From an uncultured SAR86 cluster bacterium (GTDB taxonomy: Bacteria > Pseudomonadota > Gammaproteobacteria > Magnimaribacterales > D2472), in assembly GCA_902586925.1 (NCBI GenBank), contig CACIJE010000001.1:270104-334103 (forward strand): a DNA stretch of 64,000 bases, given 5' to 3'. The notes below the pieces were generated by a model, which searched no databases, was not told the DNA's origin, and was given only the letters and a program-made list of their open reading frames with translations. Position 1 is the stretch's first letter; each line of letters opens with the position of its first letter. Shown piece by piece: positions 1 through 64,000 of the stretch. The position numbers and the translations under genes are program-made.

Positions 1-40
1 CAACTTTAAGAACCAAACTTAAAAAATATAATATTGGTCA

Positions 41-1579
41 ATGAATATTGTTAATCCACAGACCGCCCTAGTCAGTCTTTCAGATAAGAGCAACCTATAT
101 CATATTATTGATTTCTTAGTAAAGAAAAAAATTAAAATACTCTCTACTGGCGGAACTTATAACGCAATTAAAAAGATTACTGATAATGTTGTAGAGGTAT
201 CTGAATTTACTGGATTTGACGAAATGATGGATGGGAGAGTGAAAACTCTTCATCCTAAAATTCATGCAGGTATTCTTGCAAGGCGTGACTCAGATTTAGA
301 ATTACTTAAAGAAAAAGGTTACGAAACAATTGACCTTGTTATAGTAAATTTATATCCCTTTGAAGAAACTATAAAAAAAGATTGTTCTTTTGAAGATGCA
401 ATTGAAAATATTGATATTGGCGGTCCAACAATGATCAGAGCAGCAGCAAAAAATTTTCAAGATGTTGTGGTGTTATCAGATCCTAATGACTATGAAAAAA
501 TTACTAGAGAATGGGAGTCAAATGATGGCATTTCATATGAAACAAGAAAAAATTTATCACAAAAAGTTTTTAAGCTTATGGCTGATTACAACAAAACTAT
601 TTCTAATTATTTAGAAGGAAGTACTGAAAAAATTAATGATTATAATTTTTCAAAAAGTACCGTCTTGAGATATGGAGAAAATCCTCATCAATCAGCATCC
701 CTTCTTACATTTGAGAATCTACAAAATAAAAATATTGCAAATGCAGATATTCTGCAAGGCAAAGAGTTGTCCTATAACAACATAGTCGATGCGGATGCTG
801 CATGGGAATGTGTTAGGGAATTAAGTAATTCGGGTTGTGTGATTGTAAAACATGCAAATCCGTGCGGTGTTGCAGAAGCAAATTCTATTAGTGAAGCCTA
901 TGACTTAGCTTTCAAGACTGACCCAACTTCTGCCTTTGGTGGAATTATTGCTTTCAATCAGACTGTTGGCTCTGATACAGCTAAGGTTATAAATGAAAGG
1001 CAGTTTGTAGAGGTTATTATTGCTCCCGATTATGAAAAAGAGGCAATTGAAGAATTTTCTAAAAAAAAGAATATTAGAGTTTTAAAGGTTGATCTTAAAC
1101 AAGACAATCCTTATCCAGGAACAATAAAAAAAGTATCGGGTGGAATTTTAATTCAAGATGACGATTTAAAAAAAATAAATTCTGAAGAACTTAAATGTGT
1201 ATCAAAAAGAAATCCAACAGATCATGAAATAGAAGACCTTATTTTTGCTTGGAAAGTTGCTAAGTTTGTGAAAAGTAATGCAATTGTATATGTAAAAAAC
1301 AAACAAACTATCGGGATAGGTGCTGGTCAAATGAGTAGAGTTATAAGTGCTGAAATAGCTAATCTAAAAGCACATGAAGAAGGCCTAGAAGTCAAAAATG
1401 CTGTAATGGCATCTGATGCTTTCTTTCCGTTTAGAGATGGTATAGATAAGGCTGCATCAAGTGGAATTGCTGCAATAATTCAGCCAGGTGGTTCGATAAG
1501 AGATGATGAGATTATAGCTGCAGCTGATGAGCATGATATTGCTATGTTATTTACAGGAGTGAGGCATTTCAGACACTAA
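41..1579 (+). CDS. purH: Bifunctional AICAR transformylase/IMP cyclohydrolase
   Basis: Motifs GRVKTLHPKIHAGIL, IENIDIGGPTMIRAAAKN, LRYGENPHQ, SDAFFPFRD and C-terminal TGVRHFRH; upstream of purD. Confidence 0.98.
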   Translation: MNIVNPQTALVSLSDKSNLYHIIDFLVKKKIKILSTGGTYNAIKKITDNVVEVSEFTGFDEMMDGRVKTLHPKIHAGILARRDSDLELLKEKGYETIDLVIVNLYPFEETIKKDCSFEDAIENIDIGGPTMIRAAAKNFQDVVVLSDPNDYEKITREWESNDGISYETRKNLSQKVFKLMADYNKTISNYLEGSTEKINDYNFSKSTVLRYGENPHQSASLLTFENLQNKNIANADILQGKELSYNNIVDADAAWECVRELSNSGCVIVKHANPCGVAEANSISEAYDLAFKTDPTSAFGGIIAFNQTVGSDTAKVINERQFVEVIIAPDYEKEAIEEFSKKKNIRVLKVDLKQDNPYPGTIKKVSGGILIQDDDLKKINSEELKCVSKRNPTDHEIEDLIFAWKVAKFVKSNAIVYVKNKQTIGIGAGQMSRVISAEIANLKAHEEGLEVKNAVMASDAFFPFRDGIDKAASSGIAAIIQPGGSIRDDEIIAAADEHDIAMLFTGVRHFRH

Positions 1580-2847
1580 TGAATATTCTTATTATTGGTT
1601 CTGGTGGAAGAGAACACGCAATAGCTTGGAAATGTGCACAAGATGATTTTGTGAAACGTATTTATGTTTGTCCTGGAAATGCCGGAACGTATCTTGAAGA
1701 CAAAGTTAGCAACATTGTAATTGATACAAAAAAATTTAATCTTATTGAAGATTTCTGTGTAAAAGAGCAAATTGGTCTTGTAATCATTGGGCCAGAACAA
1801 CCTCTTGTAGATGGGTTGACTGATTATTTGCAAAATAAAGGTATTAAGACCTTTGGTCCATCGAAAAGTGCAGCACAGCTTGAAGGCTCAAAGACATTTT
1901 CAAAAGATTTTTTTGTTAAATACGATATTCCAACAGCTGAATATAAATCTTTTGAGGATTTTAATAGTTCAGTGAATTATCTGGATGAGGTAAGTTATCC
2001 AACAGTTGTGAAAGCAGACGGATTAGCTGCAGGTAAAGGTGTGATAATTTGTGAAAATAAAGAAAGTGCTATTAAGGCCCTAAATAGCATTTTTAACGAT
2101 AAAGCATTTGGCAAAGCTGGTAGCAGAGTAGTTATTGAAGAATTTTTAGAGGGTGAAGAAGCATCTTTTATTGCAGTTGTTAGTAAAGATAAAATTATTC
2201 CGCTGGTAACAAGTCAGGATCATAAAGCAGTTGGAGATGGAGATGTTGGCCTAAATACAGGTGGAATGGGTGCCTATTCACCAGCACCAATTGTTACTGA
2301 GGAGATGCAAAAAAAAATCCTTGAAAAAGTTATGTATCCAACTATGAACGGATTAATTAATGAAGGATTTCCTTATTTGGGTTTTTTATATGCTGGATTG
2401 ATGATAAAAGATGGTGATTTAAAAGTACTTGAATTTAATTGTCGATTTGGAGATCCTGAAACTCAACCAATTTTAATTAGATTAAAATCAAGCCTTGTTG
2501 AGCTTTGTCTCGCAGCAATTGATGATAAATTAAATTCATATTCCATAAATTGGAGTGAAAAACATTCTTGTGGAGTTGTAATCGCCTCTAAGGGTTATCC
2601 GGAGAGCTATGACATTGATAAAGAAGTAAAGATTAAGTTAAACGAAGAGAATGACTTGAAATTATTCCATGCAGGTACTAGATATGAAGATGATAAAATT
2701 ATTACAAGTGGTGGAAGGGTATTTTGTGCTACAGCTCTTGGGAATGATTTGAAAGAAGCTCAAGAAAAAGCATATAATCTCGTCAACAGTGTTGATTTTG
2801 AAGGTTCTTTTTTCAGAAAAGACATTGGGTTCAAAGGTATTAAATGA
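1579..2847 (+). CDS. purD: Phosphoribosylamine-glycine ligase
   Basis: IGSGGREHA, LEGSKTFSKDF, VVKADGLAAGKGV, NTGGMGAYSP, EFNCRFGDPETQ. Confidence 0.98.
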   Translation: MNILIIGSGGREHAIAWKCAQDDFVKRIYVCPGNAGTYLEDKVSNIVIDTKKFNLIEDFCVKEQIGLVIIGPEQPLVDGLTDYLQNKGIKTFGPSKSAAQLEGSKTFSKDFFVKYDIPTAEYKSFEDFNSSVNYLDEVSYPTVVKADGLAAGKGVIICENKESAIKALNSIFNDKAFGKAGSRVVIEEFLEGEEASFIAVVSKDKIIPLVTSQDHKAVGDGDVGLNTGGMGAYSPAPIVTEEMQKKILEKVMYPTMNGLINEGFPYLGFLYAGLMIKDGDLKVLEFNCRFGDPETQPILIRLKSSLVELCLAAIDDKLNSYSINWSEKHSCGVVIASKGYPESYDIDKEVKIKLNEENDLKLFHAGTRYEDDKIITSGGRVFCATALGNDLKEAQEKAYNLVNSVDFEGSFFRKDIGFKGIK

Positions 2848-3479
2848 GTATTTTAAACAACATAATTAATGAATTTGATATTGCATTAAAAACTTTATCA
2901 GATAAAAAAGCTGGAACAGATAGAGAGTATCCTCCAACTCCAGTAGATAAAAATACGAGTAAGCTTTCTAAAAAGGAAAAAGATTTATCTATTCAAATGA
3001 TGAGAGTAAATCATGCTGGAGAAGTTGCTGCTCAAGCACTATACAGGGGACAAGCCTTTGTATGCAAAGATAAGAAAATAAAAGAACATTTAATTCATGC
3101 TGGTGATGAAGAGACTGACCATTTGGTATGGTGTAAAAAAAGACTCAATGAACTTGGTGGTAATAGCTCAATATTAAATCCAATATGGTATGCCAGTTCT
3201 TTTACAATTGGTGCTATTTTTGGTGCTATGGGAGAAAAGACTAGTCTTGGATTTGTTGAAGAAACAGAGAAACAAGTGGTAATACATTTACAAAAACACT
3301 TAGACAAAATATCTAAAAAGGACAAGGAAACCATTGAGATTCTTAAAACCATGCAAGCTGATGAAGATCTTCATGCTGGTCAGGCGAATGAATCTGGCGC
3401 AGAAGAGCTTGAATCACCTACCAAAAAAATTATGGAATTTACAGCGAAGGTAATGACTTCAACTAGTAAATACATATGA
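2844..3479 (+). CDS. coq7: Demethoxyubiquinone hydroxylase (di-iron, Coq7/Clk-1 family)
   Basis: MRVNHAGEVAAQALYRGQA, EETDHLVWC, LNPIWY, EETEKQVVIHL and DEDLHA di-iron ligand pattern. Confidence 0.93.
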   Translation: MSILNNIINEFDIALKTLSDKKAGTDREYPPTPVDKNTSKLSKKEKDLSIQMMRVNHAGEVAAQALYRGQAFVCKDKKIKEHLIHAGDEETDHLVWCKKRLNELGGNSSILNPIWYASSFTIGAIFGAMGEKTSLGFVEETEKQVVIHLQKHLDKISKKDKETIEILKTMQADEDLHAGQANESGAEELESPTKKIMEFTAKVMTSTSKYI

Positions 3480-3958
3480 TGCGAATTTTTCTTTTATCGT
3501 TCTTTTTAAGTTTTAATTTAACTGCTGAAAACTCAATTGAGGCATTGGAGGAAACACTTTACAAGTTTTGGGAGGCAAGAAATAAACAAGATTTTGAAAT
3601 GATCTTTTTTTACGAGAGTAAAATCGGAGCAATAACTGGCTCTTCATCTGAAAATTACTTTTACGAGGATCCTCCTCCAGACTTGAAATCTGTTGTTGAT
3701 TATTATTCATTGGTTGAATCAGACGTGAAGCCCTCAAATGTAAAAATTATCCAACTATCTGAGAAGGTATATTTAACTCTGTATTATCTTACAGGAAGCT
3801 ATAAATATTCTAACGGCAAAGTAAATAATGAATATAAAACTAGGGCTTCAAATATTTGGTTTTACGAAGATGGTGGTTTTAAGTTGTATTACAAGAACTT
3901 TACAAATCTTAAAAAAGAACTTGAACCAACCGATATTATTGCCTATCCAATGGATTGA
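3476..3958 (+). CDS. Hypothetical exported protein, probable NTF2/SnoaL-like fold
   Basis: Signal-peptide-like N-terminus (MMRIFLLSFFLSFNLTA); N-terminal helix followed by beta-rich C-terminus (RASNIWFYEDGGFKL) typical of NTF2-like proteins; ATGA overlap with coq7. Confidence 0.55.
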   Translation: MMRIFLLSFFLSFNLTAENSIEALEETLYKFWEARNKQDFEMIFFYESKIGAITGSSSENYFYEDPPPDLKSVVDYYSLVESDVKPSNVKIIQLSEKVYLTLYYLTGSYKYSNGKVNNEYKTRASNIWFYEDGGFKLYYKNFTNLKKELEPTDIIAYPMD

Positions 3959-3964
3959 TTTTTA

Positions 3965-5281
3965 ATGATTGACCAACAGAATAATCAAAAAAAATCTAAT
4001 ATGCGCAAGGTTGCTTTGACTGCTTTAGCAGGTACAAGTATCGAATGGTATGACTTTTTTCTCTATGGCGCTGCAGCGGCTCTAATCTTTCCATCAGCTT
4101 TTTTTGGAGAAATTCCAGAGACAACTGCATTAATATTATCTTTATTGACATTCGCAGCAGGTTTCATAGCTAGGCCAATAGGTGGAATTATTTTTGGTCA
4201 CTTTGGAGATAAAGTTGGAAGAAAAAAAACACTTATTGCGGCTCTTGTGTTAATGGGGATATCTTCAACACTAATTGGACTTTTACCAACTTATGCCATG
4301 ATTGGAGTAACAGCTCCTATTCTCCTTACCCTTCTTCGATTTGCTCAGGGTCTTGCAATTGGGGGTCAATGGGGAGGTGCGATGCTTCTAGTAACTGAAA
4401 GTGCGCCTTCTAATCAAAGAGGATATTACGGTGCTTTTGCCCAAGCAGGCGCTCCAATTGGTGTAATTCTTGCAAATTTAGCATTAATAATTACAAGTGC
4501 ACTAGTCTCAGAAGAATTCTTTAATACATGGGGATGGAGAATACCATTTCTTGCAAGTGCTGTTCTGATTCTAATTAGCATGTATATTCAGCTCAATCTA
4601 GAAGATACCAAAGCATTCAAAGCACTAGCAACAAATTCAAACAACAAATCAAATGAACAAGTCCAAAGATCTCCAGTCTTAGAAGCCATAAGAAGATATC
4701 CAAAAAGAATTATGCTTGCCGCAGGTGCTTTTTTATCAGTTCAAGTTACTTTCTACATTTTAATTGCTTTTATGTTGGCCTACGGTGTTGCGAGTGCAAA
4801 TATGGAAAGAGACGATATGTTGACAGCAGTACTTATAGGATGTGCAATCATGGTTCCACTTCAGTTTATGTTCTCTGCCTATTCTGATAGAAATGGTAGA
4901 AAAGGCATTTTCATGCTGGGAGCTATCTTGTCTGGAGTCTGGGCGTTTGCTATTTTTCCATTAGTTGACACTGGTAACTTTTGGTTAATAGTTCTTGCTT
5001 TAGCTTTTGGGCTGATTTTTTTAGCAATGATGTATGGCCCACAAGCAGCTTTTTTTACAGAACTATTTAGTACGGAGGTAAGATACTCTGGTGCAACTTT
5101 AGGCTACCAATTTGGTGCAATAATAGGTGGTGCTTTTGCACCAACAATAGCAGTAAAATTATGGTCAGATTTTGATATTTTTTGGGTATCAGTTTATATA
5201 GCTTTTGCGTCGATGCTGACACTTATTTCAGTAATGCTATTGACAGAAACGTATAAGTCCAACTTAGACGAAGAAATATAA
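3965..5281 (+). CDS. MFS transporter, metabolite:H+ symporter (MHS; ShiA/ProP-like) family
   Basis: GTSIEWYDFFLYG, ARPIGGIIFGHFGDKVGRKK, RFAQGLAIGGQWGGA, GWRIPFL; about 12 hydrophobic segments. Confidence 0.92.
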   Translation: MIDQQNNQKKSNMRKVALTALAGTSIEWYDFFLYGAAAALIFPSAFFGEIPETTALILSLLTFAAGFIARPIGGIIFGHFGDKVGRKKTLIAALVLMGISSTLIGLLPTYAMIGVTAPILLTLLRFAQGLAIGGQWGGAMLLVTESAPSNQRGYYGAFAQAGAPIGVILANLALIITSALVSEEFFNTWGWRIPFLASAVLILISMYIQLNLEDTKAFKALATNSNNKSNEQVQRSPVLEAIRRYPKRIMLAAGAFLSVQVTFYILIAFMLAYGVASANMERDDMLTAVLIGCAIMVPLQFMFSAYSDRNGRKGIFMLGAILSGVWAFAIFPLVDTGNFWLIVLALAFGLIFLAMMYGPQAAFFTELFSTEVRYSGATLGYQFGAIIGGAFAPTIAVKLWSDFDIFWVSVYIAFASMLTLISVMLLTETYKSNLDEEI

Positions 5282-5314
5282 TTTAGAAATTATTCAAATC
5301 TAATTATTTTTATA

Positions 5315-6733
5315 ATGATTGATATAGTTATTTTAAATAGAAACTTGAGGTTGCATGATAATGCAGCGCTATACTATGGTTCATTAAATTCAAATTATAT
5401 TGTCATTCATCCATATGATAAAAATTATTGGAAGGCAAATGGTAGGTCTGTCAGACAGTTAAAATTCTCATATGACTGTCTTCAAGAATTAGATGATAGC
5501 CTTAAGAGAATTGGCTCTGAAATAAATATATTTGAAGGCTCATTTGATGATCTTAAAAAATGGATAAAAATAAATTTCAATGATTGCTGTATACACATCA
5601 ATCACTGCACAGATATTGATTATTTTAGAAAAGGATTTGAAAAATTCAATCAAGAATTTGGAGACGGGCTAAAAGTTTATGATGATTTTGGATTACAACT
5701 AACTAATTTTGATAGAGATACATGGTCCAAGAATTGGAATCATGTTATGCATAGTAGTTTAATAGGTGCGCCTAAAATAAATAAAAATTCAGTTGATACA
5801 AATCTTATTAAGTTTAACGAACATAAAAATAAAATTAAAAGTAAATTTACTAATATAGAGCATATCCAAAAAGGTGGAACATCAGTTGCAAATGAACTTT
5901 TAGAAAGCTTTTTATATGAAAGGTGTGAAGATTACAGAGTAAAAATGTCCAGTCCTAGTCTTTCAGAGGATAGTTGCTCAAGATTATCGCCACATTTTAC
6001 ATATGGCTCAATATCAATAAGGCAGGTTTACCAAAGGCTTAATGAATTACTTCCGTCACTTGATAATAAGAAAGATCTGTATTCTTTTAAAAAAAGACTT
6101 TATTGGCATTGTCATTTTGTTCAAAAACTCCATACAGAGCCGGAACTTGAGTTTAATTCTATGCATCGAATGTGCGATGAGTTAAGAACTGAGCATGATA
6201 ATGAAATGATTGATAAATGGATTAAGGGTGAAACTGGATTCCCATTTTTGGATGCTTGTATGAAATTTTTAAAAATCAATGGATGGATTAATTTTAGAAT
6301 GAGAGCAATGATCATGTCATTTGCTTCATATAATATGTGGCAACCGTGGCAAAAAACATCACCTCTTCTAGCTGAGCTTTTTACAGATTATGAGCCAGGA
6401 ATTCATATCAGTCAGGTTCAAATGCAAAGTGGTGTTACTGGTATAAACTTACCAAGAATATATTCAATCCCAAAGCAAAGCATGGATCAAGATCCAAGTG
6501 GAGAGTGGATAAAAAATCTTCTTCCTCAGCTTAACAATGTTGAACCAAAGCTCATTCACAGCGCAGAATTAAATGATGCATACTTACCTCAAATAGTTGA
6601 TCTTAAAGTCTCTGCTAAGTTTGCTCGTGATAAGGTTTGGGGAATAAGAAAAAGTAAAGAGTTCAAAGAAGAAGCAAGAAGAGTATACCTAAAACATGGA
6701 AGCAGAAGAAAAAGAAATGTTAAAACTAATTAG
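5315..6733 (+). CDS. Cryptochrome/photolyase family flavoprotein
   Basis: N-terminal RNLRLHDNAAL; FAD-binding domain SRLSPHFTYGSISIRQV, WIKGETGFPFLDACM, GWINFRMRAM, DYEPGIH, DQDPSGEWIK. Confidence 0.9.
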   Translation: MIDIVILNRNLRLHDNAALYYGSLNSNYIVIHPYDKNYWKANGRSVRQLKFSYDCLQELDDSLKRIGSEINIFEGSFDDLKKWIKINFNDCCIHINHCTDIDYFRKGFEKFNQEFGDGLKVYDDFGLQLTNFDRDTWSKNWNHVMHSSLIGAPKINKNSVDTNLIKFNEHKNKIKSKFTNIEHIQKGGTSVANELLESFLYERCEDYRVKMSSPSLSEDSCSRLSPHFTYGSISIRQVYQRLNELLPSLDNKKDLYSFKKRLYWHCHFVQKLHTEPELEFNSMHRMCDELRTEHDNEMIDKWIKGETGFPFLDACMKFLKINGWINFRMRAMIMSFASYNMWQPWQKTSPLLAELFTDYEPGIHISQVQMQSGVTGINLPRIYSIPKQSMDQDPSGEWIKNLLPQLNNVEPKLIHSAELNDAYLPQIVDLKVSAKFARDKVWGIRKSKEFKEEARRVYLKHGSRRKRNVKTN

Positions 6734-7283
6734 CCTTCCATTTAATATTACATCCCATAGACGGTAACTGCTCTTCACAGACGGGTTGATTGCTGAGTAA
6801 ATTATCAATTGCTACTCTTAAATCTTTGCCGGAGGGTTTTTTATCAGAACTGGGTGAAGTTTCATCCATTCTTCCACGATATTCAAGCTTATTTTGTTGA
6901 TTAAATAAATAGAATTCTGGAGTGCATTCAGCTTTATATTTTTTTGCTATTTCTTGTGTTTCATCGAACAAATATGGAAAAGACAAATTCAAAGAATTCC
7001 ATAATTCTTTCATTCTTTCTGGGTTATCTTGAGGGTATTCAATGATATCGTTGGAGCTAATTGCAACCATATTAATTTTTTGATTATAGTCTTTTGATAA
7101 CCGAACAATTTCTCCATGATAGTGAATAACATATGGACAATGGTTACATATAAACATTATTAAAGTTGGTTTGTTATCTTCAAGAGAATTAGATGCAAAA
7201 GTTTCTCCTGTTATTGAATTTAATAAATCAAATTCAATGAGATCTGTTTGAAGATCCAACATGCTTGAGTAAGTTAAAGCCAT
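6726..7283 (-). CDS. Thioredoxin-like/AhpC-TSA family protein
   Basis: FICNHCPYV (CxxC), YPQDNPERM, AECTPEFYLF, YRGRMD and C-terminal SMGCNIKWK. Confidence 0.9.
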   Translation of the reverse strand: MALTYSSMLDLQTDLIEFDLLNSITGETFASNSLEDNKPTLIMFICNHCPYVIHYHGEIVRLSKDYNQKINMVAISSNDIIEYPQDNPERMKELWNSLNLSFPYLFDETQEIAKKYKAECTPEFYLFNQQNKLEYRGRMDETSPSSDKKPSGKDLRVAIDNLLSNQPVCEEQLPSMGCNIKWKAN

Positions 7284-7290
7284 ATAAATA

Positions 7291-8460
7291 TTATAGACTC
7301 ATTTGCTGCCACTTAATTGGGACACCTTCTAGCTTATATCTATTTGATTCTTCTCGTAATTTTTCGTACTCAGTTTTTGATGAATAAACAGTTACTATTA
7401 AAGCATTTTCCTTGTTGGCAGTTATTCTAAGCACCCTACCCATCCTTTGTATTCTTTGCCTTTTTGATGAAGATGCACTTAAGATCATTGCTCCATCTGC
7501 TTCAGGCATATCAAAACCTTCATCAAGTGCTGTGCAACTTACGAGAACATTTAATTTACCTGATTTAAAAGCTTCAAGATTTTCTTGTCTTTCATCGTCT
7601 TTAAGATCTGTATTGTAAATACCAGACTTAAAACCTTTTTTATTAATTATTTTGTCAAACTCTTTTGCTTGTTTTTTGTTCTCCGTAAAAACAATCCAAC
7701 TTTCTCTTTTATGTTTCTGGATTAATTCAACTCCATAGGGAATTCTATTTTTAGAATTTTTAACTAATCTTGCTCTATTGAAAATTAGCATTTTCAAAGG
7801 ATAATCGTTCATATCTTGACCGCCTATAGTGGCTGCTCTTCTTTGTATGCTCTTTGTAAATTTCTTATACTTTTCTTCTTCTTCAGGAAGCAATGCAGCA
7901 TAACCATACAAAAGTTTAAAATTAACAATTACTTCGTCTTCTCTGGCATCTATGTAATCGTAATCAAAGATTATGTCGCCAAGTATTTTTTTAATAATGA
8001 TATAAAAATTATCATCATAGTCTCTCTCAGGAGTAGCTGACAATCCAAGAGTGGCATTCCAGTTGTTGGTGAGCATTTCTCCTCTTTTTTCTGTTCCTAT
8101 TTTGTGACATTCATCAACTATTAGAAGCGTATTTTGATAATTAACCTCTTCAATAATATTTTTTAACGAATCGATAGTTGTAATGCATATTTTTTTGAGT
8201 TCATTGGTCTGCTCTCCTCCTCCGTTAAGTGAAATGTCTTTTGGTTTAAATTCTTGTGAGAGACTTTCATACCATTGGTCTAGAAGAGCTATTGAGGGAA
8301 CAACAATTAAAATAGACTTTTGAGGATCATCCTCTAAATATTGTTTTGCACAATGGATAGCAAAGAATGTTTTGCCGCCGCCAGTAACAACTTTAATGAT
8401 ACCTCTTTTTTTTGCCCACCAAAGCGGAAAAGCCTTCTCTTGCCATTCCCTAAGTTTCAA
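7291..8460 (-). CDS. Superfamily II helicase (Rad25/XPB/SSL2-like core)
   Basis: Q-motif LREWQ, Walker A TGGGKT, DECH, SAT, DEGFD, QRIQRMGRVLR. Confidence 0.88.
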   Translation of the reverse strand: MKLREWQEKAFPLWWAKKRGIIKVVTGGGKTFFAIHCAKQYLEDDPQKSILIVVPSIALLDQWYESLSQEFKPKDISLNGGGEQTNELKKICITTIDSLKNIIEEVNYQNTLLIVDECHKIGTEKRGEMLTNNWNATLGLSATPERDYDDNFYIIIKKILGDIIFDYDYIDAREDEVIVNFKLLYGYAALLPEEEEKYKKFTKSIQRRAATIGGQDMNDYPLKMLIFNRARLVKNSKNRIPYGVELIQKHKRESWIVFTENKKQAKEFDKIINKKGFKSGIYNTDLKDDERQENLEAFKSGKLNVLVSCTALDEGFDMPEADGAMILSASSSKRQRIQRMGRVLRITANKENALIVTVYSSKTEYEKLREESNRYKLEGVPIKWQQMSL

Positions 8461-9205
8461 AAAAATCTCCTTTCATCAAGCTTTCACCAATTAGAAAAAC
8501 ATTAATATTATGTTGTTTGAGGTACTCGATATCTTTTTTGCTTTTTATGCCCGATTCAGCAATAAAAATATTTTCTCCCTCAAAAATTTTTTTTAGTTCA
8601 ACTGAATTATTAATATCGACATCAAAAGTTTTTAAATTTCTATTATTGACTCCAATAATTGCATTAGAGAAATGTTGTACTCTTTGTAATTCCTCCTCAT
8701 CATGAACCTCAATAATATAATCAAGCTTGAGTCTTTCTGCTATTTCTGAAAAGTTTTTTAATTCTTCGTCATTTAGTATTGAAGCAATGAGTAAAATACA
8801 ATCTGCTCCAATCAACTTTGACTCATATATTTGATACTCATCAACTATAAAATCTTTTCTGAGAATTGGAAGACTTGTAATTGCTTTGACATCCTTAAGA
8901 TACTCAATGTTTCCTAAAAAATAATCTTCCTCTGTGAGAATAGAAAGTGCCGAGGCTCCAAAAGATTCATATTCTTTTGATTTTAAAACTGGATCAAAAT
9001 TGTCACTGATAATGCCTGCACTTGGAGATGCTTTCTTAATCTCAGCAATAATAGCTTCAGCCTTATTCTGAAGACTTTTCTTAAAATTTGTTTCTTTAAG
9101 ATTCTCAAAATCTATTTTAGAAAACAATTCTTCAAGCGATAGTCCTTGTTTTTTTTCTTCAAGTTTAGATTTTGTTTTTGCTACTATTTCATCAAGAATA
9201 TTCAT
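8450..9205 (-). CDS. trpC: Indole-3-glycerol phosphate synthase
   Basis: IIAEIKKASPSAG, SILTEEDYF, LRKDFIVDEYQI, GVNNRNLKTF, AESGI. Confidence 0.97.
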   Translation of the reverse strand: MNILDEIVAKTKSKLEEKKQGLSLEELFSKIDFENLKETNFKKSLQNKAEAIIAEIKKASPSAGIISDNFDPVLKSKEYESFGASALSILTEEDYFLGNIEYLKDVKAITSLPILRKDFIVDEYQIYESKLIGADCILLIASILNDEELKNFSEIAERLKLDYIIEVHDEEELQRVQHFSNAIIGVNNRNLKTFDVDINNSVELKKIFEGENIFIAESGIKSKKDIEYLKQHNINVFLIGESLMKGDFFET

Positions 9206-10212
9206 TATTCGTTTGAAACCCTCACGTAGTCTGCTAATTTTTGTGCAGCTTGTCCGTTATTCATACAATCAAATGCCATTTCTACGCCATCACTTATAGA
9301 GTTAACTACACTTGCTACATATAAAGCAGCCCCGCTATTTAATGCGATCATGTCTTGCACAGCAGAACTCTCTCCATTAAATGCGCTATTCACAAGTAAA
9401 AGACTTTCGTCCGAAGAATTCGCAGTAATTTGATCAAATGAAGATAGGTTTAGTCCATAATCTTTAGGAGAAATTTTATATTCACTAATATTATTGTCTT
9501 TTAATTCTGAAACAATAGTTTCTGAACAAATTGAAATCTCATCAAGACCATCATCTCCGTGAACAATCATGACATGTTTCATATCAAGATTTTTTGCAAC
9601 ATTAGAAAACATTTTTACAAGCTGTTCATCATAAACTCCTAGGACCTGTTTTTTTGCACTGCATGGATTGGTATGCGGTCCTAACAAATTAAAAATAGTT
9701 TTTTCAGCAATTTTTTGTCTAACTGGCATCACAAACTTCATCGCTTCATGATGAAGTGGTGCAAATAAAAATACGAATCCAACTTTATCAAAAATTGATA
9801 TTAGTTTTTCTCTTTCATGATTAATGTTTGCACCTGACTGTGCAAGAAAGTCTGCACTACCAGATTTGCTAGAAATTGCTTTATTACCGTGCTTAGTGAT
9901 TTTAGCTCCTGCAGCTGCAGCAACAAAAGATGAGGCTGTTGAGCAATTAAAAGTATGTAAGCCTGTTCCACCTGTTCCACAAGTATCAATATGTGAACCA
10001 TCACCTATGTCAAATTTTAAAGATTTTTCTTTCATGACAATTGCAGCAGCAGTAACTTCAGTCTCTGATACACCCTTTTCATTTAATCCAATTAGAAAAG
10101 ATTCAATATCGTCATCATCAGACACATCAGACATTATTAAATTAATGGCTTCTTGCATCTCGTTAAGAGTTAGATCTTCCTTATTATTTATTTTGTTAAT
10201 AAAGTCCTTCAT
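9205..10212 (-). CDS. trpD: Anthranilate phosphoribosyltransferase
   Basis: DTCGTGGTG, KHGNKAISSKSGSAD, TIFNLLGP, VHGDDGLDEIS. Confidence 0.97.
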   Translation of the reverse strand: MKDFINKINNKEDLTLNEMQEAINLIMSDVSDDDDIESFLIGLNEKGVSETEVTAAAIVMKEKSLKFDIGDGSHIDTCGTGGTGLHTFNCSTASSFVAAAAGAKITKHGNKAISSKSGSADFLAQSGANINHEREKLISIFDKVGFVFLFAPLHHEAMKFVMPVRQKIAEKTIFNLLGPHTNPCSAKKQVLGVYDEQLVKMFSNVAKNLDMKHVMIVHGDDGLDEISICSETIVSELKDNNISEYKISPKDYGLNLSSFDQITANSSDESLLLVNSAFNGESSAVQDMIALNSGAALYVASVVNSISDGVEMAFDCMNNGQAAQKLADYVRVSNE

Positions 10213-10775
10213 ATTTTCTTAATAAAGTTTTCTATAAGCTTTGTGCCATTATTTGTATCAATTGATTCAGGATGAAACTGAACACCATAAATTGGTCTAT
10301 TGATATGTTCAACCGCCATGATTATCTCCTTATCATCACTTAAAGTTGCAGTGACATTAAGTTCGCTCGGTAAAGTTTTCATATCAATTATTAGGCTATG
10401 GTATCTGACAACATTATAAGATTTTTCAATTTCACTAAAAATTAAGCTTCCATCATGATCGATGCTTGAAGTTTTTCCATGAAAAACTTCTGGTGCCTTT
10501 ATGACATTTCCACCAAAAGCTGCACCAATTGCTTGATGTCCTAAACAAACTCCAAGAATTGGAACTTCTGCAGTCTTAATAAGTTCAACTGATATACCTG
10601 CTTCTTTTGGGGTGCATGGGCCAGGTGATATTACAATCTTGCTTGGATTAATATCCATAATTTCAGATGCGGACATTTCATCATTCCTTATGACTTTGAT
10701 GTCTTTTTCAAACTCACCAATATAATGGACTAGGTTATAGGTAAAACTATCATAATTATCTATAACAATGATCAC
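10209..10775 (-). CDS. trpG: Anthranilate synthase component II (glutamine amidotransferase)
   Basis: IDNYDSFTYNL, ISPGPCTP, LGVCLGHQ, RYHSL, GVQFHPES; lies between trpE and trpD. Confidence 0.96.
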   Translation of the reverse strand: MIIVIDNYDSFTYNLVHYIGEFEKDIKVIRNDEMSASEIMDINPSKIVISPGPCTPKEAGISVELIKTAEVPILGVCLGHQAIGAAFGGNVIKAPEVFHGKTSSIDHDGSLIFSEIEKSYNVVRYHSLIIDMKTLPSELNVTATLSDDKEIIMAVEHINRPIYGVQFHPESIDTNNGTKLIENFIKKI

Positions 10776-12238
10776 GAAATCATCTCCATTGCGTCTAAAA
10801 ATACTTTAGATTTTTGGACACATTCCTCCCATTCCGTTTCTGGATCTGAATCGGCAACTATGCCTGCTCCGGCTCCAACGTGAATTTTGTTATCCCTTAT
10901 TACAGCTGTTCTTATGGCAATCGCAGTATCAATATTACCATTCCAAGATATATAACCTATTGCACCTCCATAAATACCTCTTGAACTTGGCTCAAGCTCA
11001 TTAATTATTTCCATTGCTCTTATTTTTGGAGCGCCTGAAAGAGTTCCAGCTGGCAAAGTAGCTTTAAGAGCATCAGTAAAATTTAATCCCTTAGATAATT
11101 TGCCTACTACGTTTGATACTATATGCATGACATGGGAATATCTTTCGATCACCATTTTTTCAGTCAGTTTCACGCTACCAATTTCAGAAACTCTTCCAAC
11201 ATCATTTCTTCCAAGATCTATAAGCATAAGATGCTCAGCTAACTCTTTTGGATCATTTAATAAATCTTTCTCATTATTTTTATCCTCTTCTTCGTTTGCA
11301 CCTCTTTTTCTCGTGCCTGCAATTGGTCTGAGAGTAATATTGCTATCTTCTAATCTAACCAATATTTCAGGTGAAGATCCGACCACCTCACATTCATCAA
11401 GGTTGAGGTAATACATATATGGTGATGGGTTTATCTGTCTTAGGGCTGAATATAATTTAAATGAATCGCCGTCGAAGGATTGATAAAAATCTTGTGCTAG
11501 TACAACCTGCATTACATCACCTTCTTTTATATATTCTTTAATTTTATTCACAGACGACATGTACTCATTTTTTGTAAAATTTGATTTAAATTCTAATTGC
11601 CCTGTAGTATTTGAATATGAAGTTTCTTCAAGTTCTCCAGAATGATCAATGCTGTTTTGAATCTCCTTAATGATTTCCAAAGCATCTTCATATGATGTCT
11701 TTTGAGGGTTTGCATTATAAACAGCTTGAATACTATTATTAAAATTGTCGTAAACAATTATTTTTTCAGACTTTACCAAATAGATATCAGGCATATGAAC
11801 ATCAAATTTTGAGTCTTTTCTTTGAAGAGCATTAATTTTATTTTCAGCATACTTAGCACTTTCATACGCAAAAAAACCGACATATCCTCCATAAAATCGT
11901 GGCATACCATCTAAAATTGGGGTCTTGTATTCAGCAATTAATTTATTTAGTTCATTAAGGGGCTCTTTGCATTCAATTAGATTAGTTCCCAGAGCTGTTT
12001 TAATTTCAATTTTATTATCTGATACTTTTATTGAGTCTTGGCAATCCAATCCGATTATTGAATACTGAGCCCATTTTTCTCCACCTTCGATGGATTCAAG
12101 CAAGAAATTATTTTTTTTATTCTTAATTCTTGAAAAAACTTTTATGGGTGAATCCAAGTCTTTCTCAATAGTTTTAATCAATGGAACAATGTTAAATCCA
12201 TTTTCTGCAAATTCTATATATTCTTCTTTACTTATCAT
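10772..12238 (-). CDS. trpE: Anthranilate synthase component I
   Basis: LLESIEGGEKWAQYS, NPSPYMYY, RPIAGTRKRG, AEHLMLIDLGRNDVGRV, PAGTLSGAPKIRAM. Confidence 0.97.
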   Translation of the reverse strand: MISKEEYIEFAENGFNIVPLIKTIEKDLDSPIKVFSRIKNKKNNFLLESIEGGEKWAQYSIIGLDCQDSIKVSDNKIEIKTALGTNLIECKEPLNELNKLIAEYKTPILDGMPRFYGGYVGFFAYESAKYAENKINALQRKDSKFDVHMPDIYLVKSEKIIVYDNFNNSIQAVYNANPQKTSYEDALEIIKEIQNSIDHSGELEETSYSNTTGQLEFKSNFTKNEYMSSVNKIKEYIKEGDVMQVVLAQDFYQSFDGDSFKLYSALRQINPSPYMYYLNLDECEVVGSSPEILVRLEDSNITLRPIAGTRKRGANEEEDKNNEKDLLNDPKELAEHLMLIDLGRNDVGRVSEIGSVKLTEKMVIERYSHVMHIVSNVVGKLSKGLNFTDALKATLPAGTLSGAPKIRAMEIINELEPSSRGIYGGAIGYISWNGNIDTAIAIRTAVIRDNKIHVGAGAGIVADSDPETEWEECVQKSKVFLDAMEMIS

Positions 12239-12677
12239 TAGAAAATATTTTTTTAATCTCTATTGAATCTCCAATATTTATATTCTTTTCTTCAAACCAT
12301 CCAGAATTTACTTCAAGAGCATATTTAGCTGCCTTAATTGAACAAACAGAATCTTTTGAAAACGGAACCATATCATATATTTCTATTATTTTTCCTCTAA
12401 TATCAATGTATGCAACGCTTAATGGAACATAAGTGTTTTTCATCCACATGCATTGTTTTCTCTCATATGGCCATATAAATAACATTCCATAATCATTTGG
12501 AATTGATCTTCTGTTCATAAGTCCTTTCTTTCTATCTTCGTATTTTGAAACAATCTCTATGTCAAATAGATATTCTTGAATATCTACAACCTTTGATGCA
12601 TGAAGATTGCTTACAAAAAGTAAAAATATAAAGTATTTAAACAATTTTTGAACGAAGTTCAGATATTGTTTGCTCAT
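12228..12677 (-). CDS. DUF192 family protein
   Basis: [36 protein letters not shown]. The start may instead be TTG at 12644, giving a smaller overlap with rpe. Confidence 0.85.
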
Positions 12678-13305
12678 AATTTTCAGTATTGAATATAGCT
12701 GAGCCTGCTACAAATGTATCAGCGCCTGCCTCAGACGCTAGACCAATAGTATCCTTGTTTATTCCACCATCTACCTCCAAGCGGACATCTTTTCCAGATT
12801 CATCAATCATTTTCCTAACTTGAGCAATTTTTTCAAGAGAGCTATGAATAAACGATTGGCCACCAAAACCAGGATTAACACTCATAATTAATACCAAATC
12901 TAAATCCTCAAGAACACTTTCTAACGTGTGAAGTGGAGTTGCAGGATTATAAACAAGTCCAGCCTTACAGCCTTTATCTTTTATTGCATGAATTGACCTA
13001 TGAATATGTTTGGTTGCTTCAGGATGAAAACTAATTAAGTTTGCTCCAGCATCTATAAAGCTTTGGGCCAATTCGTCCACTGGATCAATCATTAAATGAA
13101 CATCAATAAATTCTTTTATGCCGTATTCTCTAAGAGCTTTGCAAACCATTGGTCCGATAGTGAGATTAGGAACATAGTGATTATCCATAACATCAAAATG
13201 AACCCAATCAGCTCCTGCATCAAGGACATTACGTACCTCTTCTCCAAGTCTTGCGAAATCTGAAGCTAAGATAGACGGTGCAATTATATTTTTTTGGTCA
13301 CTCAT
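12637..13305 (-). CDS. rpe: Ribulose-phosphate 3-epimerase
   Basis: [49 protein letters not shown]. Confidence 0.98.
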
Positions 13306-13308
13306 AAC

Positions 13309-13980
13309 TTAATTTTGATCATTATATAGGCTATTAGCAAGTTTTAAACGTTCATGCGTTCCAACATCTATCCATAAATCATTAGATTTGTGAGCCGATA
13401 CATCTCCATTATTAAGATAATTTGGAAGTACAGTATCCCAAATATTAAAAGAACCCGAACTGAAGTTTTTTTCTTTAAATATGATTGGATTTATAATAGA
13501 GATACCACTCCAAGTTAAATCATTTAACTGATCTAAAACAACAATATTATTATCATTGATACAAAAGTCTCCTTGCTGATTATGAGATGGATTCGGAACT
13601 CCAATTAAATGAGCAGCATCAACTTCTTTTGGTATATTTTTAATATCAATTTTATGAAAAATATCAGAATTCATAACTAAGAAATTTTCATCACCTAATA
13701 AATCTAAAGCATTCAAAATACCTCCACCAGTTCCTAAAGGCTTATCTTCTTTTGAAAACTCAATATTAATATTGGAGAATTTTTCTTTTACATGATTTTC
13801 AATCATAAAACCAAGATGTGAAATATTAATAACGAATTCTGTAAAGTCATTTTTAATTAAATATTCAATATTATGTTGTATTAAAGTTTTATTACCTACT
13901 CTTAAGAGCGGTTTGGGGATTTCTTTAGTTAAGGGTAATAATCTTTTGCCGTACCCAGCAGCTAAAATCATTACTTTCAT
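13309..13980 (-). CDS. murU: N-acetylmuramate alpha-1-phosphate uridylyltransferase
   Basis: MILAAGYGKRLLPLT, KPLL, LGTGGGI, WIDVGTHERL; directly downstream of amgK-like kinase. Confidence 0.85.
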   Translation of the reverse strand: MKVMILAAGYGKRLLPLTKEIPKPLLRVGNKTLIQHNIEYLIKNDFTEFVINISHLGFMIENHVKEKFSNINIEFSKEDKPLGTGGGILNALDLLGDENFLVMNSDIFHKIDIKNIPKEVDAAHLIGVPNPSHNQQGDFCINDNNIVVLDQLNDLTWSGISIINPIIFKEKNFSSGSFNIWDTVLPNYLNNGDVSAHKSNDLWIDVGTHERLKLANSLYNDQN

Positions 13981-14933
13981 AATTGCTCAACAGTTTTCAG
14001 TAAAAGTGGTTGAACTTCTTGTTCTAAAAAAAGTTTAGAGGAATGTTCTTCGGGAATCATCTTTATTAGATTCTTTAAAATTAAGGGCATATCTATTAAT
14101 CTAAAACTTCTATCTTTTGTTAAATATAAATCTGATAAAGTTCCAAGGATTCTAAGATTTCTTTGTATGCAGCCCCATCTAGTATATTCAAAACATGCGT
14201 CATCTGAATATTCTGATTTAACATTTGTTGAGAAAAAATTTAAAAAACTCTTAATGTTGGAAATATCTGCTTCTAAATAGTGATCTACTAAGATTCCTGC
14301 CATATCAATACCAATTGGTCCCTTTTTCATATCTTGATAATCGATAACTGTTAAATGATTATTCTTATTAAGAACTAAGTTACGTCTTTCAAAATCAAAA
14401 TGACAATTAACCCAAGGATGTTGATAAAGCTTATCAATGGTGATTGATATTAAGTCATTAATAGATTCATCTGATGCAATATTTAAAAATTTTTGACAAA
14501 AAACTTTATCAAATAAGCTCATCTGATTGATTAAGTCTTCTTTTGAAAATTCTTCCAGATTCTCAATTTCAGATTCTTGTAATTCAATCAAAAGATTTAA
14601 TGAGCTTTCTAATAGCTCTTTCTTATTATCGTCATTAAATATTGATATCAAGTCTTTGTCTCCCAAATCCTCCTGGATGGTGACTCCGGCTTGTTTATCG
14701 TAATGAATAATATCTACACCTGAAATATGATTTTTTTTAAGCTCGTTAGATATATTAATAAAATTTTCGTGATCGCCTTCGTTTGGGTCAAGGTAGCACA
14801 AAATTATTGTTTCTTTGGCATCATTAATTATTCGCCAATACTCTCTTCCACTAGCTTCTCGTTTTAATGGAATTACCTCTAGAGGGTTAAAGTTAAATTT
14901 TTTACTTAAATTTATTACTTCTTCTTCTTTCAA
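13977..14933 (-). CDS. amgK: Anomeric MurNAc/GlcNAc kinase (APH-like phosphotransferase)
   Basis: EASGREYWR, EDLGD, HFDFERRNL, VIDYQDMKKGP, QRNLRILGTLSDL; amgK-murU pairing near lptD; TTG start. Confidence 0.8.
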   Translation of the reverse strand: MKEEEVINLSKKFNFNPLEVIPLKREASGREYWRIINDAKETIILCYLDPNEGDHENFINISNELKKNHISGVDIIHYDKQAGVTIQEDLGDKDLISIFNDDNKKELLESSLNLLIELQESEIENLEEFSKEDLINQMSLFDKVFCQKFLNIASDESINDLISITIDKLYQHPWVNCHFDFERRNLVLNKNNHLTVIDYQDMKKGPIGIDMAGILVDHYLEADISNIKSFLNFFSTNVKSEYSDDACFEYTRWGCIQRNLRILGTLSDLYLTKDRSFRLIDMPLILKNLIKMIPEEHSSKLFLEQEVQPLLLKTVEQL

Positions 14934-15791
14934 CTAACTATTCTTAATTTCATCAGGCAGAGGAGTATCTTCAGGAACAAAGAAATCTGGCATTAATTCT
15001 CCAAAAGGAACCGAAGCATATTTTGAGAAGTCTTTTACTCCAGATTCATATAACACAATATCATCTATACAAAAATTTCCAGTGAATTCTTTAGAGTCTT
15101 TTGTAAGTATCTCGTATGCTGAGTCAGCCATTATGTCTACATTTCTTGAGAGTTTCATAATTTCATCTCCACCTAGATGATTTTGCACTGCAGCAGTTGC
15201 TATTGCAGTTCTCGGCCAAAGAGCATTTACAGCAATTCCAAATTCTTTAAATTCTTCTGCCATACCCAAAACACACATACTCATTGTATATTTTGCCATT
15301 GTGTAAGCTACTGTACCTGCAAACCATTTAGACTCCATGTCTAAAGGTGGCGCAAGATTTAAAATATGTGGATTATTAGATTTTTTTAAATGAGGTAAGC
15401 AATATTTACTAACCATGTAGGTGCCTCTTCCATTAATTTGATGCATAAGATCATATCTTTTCATTTCAGTATCTGTAACATTGGTTAACTGAATTGCAGA
15501 TGCGTTGTTAATACAAATATCAATACCGCCAAAATGATCAACAGTTTTATTGACCGCATCTCGAACATTATCTTCACTTCTTATATCACAAATTACTGGC
15601 AATGCTTCACCACCAGCCTCAACTATTTCCTCAGCGGCTGTATATATCGTTCCAGGTAGTTTTGGATGAGGTTCTGCTGTTTTTGCAGCTATAGCTATTT
15701 TTGCTCCATCTTCAGCAGCCTTTTTTACCATCGCTAGTCCAATTCCTCTGCTACCACCTGAAATAAATATTACTTTATCTTTTAAACTCAT
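14934..15791 (-). CDS. Short-chain dehydrogenase/reductase, HSDL2-like
   Basis: ISGGSRGIG, AKTAEPHPKLPGTI, NNASAI, YTMAKY, NALWPRTAIATAA. Confidence 0.9.
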   Translation of the reverse strand: MSLKDKVIFISGGSRGIGLAMVKKAAEDGAKIAIAAKTAEPHPKLPGTIYTAAEEIVEAGGEALPVICDIRSEDNVRDAVNKTVDHFGGIDICINNASAIQLTNVTDTEMKRYDLMHQINGRGTYMVSKYCLPHLKKSNNPHILNLAPPLDMESKWFAGTVAYTMAKYTMSMCVLGMAEEFKEFGIAVNALWPRTAIATAAVQNHLGGDEIMKLSRNVDIMADSAYEILTKDSKEFTGNFCIDDIVLYESGVKDFSKYASVPFGELMPDFFVPEDTPLPDEIKNS

Positions 15792-15810
15792 TTTTACCTC
15801 TCATTATTAT

Positions 15811-16551
15811 TTAAAACTTTTCCATGTATGGCCGCAAATCTAATTCGTATGTCCATGCTGTTCTGTCTTGTGTATGAACAAACCAATAAGCATCCGCGAT
15901 TGCATCAGGTTTTAGAATACCGTCTTTTTCTTTTAAAGCATATCTGTCAGGGAAATTTTCTTTTATAAATGCAGTATCTATTGCTCCATCTATTATAAAG
16001 TGAGCAACATGAATTCCTTGAGGGCCTAATTCTCTTGCCATACTTTGACTTAGTGCTCTTAATGCAAATTTTGCACTTGCGAATGCTGAAAAGCCAGAGC
16101 TTCCCCTTATGGAAGCAGTTGCTCCAGTGAAAAAAATAGAGCCTTCGTTTCTCTCTTTCATATATTTTGCTGCCTCTTTTCCAGTTAAAAAACCTGCAAA
16201 GGCAGCCATTTCCCAAACCTTTTTGTATACTTTTGAACTTGTTTCTGTAATTGGATAAAAAACATTTGCTCCAGGATTGAAGATTACTACATCAATTGGA
16301 GCTACTTCTTTGTCTACTTCTTTAAAAAAATCTTTTATAGCACTTTCATCTCGAGCATCAACACCAAAGCCTTTTGCCCATCCACCTGAGTTATTTATAT
16401 CTTCTGCAAGCACATTCACTTTTTCAATATTTCTTGGTCTTCTTGCTGGACAAACTTTATAGCCCTTACTAGCAAACTTCTTTGTTAGAGCGGAGCCAGT
16501 TGCGTCACCAGCACCAATAATAATTGCAGAATATTTTGAAAAATCTTTCAT
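15811..16551 (-). CDS. Short-chain dehydrogenase/reductase
   Basis: IIGAGDATG, FTGATASIRG, FASAKFALR, HVAHFIIDGAIDT, WTYELDLRP. Confidence 0.9.
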   Translation of the reverse strand: MKDFSKYSAIIIGAGDATGSALTKKFASKGYKVCPARRPRNIEKVNVLAEDINNSGGWAKGFGVDARDESAIKDFFKEVDKEVAPIDVVIFNPGANVFYPITETSSKVYKKVWEMAAFAGFLTGKEAAKYMKERNEGSIFFTGATASIRGSSGFSAFASAKFALRALSQSMARELGPQGIHVAHFIIDGAIDTAFIKENFPDRYALKEKDGILKPDAIADAYWFVHTQDRTAWTYELDLRPYMEKF

Positions 16552-16573
16552 AAAAGTGTTTAATTGCCTTACT

Positions 16574-16587
16574 TTACAAAATTGTAA
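16574..16587. promoter_or_regulatory. Palindrome in 42-bp divergent promoter region
   Basis: TTACAA-AA-TTGTAA between the divergent SDR and HCCA-isomerase-like genes. Confidence 0.3.
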
Positions 16588-16593
16588 TAAAAA

Positions 16594-17196
16594 ATGATAG
16601 TAGACTTTATTTATGATGTAGCAACTCCAAATGGCTATTTAACTCATAAAGTAGTACCAGAATTTGAGAAAAGAACCGGCACAAACTTTAATTATGTGCC
16701 TTGTCTAGCAGGTGGAATTTTTAAGCTAACTAATAATATACCTCCACTTATTGCTACTGCAGATATTAAAAATAAAGCTGATTATTTTTTTATTGAAATC
16801 AGTAGATTTGTAAAAAAACATAATTTAACTAAATTCAAAAATAATTCATTTTTTCCACAAAACTCACTAAATATTCAAAGAGGAGCTATTGCTGCTAAGG
16901 AACTTGGTGTACTAAAAGAGTATGTTGAATGTACTATGGCAGCAATGTGGGAAAAAGATTTAAATATCCAGGACTTAGAAGTACTTGAAAAAGTTTTAGA
17001 TGAAGAAGGAATTGATCATAAGACTATTTTAGAAATGATCCAAACAAAAGAATGTAAAGATAAATTAATTGCGAATACATCATGGGCTGTTGAGAAAGGC
17101 GCTTTTGGCATTCCCACATTTTTAATTGATGATCAAATTTTTTTCGGAAAAGATCACATGGATCAACTTGAAGATTACATTAACTCAACAAAATAA
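16594..17196 (+). CDS. 2-hydroxychromene-2-carboxylate isomerase / kappa-class GST (DsbA-like) family protein
   Basis: VDFIYDVATPNGYL, GGIFKLTNN, KGAFGIPTF, FFGKDHM. Confidence 0.85.
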   Translation: MIVDFIYDVATPNGYLTHKVVPEFEKRTGTNFNYVPCLAGGIFKLTNNIPPLIATADIKNKADYFFIEISRFVKKHNLTKFKNNSFFPQNSLNIQRGAIAAKELGVLKEYVECTMAAMWEKDLNIQDLEVLEKVLDEEGIDHKTILEMIQTKECKDKLIANTSWAVEKGAFGIPTFLIDDQIFFGKDHMDQLEDYINSTK

Positions 17197-17248
17197 TAGA
17201 ACTTTCTAGCTTTTGTGCTTTCAAAGTATTGAGGTATAAAATAATCAT

Positions 17249-19657
17249 ATGCAAAAAGTTATAAAAGTTGTTTTTATAACAATTATAGTTTCCTTCAACA
17301 ATTTTATTTTGGCTAATTTGTCAAATAGTGAATCTATAAAAATTAATACCAGTGCAAGTTCATCCTGCCTGATCTATGAACCTTATCTGGGAGTTGTTAA
17401 AGATATTGAAAATTTAAATATAAAGTCTGATAAATTTGAGATTACTGAAAATAAAGTTCTTATTTTAAATGACAATGTTGAGATAGATTTTCCAGATGGC
17501 ATTCTTAAGACAAGAAAGGCAAGAGTTGACAGAGAAAATGACATTATAGAATTTAAAAATAACGGAGAGTTATCTTTAAAAGACTTTTTTTTCAAATCAG
17601 CCGATGGAGTTTTCAATAGGAGTGATTCTTTTGTAGAACTTAATGATGGCAAAGTTTTTTTAAATCAAAGAAATTTAATTATTGATTTTGAATCACTCAA
17701 GGGAGATATAGAAGAGAGAGTTGAAATTAAAAATATTTCGATGACATCTTGTTCAGATTCTTCAAACGGCTGGGAACTTATTGCAGAAAATATTGTTATA
17801 AATGATAAATCAAAAAGAGGCTATGCAAAAAAAGTTAAGGTTAATGCATTTGATAAAACAATTTTAAGACTTCCTTTTTTACCATTTGCAACATCAGATG
17901 AGAGATTATCTGGGTTTTTAGAGCCTAAAGTATCTTATTCATCTGATGGCTTAGATTTTATGGTTCCATATTACTTTATAGTGTCCGATAAGTCTGACAT
18001 AACACTTGCATTGAGAAATATATCTGAAAGGGGAACTGGTATTGAAGGAAATTTCAGGAATCTGCATGGAAACAATAACAATCTTAGAAACATAGATTTG
18101 ATATATTTTAATGATGATGATGACTATAAAAAAAATTATCCATCAAATTCTGAATCAAGATGGGCATTTGCACTAGAAGACTCATATGGAAATTATAAAA
18201 ATTTTTGGATAGATGTAGACTGGTCTAAATCTTCAGATAGTTTAGTTTTAAGAGACTTACCTGGAGATATTACTAGTATTGGAAATCAGAGAGAACAAAA
18301 TTTGAAACAAAACATAAAGATAAATTCATCCTTAGGGAATTTCAGAGTTCAAATATCTCAAGAAGGTTATCAAACTCTTAATCCAATTCTAACTAATGGT
18401 TATAAAAAATCTCCATCAATTGATATTAACTATTACAGAAATTTTAAAAATTTCTCCCTCAAAGAACATTTAAACTTTACGAATTTTGTTGCAGATAACA
18501 TTCATGGATTTTATGGGATTAATAACATAGATGAATTTCAATCTTTGATTAAAAACCCACTTGAAGGCTCAAGGTTTTTTTATAATTTAGAAGTCTCTAA
18601 CTCTACGCATTTTAATGGTTATAAGATATCTAGCTCCTTTGGTATAAGGGGAATAGATTACGATATAGAAAATAAAAATAGGATAAAAACTAAATCAGTA
18701 ATTGTTCCAACTCTCAATTTTGATATCAGTACATCTTTCATCAAAAAGGATTCAGGAAATAGTCATATCGTTAAACCAAGGATATATTATGGTTATGTAG
18801 GATATGAAAATCAGGAAAATAATCCAGTATTTGATAGTTATAAATTAGGGATGATGAATCAACTTTTTAATATTAATCGTTTTACTGGAATGGATAGGAT
18901 TGGGGATCAAAACTTTTATACGTTAAGTATCGAGTATAAAAAAAGACATATGGATATGAATAAAATATCTTTAAAGTTAAGTCAAAAATTTTATATAAAA
19001 GATAGAAAAGTATTCATAGACGAGATGAGTCATATGCAAACGGAATCCAAAATGACTTCTAATTCAATGGGCATGGGAATGATGGAGATGTCGATGATGC
19101 CAATGACAATGATGAGTGGAGATAAAGGTCCCTTAATGTTAATGGGCAAATGGATGCCGAGCATGAATACTATGGTAATGACATATGGAAGTTATTCTGA
19201 GGAGATGAAAAAATTTCCCATGGCAGGTCTAACGATTAATCATAGATTAGAAAATGGGAAAATAGGATATGCTAAGAGATATACAAGAATGTCGGGTGAT
19301 TTTAATAATAAGCTTGATTATTCAGAGTTTTTTGTAGATTTTAAAATAAAAGATAATTTAAATATTATAGCAAAGTTCAAAAGAGATGATGATTTAAATG
19401 AAAGTATAGAATCCTCGTTTGGTATTGGGTATGAAAATTGTTGTTTTGCTTTTAGAATAGTTGTATCAGATAAAAACCTTTCAAGATATTTAGATGGCTA
19501 TAAATCTGAAACCTTTAATTATCTTAGAGAAGCGTGGGATAGTATTATAAAAATTGAGAACAAAAGTAGAATTAACTTTGAATTTGAACTCAAAGGACTT
19601 AACTCGTCTTTTGAAAAAGTTTCAAGATTCATTAATAATTCGATTCTGGATTACTGA
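17249..19657 (+). CDS. lptD: LPS-assembly protein LptD (with Met-rich segment)
   Basis: Position before surA-pdxA-rsmA; PFLPFATSDERLSGFL, FTGMDRIGDQN, TSC and C-terminal YENCC cysteines. Confidence 0.9.
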   Translation: MQKVIKVVFITIIVSFNNFILANLSNSESIKINTSASSSCLIYEPYLGVVKDIENLNIKSDKFEITENKVLILNDNVEIDFPDGILKTRKARVDRENDIIEFKNNGELSLKDFFFKSADGVFNRSDSFVELNDGKVFLNQRNLIIDFESLKGDIEERVEIKNISMTSCSDSSNGWELIAENIVINDKSKRGYAKKVKVNAFDKTILRLPFLPFATSDERLSGFLEPKVSYSSDGLDFMVPYYFIVSDKSDITLALRNISERGTGIEGNFRNLHGNNNNLRNIDLIYFNDDDDYKKNYPSNSESRWAFALEDSYGNYKNFWIDVDWSKSSDSLVLRDLPGDITSIGNQREQNLKQNIKINSSLGNFRVQISQEGYQTLNPILTNGYKKSPSIDINYYRNFKNFSLKEHLNFTNFVADNIHGFYGINNIDEFQSLIKNPLEGSRFFYNLEVSNSTHFNGYKISSSFGIRGIDYDIENKNRIKTKSVIVPTLNFDISTSFIKKDSGNSHIVKPRIYYGYVGYENQENNPVFDSYKLGMMNQLFNINRFTGMDRIGDQNFYTLSIEYKKRHMDMNKISLKLSQKFYIKDRKVFIDEMSHMQTESKMTSNSMGMGMMEMSMMPMTMMSGDKGPLMLMGKWMPSMNTMVMTYGSYSEEMKKFPMAGLTINHRLENGKIGYAKRYTRMSGDFNNKLDYSEFFVDFKIKDNLNIIAKFKRDDDLNESIESSFGIGYENCCFAFRIVVSDKNLSRYLDGYKSETFNYLREAWDSIIKIENKSRINFEFELKGLNSSFEKVSRFINNSILDY

Positions 19658-19662
19658 TTAAT

Positions 19663-20904
19663 ATGAATAAAATCTTTGTAACATTTTTTTTAATTACATC
19701 AACATTCTTAAATGCGAAGTTTGAGTTATTAGATAGGATTGCAATTATTGTTGACGATGGGGTTGTAATGGAGTCTCAAATCCAAGATGCAATGAAGACA
19801 CTAGAACAAAGGTTTATCGATCAAAATTTGCAAATGCCTCCAAAAGAAACATTATTTGAGCAAGTAAAAGAACAACTAATTATTGAAGAACTTCAATTGC
19901 AGCTTGCTGATAGAGCAGGAGTCAAGATAAGTGATGCTGAACTAAACTCTACAATATCTCGCTTAGCTTCAAATAATCAAATGACTCTAGAAGAATTTAT
20001 ATCATTCATTGAGAACAGCGGCGACTCTTATGAAAAAGTTCGTGAGTCTATGAGAAAAGAAATGAAAATACAAAGAATTCAAAGAGGTAGAGTAAATTCA
20101 AGCATAGAAATAACTGAAAATGAATTTGCTTCATTTATGGCTACGGATGAAACACTTGAAATGCTTGAGGCAGAATTGCAGGTCAGACAAATCCTGGTTA
20201 AAGATCTTAGCACAGCTGAAAAAGTATTAAATTTAATAAAAAATAATACTGATTTTTCTAAATTAGCTAAGGATTATTCTATTAGCGCAAACTCCTCTAG
20301 TGGAGGTTTACTAGACTGGAGAAAACCATCAGAAATGCCAGAGCTATTTGCAAATGCTTTAAAAAATAAGCCAATTGGCTTCGTCTCAGATTCATTAGAA
20401 AGTGGTGCTGGTTTTCACATACTCAAGCTTGAAGATAAAAGAGGTGAGTTTGTACAATTTGAGGAACAATGGCTTGTTAGACATATATTATTATCCTCAT
20501 CTGCAATACGTAATAGTGTGGAGACACAAAAACAACTTAATAATATTAGAAAAAGAATTGTTGATGGCGAAGACTTTTCGTTATTGGCAGAAGAATTTTC
20601 AGAGGATCCAGGCTCTGCAAAAAAAGGTGGCGACCTTGGTTGGACAGGCTTGGGAGTTTTCACACCTGTTTTTGAGGAAATGATGCTCTCTTCAAAAATT
20701 GGAAAAGTTTCTGAAGTTTTTGAAAGCGAATTCGGTTTTCATTTTCTTGAAGTAATCGATAAAAGAAATTATGAACTTACAAATGATCTCATTGAAGATA
20801 GAGCCTACAACATGCTTTATGCAAGAAAATATGATGAAGAACTTGAGAATACTTTAAGAACGATGAGAGCTGAAGCTTTCGTAGAATTTAAAAACTTAGA
20901 TTGA
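19663..20904 (+). CDS. surA: Periplasmic chaperone/PPIase SurA
   Basis: Signal peptide, LDRIAIIVDDGVV, two parvulin domains (VRQILV, VRHILL, SEDPGSAKKGGDLGW, FGFHFLEV). Confidence 0.95.
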   Translation: MNKIFVTFFLITSTFLNAKFELLDRIAIIVDDGVVMESQIQDAMKTLEQRFIDQNLQMPPKETLFEQVKEQLIIEELQLQLADRAGVKISDAELNSTISRLASNNQMTLEEFISFIENSGDSYEKVRESMRKEMKIQRIQRGRVNSSIEITENEFASFMATDETLEMLEAELQVRQILVKDLSTAEKVLNLIKNNTDFSKLAKDYSISANSSSGGLLDWRKPSEMPELFANALKNKPIGFVSDSLESGAGFHILKLEDKRGEFVQFEEQWLVRHILLSSSAIRNSVETQKQLNNIRKRIVDGEDFSLLAEEFSEDPGSAKKGGDLGWTGLGVFTPVFEEMMLSSKIGKVSEVFESEFGFHFLEVIDKRNYELTNDLIEDRAYNMLYARKYDEELENTLRTMRAEAFVEFKNLD

Positions 20905-21884
20905 AAAAGATAATTTATTCTCCTGGAGATCCTAGTGGAATAGGACCAGATTTAATAATTAAACTTGCATCATCAAAAATGTGGGAGGATTTAAAAATTC
21001 CCATTGTTGTTATTGGAGATTCTAATCTTTTCTTAGATAGAGCAAAATTACTCAAGAAAAAGATCAAAATACACAAACACGATTCAACTGACAATGTTAA
21101 AAAAAATCATGCAGGTGTAATTCAATTAATTACAGTATCTAGATGCCAAAACACTAATGCTGGAAAACTTGATACTAATAATGCTAAATATGTTTTAAAT
21201 AATCTAAACTTTTCAATTAAACAAACATTATTTGACAAAGAAGCAGCTCTTGTAACTGGTCCCATTAGTAAAGAAAATATCATTTCAATAGATAAATCTT
21301 TTATGGGACACACTGAATATATAAAAAAAATAACTAAATCTAAGGACGTTCTGATGATGCTAGCTTCAGATCAACTAAAAGTTGCCTTAGCAACAACTCA
21401 TATTCCTCTAAGAGATGTTACTAAAGCAATCACGAAAGATTTAATTATTAATAAAGTAAAAATACTTCATCAAGAATTAAAAAATAAATTTAATATCAAG
21501 AATCCTAATATAAAAGTCCTTGGCTTAAATCCACATGCTGGTGAAAGTGGTAAAATAGGAAGTGAAGAAGAAAATCATATTAAGCCTGCAATAAATCTTT
21601 TAAAAAAAAGAAAAATCAATGTGTCAATGCCAATATCAGCTGATACTGCATTTTCTCAAAAGTTAATGAAAGAAACTGATGCTTATTTAGGAATGTATCA
21701 TGATCAAGTCTTGCCTGTTTTAAAAACATTAAGCTTTGGAAACTCAATAAATGTCACTTTAGGAGTACCAATTATAAGAACTTCAGTTGATCATGGAGTA
21801 GCATTAGATATTGCTGGAACAAATAAATCTGACTCGTCATCTTTATTGCTAGCTATCAAGACTGCAAAAAGATTAATTAAATGA
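20901..21884 (+). CDS. pdxA: 4-hydroxythreonine-4-phosphate dehydrogenase
   Basis: GDPSGIGPD, VTGPISK, GHTEY, GLNPHAGE, GMYHDQ, RTSVDHG; TTG start. Confidence 0.96.
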   Translation: MKKIIYSPGDPSGIGPDLIIKLASSKMWEDLKIPIVVIGDSNLFLDRAKLLKKKIKIHKHDSTDNVKKNHAGVIQLITVSRCQNTNAGKLDTNNAKYVLNNLNFSIKQTLFDKEAALVTGPISKENIISIDKSFMGHTEYIKKITKSKDVLMMLASDQLKVALATTHIPLRDVTKAITKDLIINKVKILHQELKNKFNIKNPNIKVLGLNPHAGESGKIGSEEENHIKPAINLLKKRKINVSMPISADTAFSQKLMKETDAYLGMYHDQVLPVLKTLSFGNSINVTLGVPIIRTSVDHGVALDIAGTNKSDSSSLLLAIKTAKRLIK

Positions 21885-22642
21885 ATTCTAGAAATATTAG
21901 AAGAAAATATGGTCAAAATTACCTTAAAGATCCCTCTGTTTTATATAAAATGGCAAGTGTTATCTCTCCACAAGACTCTCAAAATTTCCTAGAAATCGGA
22001 CCGGGATATGGAGCTTTAACAGAACAGTTAAACCTAAAAAATGTAAATGTAATTGGTGTTGATGTTGATTCAACAAATATTGAATTTCTTAAAAATAAAT
22101 TTAAAGGTCCTGCCAACTTTAAATTTGTCAGAGAAAATATACTAGAGTACAAAATTCATGGTCACAATCACCGAATTGTAGGCAACCTCCCCTACAACAT
22201 TTCTACACAAATAATCTTAAAACTACTTAACAACTATGAACAAATTATAGATATGCATTTTTTAGTTCAAAAGGAAGTTGCTGAAAAAATTACTGGGCAA
22301 GTTGGAACCAAAAATTGGGGTAAATTGGGTGTAAAAATTTCTGCCTTCTTTGACAGTGAAATTTTATTTGATGTGCCGCCTGATGCATTTGATATTAAAC
22401 CAAAAGTTGATTCTAGCTTTTTAAGATTTATCCCAAATGAATTTATTAAAATGAACTTAAATATAAAAGAAAATCTTTTTAAACTTATAGACTTAGCATT
22501 TACTTCAAAGAGAAAAAATATTAAAAATAATCTAAAAGATCTCAATATCAATTGGGATGTAATTGATATTAATCCAACGAAAAGGCCTGAGGAGCTGTGT
22601 CTTGAAGAGTTCCTATATCTTTCAAAGAACGTTATGATTTAA
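21881..22642 (+). CDS. rsmA: 16S rRNA m6,2A dimethyltransferase
   Basis: KYGQNYL, LEIGPGYGALT, GNLPYNIST, LVQKEVAE, PKVDS. Confidence 0.96.
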   Translation: MNSRNIRRKYGQNYLKDPSVLYKMASVISPQDSQNFLEIGPGYGALTEQLNLKNVNVIGVDVDSTNIEFLKNKFKGPANFKFVRENILEYKIHGHNHRIVGNLPYNISTQIILKLLNNYEQIIDMHFLVQKEVAEKITGQVGTKNWGKLGVKISAFFDSEILFDVPPDAFDIKPKVDSSFLRFIPNEFIKMNLNIKENLFKLIDLAFTSKRKNIKNNLKDLNINWDVIDINPTKRPEELCLEEFLYLSKNVMI

Positions 22643-23442
22643 TGTCACATTATGTAATTGGTGATGTCCAAGGATGCTTTGATGAGCTAATTAGTCTCTG
22701 TTCAAAAGTGAATTTTGATCCAAGTAAAGATAAGTTAATATTTGCAGGAGATCTTGTTAACAGAGGGCCGAAATCACTAGAAGTTTTGGATTTCTGTTTA
22801 AAAAATAAAAAATCTATTAAGGCAGTTCTTGGTAACCATGATTTTTATCTTTTATATCTAATAGAACATAAAAAAAATAATAGATCATTAAAAAAAATCC
22901 TTACTGCTAAAAATATTATAGGCATACATAAATGGTTAAAAAAACTGCCGCTATTATTAAAAATTAATATTGGTAGCCATGTTTTTTGGATTTCTCATGC
23001 TGGAATTCCATTTATATGGGATTTTAAATTGGCAAAAAAACTTTCAAAAGAAGTTCAGGTTGGTCTAAAAGAAGATTCGTATGAGTTATTAAAAAAAATG
23101 TGGGGTGATTCACCAAGTAAATGGAATAACAAGCTTGAAAAATACAAACGCTATAGAGTAATAATAAATTACTTTACTAGAATGAGATTCTTGGATGAAA
23201 CTGGTTCTTTAAAATTAAAGAAAAAAAACCTAAAGCCAGAGAAAAATCATATTCCTTGGTTTGAGCAGACTAAGTATAATTTAAAAAAAAACGAGTCTAT
23301 TGTATTTGGACATTGGGCAGCACTTGAAGGAAAAACAAATTTAGATAATATAATTGGCTTAGACACAGGTTGTGTATGGGGCAATAAACTTACTGCGATA
23401 AGATTAGAGGACAAAAAACTTTTTCAAGTGAAGAAAAAATGA
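22642..23442 (+). CDS. apaH: Symmetrical bis(5'-nucleosyl)-tetraphosphatase
   Basis: IGDVQGC, GDLVNRGPKSL, LGNHD, HAGI, FGHWAAL, LDTGCVWG. Confidence 0.96.
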   Translation: MSHYVIGDVQGCFDELISLCSKVNFDPSKDKLIFAGDLVNRGPKSLEVLDFCLKNKKSIKAVLGNHDFYLLYLIEHKKNNRSLKKILTAKNIIGIHKWLKKLPLLLKINIGSHVFWISHAGIPFIWDFKLAKKLSKEVQVGLKEDSYELLKKMWGDSPSKWNNKLEKYKRYRVIINYFTRMRFLDETGSLKLKKKNLKPEKNHIPWFEQTKYNLKKNESIVFGHWAALEGKTNLDNIIGLDTGCVWGNKLTAIRLEDKKLFQVKKK

Positions 23443-24455
23443 AAGTTTATAAAGTTGGCGGTGCTGTCAGAGATTCAATTATGGGTGTTGAGTCTTCAGA
23501 TACCGATTGGGTTATTGTTGGTTCATCTCCTGAAGAAATGTTATCAAATGGTTTTATTCCCATTGGTAAAGATTTTCCTGTATTTTTACATCCTGAAACT
23601 AATGAGGAATACGCTCTTGCAAGAACTGAAAAGAAAACAGGAACTGGCTATGGTGGTTTCACATTTTATTATGGAGAAGATGTATCTTTAGAAGAAGATT
23701 TATCGAGGAGGGATTTTACAATAAATGCAATTGCTGAGGATAATAATGGAAAAATTATTGATCCTTTTAATGGACTAGGCGATATTAAAAATAAACTCTT
23801 CAAGCATGTCTCAAATGCTTTTTTTGAAGATCCCTTAAGGGCGATAAGATTGGCTAGATTTTATTCATATGATCATCTCAAGGATTTTAGTATTGATGAA
23901 GCAACTATAAAAAGTATCAACAAAATCGTTAAGTCAAAAGAAATAGCAAATCTATCATCAGGTAGAGTATGGTCAGAAACTTATAGAGCTTTATGTAATC
24001 CGCATCCAAGTAATTACTTTGAAAAAATAATTTATCTAAATTTGCTTGATCCTTTTTTTAATCAGTTAAAAAATCCATCTTGCTCTAGCCATAGTGACAA
24101 GGTTGTCAGATGGACTGAGCTTCAAATAAATAATAGCTTTAATTTAGCTGATGGTCTTCCATTGCCAAATGAATTTAATAATGCCATTGCTGTATCAAAA
24201 AATTTATTAAGAATACATCAAGATATTGACGAAGATGAGTTAGTTGTATTAATAGAAAAAACTAATTTTGTAAGGAATATTGATCTGATAAATCAATTAA
24301 TAACTCTTCCAAATTTTGTTAATAAAGACTACTTATCAAAACTTTCTCAAATAATACAAACAACTGATTTCTCATTTCTATCAAGTATATCAAAGGAGAA
24401 AATTGAGGAAGAAAAGATTAAAATATATAAAGAAATAATTAATAAGTGCAAATGA
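23439..24455 (+). CDS. cca: tRNA nucleotidyltransferase (class II CCA-adding enzyme, short form)
   Basis: VGGAVRD, DTDWV, GKDFPVFLHP, ALARTEKK, EDLSRRDFTINAIA, EDPLRAIRLARF. Confidence 0.92.
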   Translation: MKVYKVGGAVRDSIMGVESSDTDWVIVGSSPEEMLSNGFIPIGKDFPVFLHPETNEEYALARTEKKTGTGYGGFTFYYGEDVSLEEDLSRRDFTINAIAEDNNGKIIDPFNGLGDIKNKLFKHVSNAFFEDPLRAIRLARFYSYDHLKDFSIDEATIKSINKIVKSKEIANLSSGRVWSETYRALCNPHPSNYFEKIIYLNLLDPFFNQLKNPSCSSHSDKVVRWTELQINNSFNLADGLPLPNEFNNAIAVSKNLLRIHQDIDEDELVVLIEKTNFVRNIDLINQLITLPNFVNKDYLSKLSQIIQTTDFSFLSSISKEKIEEEKIKIYKEIINKCK

Positions 24456-25177
24456 ACAAAACTATATTTATAACAGGAGCTGCAAAAAGAATTGGTAAGG
24501 AGATAGCTCTTACCTATATGAAACTCGGTTGGAACATCATTATTCACTATAACTCTTCAAAACATGAGGCTGATGAATTAGCCTCTGAGATAAATCGTGT
24601 TAATCCTAATACCGCTATTACTGTTCAAGGTAATTTGGATGTTAAAGAGGACATAGAAAAAATAATCAAAAGAGTTCTTGTTGCATTTCCAACAATAGAT
24701 CTTTTAATAAATAATGCATCAACTTTTTATCCTACTCCCATTGAGGAGATTTCAGAGGATCATTGGGAAAAACTAATCGGCAGTAATCTTAAAGGCCCAA
24801 TGTTTTTAATAAAAGGGTTAGGAGAAAAACTTAGAGAATCTAAAGGATCGATAATTAATATTACAGATACTAATCTATCCAAGGGTGTGGCTAACTTTTC
24901 AATTTATTCAGCTGCAAAAGCAGGATTAGACGCAATTACAAAAGGACTTGCTAGAGAATTAGCTCCAGAAATAAAAGTAAATGCAATTGCTCCTGGTGCA
25001 ATGTTAGAGCCACCAGACATAACTTGGACTGAAGAACAAAAAAATAAAGTAATTGATTCTATTCCTTTAAAAAGAATGGGTTCAGAAAAAGATATTGCTG
25101 AAGCTGTAAAATTTCTTGCTGAATCTGATTACATTACTGGCCAAATCATTAAAGTTGATGGTGGTAGATCTTTGTAA
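24446..25177 (+). CDS. Pteridine reductase (FolM/PTR1-like SDR)
   Basis: ITGAAKRIG, HYNSS, LINNASTFYPTP, YSAAK, VNAIAPG; located near folB/folK. Confidence 0.8.
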   Translation: MQMNKTIFITGAAKRIGKEIALTYMKLGWNIIIHYNSSKHEADELASEINRVNPNTAITVQGNLDVKEDIEKIIKRVLVAFPTIDLLINNASTFYPTPIEEISEDHWEKLIGSNLKGPMFLIKGLGEKLRESKGSIINITDTNLSKGVANFSIYSAAKAGLDAITKGLARELAPEIKVNAIAPGAMLEPPDITWTEEQKNKVIDSIPLKRMGSEKDIAEAVKFLAESDYITGQIIKVDGGRSL

Positions 25178-26232
25178 TGAAGCCCCTTGATGACGCAAAA
25201 TTCTCAGGGACAAAAGCAGTTGATGAAAAACTAAAAATAAATACTTCAAAATTACAACCGTGGATTGATGGCAATGTTAAAAATGCTGGCAAAATCAAAT
25301 CAATAGAACAATTTAAGGGTGGTCAATCTAATCCTACCTATAAAATTATTACAGAATCAAAAAATCTTGTTTTAAGAAGAAAGCCTCCAGGGAAACTTCT
25401 TCCATCAGCTCATGCTGTTGATAGGGAATATAAAGTTATAACTGCTTTATACAACACCGATGTTCCAGTACCAAAAACATATGGCTTTTGCGAAAATGAT
25501 GATATTGCAGGCACAGCATTCTTTGTAATGGACTTTTTGGATGGTGATCTTTTTTGGGATCCTATGATTCCATCAATGAAAAATAATGACAGAACAGAAA
25601 TATATCAAAATAAAAATAAAATTTTGGCAAAACTTCACAGCATCGACTTCAAAAAAATTGGTCTTGAGGACTACGGTAAGCCAGGAAATTATGTTGCTAG
25701 ACAAGTATCGAGATGGTCAAAACAATATAAAGCATCAGAAACAGATAATATCGAAGCAATGAATAATCTTATTGAATGGCTTCCAAAAAATATTCCAAAC
25801 GATGATGAGACTTCAATTGTTCATGGTGATTACAGACTTGACAACATGATATTAAAAAATAATAAAGTAATAGGTATTTTAGATTGGGAATTATCAACTC
25901 TCGGTCATCCAATTGCAGACTTTAGCTATCATTGTCTTTCGTGGCGAACTCAAGAAGCCTTTTGGGATCAAGCTAAACTTAAAGAATTAGGGATACCCTC
26001 TGAAAGAGAATATATGGAAATGTACTGTGAAAACTCTGGTAAAGATTTATCGAAAAACTGGGAGTTTTATATGGCTTTTAATATGTTTAAAATTGCTGGA
26101 ATTTTACAAGGTATATTGGGTAGGGTTAGGGATGGAACTGCTGCATCAAAGCATGCAGAAGAAAGAGGTAAACTGGTTTATCCCTTATCTGCTGCAGCGT
26201 GGTCAACAATTGAAGAAAACTTTCTTAAATAA
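25177..26232 (+). CDS. APH-family phosphotransferase (ACAD10/11 kinase domain / LvaA-like)
   Basis: QFKGGQSNPTY, LRRKPPGKLLPSAHAVDREY, VHGDYRLDN, LDWELSTLGHPIAD. Confidence 0.88.
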   Translation: MKPLDDAKFSGTKAVDEKLKINTSKLQPWIDGNVKNAGKIKSIEQFKGGQSNPTYKIITESKNLVLRRKPPGKLLPSAHAVDREYKVITALYNTDVPVPKTYGFCENDDIAGTAFFVMDFLDGDLFWDPMIPSMKNNDRTEIYQNKNKILAKLHSIDFKKIGLEDYGKPGNYVARQVSRWSKQYKASETDNIEAMNNLIEWLPKNIPNDDETSIVHGDYRLDNMILKNNKVIGILDWELSTLGHPIADFSYHCLSWRTQEAFWDQAKLKELGIPSEREYMEMYCENSGKDLSKNWEFYMAFNMFKIAGILQGILGRVRDGTAASKHAEERGKLVYPLSAAAWSTIEENFLK

Positions 26233-26236
26233 TTAA

Positions 26237-26842
26237 TTATCTTTTAACAAAAAATAGAGTTATTCCAGAGATGGATGTAACAAGAGCAAGAATTGACAGA
26301 ACTTGTAACAAGATATTGTTAATGTTGTCCCTTTCGCGATAATCCATAATGTGAAGTGACCACAAAAAATCCCATATTCTCCAAGAATCTGACCTAATGG
26401 ATTTAATATCTCCTGTCATATAGCTAACATATACATTAATGTCATCCTTTGAATCTGTTTTGACTTTGTATACTGGTAGATCGCCTCTATATTCATATCC
26501 AGGTGATGTTTCTTTTATGAGAGTGGCATCTTTAGGACTCAGAGTTGTTTTTTGGGCTGTAATTATGAGTACCTCACTTTTTGTAAGAGGCTTGATCTCA
26601 GTTCCATCCGGATAACTTGCATAACTTTTTTTACCTTCTTGGATAGTTTCAATTACAGACGAGCCAAGTCTATCAAAAATTCTATACTCTATATCTTTGG
26701 GAAGACGATATTGCTCGCCTCTCACCAACTCGATTTTATTATAGGCAAAATAAATACCAGATATTGTCCATAATAGTAATTGTATCGAAACAAATATACT
26801 CAAATATCTATGGAAATTTCTTACAAATCTTTTTGTTTTCAT
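26237..26842 (-). CDS. PepSY-associated TM helix domain protein
   Basis: HRYLSIFVSIQLLLWTISG at the N-terminus; WRIWDFLWSLHIMDY and a terminal TM helix. Confidence 0.75.
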   Translation of the reverse strand: MKTKRFVRNFHRYLSIFVSIQLLLWTISGIYFAYNKIELVRGEQYRLPKDIEYRIFDRLGSSVIETIQEGKKSYASYPDGTEIKPLTKSEVLIITAQKTTLSPKDATLIKETSPGYEYRGDLPVYKVKTDSKDDINVYVSYMTGDIKSIRSDSWRIWDFLWSLHIMDYRERDNINNILLQVLSILALVTSISGITLFFVKR

Positions 26843-27219
26843 TAAATTAGTTCTTTTAAAGGTGCGGACACGAAATTATATTTTTGAATTTCGTCGCTTT
26901 CAAACAATATATCATCATTTTCATCAATTTGAAGCACTATATCAATATCAAGAGTCCTGGCACTAAATTTAGGAGCATTTCTATTTCGACCTGCTTTATC
27001 CTCAATTAATTTAAGTTCTTTATTAAAGTCTTCAAAACTTAATTCAGAGTTTCCACATATTATAGAGTTTAAAAAATCATCGCCTTCGAATCCTTCTGCT
27101 TTTGTTTTATGAATTGATGATGACTCGACATTCAAAAGAATTTTTTTTAACTCTTGTAATGCAAATTCTAAATTCTTCTCAGCATCAATGTTGCTTCCTA
27201 GAGATAAAAAATATTTCAT
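26842..27219 (-). CDS. folK: 2-amino-4-hydroxy-6-hydroxymethyldihydropteridine diphosphokinase (short form)
   Basis: LSLGSNI, FLN, ELKLIE..GR, RTLDIDI; follows folB. Confidence 0.88.
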   Translation of the reverse strand: MKYFLSLGSNIDAEKNLEFALQELKKILLNVESSSIHKTKAEGFEGDDFLNSIICGNSELSFEDFNKELKLIEDKAGRNRNAPKFSARTLDIDIVLQIDENDDILFESDEIQKYNFVSAPLKELI

Positions 27220-27566
27220 TATCTATGAATTATAAGTCCAACGTCCTCAGCACCTCTAAGAGCACCAGGTTTTGATACTCTTAATTTGATAGACTCAACG
27301 TCATAATTATTTTTTACAAGCGATGCTATACCTTCAGCCAATGACTCTTGTAATTGAAAAGATGATTCTTCTACAAATTTAATAACAGCCTTACAAATAG
27401 TTTTATAATCAATGGTATCCTCAATCGAATCAGATTTGGCTGCTTTTTTACAATCAAAAGGAAATTCCATATCAATACTTACCTCTTGCTTGACTTTCCT
27501 TTCCCAGTCAAAAATACCAATGATTGTTTTTACTCTAAGATCTTTTATATAAATTATATCTTTCAT
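27219..27566 (-). CDS. folB: Dihydroneopterin aldolase
   Basis: IIGIFDWERKVKQEVSID, DTIDY, LQESLAE, VSKPGA. Confidence 0.92.
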   Translation of the reverse strand: MKDIIYIKDLRVKTIIGIFDWERKVKQEVSIDMEFPFDCKKAAKSDSIEDTIDYKTICKAVIKFVEESSFQLQESLAEGIASLVKNNYDVESIKLRVSKPGALRGAEDVGLIIHR

Positions 27567-28567
27567 ATTTCTAACTCATTTAAAGGCCATCGTGATCTCA
27601 CCTTTGAGGAATAATCTATATTTTTTATAGGTTTCATCATAGATCCTACAAATGCAATCATTGCGGCATTATCACCACAATATTTTAAATCAGGATAATA
27701 CACTTTTATATTATGTGATTGCTCAAGCTTTTTGAACTCACTCCTTAAGAACTTATTTGCAGCAACTCCTCCTGCAATAATTACCTCATTTCTTCCTGTT
27801 ATCTCAATTGATTTTTTAATTTTTGTCACTAAAACATCAGAAATTGCTTGTTGAAATGATGCAGCAATATCTGCTTTTTCTTCCTTTGAAATATTAGATA
27901 TTTTCTGTACAGTATATAAAACAGACGTCTTAAGTCCACTTAAACTCATATTTAAATTATCACTATTAATCATAGGTCTTGGGAAATCAAATGTATCTGA
28001 TTTTCCTTCAAGTGCTAATTTCTCAAGGTGAGGACCTCCAGGATAAGGCAAGTCTAATAACTTTGCAATTTTATCAAAAGCTTCGCCAACTGCATCATCT
28101 TCTGATTGACCTATAATTTCGTATTTTCCTTTACCTATAACATCGACAATCATGGTGTGGCCACCAGATACAAGCAAACATATAAAAGGCATTTTTATCT
28201 CAGGAAATTCCATCATTGGTGACATCAAGTGCCCTTCCAAATGATTTATGGGTATTAATGGAATATCGAGTGCTATTGATAATCCTTGAGCAAAACTTTC
28301 ACCGATTAGAAGAGTTCCTAATAAACCAGGTCCAGAAGTATAAGCAATCTGATCAATTTTTTTGATAGAAAGATCGCCTAAAGCATCTAAAAGTACATCA
28401 ACAATTTTAACGCAATGATCTCTTGAGGCTAACTCAGGCACTACTCCCCCATACTCAGCATGCATATCTATTTGACTATAAATAGATTCGCCAATTATGC
28501 CTTCTTTAGAGTCATAAATAGCTATTGCAGTTTCATCACATGATGTTTCTATTCCTAAAGTTTTCAT
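27563..28567 (-). CDS. tsaD: tRNA N6-adenosine threonylcarbamoyltransferase
   Basis: LGIETSCDETA, GGVVPELASRDH, NHLEGH, LLVSGGHT, DDAVGEAFDK, DNAAMIA. Confidence 0.98.
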   Translation of the reverse strand: MKTLGIETSCDETAIAIYDSKEGIIGESIYSQIDMHAEYGGVVPELASRDHCVKIVDVLLDALGDLSIKKIDQIAYTSGPGLLGTLLIGESFAQGLSIALDIPLIPINHLEGHLMSPMMEFPEIKMPFICLLVSGGHTMIVDVIGKGKYEIIGQSEDDAVGEAFDKIAKLLDLPYPGGPHLEKLALEGKSDTFDFPRPMINSDNLNMSLSGLKTSVLYTVQKISNISKEEKADIAASFQQAISDVLVTKIKKSIEITGRNEVIIAGGVAANKFLRSEFKKLEQSHNIKVYYPDLKYCGDNAAMIAFVGSMMKPIKNIDYSSKVRSRWPLNELEI

Positions 28568-28615
28568 AAAAGTTTTGCAAAAATGTTAATAAAAGCCTAA
28601 ACTACGCGACACATT

Positions 28616-28831
28616 ATGCCTTCAATTATTATAAAAGATACAGAACATTTTGATATTGGTTTGAGAAAATTCAAACGCGCATGTGAAAAAGCAGCAATAG
28701 TTCCTGAAATAAGAGCTAGAGAATTTTACGAAAAGCCTACCGAGAAAAGAAAAAGACTAATGGCAGCAGCAGTAAAAAGAGCAAGAAAAACCAACAGAAA
28801 ATTTTCATTTCCAAGACAAAGATCTAGATAG
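28616..28831 (+). CDS. rpsU: 30S ribosomal protein S21
   Basis: [28 protein letters not shown]; divergent from tsaD. Confidence 0.96.
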
Positions 28832-28833
28832 TT

Positions 28834-29277
28834 TTGGCACTTATATCAGATATAAAAAATGACCTAAAACAAGCTATGCTTGATAAAAACGATTTGGTGA
28901 GAGATACCATAAGAATGTTTTTATCTGAAGTGCAGCGTTTTGAGATTGATAATAAAGAAGAAGTTGATGACTCGAGAGCCCTTCAAATCATTAATAAAAT
29001 GATTAAGCAAAGAAATGACTCTATTTTTCAATTTAAGGAAGGCGGTAGAGAAGACTTAGCAGATAAAGAACAAAAAGAGGTTGCTATACTCTCACAATAC
29101 AAACCTGAGCAGCTAAGCGAAGAAGAAATTTCAACAAAAGTGAAGGAAGTTCTTCAAGAAGTTGACGCAAAATCAATGCAAGATATTGGTAAGGTTATGG
29201 GTAGACTAAAGTCATCACTAGCTGGGTCTGCAGATATGGGATTAGTTAGCAAAGTTGTGAAGGACCAACTTTCTTAA
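28834..29277 (+). CDS. GatB/YqeY domain protein
   Basis: [26 protein letters not shown]; follows rpsU; TTG start. Confidence 0.92.
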
Positions 29278-29294
29278 ATTATGATCTATCGATC

Positions 29295-29999
29295 ATGAAA
29301 AGAAATCAAGACCGCAATAATAATCAACTAAGAGAAATTACAATTGAGCCAAATGTTAATATTCATGCTGAGGGTTCTGTTCTAATCTCATTCGGCAATA
29401 CAAAAGTTATTTGTAATGCATCTATTGAAAATAATGTACCAAGATGGATGAAAAATTCTGATGAAGGTTGGGTGACAGGAGAATACGGCATGCTACCAAG
29501 ATCTACTAATGAGCGAATGGGAAGAGAAGCAGCCCGTGGGAAGCAAAGTGGACGAACACAAGAAATACAGAGACTTATAGGAAGGTCTCTAAGACAATCA
29601 GTTAATTTAAAGTATCTGAAAGGCAAGACTATCAATGTTGATTGTGATGTCATTCAAGCTGATGGTGGAACTAGAACAGCATCAATTACTGGAGGGTGTG
29701 TTGCCCTATTTCTTGCAATTAAAAATCATCATGATGATCAAAGAGCAATTAGGTCATTTGTAGCTGCTATATCTATAGGCATTAAAGAAAGTCAAATATT
29801 ACTTGATTTGGATTACGATGAAGATAGTTCGGCAGACACAGACCTTAATATAGTTATGAATGATAAAGATGAGTTAATAGAAATACAGGGCACTGCTGAA
29901 AATGTACCTTTTTCAAGAAATGAACTGAGTGATATGCTTGAAATGGGTAGTGCAGCAATTGCAGATATTATTAAAAAACAAAAGGCATGTATTAATTAA
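29295..29999 (+). CDS. rph: Ribonuclease PH
   Basis: [53 protein letters not shown]. Confidence 0.97.
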
Positions 30000-30638
30000 G
30001 TGAAAGATTATCAAAAATCATTTTTAAAATTAGCTTTAGATTCGCAATCGCTTCAATTCGGTGATTTTACTCTTAAATCAGGTCGTCAAAGCCCATATTT
30101 TTTCAATGCAGCAAATATGCTTAAGGGGTCGAGTTTGTATCAACTTGCACATTGTTATGTTGAAGCTATAACTGATCATAATATTGATTTTGATTGTATT
30201 TATGGTCCTGCATATAAAGGTATTTTTCTTGGTTCAATAGTAGCAACAGTTCTAAGTGAACTGGGGAAAAATTATCCAATTTGTTTTAATAGAAAAGAAG
30301 AGAAAGATCATGGTGAGGGTGGGAATATTATAGGTGCTAATCCACAAGGAAAAACATTAATAATAGATGATGTTTTATCTGCTGGGACAGCTTGCAGAGA
30401 ATCAATAAATTTGATCACTCAGCATAATTCAACACCTGCAAGCTTTATAGTCGGATTAGATAGGCAAGAAAAGGGTCAATCTGAAAAATCTGCAAGTAAA
30501 GAATTAGAGGATAAATTTAATCTGAGTGTTATCTCAATTATTAATCTTGATACTTTAATAACTTATGTTGAAGAGGAGTCTCAATTAAAAAGTTATCTTA
30601 GCGGACTAAATCAATATAGAGATACTTGGGGGGCCTGA
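30000..30638 (+). CDS. pyrE: Orotate phosphoribosyltransferase
   Basis: FTLKSGRQSPYFFN, GPAYKGI, FNRKEEKDHGEGG, IIDDVLSAGTA; GTG start. Confidence 0.97.
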   Translation: MKDYQKSFLKLALDSQSLQFGDFTLKSGRQSPYFFNAANMLKGSSLYQLAHCYVEAITDHNIDFDCIYGPAYKGIFLGSIVATVLSELGKNYPICFNRKEEKDHGEGGNIIGANPQGKTLIIDDVLSAGTACRESINLITQHNSTPASFIVGLDRQEKGQSEKSASKELEDKFNLSVISIINLDTLITYVEEESQLKSYLSGLNQYRDTWGA

Positions 30639-31250
30639 ATGTTTTCTGGAATTGTTCAAGGGGCTGGTAGAGTTCAAAAGATAACTTCAAAAAAGAACTA
30701 TATATCGATAGAGATTTCTGCTCCCAAAAATTTTAATAAAAAATTAAAAAAAGGTGCAAGTATTTCTGTAAATGGTGTTTGTTTAACTTCTTTAGACAGC
30801 GGTCAAAAAAAATTAAAATTTGACGTTATAAATGAAACACTATCAAAAACTAATATTGGCAAATTAAAAAAAGGTTCTCTGGTTAATTTAGAAAGATCGA
30901 TTACAGCATCTACCGAAATAGGTGGGCATTTGATGTCAGGACACATTCATTTTTCTGGAAGAGTTGAAAAAATTTTAACAAAGAATACAAACAAAGATCT
31001 GCAAATTAAATTCCCAAGAAAATATAAAGAGTATATTTTTGAAAAAGGTTATATCGGCTTAAATGGTTGTAGTTTAACTTTAGGAAAAGTAAACAAAGAT
31101 TCTTTTTATGTGCATCTTATACCTGAGACGCTTGCAGTAACTAATTTAGATGGTTTAAAAAAAGGCTCTCTTGTAAATATTGAGATTGATCAAAATACGA
31201 TTGCAATAGTTGAAACTGTGAAAAACTCTTTAGCTGCTCAAAAATCTTGA
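30639..31250 (+). CDS. ribC: Riboflavin synthase (alpha chain)
   Basis: MFSGIV, GASISVNGVCLT, VNLERS, GGHLMSGH, KGYIGLNGCSLT, VNIEID. Confidence 0.93.
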   Translation: MFSGIVQGAGRVQKITSKKNYISIEISAPKNFNKKLKKGASISVNGVCLTSLDSGQKKLKFDVINETLSKTNIGKLKKGSLVNLERSITASTEIGGHLMSGHIHFSGRVEKILTKNTNKDLQIKFPRKYKEYIFEKGYIGLNGCSLTLGKVNKDSFYVHLIPETLAVTNLDGLKKGSLVNIEIDQNTIAIVETVKNSLAAQKS

Positions 31251-32135
31251 TAAGACAGCCATTCTAATTGCAACACCGTTTGCAACCTGTTGCCTGATAA
31301 CTGAATTATCACAATCATACACAGCTTCTGTTATTTCAATGTAATTTACAGGCCCAGGATGCATTATAATGGCATCACCTTTCGCTGATTCTAGTTTTTC
31401 AGAAGTAAGTTGATACTCAGATTTATATGTATCTAAATCAAGATTTAATTCTTTTTCATATCTTTCAAATTGTATTCTCAACGCCATTACAACATCAGCA
31501 TTTGCAAGGGCTTTTTCTAAATTTGATTCATATTTGCCAAATCTTGAACTTTGATATTTATTACACATTTCTGGATGACCAGAAAATGTAAGAGATCCTA
31601 AATCAAAATTTGAAACACCTTCAACAAAAGAGGAAGTTACTCTTGAGTGGTCAAGATCACCCACAATGACAATATTTAATCCATCTAGTGTCTTTTTATG
31701 ATCAATTATTGTTTTGATATCCAATAAAGCTTGTGTTGGATGGGAGATTGCTCCTTCGCCCGCATTGATAAAGCTCATCTTTGGCAGACAGTCTGCCAAT
31801 TCTCTTATTACTGAATCAGTGTGTCTAAATACACATAAATCGACACCCATTAAATTTAGTGCATCAATAGTTTCAAAAATTGATTCTCCTTTTTGTATTG
31901 AAGAGTTTTCAACGTCAAAATCTATCAAAGAGCATCCTAAATTTTTTGCAGCAATGGCAAATGATGATTTTGTCCTGGTGCTTGGTTCAAAGAAAACATT
32001 TGCAACAACTTTCTCAGGAAATAGATCCTCTTTTCTGAAGTTTCCCTCTTCATCAATAAAATTATTAGAAAACTCAATTAATTCTATGATTTCTTTCTTA
32101 GACAGGTCATTTATTGATATAAGATTTTTAGCCAT
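31230..32135 (-). CDS. pyrB: Aspartate carbamoyltransferase catalytic subunit
   Basis: FFEPSTRTKSSF, INAGEG, HPTQALLD, GDLDHSRV, MHPGP, NGVAIRMAVL. Confidence 0.95.
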   Translation of the reverse strand: MAKNLISINDLSKKEIIELIEFSNNFIDEEGNFRKEDLFPEKVVANVFFEPSTRTKSSFAIAAKNLGCSLIDFDVENSSIQKGESIFETIDALNLMGVDLCVFRHTDSVIRELADCLPKMSFINAGEGAISHPTQALLDIKTIIDHKKTLDGLNIVIVGDLDHSRVTSSFVEGVSNFDLGSLTFSGHPEMCNKYQSSRFGKYESNLEKALANADVVMALRIQFERYEKELNLDLDTYKSEYQLTSEKLESAKGDAIIMHPGPVNYIEITEAVYDCDNSVIRQQVANGVAIRMAVLSRFLSS

Positions 32136-32514
32136 TTATCAGCACTATTGCCTCGATTTCAACATTAACACCGAGAGGTAAAGCAGAGACTTCAACAGTT
32201 GCTCTAGCAGGATAAGGTTCGGAAAAGTACTCTTTCATTACATCGTTAACAATGCCAAAATTTGAAAGGTCAGTTAAAAAAATAGAAATCTTTACTATAT
32301 CATCAAGACTATACCCTGCTGCTTCGCAAATACTTTGAACGTTATTTAAAACTTGTTTAGCTTGCTCTTCAATTGAATCTGATACCAAATCTCCAGTTTT
32401 TGGATTGAGAGGTATCTGTCCAGAAATAAACATTAAGTTACCCGCCTTAACTGCTTGAGAATATGGACCAATTGCTTGTGGTGCATTTTCGGTTGAGATT
32501 ATTTCTTTTGTCAT
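32128..32514 (-). CDS. ridA: RidA family reactive intermediate (enamine/imine) deaminase
   Basis: APQAIGPYSQAV, SGQIPL, PARATVEV, LPLGVNVEIEAI. GAGGAG SD 9 nt before ATG 32514; an in-frame upstream ATG at 32598 would add a signal-peptide-like extension. Confidence 0.92.
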   Translation of the reverse strand: MTKEIISTENAPQAIGPYSQAVKAGNLMFISGQIPLNPKTGDLVSDSIEEQAKQVLNNVQSICEAAGYSLDDIVKISIFLTDLSNFGIVNDVMKEYFSEPYPARATVEVSALPLGVNVEIEAIVLING

Positions 32515-32584
32515 CTGATTAGGCTCCTCTGAAAAAATTAAAGTAGATATTAATGAAATTGTACATAAAAAAAATAATCTTATT

Positions 32585-34771
32585 TTAATATTTATCATTT
32601 ATGTTTCTTTTACAGCTAGTTGTAAACTTCATTGATCTTACTTTTTGCATGATACCTTTAAGATCATCGACATTTTTTACTTCGATTTGAATTTCAAAAC
32701 CTGCAAACCTTTTATCAATGGTTTTAGTATTTACTGAACCAATATTGATTCCAGACTTTGCAAATACCGAACCTAAATCAGAAAGAACACCAACTTTATC
32801 TTGTGTGCTTACATCTATTTTAGCTTTGTAAAGATGTTCTTTTTTGTTTTCTCCCCATATTGCAGGCATATATCTTGAATCTTTGTTAAAAAAAGGCTTA
32901 ACTTGTTTGCAATTTTTATGATGAACTATTATTCCTTTTTCAGTATCTGAGTGAGCAACTACATCATCTCCGTAGACTGGAAAACAACATTTTGCAAATC
33001 TAACTGTGACACTCTCTATTTTATTATCAAGAATTAAAACTGGATTTGGCTCTTTAATACCCTCTCTAATTTGCAAACCAGAATAAAATCGTTCAGCAAT
33101 GATGCTTCCCGTTCTTTTACCAAGACCAAGTTCAGTTAAGAGTTTGTTTAAAGAAGTTACACCTATACTATCCAATATTTTTTTTAGAGAACTTCCTCTA
33201 TATTCGCTTAAACTCTTTCCTGCTCTTTTTAATTCGGTTTCAAGCATTACTTTTCCAGCTTTTCTGGCATCTGATGTTTTCTGCTTTCGCAATCTTGATC
33301 TGATATAACTTCTTGCCTTACTTGTTACAACATAGTTGAGCCAAGAAGGATCAATATAGGATTCTTTTTTTGATGTAATAATTTCCACAGTTTGTCCTGT
33401 TTCTAATTCAATATTTAAAGGGACTTCACTTCTGTTTACCTTGCATCCAATAATTGTATTTCCAAGATCAGAATGAACTTCATAGGCAAAGTCTATTGGA
33501 GTCGAACCTTTTCTTAGGGCATATATGTCTCCTTTTGGTGAGAAAAGAAAAACTTCGCTAGAATTAAGGTCACTCTTTATAGATTGTGCAAACTCAGATG
33601 GGTCATTTGATTTTTTTTGAAGTTCTGCAAGACCTGATAACCATCTTGAGGCTCTTAATTCTGAACCTCGTTTTTTATCCTTAGTTTTATATTGCCAATG
33701 CGCTGCTATTCCAAAGCTTGCAATTTCAGCCATATTTCTAGTTTGTATTTGAACTTCTATTGGAAATGCATTTAATGCAAGCAAGCTTGTATGAAGAGCT
33801 TGATAACCATTACTTTTTGGTATGGCAATATAATCTTTAAATCTGTTTTCTATAGGTGAAAAATAATTATGAATTATTCCAAGTGATCTATAGCAATCAT
33901 CGATAGAATTAACAAGTATTCTGAATCCATAAACATCTAAAATTTCAGAAAATGGCTTATGCTTTGATTTAATTTTTCTGTAGATACTGTAAATATTTTT
34001 TTCTCTTCCTTTAACTCCAACATCTTCAATTCCATTAGCTTTTAGTTTACGTTTAAGCTCTTTTCTAACTTTTGAAACTATTTTTTGTCTTCCACCGCTT
34101 GATTTATTAATTGCACTTTCAAGCATTGATGCTCTTAGTGGATGAATGCATCTAAATGCAAGATCTTCAAGTTCAGCTCTTATATTTTGCATACCAATTC
34201 TTAAAGCTAGTGGTCCATATAACTCAATAGTTTCCTTTGATTTTTTTATTTGCTTGAATCTTGGTAAATGATCAATCGTTCTCATATTATGAAGTCGATC
34301 ACAAATTTTTACTAAAATAACTCTTGGGTCTTTAGACATCGCTAACATCATTTTTTGTAAGTTATTAGCATCTGCATCTGTCCTACTTTTGATATCAATC
34401 TTACCTAATTTACTTACGCCATCGACAATGTTTGCTACATCATTTCCAAATAATTCAATAAGGTCATTTTTATTAATATCGCTGTCTTCTAAAACGTCAT
34501 GCAATAAAGATGAGCATATAGAATCTGGATCCATCTTCAATTCTAAAAGTACTTCAGTTACCGCCAATGGATGAGAAATATATTTAGACCCATCCATTCT
34601 GTCTTGACCATCATGAGCATAAAAAGCAACTGAATATGCTTTTTGAATTTTTTTAATATCTTGTTTTGTTAAGTATTGCTTTGCAGACTTGTAAAAGCTC
34701 GTTGGTAGTTTTAATAAATCTGAATTATTGAAATTTTTAGAGAGTATATTTGGGAGCGCATGTTCACTCAA
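32585..34771 (-). CDS. spoT: Bifunctional (p)ppGpp synthetase/hydrolase
   Basis: HD domain LLHDVLED, DRLHNMRT, DYIAIPKSNGYQALHT, TGS (DFAYEVHS) and ACT domains; follows rpoZ. Confidence 0.97.
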   Translation of the reverse strand: MSEHALPNILSKNFNNSDLLKLPTSFYKSAKQYLTKQDIKKIQKAYSVAFYAHDGQDRMDGSKYISHPLAVTEVLLELKMDPDSICSSLLHDVLEDSDINKNDLIELFGNDVANIVDGVSKLGKIDIKSRTDADANNLQKMMLAMSKDPRVILVKICDRLHNMRTIDHLPRFKQIKKSKETIELYGPLALRIGMQNIRAELEDLAFRCIHPLRASMLESAINKSSGGRQKIVSKVRKELKRKLKANGIEDVGVKGREKNIYSIYRKIKSKHKPFSEILDVYGFRILVNSIDDCYRSLGIIHNYFSPIENRFKDYIAIPKSNGYQALHTSLLALNAFPIEVQIQTRNMAEIASFGIAAHWQYKTKDKKRGSELRASRWLSGLAELQKKSNDPSEFAQSIKSDLNSSEVFLFSPKGDIYALRKGSTPIDFAYEVHSDLGNTIIGCKVNRSEVPLNIELETGQTVEIITSKKESYIDPSWLNYVVTSKARSYIRSRLRKQKTSDARKAGKVMLETELKRAGKSLSEYRGSSLKKILDSIGVTSLNKLLTELGLGKRTGSIIAERFYSGLQIREGIKEPNPVLILDNKIESVTVRFAKCCFPVYGDDVVAHSDTEKGIIVHHKNCKQVKPFFNKDSRYMPAIWGENKKEHLYKAKIDVSTQDKVGVLSDLGSVFAKSGINIGSVNTKTIDKRFAGFEIQIEVKNVDDLKGIMQKVRSMKFTTSCKRNINDKY

Positions 34772-34791
34772 AATAACCCCCTATAAACATC

Positions 34792-35061
34792 CTATCCTAT
34801 TTTCTCGTCTTCTTTATAACTTGATGATGAAAATTCATCCAATAAGACATCCTCTTCAAGAGTCTGCTCTAGAGTCTCACTATCAAGAAGTCCTTCTTCA
34901 ATTTCTCTTAAAGCTACGAGGGTAGGTTTATCATTATCCCATTCAACTAGAGGATCGCGACTTGTTGTTGATAGCTGTCTAGCTCTTTTTGAAGCCATGA
35001 GTATTAAATCAAATCTGCTAGGGATTTTTTCTAAACAATCTTCTACTGTTATTCTTGCCAT
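34792..35061 (-). CDS. rpoZ: RNA polymerase omega subunit
   Basis: [39 protein letters not shown]. Confidence 0.97.
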
Positions 35062-35101
35062 TTTATTCTCCTGGGCGAGTATTCTAATTCTAATTACCCT
35101 A

Positions 35102-35719
35102 TTAATTCAACAAATCTTCTAATATATTTTTATTATTGGTCACATTATATTCATAGTCTTTGTCAAATATAATAGAGGTTATTTGATTATAAGCCATATT
35201 AAAATCATCGTTTAAAACTAAATAATCAAAATTTTCAGCCTGTTCTAGTTCTTTTCTAGCATTTTCCAGTCTTTTATCAATGGCATCATTAGAATCAAGA
35301 CCTCTCAATACCAATCTTTTTTTTAGTTCGTCTAGAGATGGTGGAATAATAAAAATAGATATTATGTCTTTTATAATAGCTTTTTGTATTTGAGTAAATC
35401 CTTGAACGTCAATATCTAAAATTACATTAATCCCATCCTTTAACTTTTCATCGACAAATGATTTTATAGTTCCATATTGATGACCATGAACATCTGCAAA
35501 TTCTAAGAAAGCTTGATTACTTTTAAGCTCATTAAACTCTTTTTCATTTATAAAAAAATAGTCTTCGCCATGGGTTTCTCCTTCACGAGGAAGCCTTGTA
35601 GTTGCTGAAACTGAAAGTTCTAAGTTATTTTCGCTATCTTTAATTATTTTTTTTATCAGGGATGACTTACCAGCACCAGAAGGAGCAGCAAATATAATTA
35701 ATTTTCCACTATTCGACAT
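35102..35719 (-). CDS. gmk: Guanylate kinase
   Basis: [45 protein letters not shown]. Confidence 0.97.
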
Positions 35720-36557
35720 TTTGAATTTGTTCTCGCATTTCTTCAGCTAATAATTTCATATCAAGTGCAAAATTTTTAGAAATTGGATCATCAAGCTTAA
35801 CGGACAAAGTATTTGCCTCTCTAAAAAGCTCTTGTAATACAAAATCAATCTTTTTTCCACTTCCAATTTTTTTGTTGATTTCATCTTTTAGCGATTTGCT
35901 ATGAAAAGAAATTCTATCTAGCTCTTCTGAAGCATCATGTTTGAGTGCCAATAAAGCAATTTCTTGTTCTAATCGAGCCTCATCTAAATCACTTACAAGA
36001 CTGGCCACTTTTTCTTTATATAGCCTAAGGCGTCTATGTATATCTTTTTTACTTTGTTTGAGTATTTTAGACACCAAATAGTCAATTCCTTGAATCTTTT
36101 TATCAATAACTTTTTTAATTTTCATGCCTTCTTTATTTCTAGAATCGGTGAAATCTTTTAAAGCCTTATTAAACTCTCTCTTAAGAAATGTATTATTTAT
36201 ACTTTTTTTTGACTCAATATTTAAGATTCCAGGTATGTCTTTAATATCAGAAAATTTTAAATGTTCTTCAATGCCTAAATTATCCTTTATGGATTTTTTT
36301 AAATTTTTTAATAGTTTGGTATCAACGAAGTATTTGGACTCTGACGGAGATTTAAATTTTATTTTTATATCAACTTTACCTCGAATAATATTTTTACCCA
36401 CAATGTTTCTTATGTATTGGTCAATATCATTGCTGATCTCGTTTGATTTCAAGGATATTTCAAGAAATCTATGATTGACTCCTTTAATTTCAACAGATAC
36501 TTCAGAGCTACCTTGAATTGAACTCGATAAACCATATCCGGTCATGCTTTTAATCAT
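35709..36557 (-). CDS. yicC: YicC/YloC family endoribonuclease
   Basis: [49 protein letters not shown]. Confidence 0.92.
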   Translation of the reverse strand: MIKSMTGYGLSSSIQGSSEVSVEIKGVNHRFLEISLKSNEISNDIDQYIRNIVGKNIIRGKVDIKIKFKSPSESKYFVDTKLLKNLKKSIKDNLGIEEHLKFSDIKDIPGILNIESKKSINNTFLKREFNKALKDFTDSRNKEGMKIKKVIDKKIQGIDYLVSKILKQSKKDIHRRLRLYKEKVASLVSDLDEARLEQEIALLALKHDASEELDRISFHSKSLKDEINKKIGSGKKIDFVLQELFREANTLSVKLDDPISKNFALDMKLLAEEMREQIQNVE

Positions 36558-36589
36558 ATATTAATTGTATTTTGCAATAAGCTTTAGTT

Positions 36590-37285
36590 CTAGTTATATA
36601 TGTCAAAAACAAAACCCAATTTCTTTAATTTTTGGTTCGAAATATCTCCATAAGACTCTGAATCCTCTGAACAATTAAATATTTCATGAGAGTTAAATTT
36701 ATTATCATTTTCAATAAAAAATTTTATAATCTTTGCTGCATTATCTCTATGCAAATAGTTGCTAGATTTTGGCTTAGATTTATATAAGCCAGATAATCTT
36801 AAAATTATTAATCTTTCAGCATATCTTTTAATTTGGTTATTTTCGTATTCAGTAATTATTTGTCCTTTGAATTCAAGAGAGCTGAGCTTAGAATCTTCTT
36901 CTTTTAACTTAGGTGACTCAATGTGAGAGTTACGATCTTTTATTTTGCCATACACACTTGTTGAAGAAATAGTGATAAATTTTTTATAAGATATATCTTC
37001 TGAAAGTTCTAAAAAGTTAAAAAGATTTTCAGATGAATTAAGGAATCCATTTTGATACCCCAATAAATCATTATTACTTGGTTTGGGTATAAAAATAATG
37101 CTTTCGAAATTTTTACATTCAAGTTTTATTGGTTTTTTTGTTAGCCAATCCCATTCAATAAAATTTTCTAATTCTTTCTTTTTTCTTCTTGAGATTCCAT
37201 ATATTTCGTAACTGTCTTTACATAATATTGAGTTAAGTCTTTTCGCAATATCACCATATCCAATAATTAAAATATTTTTTTTCAT
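36590..37285 (-). CDS. NAD(P)-binding Rossmann protein (YeeZ-like atypical SDR)
   Basis: ILIIGYGDIA, ISSTSVYG, ILRLSGLY, ISNQKLKKLGF. Confidence 0.7.
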   Translation of the reverse strand: MKKNILIIGYGDIAKRLNSILCKDSYEIYGISRRKKKELENFIEWDWLTKKPIKLECKNFESIIFIPKPSNNDLLGYQNGFLNSSENLFNFLELSEDISYKKFITISSTSVYGKIKDRNSHIESPKLKEEDSKLSSLEFKGQIITEYENNQIKRYAERLIILRLSGLYKSKPKSSNYLHRDNAAKIIKFFIENDNKFNSHEIFNCSEDSESYGDISNQKLKKLGFVFDIYN

Positions 37286-37296
37286 TTAAGTTAAGT

Positions 37297-37328
37297 AAAA
37301 AAAAATCCAGGACAATAACCCTGGATTT
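37297..37328 (-). terminator. Rho-independent terminator after hppA
   Basis: Perfect stem AAATCCAGG/CCTGGATTT with an 8-nt loop, followed on the minus strand by a T run. Confidence 0.8.
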
Positions 37329-37343
37329 CCAAATTAAATGTAT

Positions 37344-39326
37344 TTAAATGCTTAATAATGGTGCTATAACAAGGCTTACTATAGCCATAACATTAATTAA
37401 GATATTCATAGATGGTCCTGAAGTATCTTTAAAAGGATCTCCAACGGTATCTCCAACCACAGCGGCAGCATGAGTATCTGAACCCTTACCACCTAAATTG
37501 CCTTTCTCAACATATTTTTTTGCATTATCCCAAGCACCACCAGCGTTTGCCATCATTAGTGCTAATGAAACACAACCAAGTAGTCCACCAGCAAGCATTC
37601 CACCTAATGCTTGTGCACCAAGCCCAAACCCAACAATAGCAGGCATTGATACCGCTATTACTCCTGGTAACATCATCTTTTTAAGGGCTGCTGTTGTGGC
37701 TATTTCAACACATTTTTCAGAATCAGGTTCTGCTACACCCTCCATTAAACCGTCTATCTCTTTAAACTGTCTTCTTATTTCGTTAATCATTTCAAAAGCT
37801 GCGTCTCCAACTGCTGTCATTGTTATTGAAGAAACTAAGAAAGGTATACAAACGCCGATAAACATTCCAACCAAAACAATTGGTTCAGTAAGTGCTAATG
37901 AAAATTCAGGATTTGCATCAGCTACAACAGCTGAAAAAGCTGAAATTATTGCAAGAGCAGCTAAAGCTGCGGCGCCAATTGCAAAACCTTTACCAATCGC
38001 AGCAGTTGTATTTCCTAATTCATCAAGAGAATCAGTAATTTCTCTAACTTCTTCTCCCATACCTGACATTTCAGCAATGCCACCAGCATTATCTGCAACT
38101 GGTCCATATGCATCTATTGCCATTGTTATTCCAACAGTTGCTAGCATACCAACAGCCGCAATTCCAACACCATAAATACCCGATAATTGTGTTGAGGCAA
38201 GAATAATTCCAGCTAAAATTACAATTGGTATTACAACTGATTGCATACCAACTGATAATCCTGAAATCATGACTGTTGCTGATCCAGTTTCTCCTGATTC
38301 AGCTATTTTTTTTACTGGGCTACCGCCTGTATAGTATTCTGTAATAAGTCCAATTAAGACACCGCCTACTGCACCGCATATAACACACCACCAAACATTC
38401 ATTCCAACTCCATCTAAAGAATCAATTATGAAGTATGCCATTGCTACAAATATCACTGGCGCTAGAAAAGTTCCAGATCTCAATGCACTTGCAGGTGCTT
38501 TTGCTGACTGAAGCTTAACTATGAATATTCCAATTATTGACGCTATTAAACCAGTTGAAGCTAGAGCAAGAGGTAGCATCATCATATCTTTGTTTCCTAA
38601 TGTATAAGCTATAGCTATTGAGGCAATCATAGAACCACAATATGACTCAAATATATCTGAACCCATGCCGGCAACATCACCAACATTATCACCAACATTG
38701 TCTGCTATAACACCAGGATTTCTTGGATCATCTTCAGGAATGCCAGCTTCAATTTTACCAACAAGATCGGCTCCAACATCTGCACTTTTTGTAAAAATTC
38801 CTCCACCTACTCTAGAAAAAAGAGCGACCACTGATGCACCCATAGCAAAACCTTCAAGCTTATGAGGATCAATTTCAGCTGGTATATAAAAATAATATAA
38901 GCCTCCTAAACCTATCAAACCTAATGATGCTACACAAAGACCCATAATCGATCCTCCATAAAAAGATACCGATAAAGCTGCTGCTGGACCATCTTTTTGA
39001 GCTGCTGTTGCTGTTCTTACATTTGCTTTAGTTGCTGCATACATTCCTATAAAACCTGCAATTGATGAACATAAAGCACCGACAACCACTGCAATTGCAG
39101 TGAAAGGCCCTAATGCAAACCAAGCCAAACCAACTATCGCAGTCATAAAAATAAACAAATATTTGTACTCTGTTTTCATAAAGGTCAATGCTCCAGTATG
39201 AATCTGGTCACCAATTTTTTTTACTTTATCTTCACCATCAGGGTATTTCATAACAAGCATATAAACTACATATGCTACAGCCATACCCAAAAGACCTAAA
39301 GTAGGTGAAATTATTAAACTATCCAT
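37344..39326 (-). CDS. hppA: Membrane pyrophosphatase, K+-dependent, probably Na+-translocating
   Basis: [66 protein letters not shown] (K+-dependent signature), [19 protein letters not shown]. Confidence 0.96.
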
Positions 39327-39353
39327 ATAGAGACCCCTTATTTTTAATAAAGC

Positions 39354-39362
39354 ATTCTAGCA
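39354..39362 (-). promoter_or_regulatory. Putative extended -10 promoter of hppA
   Basis: Minus strand reads TGcTAGAAT about 27 nt upstream of the ATG, with an AAGGGG SD-like sequence in between. Confidence 0.5.
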
Positions 39363-39392
39363 AATTATTTATAGGAAAACGTATATTTTAAT

Positions 39393-40649
39393 TTATTTAT
39401 TAAATACTTCTTTATCCAAAAGATTTTCAGAATTTGCAACAATACAGGCAACTGCTGAATCCCCAGTAACATTAACTGAAGTTCTAATCATGTCTAAAAT
39501 TCTGTCCACAGCTAAAATCAAACCAATAGCATCTAAAGGAAGCCCTAATGAACTTAAAATTAATGCTAAAGTAATTGTTCCTGCAGACGGAACTGCAGCT
39601 GCACCAATAGAAGCAACCATTGCGAGCATTACAATTTGCAAATATTCGACCATAGACAAATCCACTCCCGCTGTACTTGCAATAAACATCGTTGCCAATC
39701 CCTGCATAATGGCAGTTCCATCCATATTGATGGTTGCTCCAACTGGAATCACAAAAGAGGATACATCTTTTTTTACTCCGAGATCATCAGTAACTGTTTT
39801 TAATGTGACCGGAATAGTTGCAGCACTTGATGAGGTTGAAAATGCGAATAAAGCAACATTTCTCATTTTTTTAAAAAATATAATTGGGTTCAGGTTTGCA
39901 AATATTTTTAAAATTATTGAATAAGTAAAAATAAGATGAAAAAACAAAACAAACATTAATATAAGAACATATTGAATTAAATCTCCGAAAATATTTAAAC
40001 CTTGAGCCATCACATAACTTCCCATTAAACAAAAAACTCCAATAGGTGCGAAACTCATAATAATTAAGACTATTTTCATAAAAACGATATTTAGTCTTTC
40101 AAAATTTTTAGAAAGTTTATCTGTCAGATCATCAGTTAGATTAAGCGCAATACCAAATAATATACTTATAAATACTATGCCAAGCATATTATTTTCAACA
40201 AAAGCACCGAAAATATTACTCGGAAAAATTTTTAATACAGTATCATAAAGGCTAGCCTCTCCTGAAGGTGCTATAAAAGACCCAACCTCTCCCTCATAGC
40301 CAGAGATATTAAAAAGCCATCCAAAAAATATAGCAATTATTACAGCAAATGCAGTTGTCATTAAATAAAGTGCGACTGTTTTAGATGCTATTGAACCTAG
40401 CTTAACCATATTTGATAATGAAGAAATACCAGAAACCAAAGAAAAGAAAACAAGAGGAACAACAATCAATAAAAGTAGATTTTTAAATATCTGTCCGCCT
40501 AAGTTAAAAATATATTTTTCAATGACTTGAATAAATGATATAGAAAATGAATTTTCAAAATAAAAAAATACAGAAGCTAACAAAACACCAAAAAACATCC
40601 CTAACAAAACATTTCTAGTAAGATTCTTTGGTGGGTCTAATGGACTCAT
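39393..40649 (-). CDS. Dicarboxylate/amino acid:cation symporter (DAACS, GltP/DctA family)
   Basis: AFSTSSSAATIP, GATINMDGTA, GAAAVPSAG, AVDRILDMIRTSVNVTGD. Confidence 0.93.
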   Translation of the reverse strand: MSPLDPPKNLTRNVLLGMFFGVLLASVFFYFENSFSISFIQVIEKYIFNLGGQIFKNLLLLIVVPLVFFSLVSGISSLSNMVKLGSIASKTVALYLMTTAFAVIIAIFFGWLFNISGYEGEVGSFIAPSGEASLYDTVLKIFPSNIFGAFVENNMLGIVFISILFGIALNLTDDLTDKLSKNFERLNIVFMKIVLIIMSFAPIGVFCLMGSYVMAQGLNIFGDLIQYVLILMFVLFFHLIFTYSIILKIFANLNPIIFFKKMRNVALFAFSTSSSAATIPVTLKTVTDDLGVKKDVSSFVIPVGATINMDGTAIMQGLATMFIASTAGVDLSMVEYLQIVMLAMVASIGAAAVPSAGTITLALILSSLGLPLDAIGLILAVDRILDMIRTSVNVTGDSAVACIVANSENLLDKEVFNK

Positions 40650-40819
40650 GTTATTTCTATCATATCAAAGTCCTCCTTGCCAACGCCGCACTCAGGACAT
40701 AACCAATCTTCAGGAACGTCCTCCCAAGCAGTCCCAGGTTCGATACCATCATCAGGCCAACCCAGTTCTTCATCATATATAAGTCCGCAGACAATACATT
40801 CCCATTTCTTAAATTTCAT
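40646..40819 (-). CDS. Rubredoxin (57 aa, absent from the ORF track)
   Basis: Manual translation MKFKKWECIVCGLIYDEELGWPDDGIEPGTAWEDVPEDWLCPECGVGKEDFDMIEIT with two CxxCG motifs; its TGA overlaps the ATG of the DAACS gene. Confidence 0.95.
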   Translation of the reverse strand: MKFKKWECIVCGLIYDEELGWPDDGIEPGTAWEDVPEDWLCPECGVGKEDFDMIEIT

Positions 40820-40889
40820 AAAGTACTAAAAATTAAGTTATTTCGTTCATAACAAGGAGGCTATAATATCAGATTTAAGCATTAAATTA

Positions 40890-41381
40890 ATGAAGCTAAA
40901 GCAAAAATCTTCTTGGATAACGTATAAAGAAATGACGAAACGAGTTAGAAGTAAAACTATAAAATCTTGGCTTACTGAGGATGGTCCCATCACCAAACGA
41001 ATTTCAGCAAAAGAAGATTTCGAATTAAATTTAATACGTGACGAAATTGGTGAGGTTAGTGAAATAGATAAGAAATATTTAGGAGTCACTAAAGGAGATA
41101 TTAAGGTGAGAGAAGTTATCCTAATGGGTAATAAAACTCCTAAAGTGTATGCTAAATCATTGATACCAATCAGGACAATTGAAAAAGGATTTTCAAAATT
41201 AGGGAATCTTGGAAATATGCCTCTGGGAGATATTTTATTTGAAAAAGACATCTTTAATAAGATTGACGTTTTATATTCTTTTTTTTCTTATAAATCTAAT
41301 ATATTTTGGGGCAGAAAAACAAAGTACTTAGTCAAAAATCTTCCCTTTTCAGTTATGGAAGTTTTTTTAATAGACAAATGA
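40890..41381 (+). CDS. ubiC: Chorismate pyruvate-lyase
   Basis: WLTEDGPIT, VREVILMG, VYAKSLIP, LGNMPLGDILF, WGRK..Y, VMEVFL; upstream of ubiA. Confidence 0.85.
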   Translation: MKLKQKSSWITYKEMTKRVRSKTIKSWLTEDGPITKRISAKEDFELNLIRDEIGEVSEIDKKYLGVTKGDIKVREVILMGNKTPKVYAKSLIPIRTIEKGFSKLGNLGNMPLGDILFEKDIFNKIDVLYSFFSYKSNIFWGRKTKYLVKNLPFSVMEVFLIDK

Positions 41382-42232
41382 GAAATAAAATCCACTCTTT
41401 TATTGAACTCGCAAGATTAGATAAGCCTATAGGAATATATCTTCTGCTATGGCCGTCTTTATTGGGATACGTTTTAGCTGGAATAAATTCTGAACTAAAG
41501 TTTAGAAACTTTTTAATAGTTGTGATTGGTTCTGTCTTAGTAAGGTCATGTGGTTGTGTTATTAATGATATTAGTGATTATAAAATAGATAAGCTTGTTA
41601 AAAGAACTTTGAATAGACCTCTTGCAATAGGTTCAATTTCTGTTGTAGAAGCATGGATATTTTTCCTTTTTCTTGGCATCTTGTCTCTTGTTCTTCTGTT
41701 TCAAACTAACCCTCTTACTTTAAAGATTTCTATATTTTTAGCCTTCTTGATAATATTATATCCATTAACAAAAAGATTCTTTATTGCTCCACAGTTTATT
41801 CTTGGAATTACATTTGGTTCTGGCTCTATTATTGCTTATTCTCTTGAGTCAAATATCTTTTCAATATCACTCATAATTTTATATTCTGGGGTAATTGCGT
41901 GGATAATAAGTTTTGATACTTATTATGCCCTAGAGGATAAAAATGATGATGAAAAGATTGGAGTAAATTCTACAGCAATTTTGTGGGGCAGAAATTCAAT
42001 ATTGTATTCTAAAATACTCCACATATTTTTTTATATGTGTCTTTTATCTATAGGATTTATAAATAATTTTTCAAACGTATTTTATATATTCTTTTTCGTA
42101 CTAATATATCTTTTTATTTACCAATCAAACATTATTAAAGAAAAGAGATATATCGATGCATTTAAAATCAATAATTGGGTTGGTATTTCAGCTCTAATAA
42201 GTTTCGTAATTGAAATTATTTACTTAAATTAG
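41378..42232 (+). CDS. ubiA: 4-hydroxybenzoate polyprenyltransferase
   Basis: LARLDKPIGIYLLLWP, GCVINDISD..ID..V.RT..RPL, YPLTKRF, DTYYALEDKNDD. Start reassigned to ATG 41378, which overlaps the ubiC stop. Confidence 0.93.
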   Translation: MRNKIHSFIELARLDKPIGIYLLLWPSLLGYVLAGINSELKFRNFLIVVIGSVLVRSCGCVINDISDYKIDKLVKRTLNRPLAIGSISVVEAWIFFLFLGILSLVLLFQTNPLTLKISIFLAFLIILYPLTKRFFIAPQFILGITFGSGSIIAYSLESNIFSISLIILYSGVIAWIISFDTYYALEDKNDDEKIGVNSTAILWGRNSILYSKILHIFFYMCLLSIGFINNFSNVFYIFFFVLIYLFIYQSNIIKEKRYIDAFKINNWVGISALISFVIEIIYLN

Positions 42233-43369
42233 ATGAAAACAAATTTTAATTTTATTGAGAATTTTGATGCTTTAGATGAATCTCAGTTTAATAAATTAAT
42301 TCGGGAGGATGATGCTCCATTTATTAAATATCCTTTTTTAAAGGCACTTGAAAATTCAGGATGTGTTGGGAGGGACTTAGGCTGGGCTCCTAAGCATCTT
42401 GTGAAATCAAACAAAAATGTAATTAGTGGTTTTTTACCAATGTATATAAAAAACAATAGTCATGGAGAGTTTGTTTTTGATCACTCATGGTCATATGCTT
42501 TGAACAGAGCTGGAAGAAGTTACTATCCAAAATTACTTACTGCAATACCCTTTACCCCTTGTGAAACAAGAAAAATTATTACCGAATCTGTTTCTGATGA
42601 ATATATTGAAAAGGTCATCCAACTCATGAAAGAAAAAAATATTGAAACTTGGCATATCCTTTATCCAGATTCAAATTTAAAAGAGTTATTTCTCAAAAAT
42701 AAACTAATAGAGCGTTTCGGATATAAATTTATATGGGCAAATAAAGGATATGAAAAATTCGATGACTATCTAAATATTTTTAAATCACGACAAAGAAAAA
42801 ATATTAAAAATGAAAGAAGGAAAATATCTGACATAAATATCCACTTCCAAATTAAAGAAGATGATTCTTTAAGAATTGAAGACTGGGATGATTTTTATAA
42901 GTTTTACAAAAATACTTATGAAGAGAGATTGCAAAGACCATATCTGAATATAGATTTCTTCAGAGAGATTCATAAATTTAGGAAACAATTAAAACCTGTT
43001 ATTTTTTTTGCAATTCATAATGATAAAAGGATAGCTGGTTCATTATGCTTTGTTAGTAATGACACGCTTTATGGAAGGCATTGGGGATCTTCCTTCAATA
43101 TTGACTCACTTCATTTTGAAACTTGTTTTTATCAAGGTATAGAATTTTGTATAAATAAAAAAATTAAGTATTTTGATCCTGGTGTCCAAGGTGAACATAA
43201 AATAAGGAGAGGTTTTGAGCCAAAAAGAACTAGCTCATTTCACTATATTAAAGAAAATGACTTTAGAAATGCTATTGTTGAATTTTGTGAGAAAGAGAAA
43301 AGTGAAATTACTAGATATTTAGAAGCATGTGAGAGATATACACCTTTTAATAAAGAATATAAAATTTAA
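42233..43369 (+). CDS. GNAT/FemAB-like protein (DUF482 family)
   Basis: NSHGEFVFDHSW, YYPKLLTAIPFTP, LYGRHWG, LHFETCFYQGIE, QGEHKIRRGF. Confidence 0.9.
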   Translation: MKTNFNFIENFDALDESQFNKLIREDDAPFIKYPFLKALENSGCVGRDLGWAPKHLVKSNKNVISGFLPMYIKNNSHGEFVFDHSWSYALNRAGRSYYPKLLTAIPFTPCETRKIITESVSDEYIEKVIQLMKEKNIETWHILYPDSNLKELFLKNKLIERFGYKFIWANKGYEKFDDYLNIFKSRQRKNIKNERRKISDINIHFQIKEDDSLRIEDWDDFYKFYKNTYEERLQRPYLNIDFFREIHKFRKQLKPVIFFAIHNDKRIAGSLCFVSNDTLYGRHWGSSFNIDSLHFETCFYQGIEFCINKKIKYFDPGVQGEHKIRRGFEPKRTSSFHYIKENDFRNAIVEFCEKEKSEITRYLEACERYTPFNKEYKI

Positions 43370-43371
43370 GA

Positions 43372-43794
43372 ATGAGTAAATGTTTGCCAAAAACAAGTTA
43401 TCAACTTGCAGTTTGCGAAACCAATTTTTTAAGATTAAAGAATTTGCTTCAAAATTTTTCAAAAAATAAATACTTGTTTGAAACAATTAATCCAGACACT
43501 TCTTCTAATCCAATATCCTTTTGTGTATTACATAGGACACGTCATACATTAATTATTGAAGCAAAACAAAAAATTAAATTAAAAAAAATAGATGATCTTA
43601 TTATTAGGATACAAATATCTTTAGATGCTAGGCTAGCAGAAGTTTTATCGTTTCAAGGAGAAAGAGCTGTTCCTTATTTTATGAAAGTGCTAAAGATACA
43701 ATCAAAAGATGAAAAAATACAACAAAATAAATTCTTAACAGAATGGCTAGAGAACATATTTTCGAATGGTATTAATCCTCATGTAAAAATTTGA
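43372..43794 (+). CDS. DUF1249 (YqiB-like) protein
   Basis: CETNFLRL, DARLAEV, DEKIQQNKFLTEWL; adjacent to yqiA-like esterase. Confidence 0.75.
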   Translation: MSKCLPKTSYQLAVCETNFLRLKNLLQNFSKNKYLFETINPDTSSNPISFCVLHRTRHTLIIEAKQKIKLKKIDDLIIRIQISLDARLAEVLSFQGERAVPYFMKVLKIQSKDEKIQQNKFLTEWLENIFSNGINPHVKI

Positions 43795-44369
43795 TGATAA
43801 ATACAATTTTATACTTTCATGGCTTTGCATCATCTTCAGATTCAGATAAAGCAAAAATTATAAAAAGTCATATTTCTAAAATATCAAAAAAAATAAAAGT
43901 ACTTACGCCAGATCTCAGTAATGACTTCATAGAAGCAAATAATCAAATAAATAAACTTATCAATGAAAATAAAAAAGATTTTGCATTCGTAGGTAGTTCT
44001 CTCGGTGGTTATTTTGCAAGTTGTTTTGGAAGTGTTAACAACTCAAAAGTGATCTTAATAAATCCAGCAATACCGCCGTTAGAGGGTTTTGAACAATATC
44101 TTGGTGAAAATGAAAATTATTCAACTGGAGAAAAATTTAATATTACCAAAAAAGATATAGAATTTTTAAGATCTCTTGTTATTAACAAATATATTAACCA
44201 AAAAAATACATTAGTCTTTTTAGAGTCGGGAGACGAAGTCCTTAATTATGTTGAAGCTGCTAAATACTATAGGGGGTCAAATATTGATATAACCTTTGGT
44301 GGCAATCATTCATATGAATCTATTACTAAAAAGTTACAAAAAATCGTTAAATTTATAGAAATTCAATAA
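43791..44369 (+). CDS. yqiA: YqiA/YcfP family alpha/beta esterase
   Basis: LYFHGFASS, GSSLGGY, INPA, GDEVLNY, GGNHSY. Confidence 0.88.
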   Translation: MMINTILYFHGFASSSDSDKAKIIKSHISKISKKIKVLTPDLSNDFIEANNQINKLINENKKDFAFVGSSLGGYFASCFGSVNNSKVILINPAIPPLEGFEQYLGENENYSTGEKFNITKKDIEFLRSLVINKYINQKNTLVFLESGDEVLNYVEAAKYYRGSNIDITFGGNHSYESITKKLQKIVKFIEIQ

Positions 44370-44370
44370 A

Positions 44371-44392
44371 TTGAACAAAAATTGAACAAAAA
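44371..44392 (+). repeat. Tandem 11-bp direct repeat upstream of glutamine synthetase
   Basis: TTGAACAAAAA twice in tandem (44371-44381, 44382-44392). Confidence 0.85.
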
Positions 44393-44401
44393 ACTTTATT
44401 T

Positions 44402-44440
44402 TGCACATAATTAATGCATAATATATTCATAATTTGTGCA
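44402..44440. promoter_or_regulatory. Two putative NtrC-binding boxes
   Basis: TGCACATAATTAATGCA (44402-44418) and TATTCATAATTTGTGCA (44424-44440) versus the 17-bp consensus TGCAC-N7-GTGCA; ntrBC lies directly downstream. Confidence 0.6.
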
Positions 44441-44504
44441 TTTTTGAAATTTCAGCTAGCACAAAAATTTAATCACAATTACAAATTTATTTTAGGAGAG
44501 ATAA

Positions 44505-45473
44505 ATGAAAACATACGAATATATATGGCTAGATGGATATCAGCCTGAGCCAATGATGAGAAGTAAAGTTAAAGCTACTGATGATGAAACTCCTCCAGAC
44601 TGGTCTTTTGATGGTTCTTCAACACAACAAGCTGAAGGTGGAAGTTCTGATTGTTTACTTATACCAGTTCAAACATATTCAAATCCAAATGGTCATGATC
44701 TTGTGATGACTCAAGTTCAGTCAGCTGATCATACTACTCATCCATCTAATTTCAGAGCTGCAGCTGCTGAGGTTGTTTCTGATGAGTGGTGGTTTGGTTT
44801 TGAACAAGAGTTCTTTTTTACTGATCCTCAAACAGGTGAACCATTAGGATGGGAAGATGGTGAACCAAGAGAACAAGGTGAATACTACTGTGGAGTTGGT
44901 GCAAGTAACGTAGTTGGCAGAGAAATTTCTGATGCACATCTTCAAGCATGTTTAGATCTCGGTATTACGCTCACAGGTACTAATGCAGAGGTCGCATTAG
45001 GTCAGTGGGAGTACCAATGTTTTGGAAAGGGGATCAAGGCCGCTGATGACCTTTGGGTGAGTCGTTATTTACTTTACAAAATTGCAGAAGAATTTGGTGT
45101 TGGTGTGAACATTCATCCAAAACCAAAAACTGGTGATTGGAACGGCTCAGGCATGCATACAAACTTTTCAAATGAGGCAATGAGGACAGCAGGTTCTGAA
45201 GAATTATTTAGTTCTATGTGTGACAAACTTGGTGAAGTTCATGATGCTGGAATAGCTGCATATGGCTCTGATAATGACATGAGATTAACTGGTTTACATG
45301 AAACACAAAAAATAACAGAATTCTCATATGGCGTCAGCGACAGAGGCGCAAGCATAAGAATACCTGTTTATACAGTTGAACATGACTGGAACGGCTATTT
45401 AGAAGATAGAAGGCCTGCATCAAATGCAGATCCATATAAGATTTTAGCTCATATCGTAGGAACGCTAACTTAA
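44505..45473 (+). CDS. glnII: Glutamine synthetase type II
   Basis: 322 aa; EYIWLDG, WSFDGSST, WFGFEQE, QGEYYCGVGA, GTNAEVALGQWEYQ, GDWNGSGMHTNFS, RLTGLHET, DRGASIRIP, EDRRPASNADPY; SD AGGAG. Confidence 0.92.
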   Translation: MKTYEYIWLDGYQPEPMMRSKVKATDDETPPDWSFDGSSTQQAEGGSSDCLLIPVQTYSNPNGHDLVMTQVQSADHTTHPSNFRAAAAEVVSDEWWFGFEQEFFFTDPQTGEPLGWEDGEPREQGEYYCGVGASNVVGREISDAHLQACLDLGITLTGTNAEVALGQWEYQCFGKGIKAADDLWVSRYLLYKIAEEFGVGVNIHPKPKTGDWNGSGMHTNFSNEAMRTAGSEELFSSMCDKLGEVHDAGIAAYGSDNDMRLTGLHETQKITEFSYGVSDRGASIRIPVYTVEHDWNGYLEDRRPASNADPYKILAHIVGTLT

Positions 45474-45481
45474 TTTTTTTC

Positions 45482-45517
45482 AACTTACTCTGCCCTGTTA
45501 AAAACAGGGTAGAAGTT
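45482..45517 (+). terminator. Hairpin between glnII and ntrB
   Basis: CTGCCCTGTT-AAA-AACAGGGTAG stem extended by AACTT/AAGTT; only a weak U tail, so it may be a partial terminator or an mRNA stabiliser. Confidence 0.55.
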
Positions 45518-45523
45518 ATCTAA

Positions 45524-46600
45524 ATGGAAATTGCCAAAGCAGAGTTATCTTTCTTAAACCAGCTTACCTCTGAAATTATCATTCTTGATGAAAATCTCAA
45601 AATAGTGTGGTTGAATTATTCTGCATTAAATAAAGGTTGGATCATTGATAATAAAAAAAGTTTGATAACTGATCAGCTATCTGAAGTTACAAACGCTTCT
45701 TTAGTTGGTCTATTTAAAAATGCAATAAGAAAAAATCTCTCACAAACCAAGAGAGATTTTGAACTAATTAATTCTAAACTTGAAAAAAGAGAGATCGATG
45801 TAACAGTGAGGTGGAGTAATTCATACGAATGTCTAATTGTTGAAATTTTGTGTGTTGACAATCTCAATAAAATGGTTGATTCGTCAAAAAGTTTTTCAAT
45901 ACAAAAGATAGCAGCAAATTTAGCAAGAACCCTAGCTCATGAAGTTAAGAACCCCCTGTCTGGTATTAAAGGAAGTGCTCAAATTCTTAGAAAAAAGTTA
46001 AAAGATGATTTTTCTTCAAAATTTCTCAAAATAATTATTGATGAAACTGATAGATTAAATAGTATTGTTACAAAAATTCTTACTCCACCTTCAAAACCTA
46101 ATCTTGCGCCTTTTAATATTCATTCTGCTCTTGAAAAAGTTTATGCATTAGCTGATGCAGATAAAAATGAAAAAATTAAACTTATAAGAGACTACGATCC
46201 TAGCATCCCTGAAATAAATGGTGATGAGAACTTATTTGTTCAAGCAATTCTTAATATTGTAAAAAATGCACAGCAGGCAATTGAAAATACAAAAGATCCA
46301 TCAATTACTATTAAATCAAGAATCCAATTTGGTAAACCTATAAATGGGACAACATATCCAACAATATGCTCTATAGAAATTAAAGATAATGGTCCTGGCA
46401 TACCTAATGAACTTCATGATCAGGTTTTTTTTCCAATGGTCTCTGTGAAAGAGAACGGATCTGGATTAGGCCTAACTATTGCTCAGGATATTATAAGGAT
46501 TCATGGTGGAGGAATAGTGTTTTCATCTGATCCAGGAAATACAGTTTTTTCAATTCAAATTCCTATTAAAGCAGATAATAAGGAGTCTCAAATTGCATAG
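45524..46600 (+). CDS. glnL: Nitrogen regulation sensor histidine kinase NtrB
   Basis: PAS-like N-terminus, LAHEVKNPLSGIKGSAQIL, DYDPSIP, NIVKNA, DNGPGIP, GSGLGL. Confidence 0.95.
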   Translation: MEIAKAELSFLNQLTSEIIILDENLKIVWLNYSALNKGWIIDNKKSLITDQLSEVTNASLVGLFKNAIRKNLSQTKRDFELINSKLEKREIDVTVRWSNSYECLIVEILCVDNLNKMVDSSKSFSIQKIAANLARTLAHEVKNPLSGIKGSAQILRKKLKDDFSSKFLKIIIDETDRLNSIVTKILTPPSKPNLAPFNIHSALEKVYALADADKNEKIKLIRDYDPSIPEINGDENLFVQAILNIVKNAQQAIENTKDPSITIKSRIQFGKPINGTTYPTICSIEIKDNGPGIPNELHDQVFFPMVSVKENGSGLGLTIAQDIIRIHGGGIVFSSDPGNTVFSIQIPIKADNKESQIA

Positions 46601-47969
46601 TGTATGGATTGCAGATGATGACCAAGCAATTAGACTTGTCCTTGAGGAGAGTCTCTCAAGTTCAGGGTTTCAAACAGAAAGCTTTTCAAACGGCGAAGAC
46701 TTAATAAAAAAACTTGAGACTAATCAGCCAGACTTAATAATTACCGATGTACAAATGCCAGGAATGCTAGGTTTTGATCTAATGAAACATATAAATAATA
46801 ATTTTGAGAACATCCCAGTTATTATTATGACCGCTTTTGCTGATATGCAAACAGCTGTCGAGTCATTTGGTGGTGGTGCATTTGAATATTTACCCAAGCC
46901 ATTTGATCTAGAGGAAGCAACAGAAATTGTTGTAAGAGCTTTGGAGGATAAACCAAAAACTAAAGGTCTAAAAAAAGATACAAAGCTTGATATAGTAGGT
47001 GAATCACAAGCAATGCAGAATGTTTATAGAGCTATTGGCAAGCTATCAAGTACCATCGCAACTGTATTAATTCAAGGAGAATCTGGAACTGGTAAGGAAT
47101 TAATAGCAAAATCACTTCACAAAAATAGTCCTAGAAATGATATGCCATTTATAGCACTTAATATGGCTGATATTCCAAAAGAACTTGTCGAGTCTGAGCT
47201 TTTTGGACACGAGAAAGGTTCTTTTACTGGAGCTGTAGAAAAAAGAATTGGCAGATTTGAGCAAGCAAATGGCGGGACTTTATTTTTAGATGAAATTGGA
47301 GATATGCCTTTAGACTCTCAAACACGTCTTCTAAGAGTGCTATCAAATAAAGAATTTTACAGAGTTGGTGGAGATAAACCTATAAAAGTGGATGTTAGAA
47401 TTGTTGCAGCTACTCACCAAAATCTTAATAATCTAGTATCACAAAATAAATTTAGAGAAGATCTTTTTTACAGGTTGAATGTGATTAAAATTGAAGTTCC
47501 TCCTCTTAGAAATAGAAAAGATGACATTAAAGAACTTTCTAGGTTCTTTCTTAAAAATTACTCAGATTCACTTGATGAAGATCTTAGGGTGATTTCAGAT
47601 GAAGCAATGAATTTACTTGAAAAGTTTGATTGGCCAGGAAATGTTAGACAACTTGAAAATGTATGCTATTGGTTAACGCTAATGTCGCCATCTCAAAATA
47701 TAAAATCTCAAGATTTACCAACTGAAGTTAAAGAATTTGAAGTTACTGATATCCCATCATCCTCTTGGGAAGAAGGAATGCAAAATTGGCTTAAAAACGT
47801 TTCAATGAATATCGATTCTGGTCTTTCTGAGATAGCCATAACAAAAATTGAAAAAATGCTCATTAAAACTGCTCTTGAAAGATCAAATGGTAAAAAAAAT
47901 GATGCAGCTCAGATCTTGGGTTGGGGTAGAAATACTCTTACAAAAAAAATGAAAGACCATGGGATTTAA
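46593..47969 (+). CDS. glnG: Nitrogen regulation response regulator NtrC
   Basis: Receiver (ITDVQMPG), AAA+ ([42 protein letters not shown]), Fis-type HTH (LGWGRNTL); TTG start with AAGGAG SD. Confidence 0.96.
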
Positions 47970-48385
47970 ACTAATGGTAAATTACTCATTTTCCATTCAT
48001 TAATACCACCTTTTAATATTAAAATCTTCTCAATTCCTTCTTTTTTTAGAGTTTCACCAGCATTGGTAGATGCGCCTCCAGTTTCACATACCAAAACAAT
48101 AGATTTATCAGTTTTTACTAATTCATTTGATCGTCTTGATATATCTTTTGCGGGAACATTAATTGATGATGTTATATGGCCAGAATTAAAAGTATCAGAA
48201 TCTCTTAGATCAACAATCAATGCAGAGTCATTATTAGATAGACTTATTAAGTGTTGGCATGATATTTTCTTTCCACCTTTTTTTGCGTTTGAAATCAAGA
48301 AAAGAATTACCAGGACTATTAAGGGTAAAGATAAGTAATAACGTTCAATTAAAAAATTAATTATTTCCATCTGTATATTATCCAT
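47966..48385 (-). CDS. Rhodanese-like membrane protein (YibN-like)
   Basis: N-terminal TM, IVDLRD..F.SGHI.SSINVP, LVCETG, LKGGINEW. Confidence 0.88.
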   Translation of the reverse strand: MDNIQMEIINFLIERYYLSLPLIVLVILFLISNAKKGGKKISCQHLISLSNNDSALIVDLRDSDTFNSGHITSSINVPAKDISRRSNELVKTDKSIVLVCETGGASTNAGETLKKEGIEKILILKGGINEWKMSNLPLV

Positions 48386-48416
48386 TAAAATGGTATGGAT
48401 TGATTATAAAATATTA

Positions 48417-49040
48417 ATGAAAAATAAAAATTTAATTTTAGTACGCCATGGTCAAAGTGAGTGGAATCAAAAGAATATATTTACGGGTTGGGAAAATCCT
48501 GGGCTAACTCAGAAGGGACGTGAAGAAGCAAAACTCGCAGGAATTTTAATTAATAATTTAAAAATAAAATTTAATTATTTATTTACATCCGCCTTAGTAA
48601 GAGCTCAAGTAACTGGAACAATAATTTTAGATAATATTAATCAAGAGAATGTCAAAATAATAAAGAACAAAGCATTAAATGAAAGATTCTATGGAGATCT
48701 TCAGGGTTTAAATAAAGATGAGTGCAGAAAGAAATGGGGAGAAAATCAAGTTCAAATTTGGAGAAGATCATATGACATAGGTCCACCTGGAGGAGAATCA
48801 TTAAAAGAAACTGGAGAAAGAGTTATGCCCTTCTTTTTAAATGAAATTTTTCCATTAATATTAAAAGGAGAAAATATTATAGTTTCTGCTCATGGTAATT
48901 CTTTACGATCACTGCTTAAATATTTAGACAAATTATCCTCTAAAGAAATTGTTAAATTAGAGATACCTACTGGCTCTCCAATTCATTATCTTTTTGATGA
49001 TAGTGGAGAGATATTACATAAAAAAAACTTAATTGAATAA
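48417..49040 (+). CDS. gpmA: 2,3-bisphosphoglycerate-dependent phosphoglycerate mutase
   Basis: LVRHGQSEWN, FTGW, ALNERFYGDLQGLNK, WRRSYD.GPPGGESLK, AHGNSLR. Start reassigned to ATG 48417. Confidence 0.95.
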   Translation: MKNKNLILVRHGQSEWNQKNIFTGWENPGLTQKGREEAKLAGILINNLKIKFNYLFTSALVRAQVTGTIILDNINQENVKIIKNKALNERFYGDLQGLNKDECRKKWGENQVQIWRRSYDIGPPGGESLKETGERVMPFFLNEIFPLILKGENIIVSAHGNSLRSLLKYLDKLSSKEIVKLEIPTGSPIHYLFDDSGEILHKKNLIE

Positions 49041-50052
49041 CTTTAATATAAATAGTAAAAATTTTTCTGACAACGTAAGTAGTTGGTATTTAAGATCTGG
49101 TAGGAGTAATTTACCTTGGAGAAAAAATATTTCTCCCTATAGAGTCTGGATATCAGAAATAATGCTTCAACAAACTCAAGTAAAAACTGTCATTCCTTTT
49201 TTTAAAAAGTTTATTAAAAAATATCCTAATTTAAAATCAATTTCTGTTGCATCAGAAGATGATATTTTAGCTCTTTGGTCCGGCTTAGGTTTTTATCGAA
49301 GAGCAAAAAATATTTTTAAAACTAAAGAAATTATAAAGAGTAATTATAAAAATATATTTCCTAAAAATTTTGAAGAATTAATACTTCTACCTGGTATTGG
49401 GAGATCGACTGCAGGTGCAATTATGTCAATCGCCTATAAAAAATCTTATCCAATACTGGATGCAAATGTAAAGAGAGTTATCTCAAGGTTCAATAATATT
49501 AATATTGAAAATAAACAAGCTTTAAAATCACTCTGGTCATTATCAGAATCGTATACTCCAAACAATAATATTTTTGAATACACGCAAGGAATAATGGATC
49601 TAGGTGCAACTGTATGTCACTTAAGATCTCCTATGTGCAATGATTGTCCTTTAAAGCTTTCCTGTAAAAATGCGTTTAAGGAATTTAATATTATTAAAAA
49701 GAATAAAAAACAAAAATTAACAAAAAAAATAAACTTTATTCTTGCTCATTCAAATCAATCCTTTTTATTATTTAAAAAAAATGAAAATAGTTTTTGGGAA
49801 AGTTTATGGATTCCATACGATAACCAATACAAAAGAAGGCAAAGTCTATTTAAACAACCAATTAAGAAGGAGATTCAAAACTTTAATCATGCTCTATCTC
49901 ATGTTGATCTCAATATCTCAATTGAAATATTTGATTATAAAAAACCTTTTAAACTTAAAACAAATCTTGAACATAAATGGATTAATAAAGAAGTGATTAA
50001 TGAATTTGGCCTCCCAAAACCCATAAAGTCTATAATAGAAAATCATGTCTAA
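49033..50052 (+). CDS. mutY: A/G-specific adenine DNA glycosylase
   Basis: YRVWISEIMLQQTQV, WSGLGFYRRA, LPGIGRSTAGAI, LDANVKRV, FeS motif C-x6-C-x2-C-x5-C. Confidence 0.96.
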   Translation: MNNFNINSKNFSDNVSSWYLRSGRSNLPWRKNISPYRVWISEIMLQQTQVKTVIPFFKKFIKKYPNLKSISVASEDDILALWSGLGFYRRAKNIFKTKEIIKSNYKNIFPKNFEELILLPGIGRSTAGAIMSIAYKKSYPILDANVKRVISRFNNINIENKQALKSLWSLSESYTPNNNIFEYTQGIMDLGATVCHLRSPMCNDCPLKLSCKNAFKEFNIIKKNKKQKLTKKINFILAHSNQSFLLFKKNENSFWESLWIPYDNQYKRRQSLFKQPIKKEIQNFNHALSHVDLNISIEIFDYKKPFKLKTNLEHKWINKEVINEFGLPKPIKSIIENHV

Positions 50053-50314
50053 AAAAATACTTTGTAAAAAATTAAATAGAGAGTTACCAAGTTTAATTAG
50101 TCCGCCCATGCCTGGACCAAAAGGTATCGAAATAATGAACTCTGTTTCAGCTGAAGCATGGGAGATGTGGAAATCTCACCAAACTACGCTTATAAATGAA
50201 AAGCATTTAGATATGTCTGATTCAAAAAATAGAGAATGGCTGCAGAATCAAATGGATAAATTTTTTAACAACGAAGACTATGAGAGTGCATCCGGATTCA
50301 AGGCACTTGAATAA
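50045..50314 (+). CDS. yggX: Oxidative damage protection / Fe(II)-trafficking protein YggX
   Basis: CKKL, PMPGPKG, SAEAWEMWKSHQTTLINE; follows mutY. Confidence 0.93.
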   Translation: MSKKILCKKLNRELPSLISPPMPGPKGIEIMNSVSAEAWEMWKSHQTTLINEKHLDMSDSKNREWLQNQMDKFFNNEDYESASGFKALE

Positions 50315-50406
50315 TAATTTTTTTTACGAAAAACATTAAAATTTTTTGATTTACAAAGTAAATAAAATAGAGTTTAATTTTCTTACAATAGGTTTGGGTA
50401 AATTCT

Positions 50407-53010
50407 ATGAGCGATAATTCTAATTCAAAATTTCCGTCTGAAGCTGAGGTTGTTATTGTTGGTGTAGGAGGAATTGTTGGATCTATGTTGGCCTATTGGT
50501 TAGCAGAACTTGGACAAAAAAATATTGTTGGGCTTGAGAAATCAACTATTATTCCTTCTGATATTGCTTCTACTGCTCATGCATCAGATTTTGTGTATAA
50601 CACGACACATGACAAATTAGGTTGTTGGACGACTGCATTCAGTAGAAAATTTTACGAAGATAATGGATTCTTTTTAAAAAAAGGTGGCCTAGAGATCTGC
50701 CGAAAAGATGACGATGAGCGATGGGAAGAACTTAAACGAAAAGTTGCATCAGGTAAAGCATTTGGCACGAATGTTAAATTAATATCTGCTGCTGAGGCAG
50801 TTGAGAAATTTCCATTACTTGAGGAAGAATCTTTAAAGGGAGCAATGTGGGATCCTGATGCAGGTCTTGTAGTTCCGAGATCACAAGAGGTTGTGAATTT
50901 TGCAGTTGAGAGTGCTAAAGAAAAAGGATCATTGAAAACTTTTACTAACACCCCTGCTACTGGATTTGAAACAGAAAATGGCAAAATTGTTGCAGTTAAA
51001 ACTGACAAAGGAATAATCAAAACTAAAAAAGTTGTTATTGCCTCAGGAATTTGGGGGCCTTTAATGGGAGATATGGTGGGTGTTCGAGTTCCTTTAATGC
51101 CTCTGGAACATCCACTTTTATTTTTCGGACCATATGAAGATATTCAGGAGACAAATGAACTATTGGTCTATCCTCTGCTAAGAGATCAAGGTAATTCAGC
51201 CTATGTAAGGGATACTGGAAAATTACATGGTGGGATGCTCGAATGGGGTTTTTATGAAGACAAGAATCCCAGATTAGTTGATCCTAAAGATATAGGAAAT
51301 CCAGATAAGACAATGTTATCTGATTCAATGAGGTATTTAGAGTTAGAAGAAATTGCAGAGCCTTTGGAAAAAGCATTTGAAACAACACCAATTCTCAGTG
51401 AATTAGGTTGGGATGAAAAAAGTTCATTTAATGGGCTTTTATCTGTAACAGCTGATGCAGGTTCTTTAATTGGTGAAAGTCCAGAGGTTAGAGGGTTTTG
51501 GTTATGTGAAGCTGTTTGGGTTAAAGATGGACCGGGTTGTGCCAGATTATGTGCAGAAGCTATGGTTAATGGTAAAACTCAAGTAGATATGCATTCTTTT
51601 GACATATCAAGATTCTATCCACATCAAAAAGAAAAAGATTTTGTAAAGACAAGAGCATACGAAAATTCTCAAACTATTTATACGCCTGCTGTTCACCCAA
51701 GAGAGCCATATGTTACTCAAAGAGAAATGTTTGTCAGTCCTTTCTATGAAAGGGAAAAAGAGCTTGGTGGTCATTTCGAAAACGAAGTTGCAGGTTGGGA
51801 GCGAGCTCTTGCTTATACATCTAATAGAGAAAAAATTAAACAGTATTTTAAAGACGTGCCATCAAGAGAAAATGAATGGGATACTCGTCATGTACCCTAT
51901 GATGTAGCTAATGCCGAACATTTAGCTATGAGTGATTCAGTTGGTATGATCAACTTGTCTCACTTCCCTATTATGGATATCAAAGGTCCAGATGCCGAAC
52001 GTATGTTGGAATTTCTTTCAGTTGCCAAAGTTGGAGGTAATACTCCTGAAGGTAAAGTAACTTATACAAATTTTTTAGATGAAGATGGTGGAGTTCATGC
52101 TGATCTTACTATTTCACGTCTTGGGTCTGATAGTTACAGAGTCGTAACCGGTGGTGCTGATGGAAATCGTGACTGGGTTACTCTGCGCAATTATAGGGAT
52201 GATAGTGGATTAAATGCAGACATAGATATTAGAACTCATGACATTGCGACTATAGGATTATGGGGGCCAAAAGCTGTTAATGCTTTAAGTAATTTTATAG
52301 ACTCCAACCAAATTGATATAAAAAATTTTCCTTTTGCCACAGCAAAGAACTTAACTCTTAACTTATCTGGTGGTAAAAAAGTTGATGTTTGGGCAGCAAG
52401 AATTTCATATGTTGGTGAATGTGGATGGGAAATTTACTTCAATAACAATAAAGAAGATGGTTTGGCTCTATATGATTCACTCCTTGAGGTTGGAGTGGTT
52501 CCAGTTGGTATTGAAACATATGCAAATAGCAGGCGACTAGAAAAAAGCTTCAGGCTTCAGGGAGCTGATCTTGAGACAGAATACAACTCCGTTGAAGCAG
52601 CCATACAAAGATCACTAGTTAAAGAAGCAGATTTTCATGGTAAAGCTGCTCATTTATCTCATCGTGAAGAGGATCCGTGTGCCATTCTATGTACTATGAC
52701 ATTAGATGATTTAAATGTATCAGGTATTACGAGATATCCTGTAGGTATCTGTCCAATTATTGATCCTGCCACCGGGGAGGTACCTATCGATAGCAAAGGA
52801 CGAAGATCTTATACAACAGGTATGTCCTACTGCCCTTCTATTAAAAAATTTGTTGCCATGAGTTATTTACCAAGAGAACTAGCTATTCAAGGTAAACAAC
52901 TACTTATTGAATACTTCAACGAAGATGGTGATGGAATTTATCCAATAACTGTTCAAATTGTTGGTAAGGGGTCTTTATATGATCCCAGTAATGAAAGAGT
53001 TCGATCGTAG
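50407..53010 (+). CDS. FAD-dependent oxidoreductase with GcvT-like folate-binding domain (dimethylglycine/sarcosine dehydrogenase-like)
   Basis: N-terminal Rossmann VVIVGVGGIVG, STAHA, PLRDQGNSAYVRD, GWERA, YTNFLDEDGGVHADLTI, RISYVGECGWEIY, RRLEKSFR. Confidence 0.88.
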   Translation: MSDNSNSKFPSEAEVVIVGVGGIVGSMLAYWLAELGQKNIVGLEKSTIIPSDIASTAHASDFVYNTTHDKLGCWTTAFSRKFYEDNGFFLKKGGLEICRKDDDERWEELKRKVASGKAFGTNVKLISAAEAVEKFPLLEEESLKGAMWDPDAGLVVPRSQEVVNFAVESAKEKGSLKTFTNTPATGFETENGKIVAVKTDKGIIKTKKVVIASGIWGPLMGDMVGVRVPLMPLEHPLLFFGPYEDIQETNELLVYPLLRDQGNSAYVRDTGKLHGGMLEWGFYEDKNPRLVDPKDIGNPDKTMLSDSMRYLELEEIAEPLEKAFETTPILSELGWDEKSSFNGLLSVTADAGSLIGESPEVRGFWLCEAVWVKDGPGCARLCAEAMVNGKTQVDMHSFDISRFYPHQKEKDFVKTRAYENSQTIYTPAVHPREPYVTQREMFVSPFYEREKELGGHFENEVAGWERALAYTSNREKIKQYFKDVPSRENEWDTRHVPYDVANAEHLAMSDSVGMINLSHFPIMDIKGPDAERMLEFLSVAKVGGNTPEGKVTYTNFLDEDGGVHADLTISRLGSDSYRVVTGGADGNRDWVTLRNYRDDSGLNADIDIRTHDIATIGLWGPKAVNALSNFIDSNQIDIKNFPFATAKNLTLNLSGGKKVDVWAARISYVGECGWEIYFNNNKEDGLALYDSLLEVGVVPVGIETYANSRRLEKSFRLQGADLETEYNSVEAAIQRSLVKEADFHGKAAHLSHREEDPCAILCTMTLDDLNVSGITRYPVGICPIIDPATGEVPIDSKGRRSYTTGMSYCPSIKKFVAMSYLPRELAIQGKQLLIEYFNEDGDGIYPITVQIVGKGSLYDPSNERVRS

Positions 53011-53023
53011 TTATTTTAACTTG

Positions 53024-53052
53024 ATGACAATATTTATAAACTTGCCTATAAT
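53024..53052 (+). promoter_or_regulatory. Putative sigma70 promoter of tRNA-Phe
   Basis: ATGACA (53024-53029), 17-nt spacer, TATAAT (53047-53052), 16 nt upstream of the tRNA. Confidence 0.7.
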
Positions 53053-53068
53053 CCATTGTTCAATTTAG

Positions 53069-53144
53069 GCCCAGATAGCTCAGTTGGTAGAGCAAAGGAC
53101 TGAAAATCCTTGTGTCGGTGGTTCGATCCCACCTCTGGGCACCA
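53069..53144 (+). tRNA. tRNA-Phe (GAA)
   Basis: 76 nt; acceptor GCCCAGA/TCTGGGC, D-arm GCTC..GAGC, anticodon arm AAGGA-CTGAAAA-TCCTT, T-arm GGTGG-TTCGATC-CCACC, encoded CCA. Confidence 0.98.
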
Positions 53145-53198
53145 TTTTCAAATCATTTAAAATGCTAAATTTATAAATTATTCAGTTATTATATTTTT

Positions 53199-54173
53199 AT
53201 GTTTCTAAAGAAGAAGAAATCCTACAGCTTATTTAGGAATATTAAACCCTATTTAACAGACTTTTTAGAAGTTGGTAAGCATAAAATATATTATGAGGAG
53301 TGTGGAAATCCTAATGGCAAGCCGGCTGTATTTCTTCATGGTGGTCCTGGAGGTGGGGGAAGCACAAGAGTGAGAGGATTTTTCAATCCTAAGATATACA
53401 GAATTGTAATTTTTGATCAGAGAGGTTGTGGAAGAAGTCATCCACACGGATGCCTTGAAAATAATACTACTTGGGACTTAGTTGAAGATATAGAAAAATT
53501 AAAAAATAAACTCAATATTCAGAAATGGCTTGTTTTTGGCGGATCTTGGGGAAGTACTCTCTCTTTGGCTTATGCTCAAACATATCCTAATTCAGTTTCA
53601 GAATTGATTTTACGAGGCATATTTATGCTTAGAAAAAAAGAACTAGATTGGTTTTATCAAGATGGAGCCAGCAGAATTTTCCCTGAGGCATGGGAAGCAT
53701 TTTTAAAGCCTATTGATCAAAAAGATCATCATAATCTTATGAATGCATATCATGAAATCTTTATGAGTGATGACGAAGAGAAAAAAATGAAAGCTGCAGT
53801 AGCATGGTCGAAATGGGAAGGATCTGTAAGCACTTTAAGTCATAAGCCTGATATGGTTAATTCATATACTGAATCAAAATTTGCTTTGGCTTTTGCTCTC
53901 ATTGAAAATCACTATTTTATTAATAAAGGTTTTCTCGAAAATGAAAATCAGTTAATTTCAATAGAATCAATAGATAAAATTCGTCATATTCCAGCTAAAA
54001 TAATACAAGGTAGATATGACATTGTTTGTCCCATGGAAACAGCATGGGAATTAGCAAAAAATTGGAAAGAAGCTGAATTAATAGTTGCTTCATCTTCTGG
54101 TCATAGTGCTTTTGAAAAAGAAATAACACATGAACTCATAAGAGCTACACAAGAATTTAGTAAAAATGAATAA
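53199..54173 (+). CDS. pip: Proline iminopeptidase
   Basis: GNPNGKPAVFLHGGPGGG, FDQRGCGRS, NTTWDLVEDIE, FGGSWGSTL, QGRYDIVCP, GHSAFE. Confidence 0.95.
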   Translation: MFLKKKKSYSLFRNIKPYLTDFLEVGKHKIYYEECGNPNGKPAVFLHGGPGGGGSTRVRGFFNPKIYRIVIFDQRGCGRSHPHGCLENNTTWDLVEDIEKLKNKLNIQKWLVFGGSWGSTLSLAYAQTYPNSVSELILRGIFMLRKKELDWFYQDGASRIFPEAWEAFLKPIDQKDHHNLMNAYHEIFMSDDEEKKMKAAVAWSKWEGSVSTLSHKPDMVNSYTESKFALAFALIENHYFINKGFLENENQLISIESIDKIRHIPAKIIQGRYDIVCPMETAWELAKNWKEAELIVASSSGHSAFEKEITHELIRATQEFSKNE

Positions 54174-54663
54174 CATTACATTTATTGGAATGGCTGGATG
54201 TGGAAAATCGACTATAGGTAAAGCTATTTCTATGAAGATGGGCGTCAGTTTTATAGATACTGATCTATTAATTGAAAAACAATATAAAGCATCATTAGAA
54301 GAAATTAAAAATAAATTTGATTACAAGTTTGTTAGAGCTGCTGAAGAAAAAGTGATATTAAATCTAAATTCATCTAACAAAATAATTTCAACCGGAGGAA
54401 GTGCAGTCTATTCATCTCTATCTATGGAGCATCTTCAAAGATTTTCCTCAATAATATTTATTGATACTCCACTTAATATAATAATAGAGAGGATTGATAT
54501 AGGACAGGAAAGAGGACTTGCGGTACCTCCAGGTATTTCTGTTCCTGAAGTTTATAGAGAAAGAGAACCTATTTATAAAAAATATTCTAAATTTACTTTA
54601 GACGGATCCAAAACTGTTGATGAACTTGTCGATGAAGCAGAAAAAATTTATTTAAATGAATAA
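54166..54663 (+). CDS. Shikimate-kinase-fold kinase (shikimate kinase or homoserine kinase)
   Basis: IGMAGCGKSTIG P-loop, IDTDLLIE, STGGSAVYS, RGLAVPPG, EREPIYKKYS. Confidence 0.8.
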   Translation: MNNITFIGMAGCGKSTIGKAISMKMGVSFIDTDLLIEKQYKASLEEIKNKFDYKFVRAAEEKVILNLNSSNKIISTGGSAVYSSLSMEHLQRFSSIIFIDTPLNIIIERIDIGQERGLAVPPGISVPEVYREREPIYKKYSKFTLDGSKTVDELVDEAEKIYLNE

Positions 54664-55327
54664 AACAATATTAATTGCTGGTGCCTCAGGATTAGTTGGG
54701 GGTAGACTTCTTACAAACCTTAAATCATCTGAAAATCATTTAGTCCTTTTGGGAAGAAATCAAATTGCGTCTGAAAAAAATATTAATCAGATAATTACTG
54801 ATTTTGATAATATTGAAAATTTAGAAAATAATCTGAACATCGATGAGGTGTATATTGCAATTGGTTATAAGTTAACATTATTTGAACTTCTTTATCTAAA
54901 AAGAAGTAAAAGAGAAGAATTTAGAAAAGTCGATTTCGAATACATTAGAAATATTGCTCAGTTTGCAAAAAGATGTGGGGCTAAATCAATTGGTCTGATA
55001 TCTGCTGTAGGAGCAAATAATAAGTCCTTTAATACATACCTTAATGTAAAAGGTCATATAGAAAATGAGGTTTCATCTATGGGATTTAATAAGGTTGTGA
55101 TTGGACAGCCAGGTCACTTGTTGGGATTAAGATCAAATGAAAAGATTCCTTTTAATGTAAAGGTATTTGAAGTTATAACAAATTTATTTGGATATCTCAT
55201 GTTCGGTCCGATTGAAAAATATAGAAATATCGATGCAAATAAAGTTGCCAAGGGAATGATCAATAAAATGAATGAATCGATAGATGGAACACATTATCTA
55301 AACTTTAGTAACTTTAAATACTTCTAA
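54656..55327 (+). CDS. NAD(P)H-binding oxidoreductase (YraR/TIP30-like)
   Basis: IAGASGLVG, FRKVDFEY, LISAVGAN, YLNVKGHIE, QPGHLLG. Confidence 0.82.
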   Translation: MNKTILIAGASGLVGGRLLTNLKSSENHLVLLGRNQIASEKNINQIITDFDNIENLENNLNIDEVYIAIGYKLTLFELLYLKRSKREEFRKVDFEYIRNIAQFAKRCGAKSIGLISAVGANNKSFNTYLNVKGHIENEVSSMGFNKVVIGQPGHLLGLRSNEKIPFNVKVFEVITNLFGYLMFGPIEKYRNIDANKVAKGMINKMNESIDGTHYLNFSNFKYF

Positions 55328-55431
55328 TACTATAATTGTTGTATTTTGGTGGATTTTGTATTTTATTAATTTTTTGAACTTTTTATAAAAAACTGTAATC
55401 TAAGTAGGTGTAAAACAATAATGGAATTAAT

Positions 55432-55803
55432 ATGAAAAAATATATATTTATATCTGGAATCTTTTTATCTTTGAATGTACTTGCAGATGATCATATGGCC
55501 ACAAAAAAAAATATGAAAGAAAAATTTATGGAAAATCCAAACTATATAATGAGTTTCAAGGATTGTAAGGAAACCAAAGATGGTATATTGGGTTTATTAG
55601 CATTAAATGAGTCAATATGGAATGAGATTGAAAAAGATCCAGAAAATGAAGAGAAATGGTTAGAAGTTTCTATCGTTGCTGATTTAGCAGCTAATTATTC
55701 AACAATTTATGATGTATTTTGTAAAGATATGATTAACCATAGAATGAAATTAAGAATGATGGCTGATAAAAAGAAGAAAAACAAAGACAAGAAAGATGAC
55801 TAA
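55432..55803 (+). CDS. Hypothetical exported protein
   Basis: Signal peptide MKKYIFISGIFLSLNVLA/DDH, two Cys, Lys-rich tail; no family recognised. Confidence 0.7.
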   Translation: MKKYIFISGIFLSLNVLADDHMATKKNMKEKFMENPNYIMSFKDCKETKDGILGLLALNESIWNEIEKDPENEEKWLEVSIVADLAANYSTIYDVFCKDMINHRMKLRMMADKKKKNKDKKDD

Positions 55804-56024
55804 AATTTTCCTCTTTGAAACCTCATTCTTATTGTATAGACTCTGATTAACGCTATTACAGTAATTATTAACTGAATAAACATAGATATTTTCAGTGGGT
55901 CAGACCATTGCCAGCTATCGATTGTTAACCACAAAAGAAATGTCTGTAATGGAAAATTAATTAATGCTCCCATTAATACTACGATAACTGACTCTCTCAA
56001 AGCAATTTTCTCTGTTTTATTCAT
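55800..56024 (-). CDS. Small hypothetical membrane protein (2 TM)
   Basis: 74 aa with two hydrophobic helices; fills the gap downstream of ybjQ-like gene. Confidence 0.6.
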   Translation of the reverse strand: MNKTEKIALRESVIVVLMGALINFPLQTFLLWLTIDSWQWSDPLKISMFIQLIITVIALIRVYTIRMRFQRGKF

Positions 56025-56032
56025 AAAATATC

Positions 56033-56359
56033 CTATTTAATTTTTACTGCTGTTCCATATGCAAGAATTTCTGCTGCTCCTTGAGCAATAGTTGAAGTTT
56101 GAAACCTGAAACCTAATATTGCGTCTGCCTCTTTAGATTTTGCATCTTCAATCATTCTTGAATAAGCCTGTTCTCTTGAGGTTTGTAAGAGTTTTGAGTA
56201 ACCTACTAATTCACCACCAACAATATTTTTTATATTTGCTAAAAAGTCTGATCCTAAGTTCCTTGCTCTTACAGTGCTTCCTTGCACTAAACCTATATGT
56301 TCTTTAATTATAATATCTCCTATATCATAAGTAGTTACAACTATAATATCTTTGTTCAT
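56033..56359 (-). CDS. YbjQ/UPF0145 family protein
   Basis: GLVQGSTVR, KNIVGGELVGY, ADAILGFRF, EILAYGTAVK. Start reassigned to ATG 56359. Confidence 0.9.
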   Translation of the reverse strand: MNKDIIVVTTYDIGDIIIKEHIGLVQGSTVRARNLGSDFLANIKNIVGGELVGYSKLLQTSREQAYSRMIEDAKSKEADAILGFRFQTSTIAQGAAEILAYGTAVKIK

Positions 56360-56395
56360 GAAATTTTCCTTAAAATGGTTTAAGTTATTAATATA

Positions 56396-56728
56396 ATGCA
56401 AGATTTAATAGAAGCAAAATTTTCGATTGGAAATATTGTAAAGCACAAATTTCTAAATTTTCGAGGTGTTATTTTTGATCTTGATCCATCTTTTAATAAT
56501 ACCGAAGAATGGTATAACTCAATACCTAAAAACTTTAGGCCAAGAAAAGATCAACCTTTTTATCATGTATTTGCAGAGAACGAGGAAATTTTTTATATCG
56601 CTTATGTATCTGAACAAAATTTGATCTCTGATTGCTCAAGTGGACCTGCCAATCATCCAGACATCAAAAAAATTTTTTCCCATTTCAATGGCAAAACATA
56701 CATTCCACATAATGTTGCAACTAATTAA
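56396..56728 (+). CDS. hspQ: Heat shock protein HspQ (hemimethylated DNA-binding YccV-like)
   Basis: AKFSIGNIVKH, FRGVIFDLDP, RPRKDQPFYH, AYVSEQNL. Confidence 0.92.
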   Translation: MQDLIEAKFSIGNIVKHKFLNFRGVIFDLDPSFNNTEEWYNSIPKNFRPRKDQPFYHVFAENEEIFYIAYVSEQNLISDCSSGPANHPDIKKIFSHFNGKTYIPHNVATN

Positions 56729-57936
56729 ATATCAATACCATAGTGAGCAACTTCAACAGCAGTAATAAATACATTCATTGCATCAGCTAACTCATCTTTT
56801 GTTACAAATGTAGGTGCCAGACGAATTACGCTATCATTAGGGTCATAATTCTTTGGAAAAGTAGATCCAGCCGGAGTTATAAGCACTCCTAAATCTGAAC
56901 AAAGTTTTACAACCAGCGACGCTATTGGTTTAGAAGTTGAATAGGTAATAAAGTATCCACCGGTAGGTCTCGAAAATGTACCACAATCATTTGAGAGTTT
57001 TTCAAGATAGTCATATGCTAATTCAAACTTAGGCCTCACCAATGCCGCATGTTTTTCCATATGTAATCTTACATTCTCAATATTTTTAAAGAATTCAACA
57101 TGTCTTTTTTGATTCAATTTATCAGGACAAATAATCATTGTTGTTCTAACTTTTTTGATGAGTTCTAAAGAGTCTCCTGATGTTGCCATAAATGAAATAC
57201 CACCTCCACCAAAAGTAACTTTTGAAAAGGAGGTAGTTACCACAGTTTGATTTTGAACTTTTGACTCTTCAACCACTTGCCACAAAGGTTTTTGTTCTGG
57301 TGTTGGCAAAAAATCATGAATAAGGTATGCGTGGTCAAAAAGAAATAAAAATTTATTTGAGTATTTAGATCCTATTTCAAACATTTTTGATAGGTTGCTA
57401 TCTGAATAGATCTCTCCAGATGGATTTGAATGTTTAGGAACGCATAATATTCCAACAAAATTCCCATCTTTTTTTAAGGTTTCTTCTAATGCATTTAAGT
57501 CTACTCCGTCTTCAACTAAAGGTATGGGTACAGCCTCAATACCGAAATCTTCAAGCATCATAAAATGTCTGTCAAATCCAGGTACAGGACAAATCATTTT
57601 GGGATTTTCTAAATTTTTCCAAGGAGTTGGCTTAGCAAATAAATAATTTGAGAGAACGGTTTGATATGTTAAAAGTAAACTAGATTGCTCGCCGGCAAGA
57701 ATATTCTCAATCGGAGCGCTTAGTAACTCTGATCCAAGTCTTCTTGCTTCTATTATTCCAAATTGTTCACCATAATTCCTAAGATCTGCACCATCTTCTG
57801 AAATAAAAGGTATCGTCATATCAATAAGCTCATTCGATAAATCAAGCTGATCTTTGTCGGGCTTCCCACGAGTAATGTCTATTGATAATTGCTTTTCTTT
57901 TAAGGAATTGAATCTTTCTATAATTTCTTGGTGCAT
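56725..57936 (-). CDS. PLP-dependent aminotransferase, subgroup Ic aspartate aminotransferase-like
   Basis: ITRGKP..DQLDLS, CPVPGFDRHF, VPKHSNPSG, DHAY, SFSKVTF, DKLNQKRH, IRLAPT. Confidence 0.82.
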   Translation of the reverse strand: MHQEIIERFNSLKEKQLSIDITRGKPDKDQLDLSNELIDMTIPFISEDGADLRNYGEQFGIIEARRLGSELLSAPIENILAGEQSSLLLTYQTVLSNYLFAKPTPWKNLENPKMICPVPGFDRHFMMLEDFGIEAVPIPLVEDGVDLNALEETLKKDGNFVGILCVPKHSNPSGEIYSDSNLSKMFEIGSKYSNKFLFLFDHAYLIHDFLPTPEQKPLWQVVEESKVQNQTVVTTSFSKVTFGGGGISFMATSGDSLELIKKVRTTMIICPDKLNQKRHVEFFKNIENVRLHMEKHAALVRPKFELAYDYLEKLSNDCGTFSRPTGGYFITYSTSKPIASLVVKLCSDLGVLITPAGSTFPKNYDPNDSVIRLAPTFVTKDELADAMNVFITAVEVAHYGIDI

Positions 57937-57964
57937 AATATATCTGTAATTTTATACTAACATC

Positions 57965-58852
57965 ATGATTAATTACTTAATATTTATATCTTTAATAATT
58001 ATTTTAATCGTATTGATTTATCTTATATATAGCATTAAAAATAAAGAAACTTATGAAAAAGGTGGGACTCAAACTCTTCAAAATAAACTTGATGAAGTTT
58101 CAAATGACATTAATAAGATAGAGATAGATTTAGCATCTGTGACGACTCCAATTAATGAGCTGAACAGATTTTTAGGTGGCAATGTTACTACTGGTCGACT
58201 TGGTGAATGGAGCTTGGAATCAATTGTTCAAGATATCATGCCAACCGACAGCTATAAATTTCAAGCTCAGATTAATCCAGAAACCACTGATAGAGTGGAT
58301 TGTGCTATTACTAGTGCCGAAGGTTTTATCATTCCAATTGATTCAAAATTTTATTCAGGTCAATACCAAAGTTACCAATCTGCTAGTAATGACTCTGACA
58401 GAAAAAAGATTTTAAGAGATCTAAGAACAGCAATATTAAGGGATGCTGAGAATATTTCAGATAAATATATCTTACAAAATACGACATCTAACTATGCAGT
58501 GTTATATATAGCCTCCGAAAAGCTTGTTGATCTTGTAGATAAAATAGAGGACTTAAGACAAGAATGTCTTGCTGAGAAAAAGATGTTAATACTTGGGCCC
58601 AATACGCTTGCTGCATTCCTTGATACGATCAGGGTTGGACACCATTATTTAAAACTAAATGAAACAGCTGCAAAGGTTGCTAAGGTAGTTAGTGGTATTC
58701 AAAAAGAATTTTCGAATTTAGATTTAAGTACTGAATCAGTCATAAAAAGGTTAGATGCAACATTAAAAGATGTTCAAAGTCTGCAAACCAGAGTTAATGT
58801 TTTAGGTAATAAACTCGAAAAAGGTGCAGAAAGCCTTGAAGAAGACAAATAA
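57965..58852 (+). CDS. rmuC: DNA recombination protein RmuC
   Basis: N-terminal TM, GRLGEWSLE, IPIDSKF, YAVLYIASE, LGPNTLAA. Confidence 0.85.
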   Translation: MINYLIFISLIIILIVLIYLIYSIKNKETYEKGGTQTLQNKLDEVSNDINKIEIDLASVTTPINELNRFLGGNVTTGRLGEWSLESIVQDIMPTDSYKFQAQINPETTDRVDCAITSAEGFIIPIDSKFYSGQYQSYQSASNDSDRKKILRDLRTAILRDAENISDKYILQNTTSNYAVLYIASEKLVDLVDKIEDLRQECLAEKKMLILGPNTLAAFLDTIRVGHHYLKLNETAAKVAKVVSGIQKEFSNLDLSTESVIKRLDATLKDVQSLQTRVNVLGNKLEKGAESLEEDK

Positions 58853-60402
58853 TGCACAATCTAAGTATGTGGAAATACATTTCATTACCATGGGTAATTT
58901 CAACCTTTGTTTTCTTTATAATATTTTTTATATTAGCGTTCACAAAAGACATTGATATAGAATTTCTATCAAATAACTACTTACTCAAGCTTTTTTCAAA
59001 TACTTTATTGCTATCTTTTGGATCTGCAATAATATCTGCATTAATAGCAGTTCCATTAGCAATATTAGTAACTTTTTATAGATTTCCAGGGAGTAATTTT
59101 TTTAGTTGGGCTTTGAGTCTATCAATCGCTTTTCCTACATATGTATATGCATTTATTTTTGTTGGAATTTTTGAATACTCAAGTCTTTTATCAGAATTTT
59201 TGAGAGGATATGATTTGGCCTTACCTCAAATAAAAAATTTGTTTGGTGCATGTGTGATAATGTCAATGGCCCTATTCCCATATATTTTTCTTATTGCAAA
59301 AGTGCAACTTTCTTCTGTAGGTATAAGAATTTTTAAGGCTGCAAAGTCTTTAGGTGATAGTAATTTAAATGCTATAAGAAAGATTATTCTTCCTTCATTA
59401 AAGCCTGCAATTTTAGGTGGTATGGCATTAGTTATGTTCGAAACAATAGCTGATTTTGGAGGTGTATCAACTTTGCGAGTAGAGACTTTTACCGTAGGAA
59501 TTTACGATGCATGGTTTGGTTATCAAAGTTATTATTCAGGCGCAAGACTAGCAGGTTATCTTTTAATTTTTGTTTTTCTTATTATTTTAATAACGAAGTA
59601 CTTTGGTGATAACTCAAGTTCAGTTGCAATTAAATCCAGTGAATCAATTAATAAAGTTCAATTAAATAAATCAAAACAAATAATATTGACAAGCTTGTGC
59701 ATATTAATATTTACAACAGTTTTTTGCCTGCCCTTATTTCAACTTATATTATGGCAGCTGTCTGATTCCAGCATAAGCCTTTTGAGTAGTTCTTATTTAT
59801 TTGTTAACTCTTTAATACTTGGAATATCTGCAGCAGCTTTCACAATTTTCTTTGCGATAGCTCTTTCTCTGAGCTATAGACAGTCAAATAAATTTAAATC
59901 ATTTATTACAATTTCTACTTCTGGGTATGCTATTCCTGGTTCAGTAATTTCTGCTGGACTCTTGATCGGATTCGATGCTATTTTTAATACTTCCATCACG
60001 CTTTATGGTATTTATGGTCTAATTGCTTGCTTGAGTTTGCGATTTATGACGCCTGCTTTTAATTATTTATCTGCATCTTTGGCTAATATATCAAGCTCGT
60101 CTGAAAAAGCACTTTCTCTAATTTCAACTAACCAAGCAAAAGCGTTCACCTCATTTTATTTTCCACAAATGAAGCCTGCTTTGTCACTTAGTTTTATGAT
60201 AGTCTTCATTGAATCTATTAAAGAACAGCCTGCAACATTACTATTGCGTCCTGTTGGATTTGATACTTTATCAACAAAAATTTTTAACTATACAAGTGAG
60301 GGTCAATGGGGATTAGCAGCCAGTCCAAGTCTATTATTAATAATACTTAGCTTAGTATTTGTGTATTTTATTAATAAAAGTATTGATTCAATAAAAAAAT
60401 AA
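58852..60402 (+). CDS. Fe3+/thiamine-type ABC transporter permease (FbpB-like)
   Basis: Duplicated permease domains; FPTYVYAF, LFPYIFL, AAKSLG, ETIADFG, GYAIPGSV, IKEQPATLLLRPVGFDTL. Confidence 0.85.
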   Translation: MHNLSMWKYISLPWVISTFVFFIIFFILAFTKDIDIEFLSNNYLLKLFSNTLLLSFGSAIISALIAVPLAILVTFYRFPGSNFFSWALSLSIAFPTYVYAFIFVGIFEYSSLLSEFLRGYDLALPQIKNLFGACVIMSMALFPYIFLIAKVQLSSVGIRIFKAAKSLGDSNLNAIRKIILPSLKPAILGGMALVMFETIADFGGVSTLRVETFTVGIYDAWFGYQSYYSGARLAGYLLIFVFLIILITKYFGDNSSSVAIKSSESINKVQLNKSKQIILTSLCILIFTTVFCLPLFQLILWQLSDSSISLLSSSYLFVNSLILGISAAAFTIFFAIALSLSYRQSNKFKSFITISTSGYAIPGSVISAGLLIGFDAIFNTSITLYGIYGLIACLSLRFMTPAFNYLSASLANISSSSEKALSLISTNQAKAFTSFYFPQMKPALSLSFMIVFIESIKEQPATLLLRPVGFDTLSTKIFNYTSEGQWGLAASPSLLLIILSLVFVYFINKSIDSIKK

Positions 60403-60407
60403 ACATT

Positions 60408-60893
60408 ATGAAAGATAAAGGTTATAGGCTAAATGTAGGAATTATTATTGCGAACAAAAAAGGTGAACTATTATTATGTAAAAGAAAAGGTATGAATAGT
60501 TGGCAGTTTCCTCAAGGGGGTATTGATTTTGGAGAAGACTCTCTAAAAGCTGCCAAAAGAGAACTTTTTGAGGAAGTTGGAATTAAGTCAAACTCAGTAA
60601 AATTAATAGACTCGATTGATGATTGGTTAAAATATGATATACCTAAAAAAAGCAGAAGAAAAAAAATTTTTAAAACTAATTTTAAAGGTCAAAAACAAAA
60701 ATGGTTTTTATTTAAATTGAAGGAAGATGTAAAAATATCTTTTGATAATGATCCTGATAATGAGTTTGACAATTTTAAATGGGTGTCCTACTGGTATCCT
60801 CTTAATATAATTATTTCATTCAAAGAAAAAGTCTATAGAGAAGCATTAAATAAATTAAAATATTCATTCTGTAGAGAATTTTATAATGTTTGA
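60408..60893 (+). CDS. rppH: RNA pyrophosphohydrolase
   Basis: GYRLNVGII, WQFPQGGID, Nudix box AAKRELFEEVG, GQKQKWFL, WVSYWYPL, FKEKVY. Confidence 0.96.
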   Translation: MKDKGYRLNVGIIIANKKGELLLCKRKGMNSWQFPQGGIDFGEDSLKAAKRELFEEVGIKSNSVKLIDSIDDWLKYDIPKKSRRKKIFKTNFKGQKQKWFLFKLKEDVKISFDNDPDNEFDNFKWVSYWYPLNIIISFKEKVYREALNKLKYSFCREFYNV

Positions 60894-61674
60894 CGAAGTT
60901 TTAATATTTGGAGTGCTAGGAATTCTTTCTGGACTGTTGGCTGGTATGTTTGGTATTGGAGGAGGGCTAATTATGGTGCCAGTTCTTATTGGCATATTTA
61001 TAAATCTTGGATTTGAAGATGTGATTATTGTTCAACTTGCAATTGGTACATCGATATCATGTATTATCTTTACAGGACTTTCTTCAGCAAATGCTCATAG
61101 AAAAAAAAATTCAATTGATTTTGATAGCTTAAAGCCTGTGGCTTCTGGAATAATATTTGGTGCATTTTTAGGTGCGCTATTTGCGGTTCAAATTGATGGA
61201 TTGATATTAAAAATTACAATTGCAACATTTGTACTAGTTGTTGGTACCGATATTCTTTTAAATAAAGATCTTTTACAAAATATATTACGTCTAAAACCAA
61301 AATCAATTTTTGTTGGTTCAGGAATAGGATTTTTGTCCTCAATCTTAGGCATTGGAGGAGGAACTTTTTCAGTTCCTTATTTTAAGGGTTCTGGGCTCAA
61401 TCTTACCTCTGCAATTGGCACATCAGCAGCATGTGGTGTGCCAATAGCTATTTTTGGCACTTTAGGATATGTTTTTGCAGGCATAAATCAAAATATGTTA
61501 CCTAATTTAAGTTTTGGATATGTATATTTACCAGCTCTTCTTGGGGTCTCTCTAACAAGTATTTTTTCTGCAAAATATGGTGCTGATATAGCTCATTATT
61601 TATCTCAAACAACTCTTAGGAGACTTATGGCGGGTTGGTTTTTTATAATATCAATATATATGTTCATAGTATGA
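60886..61674 (+). CDS. Sulfite exporter TauE/SafE (TSUP) family protein
   Basis: Duplicated GMFGIGGG / GIGGGTF motifs, AIGTS twice; upstream of lgt. Confidence 0.9.
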   Translation: MFDEVLIFGVLGILSGLLAGMFGIGGGLIMVPVLIGIFINLGFEDVIIVQLAIGTSISCIIFTGLSSANAHRKKNSIDFDSLKPVASGIIFGAFLGALFAVQIDGLILKITIATFVLVVGTDILLNKDLLQNILRLKPKSIFVGSGIGFLSSILGIGGGTFSVPYFKGSGLNLTSAIGTSAACGVPIAIFGTLGYVFAGINQNMLPNLSFGYVYLPALLGVSLTSIFSAKYGADIAHYLSQTTLRRLMAGWFFIISIYMFIV

Positions 61675-62468
61675 TAATAGAGCTTTCTAATTTCTTTAAT
61701 AATCCAACTCTAGTTGAGATTGGACCTCTAAAAATTCAGTACTATGCAGTGACATGGTTATTATCTGCATTATTGATTTACGTTTTTCTAAAAAATAATA
61801 AAACCATACATGAAATAGGCCTTAATAAAGATGAAATAAACGATATGGTTTTCTTGTATGGACTATTCTTTGGAGCAATTTGTGGTGGAAGAGTCGGATA
61901 CATGTTCATATACGGAGCAGAACAGTTAATAGATAATCCCTTGTCTTTATTATACGTTTGGCAAGGCGGATTAAGCTTTCATGGTGGCTTAATTGGAGTA
62001 ATTATTAGTCTTGTTATCTTTTGTTACAAGAAAAATATTGAGTTATTAAAATTATTAGATGGTGTTGCTTTAGCAATGCCCATTGGTCTTGGTCTAGTAA
62101 GAATTGGTAATTTTCTAAACGGTGAATTATATGGAAAGGCAACATATGCAGATTGGGGCTTTATATTTCCAACTGATCCTTTTGGAGTTTTAAGACATCC
62201 ATCACAAATTTATGAAAGTTTTGGTGAAGGATTATTATTGTTTTTAATTTTATTTGTGATTAGTAAGCAAACTAATGTAAAAGGCATAGTTTCTTCATCA
62301 TTTCTAATTTTTTATGGGTCAATAAGATTTATAATTGAATTCTTTAGGCAACCTGATGCTCACATTGGTTACATTGCTTTTGACTCATTAAGCATGGGAC
62401 AGATCTTATGTATACCAATGGTAATTATTGGATTTGTTATGTTGCTATATTCAAGGGAAAAAATATGA
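61671..62468 (+). CDS. lgt: Prolipoprotein diacylglyceryl transferase
   Basis: GGRVGY, WQGGLSFHGG, VRIGNFLNGELYG, RHPSQIYE, RFIIEFFRQPD, LSMGQIL. Start reassigned to ATG 61671. Confidence 0.97.
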   Translation: MIIELSNFFNNPTLVEIGPLKIQYYAVTWLLSALLIYVFLKNNKTIHEIGLNKDEINDMVFLYGLFFGAICGGRVGYMFIYGAEQLIDNPLSLLYVWQGGLSFHGGLIGVIISLVIFCYKKNIELLKLLDGVALAMPIGLGLVRIGNFLNGELYGKATYADWGFIFPTDPFGVLRHPSQIYESFGEGLLLFLILFVISKQTNVKGIVSSSFLIFYGSIRFIIEFFRQPDAHIGYIAFDSLSMGQILCIPMVIIGFVMLLYSREKI

Positions 62469-63328
62469 AAGCATACTTAGATCTTCTTCAGTATATATTG
62501 GAAAATGGAGAAGAAAAAAGTGATAGGACTAATACTGGGACAATATCATCTTTTGGGCATCAGTTCGAATTTGATTTAGAAAAAGGATTTCCAGCTGTAA
62601 CTACTAAATCTCTCGCATGGAAAGGAGTTGTTTCAGAACTGCTTTGGTTCTTAGAGGGTTCAGATGATGAGAGAAGGCTTGCTGAGATAAGATTTAATAA
62701 AGATAGATCTGAATTAACAAATTTGGAAAAATACTCAACAATATGGACTGATAATGCAGATAATCAAGGCAAAGAATTAGGATATGAAAATTCAGATACA
62801 ACAAAGATTCTTGGTCCAGTTTATGGCGTCCAATGGAGAAATTGGTGTGGAATTGATCAAATTAAAAATCTACTTAATGACTTGGAAAAAAATCCTGATG
62901 GAAGAAGACATATTCTATCAGCATGGAATGTAAATGAATTAAATAAAATGACATTGCCACCATGTCATGTAATGTCACAATTTTATATACATAAAAATTC
63001 GATTAGTTGTCATATGTACCAAAGAAGTGCAGATATGTTTCTTGGAGTTCCTTTTAATATTGCAAGCTATGCTTTACTTTTATCTATTATTGCTAAAATT
63101 TTAAATCTTAAACCAAAAAGATTTATTCATTCATTTGGTGATGCTCATATTTATAAAAACACTGTTGAGCAAGTAAAGGAACAAATCTCTCGAGAACCTA
63201 AGCCGCTGCCAAAATTAGTACTTCCAGATATTAACTCATTAGATGATCTAAAAAAGACAAACATTAATGATTATGTTTTAGATAATTATGACCCTCATCC
63301 TGCCATAAAGGCAAAAATGGCAATATGA
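62465..63328 (+). CDS. thyA: Thymidylate synthase (T4-phage-like type)
   Basis: DRTNTGT, FPAVTTK, ELLWFLEG, LGPVYGVQWR, LPPCH, YQRSADMFLGVPFNIASY. Start reassigned to ATG 62465. Confidence 0.97.
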   Translation: MKAYLDLLQYILENGEEKSDRTNTGTISSFGHQFEFDLEKGFPAVTTKSLAWKGVVSELLWFLEGSDDERRLAEIRFNKDRSELTNLEKYSTIWTDNADNQGKELGYENSDTTKILGPVYGVQWRNWCGIDQIKNLLNDLEKNPDGRRHILSAWNVNELNKMTLPPCHVMSQFYIHKNSISCHMYQRSADMFLGVPFNIASYALLLSIIAKILNLKPKRFIHSFGDAHIYKNTVEQVKEQISREPKPLPKLVLPDINSLDDLKKTNINDYVLDNYDPHPAIKAKMAI

Positions 63329-63834
63329 ATATTGTTATTTCTCATGTTGTTGCTTTATCAAATAATAATGTCATAGGTGTTGATAATAATCTACCGTGGA
63401 ATCTCAAAACAGACCTAATACACTTTAAAAACTACACAACTAACAAAATAATTGTTATGGGAAGAAAAACATATGAATCTATAGGAAGGCCACTGCCAAA
63501 TAGATTAAATTTTATAGTATCCAAAACTATTGGTGAAATTGAAAATGCATTTGTATTTAAAAGTACGAAAGAGGCAATAGATGCAGCTAAAGAAAAATGT
63601 TTAGGTAACGAAAATTATAATGAAATTGTCATAATTGGAGGTGGTTATCTTTTTAGAGATACTCTTACAATAACAAACAAATTAGTATTAACTTGTGTTG
63701 ACTGCAATATCGCCGGAGATATTTATTATCCAAATATTGATTTGTCTTTATGGAAAGAAAAAAGTTCAGAAAGTTTTTCAAAAAATGAAGATAATGAATA
63801 CAACTTCACTGTAAGAGTATATGAAAAATTTTAA
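63325..63834 (+). CDS. folA: Dihydrofolate reductase
   Basis: IGVDNNLPWNLKTD, VMGRKTYESIGRPLPNR, IIGGG, GDIYYP. Confidence 0.96.
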   Translation: MNIVISHVVALSNNNVIGVDNNLPWNLKTDLIHFKNYTTNKIIVMGRKTYESIGRPLPNRLNFIVSKTIGEIENAFVFKSTKEAIDAAKEKCLGNENYNEIVIIGGGYLFRDTLTITNKLVLTCVDCNIAGDIYYPNIDLSLWKEKSSESFSKNEDNEYNFTVRVYEKF

Positions 63835-63998
63835 GAGGAAGAGTTCATTTGGATATAATCCCTTCTCAGAGCGAGATTTTTTACTCTAATCTCTTCATTC
63901 TCAGTGTATTTAATCCAATTATTTGCTTGTGTTTTAATTTTCTTTTCCTTATCTCTAGCAGCAATTCTAAAGTTCTTTTTTGCCTCATCAAACTCTTG
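63831..63998 (-). CDS. 3' end of a gene truncated by the window edge (possibly TPR-containing)
   Basis: Open minus frame QEFDEAKKNFRIAARDKEKKIKTQANNWIKYTENEEIRVKNLALRRDYIQMNSSS* converging on folA. Confidence 0.6.
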   Translation of the reverse strand, partial: QEFDEAKKNFRIAARDKEKKIKTQANNWIKYTENEEIRVKNLALRRDYIQMNSSS

Positions 63999-64000
63999 CA

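Follow-up and report, generated by a model that had tools for sequence, protein, structure and literature searches.

The thymidylate synthase gene (thyA) of the SAR86 order is probably a xenologue: the native E. coli-type gene appears to have been replaced by one encoding a ThyA of a long-small-domain subfamily, with a phage as the most likely ultimate source. Jointly with this reading, and with the same confidence, we predict that its product is a working enzyme and the housekeeping thymidylate synthase of SAR86, converting dUMP to dTMP. ThyA methylates dUMP to dTMP with methylene-tetrahydrofolate, releasing dihydrofolate as a by-product; the enzyme is essential and a classic drug target. Among uncultured bacteria of the surface ocean, SAR86 is one of the most abundant groups. 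The locus was analyzed in a window of 64,000 nucleotides from an uncultured SAR86 cluster bacterium (contig CACIJE010000001.1, positions 270,104 to 334,103), in which the following features are relevant:

60408..60893, + strand: rppH, RNA pyrophosphohydrolase (47% identity to E. coli RppH)
60886..61674, + strand: tauE, TauE/SafE-family membrane protein, between rppH and lgt (Pfam PF01925, E = 4e-45)
61671..62468, + strand: lgt, prolipoprotein diacylglyceryl transferase (TIGR00544, 206 bits), the native gammaproteobacterial neighbour 5' of thyA
62465..62468, + strand: ATGA, 4 nt, where the end of lgt overlaps the start of thyA
62465..63328, + strand: thyA, 287-aa thymidylate synthase of the long-small-domain (ERRLAEI) class
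62654..62812, + strand: small-domain segment of ThyA, residues 64-116, EGSDDERRLAEI...TTKIL, 53 aa
63325..63328, + strand: ATGA, 4 nt, where the end of thyA overlaps the start of folA
63325..63834, + strand: folA, dihydrofolate reductase, 3' of thyA (best NCBIfam model, type 3 DHFR)

The 287-aa open reading frame is the translation of 62465-63328 (+), and the two peptides from which the preliminary description recognized a T4-phage-like ThyA in the lgt-thyA-folA locus, FPAVTTKSLAWK and GSDDERRLAEIRFNKDRSELTNLEKYSTIWTDNADNQGKELGYENSDTTKILGP, are exact in it. Public gene calls for SAR86 thyA give 306 aa from an ATG at 62408 within lgt, which is probably too long. In profile searches the product scored 322.6 bits against TIGR03284 (cut-off 108.35) and 328.6 bits against NF002497 (cut-off 327). 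The catalytic motifs DRT, PPCH, QRS.D, PFNI and GD.H.Y are all present, as they are in 80 of 80 SAR86 homologues (73-80 of 80 under strict patterns); the cysteine of P-C-H and the dUMP- and folate-binding residues align with E. coli R21, E58, Y94, R126/R127, C146, R166, S167, D169, N177, H207 and Y209. Judged by these residues and profiles, the product is a ThyA (EC 2.1.1.45; Pfam PF00303, TIGR03284) with an intact active site. An AlphaFold2 model of the protein reached a pLDDT of 93.7 and a pTM of 0.92. Foldseek searches with this model returned the M. tuberculosis, E. coli and human enzymes at TM 0.85-0.89, the range of every ThyA matched, and did not separate T4-like from E. coli-like ThyAs; 1TIS lay outside the top 50.

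The class of the enzyme is told by its small domain, which measures 53 aa in all 80 SAR86 sequences. Its counterpart is 50 aa long in a phage-rich class (EGS.DERRLAEI...TIWTANAD.QGK.LGY.N.D..K.L) and shorter in T4-like Td (42 aa) and E. coli (27 aa). The SAR86 segment has ERRLAEI...TIWT.NAD.QGK.LGY.N.D..K.L and fits the looser class pattern EGS.[DN]ERRLAE...TIWT.NA..QG..LGY.N....K.L; it is 60-72% identical to the 50-aa class over the 50 aligned positions, and is made up of these 50 aa and a 3-aa lineage-specific extension. Outside the small domain, the identity of SAR86 ThyA is 60-63% with the nearest phage contigs, against 52.6% with E. coli and 49-52% with the T4-likes, and sign tests on this core favoured the nearest phage contigs over E. 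coli (p = 0.005-0.03). Four diagnostic core residues (A44, S57, L151 and M285) are common to SAR86 and the class, and none of the four is shared with the E. coli type. On these sequence characters, SAR86 ThyA is a member of the long-small-domain (ERRLAEI) subfamily. Its nearest relatives belong to the same class and are only 58-64% identical, hence no donor lineage can be named.

We then placed the protein phylogenetically with our own neighbour-joining and likelihood code (BLOSUM62-derived model, fixed gamma shape, neighbour-joining backbone); the named gammaproteobacterial ThyAs compared directly were two, those of E. coli and A. baumannii. When the SAR86 stem was placed by likelihood on a backbone of 37 taxa, with all columns, the likelihood weight ratio (LWR) was 0.55 inside the class and 0.45 on the class stem. 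The second of these placements, as sister to the whole class, carries no polarity. The best E. coli-type placement was worse by dlnL 74.6 (SE 22, p ~0.0004). With the core columns only (without the small domain), SAR86 fell at the node where the T4/T5 group meets the class, and an E. coli-type placement was worse by dlnL 23.7 (p ~0.02). Both column sets reject a grouping with E. coli-type cellular ThyA, in agreement with the preliminary description, and on this sequence evidence SAR86 ThyA lies outside the E. coli-type clade. Neighbour-joining bootstraps supported SAR86 monophyly at 99-100%; a clade including SAR86 in the class received 40-51% with all columns and no support without the small domain. 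In plain amino-acid runs, no E. coli-type sequence occurred among the listed compositions of the SAR86 sister group (at least 94% of replicates), and after Dayhoff-6 recoding such a sequence was in the sister group in 0.7% (all columns) and 14% (core only) of replicates. Neighbour-joining did not resolve the deep branching when the small domain was left out or the sequences were Dayhoff-6 recoded. Large neighbour-joining trees (237-270 taxa) had ~0-3% support on most backbone nodes and were therefore used for SAR86 monophyly alone.

It might be argued that SAR86 has an ordinary gammaproteobacterial ThyA whose likeness to the phage enzymes is an artefact of AT-rich composition or of a convergent surface loop. 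Every cellular carrier of the class and many of its phage contigs are AT-rich, and the core-only signal is weak after Dayhoff recoding. Nevertheless, we give this explanation scarcely any credence: the 50-aa segment aligns position by position at the identity given above, so the likeness of the small domain is not compositional; the Sinorhizobium phage proteins have the same small domain; and core-only likelihood placement still rejects the E. coli type.

The class is present in the isolated T4-superfamily Sinorhizobium phages phiM9, phiN3 and phiM7, and on environmental contigs with phage genes: L139 has gp44/62, regA, gp43, uvsX, gp41, frd and td; L143 has frd-td-nrdA-nrdB-grx-SegE-DsbA; L081 has gp44, PolB with an intein and Rnl1; L084 has primase and nrdAB; and L148 is a jumbo phage. 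A related 49-aa variant of the domain, with an EHRL motif, is found on L127, which carries T4 gp15 and a topoisomerase. Cellular carriers are Poseidonibacter parvus and other Arcobacteraceae, where the gene is chromosomal, an AT-rich alphaproteobacterium (L125; RecA 69-77% identical to named alphaproteobacterial RecAs), and the cellular-looking 275-kb contig L147 (23.6% GC). A plasmid collection held no class member, all matches being at most 48.4% identical, and in a scan of named genomes SAR86 fills the matches listed. The thyA genes of L081, a phage, and L147, a cellular contig, share 85% nucleotide identity, so thyA passes between the phage and cellular pools.

Since the class is not exclusive to phages but is also found in at least three other bacterial lineages, a bacterium-to-bacterium route is possible, and the direct donor to SAR86 could have been either a phage or another bacterium. 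A version of the replacement in which the direct donor was a bacterium already carrying the class, and phages were parallel recipients or occasional shuttles, is in our estimation unlikely, albeit worth weighing. In its favour, pools evidently exchange, as the L081/L147 pair illustrates, and thyA is followed by folA in all three cellular lineages as in SAR86, while frd precedes td on L139, on L143 and in phiN3 (yet thyA precedes the DHFR gene on phage contig L084). However, our analyses reject Arcobacteraceae as the sister group of SAR86 (dlnL 27, p ~0.004; 0% of bootstraps), and verified phage carriers outnumber cellular ones and come from very different hosts. Moreover, SAR86 FolA scores at most 93 bits against the DHFRs encoded beside class ThyAs, versus 126 and 121 bits against the FolA of A. 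baumannii and E. coli, respectively; at this distance from the carriers' enzymes, it indicates that no thyA-folA cassette was shared with them.

The preliminary description had also proposed, alternatively, that the SAR86 lineage was itself the donor, which would mean that phages infecting SAR86 took the host thyA and spread it. Phages often take up host nucleotide-metabolism genes, but no ThyA from a phage or viral contig nests within the strongly monophyletic SAR86, the best match being ~61% identical (BLAST) while SAR86 members are at least 72% identical to the protein of the window, and the 3-aa extension of the small domain is missing from all phage sequences. We regard this proposal as very improbable.

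Next, we considered the genes around thyA. SAR86 Lgt is 42.8% identical to that of A. baumannii and 37.5% to that of E. coli, and in 75 or more of the 80 SAR86 loci lgt is the gene immediately 5' of thyA. Both lgt and folA are native flanks, with their best scores to A. baumannii and E. coli; the phage signal for which the preliminary description suggested checking folA is absent from it, and FolA is ~25% identical to T4-type Frd. At 0.30-0.32, thyA has the same GC content as its flanks, with no anomaly. As the preliminary description stated, there are no phage genes near thyA, a result that holds for 50.4-64 kb of the window, where the other genes encode an FAD oxidoreductase/GCV_T protein, a hydrolase, shikimate kinase, an aminotransferase, RmuC, an ABC permease, RppH and TauE. 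The E. coli order is rppH-ptsP-lgt-thyA, and in A. baumannii, whose ThyA is of the E. coli type, the order is lgt-(2 ORFs)-thyA-folA; on the short contig of another E. coli-type representative, P0136, the upstream fragment is not Lgt. Given the native flanks and the same lgt..thyA-folA order around an E. coli-type ThyA in A. baumannii, replacement in place is the simplest reading.

The native operon position, the lack of a compositional anomaly, the fixation of the gene in the whole clade and the LWR of 0.45 for a position sister to the whole class would also fit vertical descent, in which SAR86 kept an old cellular form that was lost or replaced elsewhere and captured by phages. We consider such a history improbable. 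E. coli and A. baumannii, with the same locus architecture, have E. coli-type ThyAs that are 60% identical to each other; the cellular carriers of the class are scattered over Gammaproteobacteria, Alphaproteobacteria and Campylobacterota; and placement near E. coli-type sequences is rejected.

Within SAR86 the gene is fixed and has diverged together with its neighbours. A class ThyA occurs in 80 of 80 species examined, at 72-87% identity, and the order rppH-tauE-lgt-thyA-folA is kept in 64 of the 80 loci. Across these loci the divergence of ThyA correlates with that of Lgt (r = 0.96), TauE (0.97), RppH (0.93) and FolA (0.89). Fixation in every species examined indicates that the swap is ancient.

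On the replacement reading, the ancestor of the SAR86 order would have had an E. coli-type thyA in an ancestral lgt-thyA-folA slot, and the occupant of this slot would have been swapped for a ThyA of the distinct long-small-domain subfamily. The main known reservoir of this subfamily appears to be the T4-superfamily myoviruses, a description to be read with viral or cellular status having been set for a minority of the metagenomic class members, and such a phage would be the most likely ultimate source. From the swap onwards the gene would have been inherited vertically, with FolA, encoded downstream, presumably recycling the dihydrofolate made by ThyA. The phage-to-cell direction of transfer and the mechanism of replacement are what we infer from these comparisons. 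The preliminary description had a myovirus thyA replacing the host gene in place: what stands of this is that the gene is not of the E. coli type, has a long small domain of the T4 superfamily and sits between native flanks, and what does not is a particular tie to T4, as T4-type Td is not the nearest relative and the class is not confined to phages. We put forward more tentatively, as a conjecture with rather less than even support, that the thyA of a T4-superfamily phage took the place of an essential housekeeping gene, ORF for ORF and within a translationally coupled operon, at the root of the SAR86 order, and that AT-rich bacteria (Arcobacteraceae, the AT-rich alphaproteobacterium and the organism of the 23.6%-GC contig L147) recruited such enzymes recurrently and independently. 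A phage-type ThyA might be suited to a high dTTP demand or to a streamlined genome.

Comparison with known systems sets the SAR86 gene apart from each of them. The proteins of Sinorhizobium phages phiM9, phiN3, phiM7 and phiM12 and of environmental T4-like contigs have the same fold, catalytic residues and small-domain signature, at 51-56% identity to SAR86 ThyA for the former and ~61% for the nearest of the latter. Compared with them, SAR86 ThyA has three more small-domain residues, and its gene has a chromosomal lgt/folA setting in place of the phage frd-td-nrd module. T4 Td (PDB 1TIS) and enterobacterial T4-like Td share FPAVTTK.LAWK and ..TIW..N.ENQ.K.LGY with SAR86; the motifs that the preliminary description gave for T4 Td, FPAVTTKKLAWK and ENQAKDLGY, were found in phages JS98 and mar005P1, as were FPLVTTK and IWDEWADENGDLGP in E. 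coli ThyA. The T4-type small domain, however, is 42 aa long (SGSTNVNDLR...ENQAKDLGY) and 26-31% identical to the SAR86 segment, and T4 Td has a C-terminal insertion that is missing from SAR86 ThyA in the alignment to 1TIS. Overall identity is 44-48%, with a core no closer than that of E. coli (sign test p = 0.7-0.8). T4-type genes lie in a frd-td-nrdA context, as opposed to the housekeeping neighbours of rppH-tauE-lgt-thyA-folA, and T4 td has a group I intron, unlike SAR86 thyA, which is a single continuous ORF. The E. coli and Acinetobacter ThyAs (264-280 aa) are the same enzyme in the same slot after lgt, followed by folA in Acinetobacter, but have a short small domain of 27-36 aa with IWDEWA and are 46-47% identical to SAR86 ThyA. 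Arcobacteraceae (P. parvus, CP019070) share the small-domain class, with a DHFR gene next and 56-57% identity, but belong to another phylum, have a neighbourhood without lgt and are never sister to SAR86.

ThyA is a widely used auxiliary-gene marker for viruses, also for linking phages to hosts, and a bacterial order with a viral-looking ThyA can cause errors in the calling of viral contigs, in host prediction and in binning. If the phage origin is true, phages would not just borrow genes from their hosts but also supply streamlined marine bacteria with core metabolic genes over the long term, and the locus would be a clean case in which a foreign gene has displaced its counterpart within a conserved operon. 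Our literature search found no report of a phage-type ThyA swap for SAR86. That viruses drive the transfer of thy genes has already been proposed in general terms, as has a phage origin for B. subtilis thyA2 (PMC2826268). There, as proposed here for SAR86, a bacterial thymidylate synthase is attributed to phage (thyP3 of phage phi3T). B. subtilis has a native-type thyA in addition to the phage-like one, which closely resembles a known phage gene; in SAR86, by contrast, the foreign type sits in the native slot, is ancient and lacks any close counterpart in phages.

Lastly, the start and stop codons of the locus bear on its expression. The likely start of lgt is ATG 61671, overlapping the tauE stop (the mechanical ORF starts at TTG 61635), and tauE, lgt, thyA and folA are probably co-expressed through their ATGA start/stop overlaps. 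A promoter and terminator scan gave nothing above chance. The ATGA at 62465-62468 suggests translational coupling of thyA to lgt. A stop/start coupling to lgt is common to SAR86 and E. coli, where the lgt promoter drives thyA and translation of thyA is coupled to that of lgt (PMC8316002). The conserved rppH..lgt-thyA neighbourhood is likewise common to both.

Translation of 62465-63328 (+) gave a 287-aa protein that contains both peptides quoted in the preliminary description and matches the thymidylate synthase model TIGR03284 at 322.6 bits (cut-off 108), bearing out the identification of a ThyA; the T4 and E. coli motifs given there were also correct when compared with real sequences. The predicted structure is a confident ThyA fold, and the model gives no separation of ThyA subfamilies. 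A mechanical ORF list offered an alternative upstream ATG at 62408 (306 aa), which lies 57 nt inside lgt and is used by public gene calls for the close homologues P0001 and P0002 (306 aa). All homologues start at MK.YL.., equivalent to 62465, and this conserved N-terminus indicates a true start at 62465, not 62408.

When 1.8 billion representative proteins were searched exhaustively, no relative outside SAR86 exceeded 59%; in a profile search for a class of ThyAs with a long small domain (ERRLAEI), carried mainly by T4-superfamily phages and scattered bacteria, members reached 61% by BLAST. The best match from an isolated phage was Sinorhizobium phage phiM9 (55.7%), followed by T5-like phage ThyAs (51%), and enterobacterial T4-like phages were just 44-48% identical. 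Solved structures scored nearly equally (Elizabethkingia 278, T4 269, and E. coli 256 bits). Measured between ELLWFL and LGPVYG, the small domain spans 27 aa in E. coli, 42 aa in T4-like Td, 50 aa in the phage-rich class (EGS.DERRLAEI...TIWTANAD.QGK.LGY.N.D..K.L), and 53 aa in SAR86, where it is 60-72% identical to that of the 50-aa class. This segment is decisive as to which ThyA class SAR86 resembles. With the small domain excluded, identity of the catalytic core reaches 60-63% for the nearest phage contigs, against 52.6% for E. coli and 49-52% for T4-likes; in sign tests on the core, the nearest phage contigs came out ahead of E. coli (p = 0.005-0.03), and T4-like Td did not (p = 0.7-0.8).

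Neighbour joining and likelihood placement were performed with purpose-written code, not a standard tree package. By neighbour joining, SAR86 was monophyletic in 99-100% of bootstraps, formed a clade with the 50-aa class with 40-51% support (all columns), and had as its sister a subclade of T4-like contigs plus contig L147 in ~55% of replicates; deep nodes were without resolution after small-domain removal or Dayhoff recoding. For likelihood placement, the SAR86 stem was tried on each branch of a 37-taxon backbone under a BLOSUM62-derived model (gamma shape 0.8). On all columns, positions within the class had a likelihood weight ratio of 0.55 and the class stem one of 0.45, and SAR86 ThyA may be sister to the whole 50-aa class; with the small domain removed, it was placed at the node that unites the class with the T4/T5 group. 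On all columns, a sister relation to the T4/T5 group was 18 lnL units worse (p = 0.16), and one to Arcobacteraceae was rejected (27.4 units worse, p ~0.004). Within the E. coli-type group, the best position was 74.6 units worse on all columns (SE 22, p ~0.0004) and still 23.7 worse without the small domain (p ~0.02). SAR86 ThyA therefore did not form a group with cellular gammaproteobacterial ThyAs that left phages out, and the earlier claim of a phage-like enzyme withstood this comparison.

The gene sits in the following arrangement.

60886-60893: overlap of rppH and tauE (8 nt)
61671-61674: ATGA start/stop overlap of tauE and lgt
Upstream of thyA: lgt (TIGR00544, 206 bits)
62465-62468: ATGA start/stop overlap of lgt and thyA
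63325-63328: ATGA start/stop overlap of thyA and folA
Downstream of thyA: folA, a DHFR gene (family-model match)

The tauE-lgt-thyA-folA string is very compact and probably translationally coupled; in E. coli, the lgt promoter drives thyA expression, and thyA translation is coupled to that of lgt (PMC8316002). The gene order is rppH-ptsP-lgt-thyA in E. coli and lgt-(two small ORFs)-thyA-folA in A. baumannii, whose ThyA is E. coli-type (60% identical to E. coli ThyA). SAR86 Lgt is 42.8% identical to that of A. baumannii and 37.5% to that of E. coli. A phage signal in the adjacent folA, which the preliminary description had proposed to look for, was absent: FolA is closest to the A. baumannii (126 bits) and E. 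coli (121 bits) enzymes, scores at most 93 bits against DHFRs adjoining class ThyAs (Poseidonibacter, L147, contig L125, T4-like contigs), and is ~25% identical to T4-type Frd. This speaks against a joint transfer of thyA and folA as a cassette. The stretch from position 50.4 kb to the window end holds ordinary housekeeping genes only, and thyA does not differ from its flanks in GC content. By these comparisons, thyA is the sole apparently foreign gene in an otherwise gammaproteobacterial string.

The closest proteins and the 80 named-genome loci listed all belong to the SAR86 cluster (SAR86A, B, and E included; 72-87% identity). The order rppH-tauE-lgt-thyA-folA was found in 64 of these loci and parts of it in the remainder. 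ThyA divergence from the window copy correlated with that of Lgt (r = 0.96), TauE (0.97), RppH (0.93), and FolA (0.89), and in all 80 the small domain measures 53 aa and the catalytic motifs are intact. Collectively, these results argue that thyA is old, functional, and vertically inherited inside SAR86. We also noted contig L003 (NYXO01000072.1), which goes under the name 'Methanobacteriota archaeon isolate ARS96' and has a ThyA of the SAR86 type, 87% identical to that of the window; mis-binning of a SAR86 contig is the probable explanation.

Our best reading is an ancient in-place displacement, in which the native thyA would have been replaced by a ThyA of the phage-rich subfamily and the new gene then passed on vertically. 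The 50-aa class has the following carriers.

Phages: Sinorhizobium phages phiM9, phiN3, and phiM7
Phage contig L139: gp44, gp62, RegA, gp43, UvsX, gp41, frd, td
Phage contig L143: frd-td-nrdA-nrdB-glutaredoxin-dCMP deaminase-SegE-DsbA
Phage contig L081 (T4-like): gp44, PolB with intein, T4 RNA ligase 1 (Rnl1)
Phage contig L084: primase, nrdAB
Phage: a jumbo-phage contig
Phage contig L127 (related 49-aa variant, EHRL motif): T4 gp15, topoisomerase subunit
Bacteria: Poseidonibacter parvus (2.87-Mb chromosome) and other Arcobacteraceae
Bacterial contig L125: RecA 69-77% identical to named alphaproteobacterial RecAs
Cellular-looking contig L147 (275 kb, 23.6% GC): GGDEF, chemoreceptor, and PAS genes

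The ultimate source is most likely a phage, because T4-superfamily phages with widely differing hosts commonly carry the class, because the few cells that have it are scattered across the phylogeny, and because virus-driven transfer of thy genes has precedent (PMC2826268). The converse, SAR86 as donor of thyA to phages, had been raised as an alternative and is not supported. The thyA genes of L147 (5603-6490) and L081 (7990-8877) share 85% nucleotide identity over 893 nt, which indicates recent phage-bacterium exchange, apparently continuing within the class; the donor to SAR86 may itself have been a bacterium. Our literature search found no report linking SAR86 with this thymidylate synthase; virus-driven thy transfer is already known, and SAR86, on the displacement reading, is a further instance.

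Several features of the relatives were also noted. The L147 gene string thyA-folA-nrdA-nrdB is reminiscent of a phage module for nucleotide metabolism. L125 thyA lies in a dcd-thyA-folA-dut cluster, and its product (P0121, 4677-5639) has a ~33-aa extra insertion in the loop after the catalytic PPCH (...FYVKEMSFNDRLKYFKKKHNIFIKDNNIEKVEELLNSMNVPTKALSC...). All cellular carriers found here are AT-rich (SAR86 region ~30% GC, Poseidonibacter locus 28.7%, L125 26.7%, L147 23.6%), which may reflect search bias or a real association. Many metagenomic class ThyA genes (P0123-P0130, P0135, P0139) carry an in-frame insert of 195-280 aa directly after LGPVYG.QW, equivalent to about position 125 in the window protein (near 62840). 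Its matches are to phage 'HNH endonuclease' families of PHROG (phrog_2081, E ~1e-45), with none in Pfam, and it looks like a homing-endonuclease-type mobile insertion within the enzyme. Lastly, several plasmid-collection records (L151, H147, H154, H155) are chromosome-sized, include lgt, thyA, folA, and msrA among other core genes, and seem to represent chromosomal DNA entered as plasmids; L151 is CP035931.1, A. baumannii 'plasmid unnamed1' (1.02 Mb).
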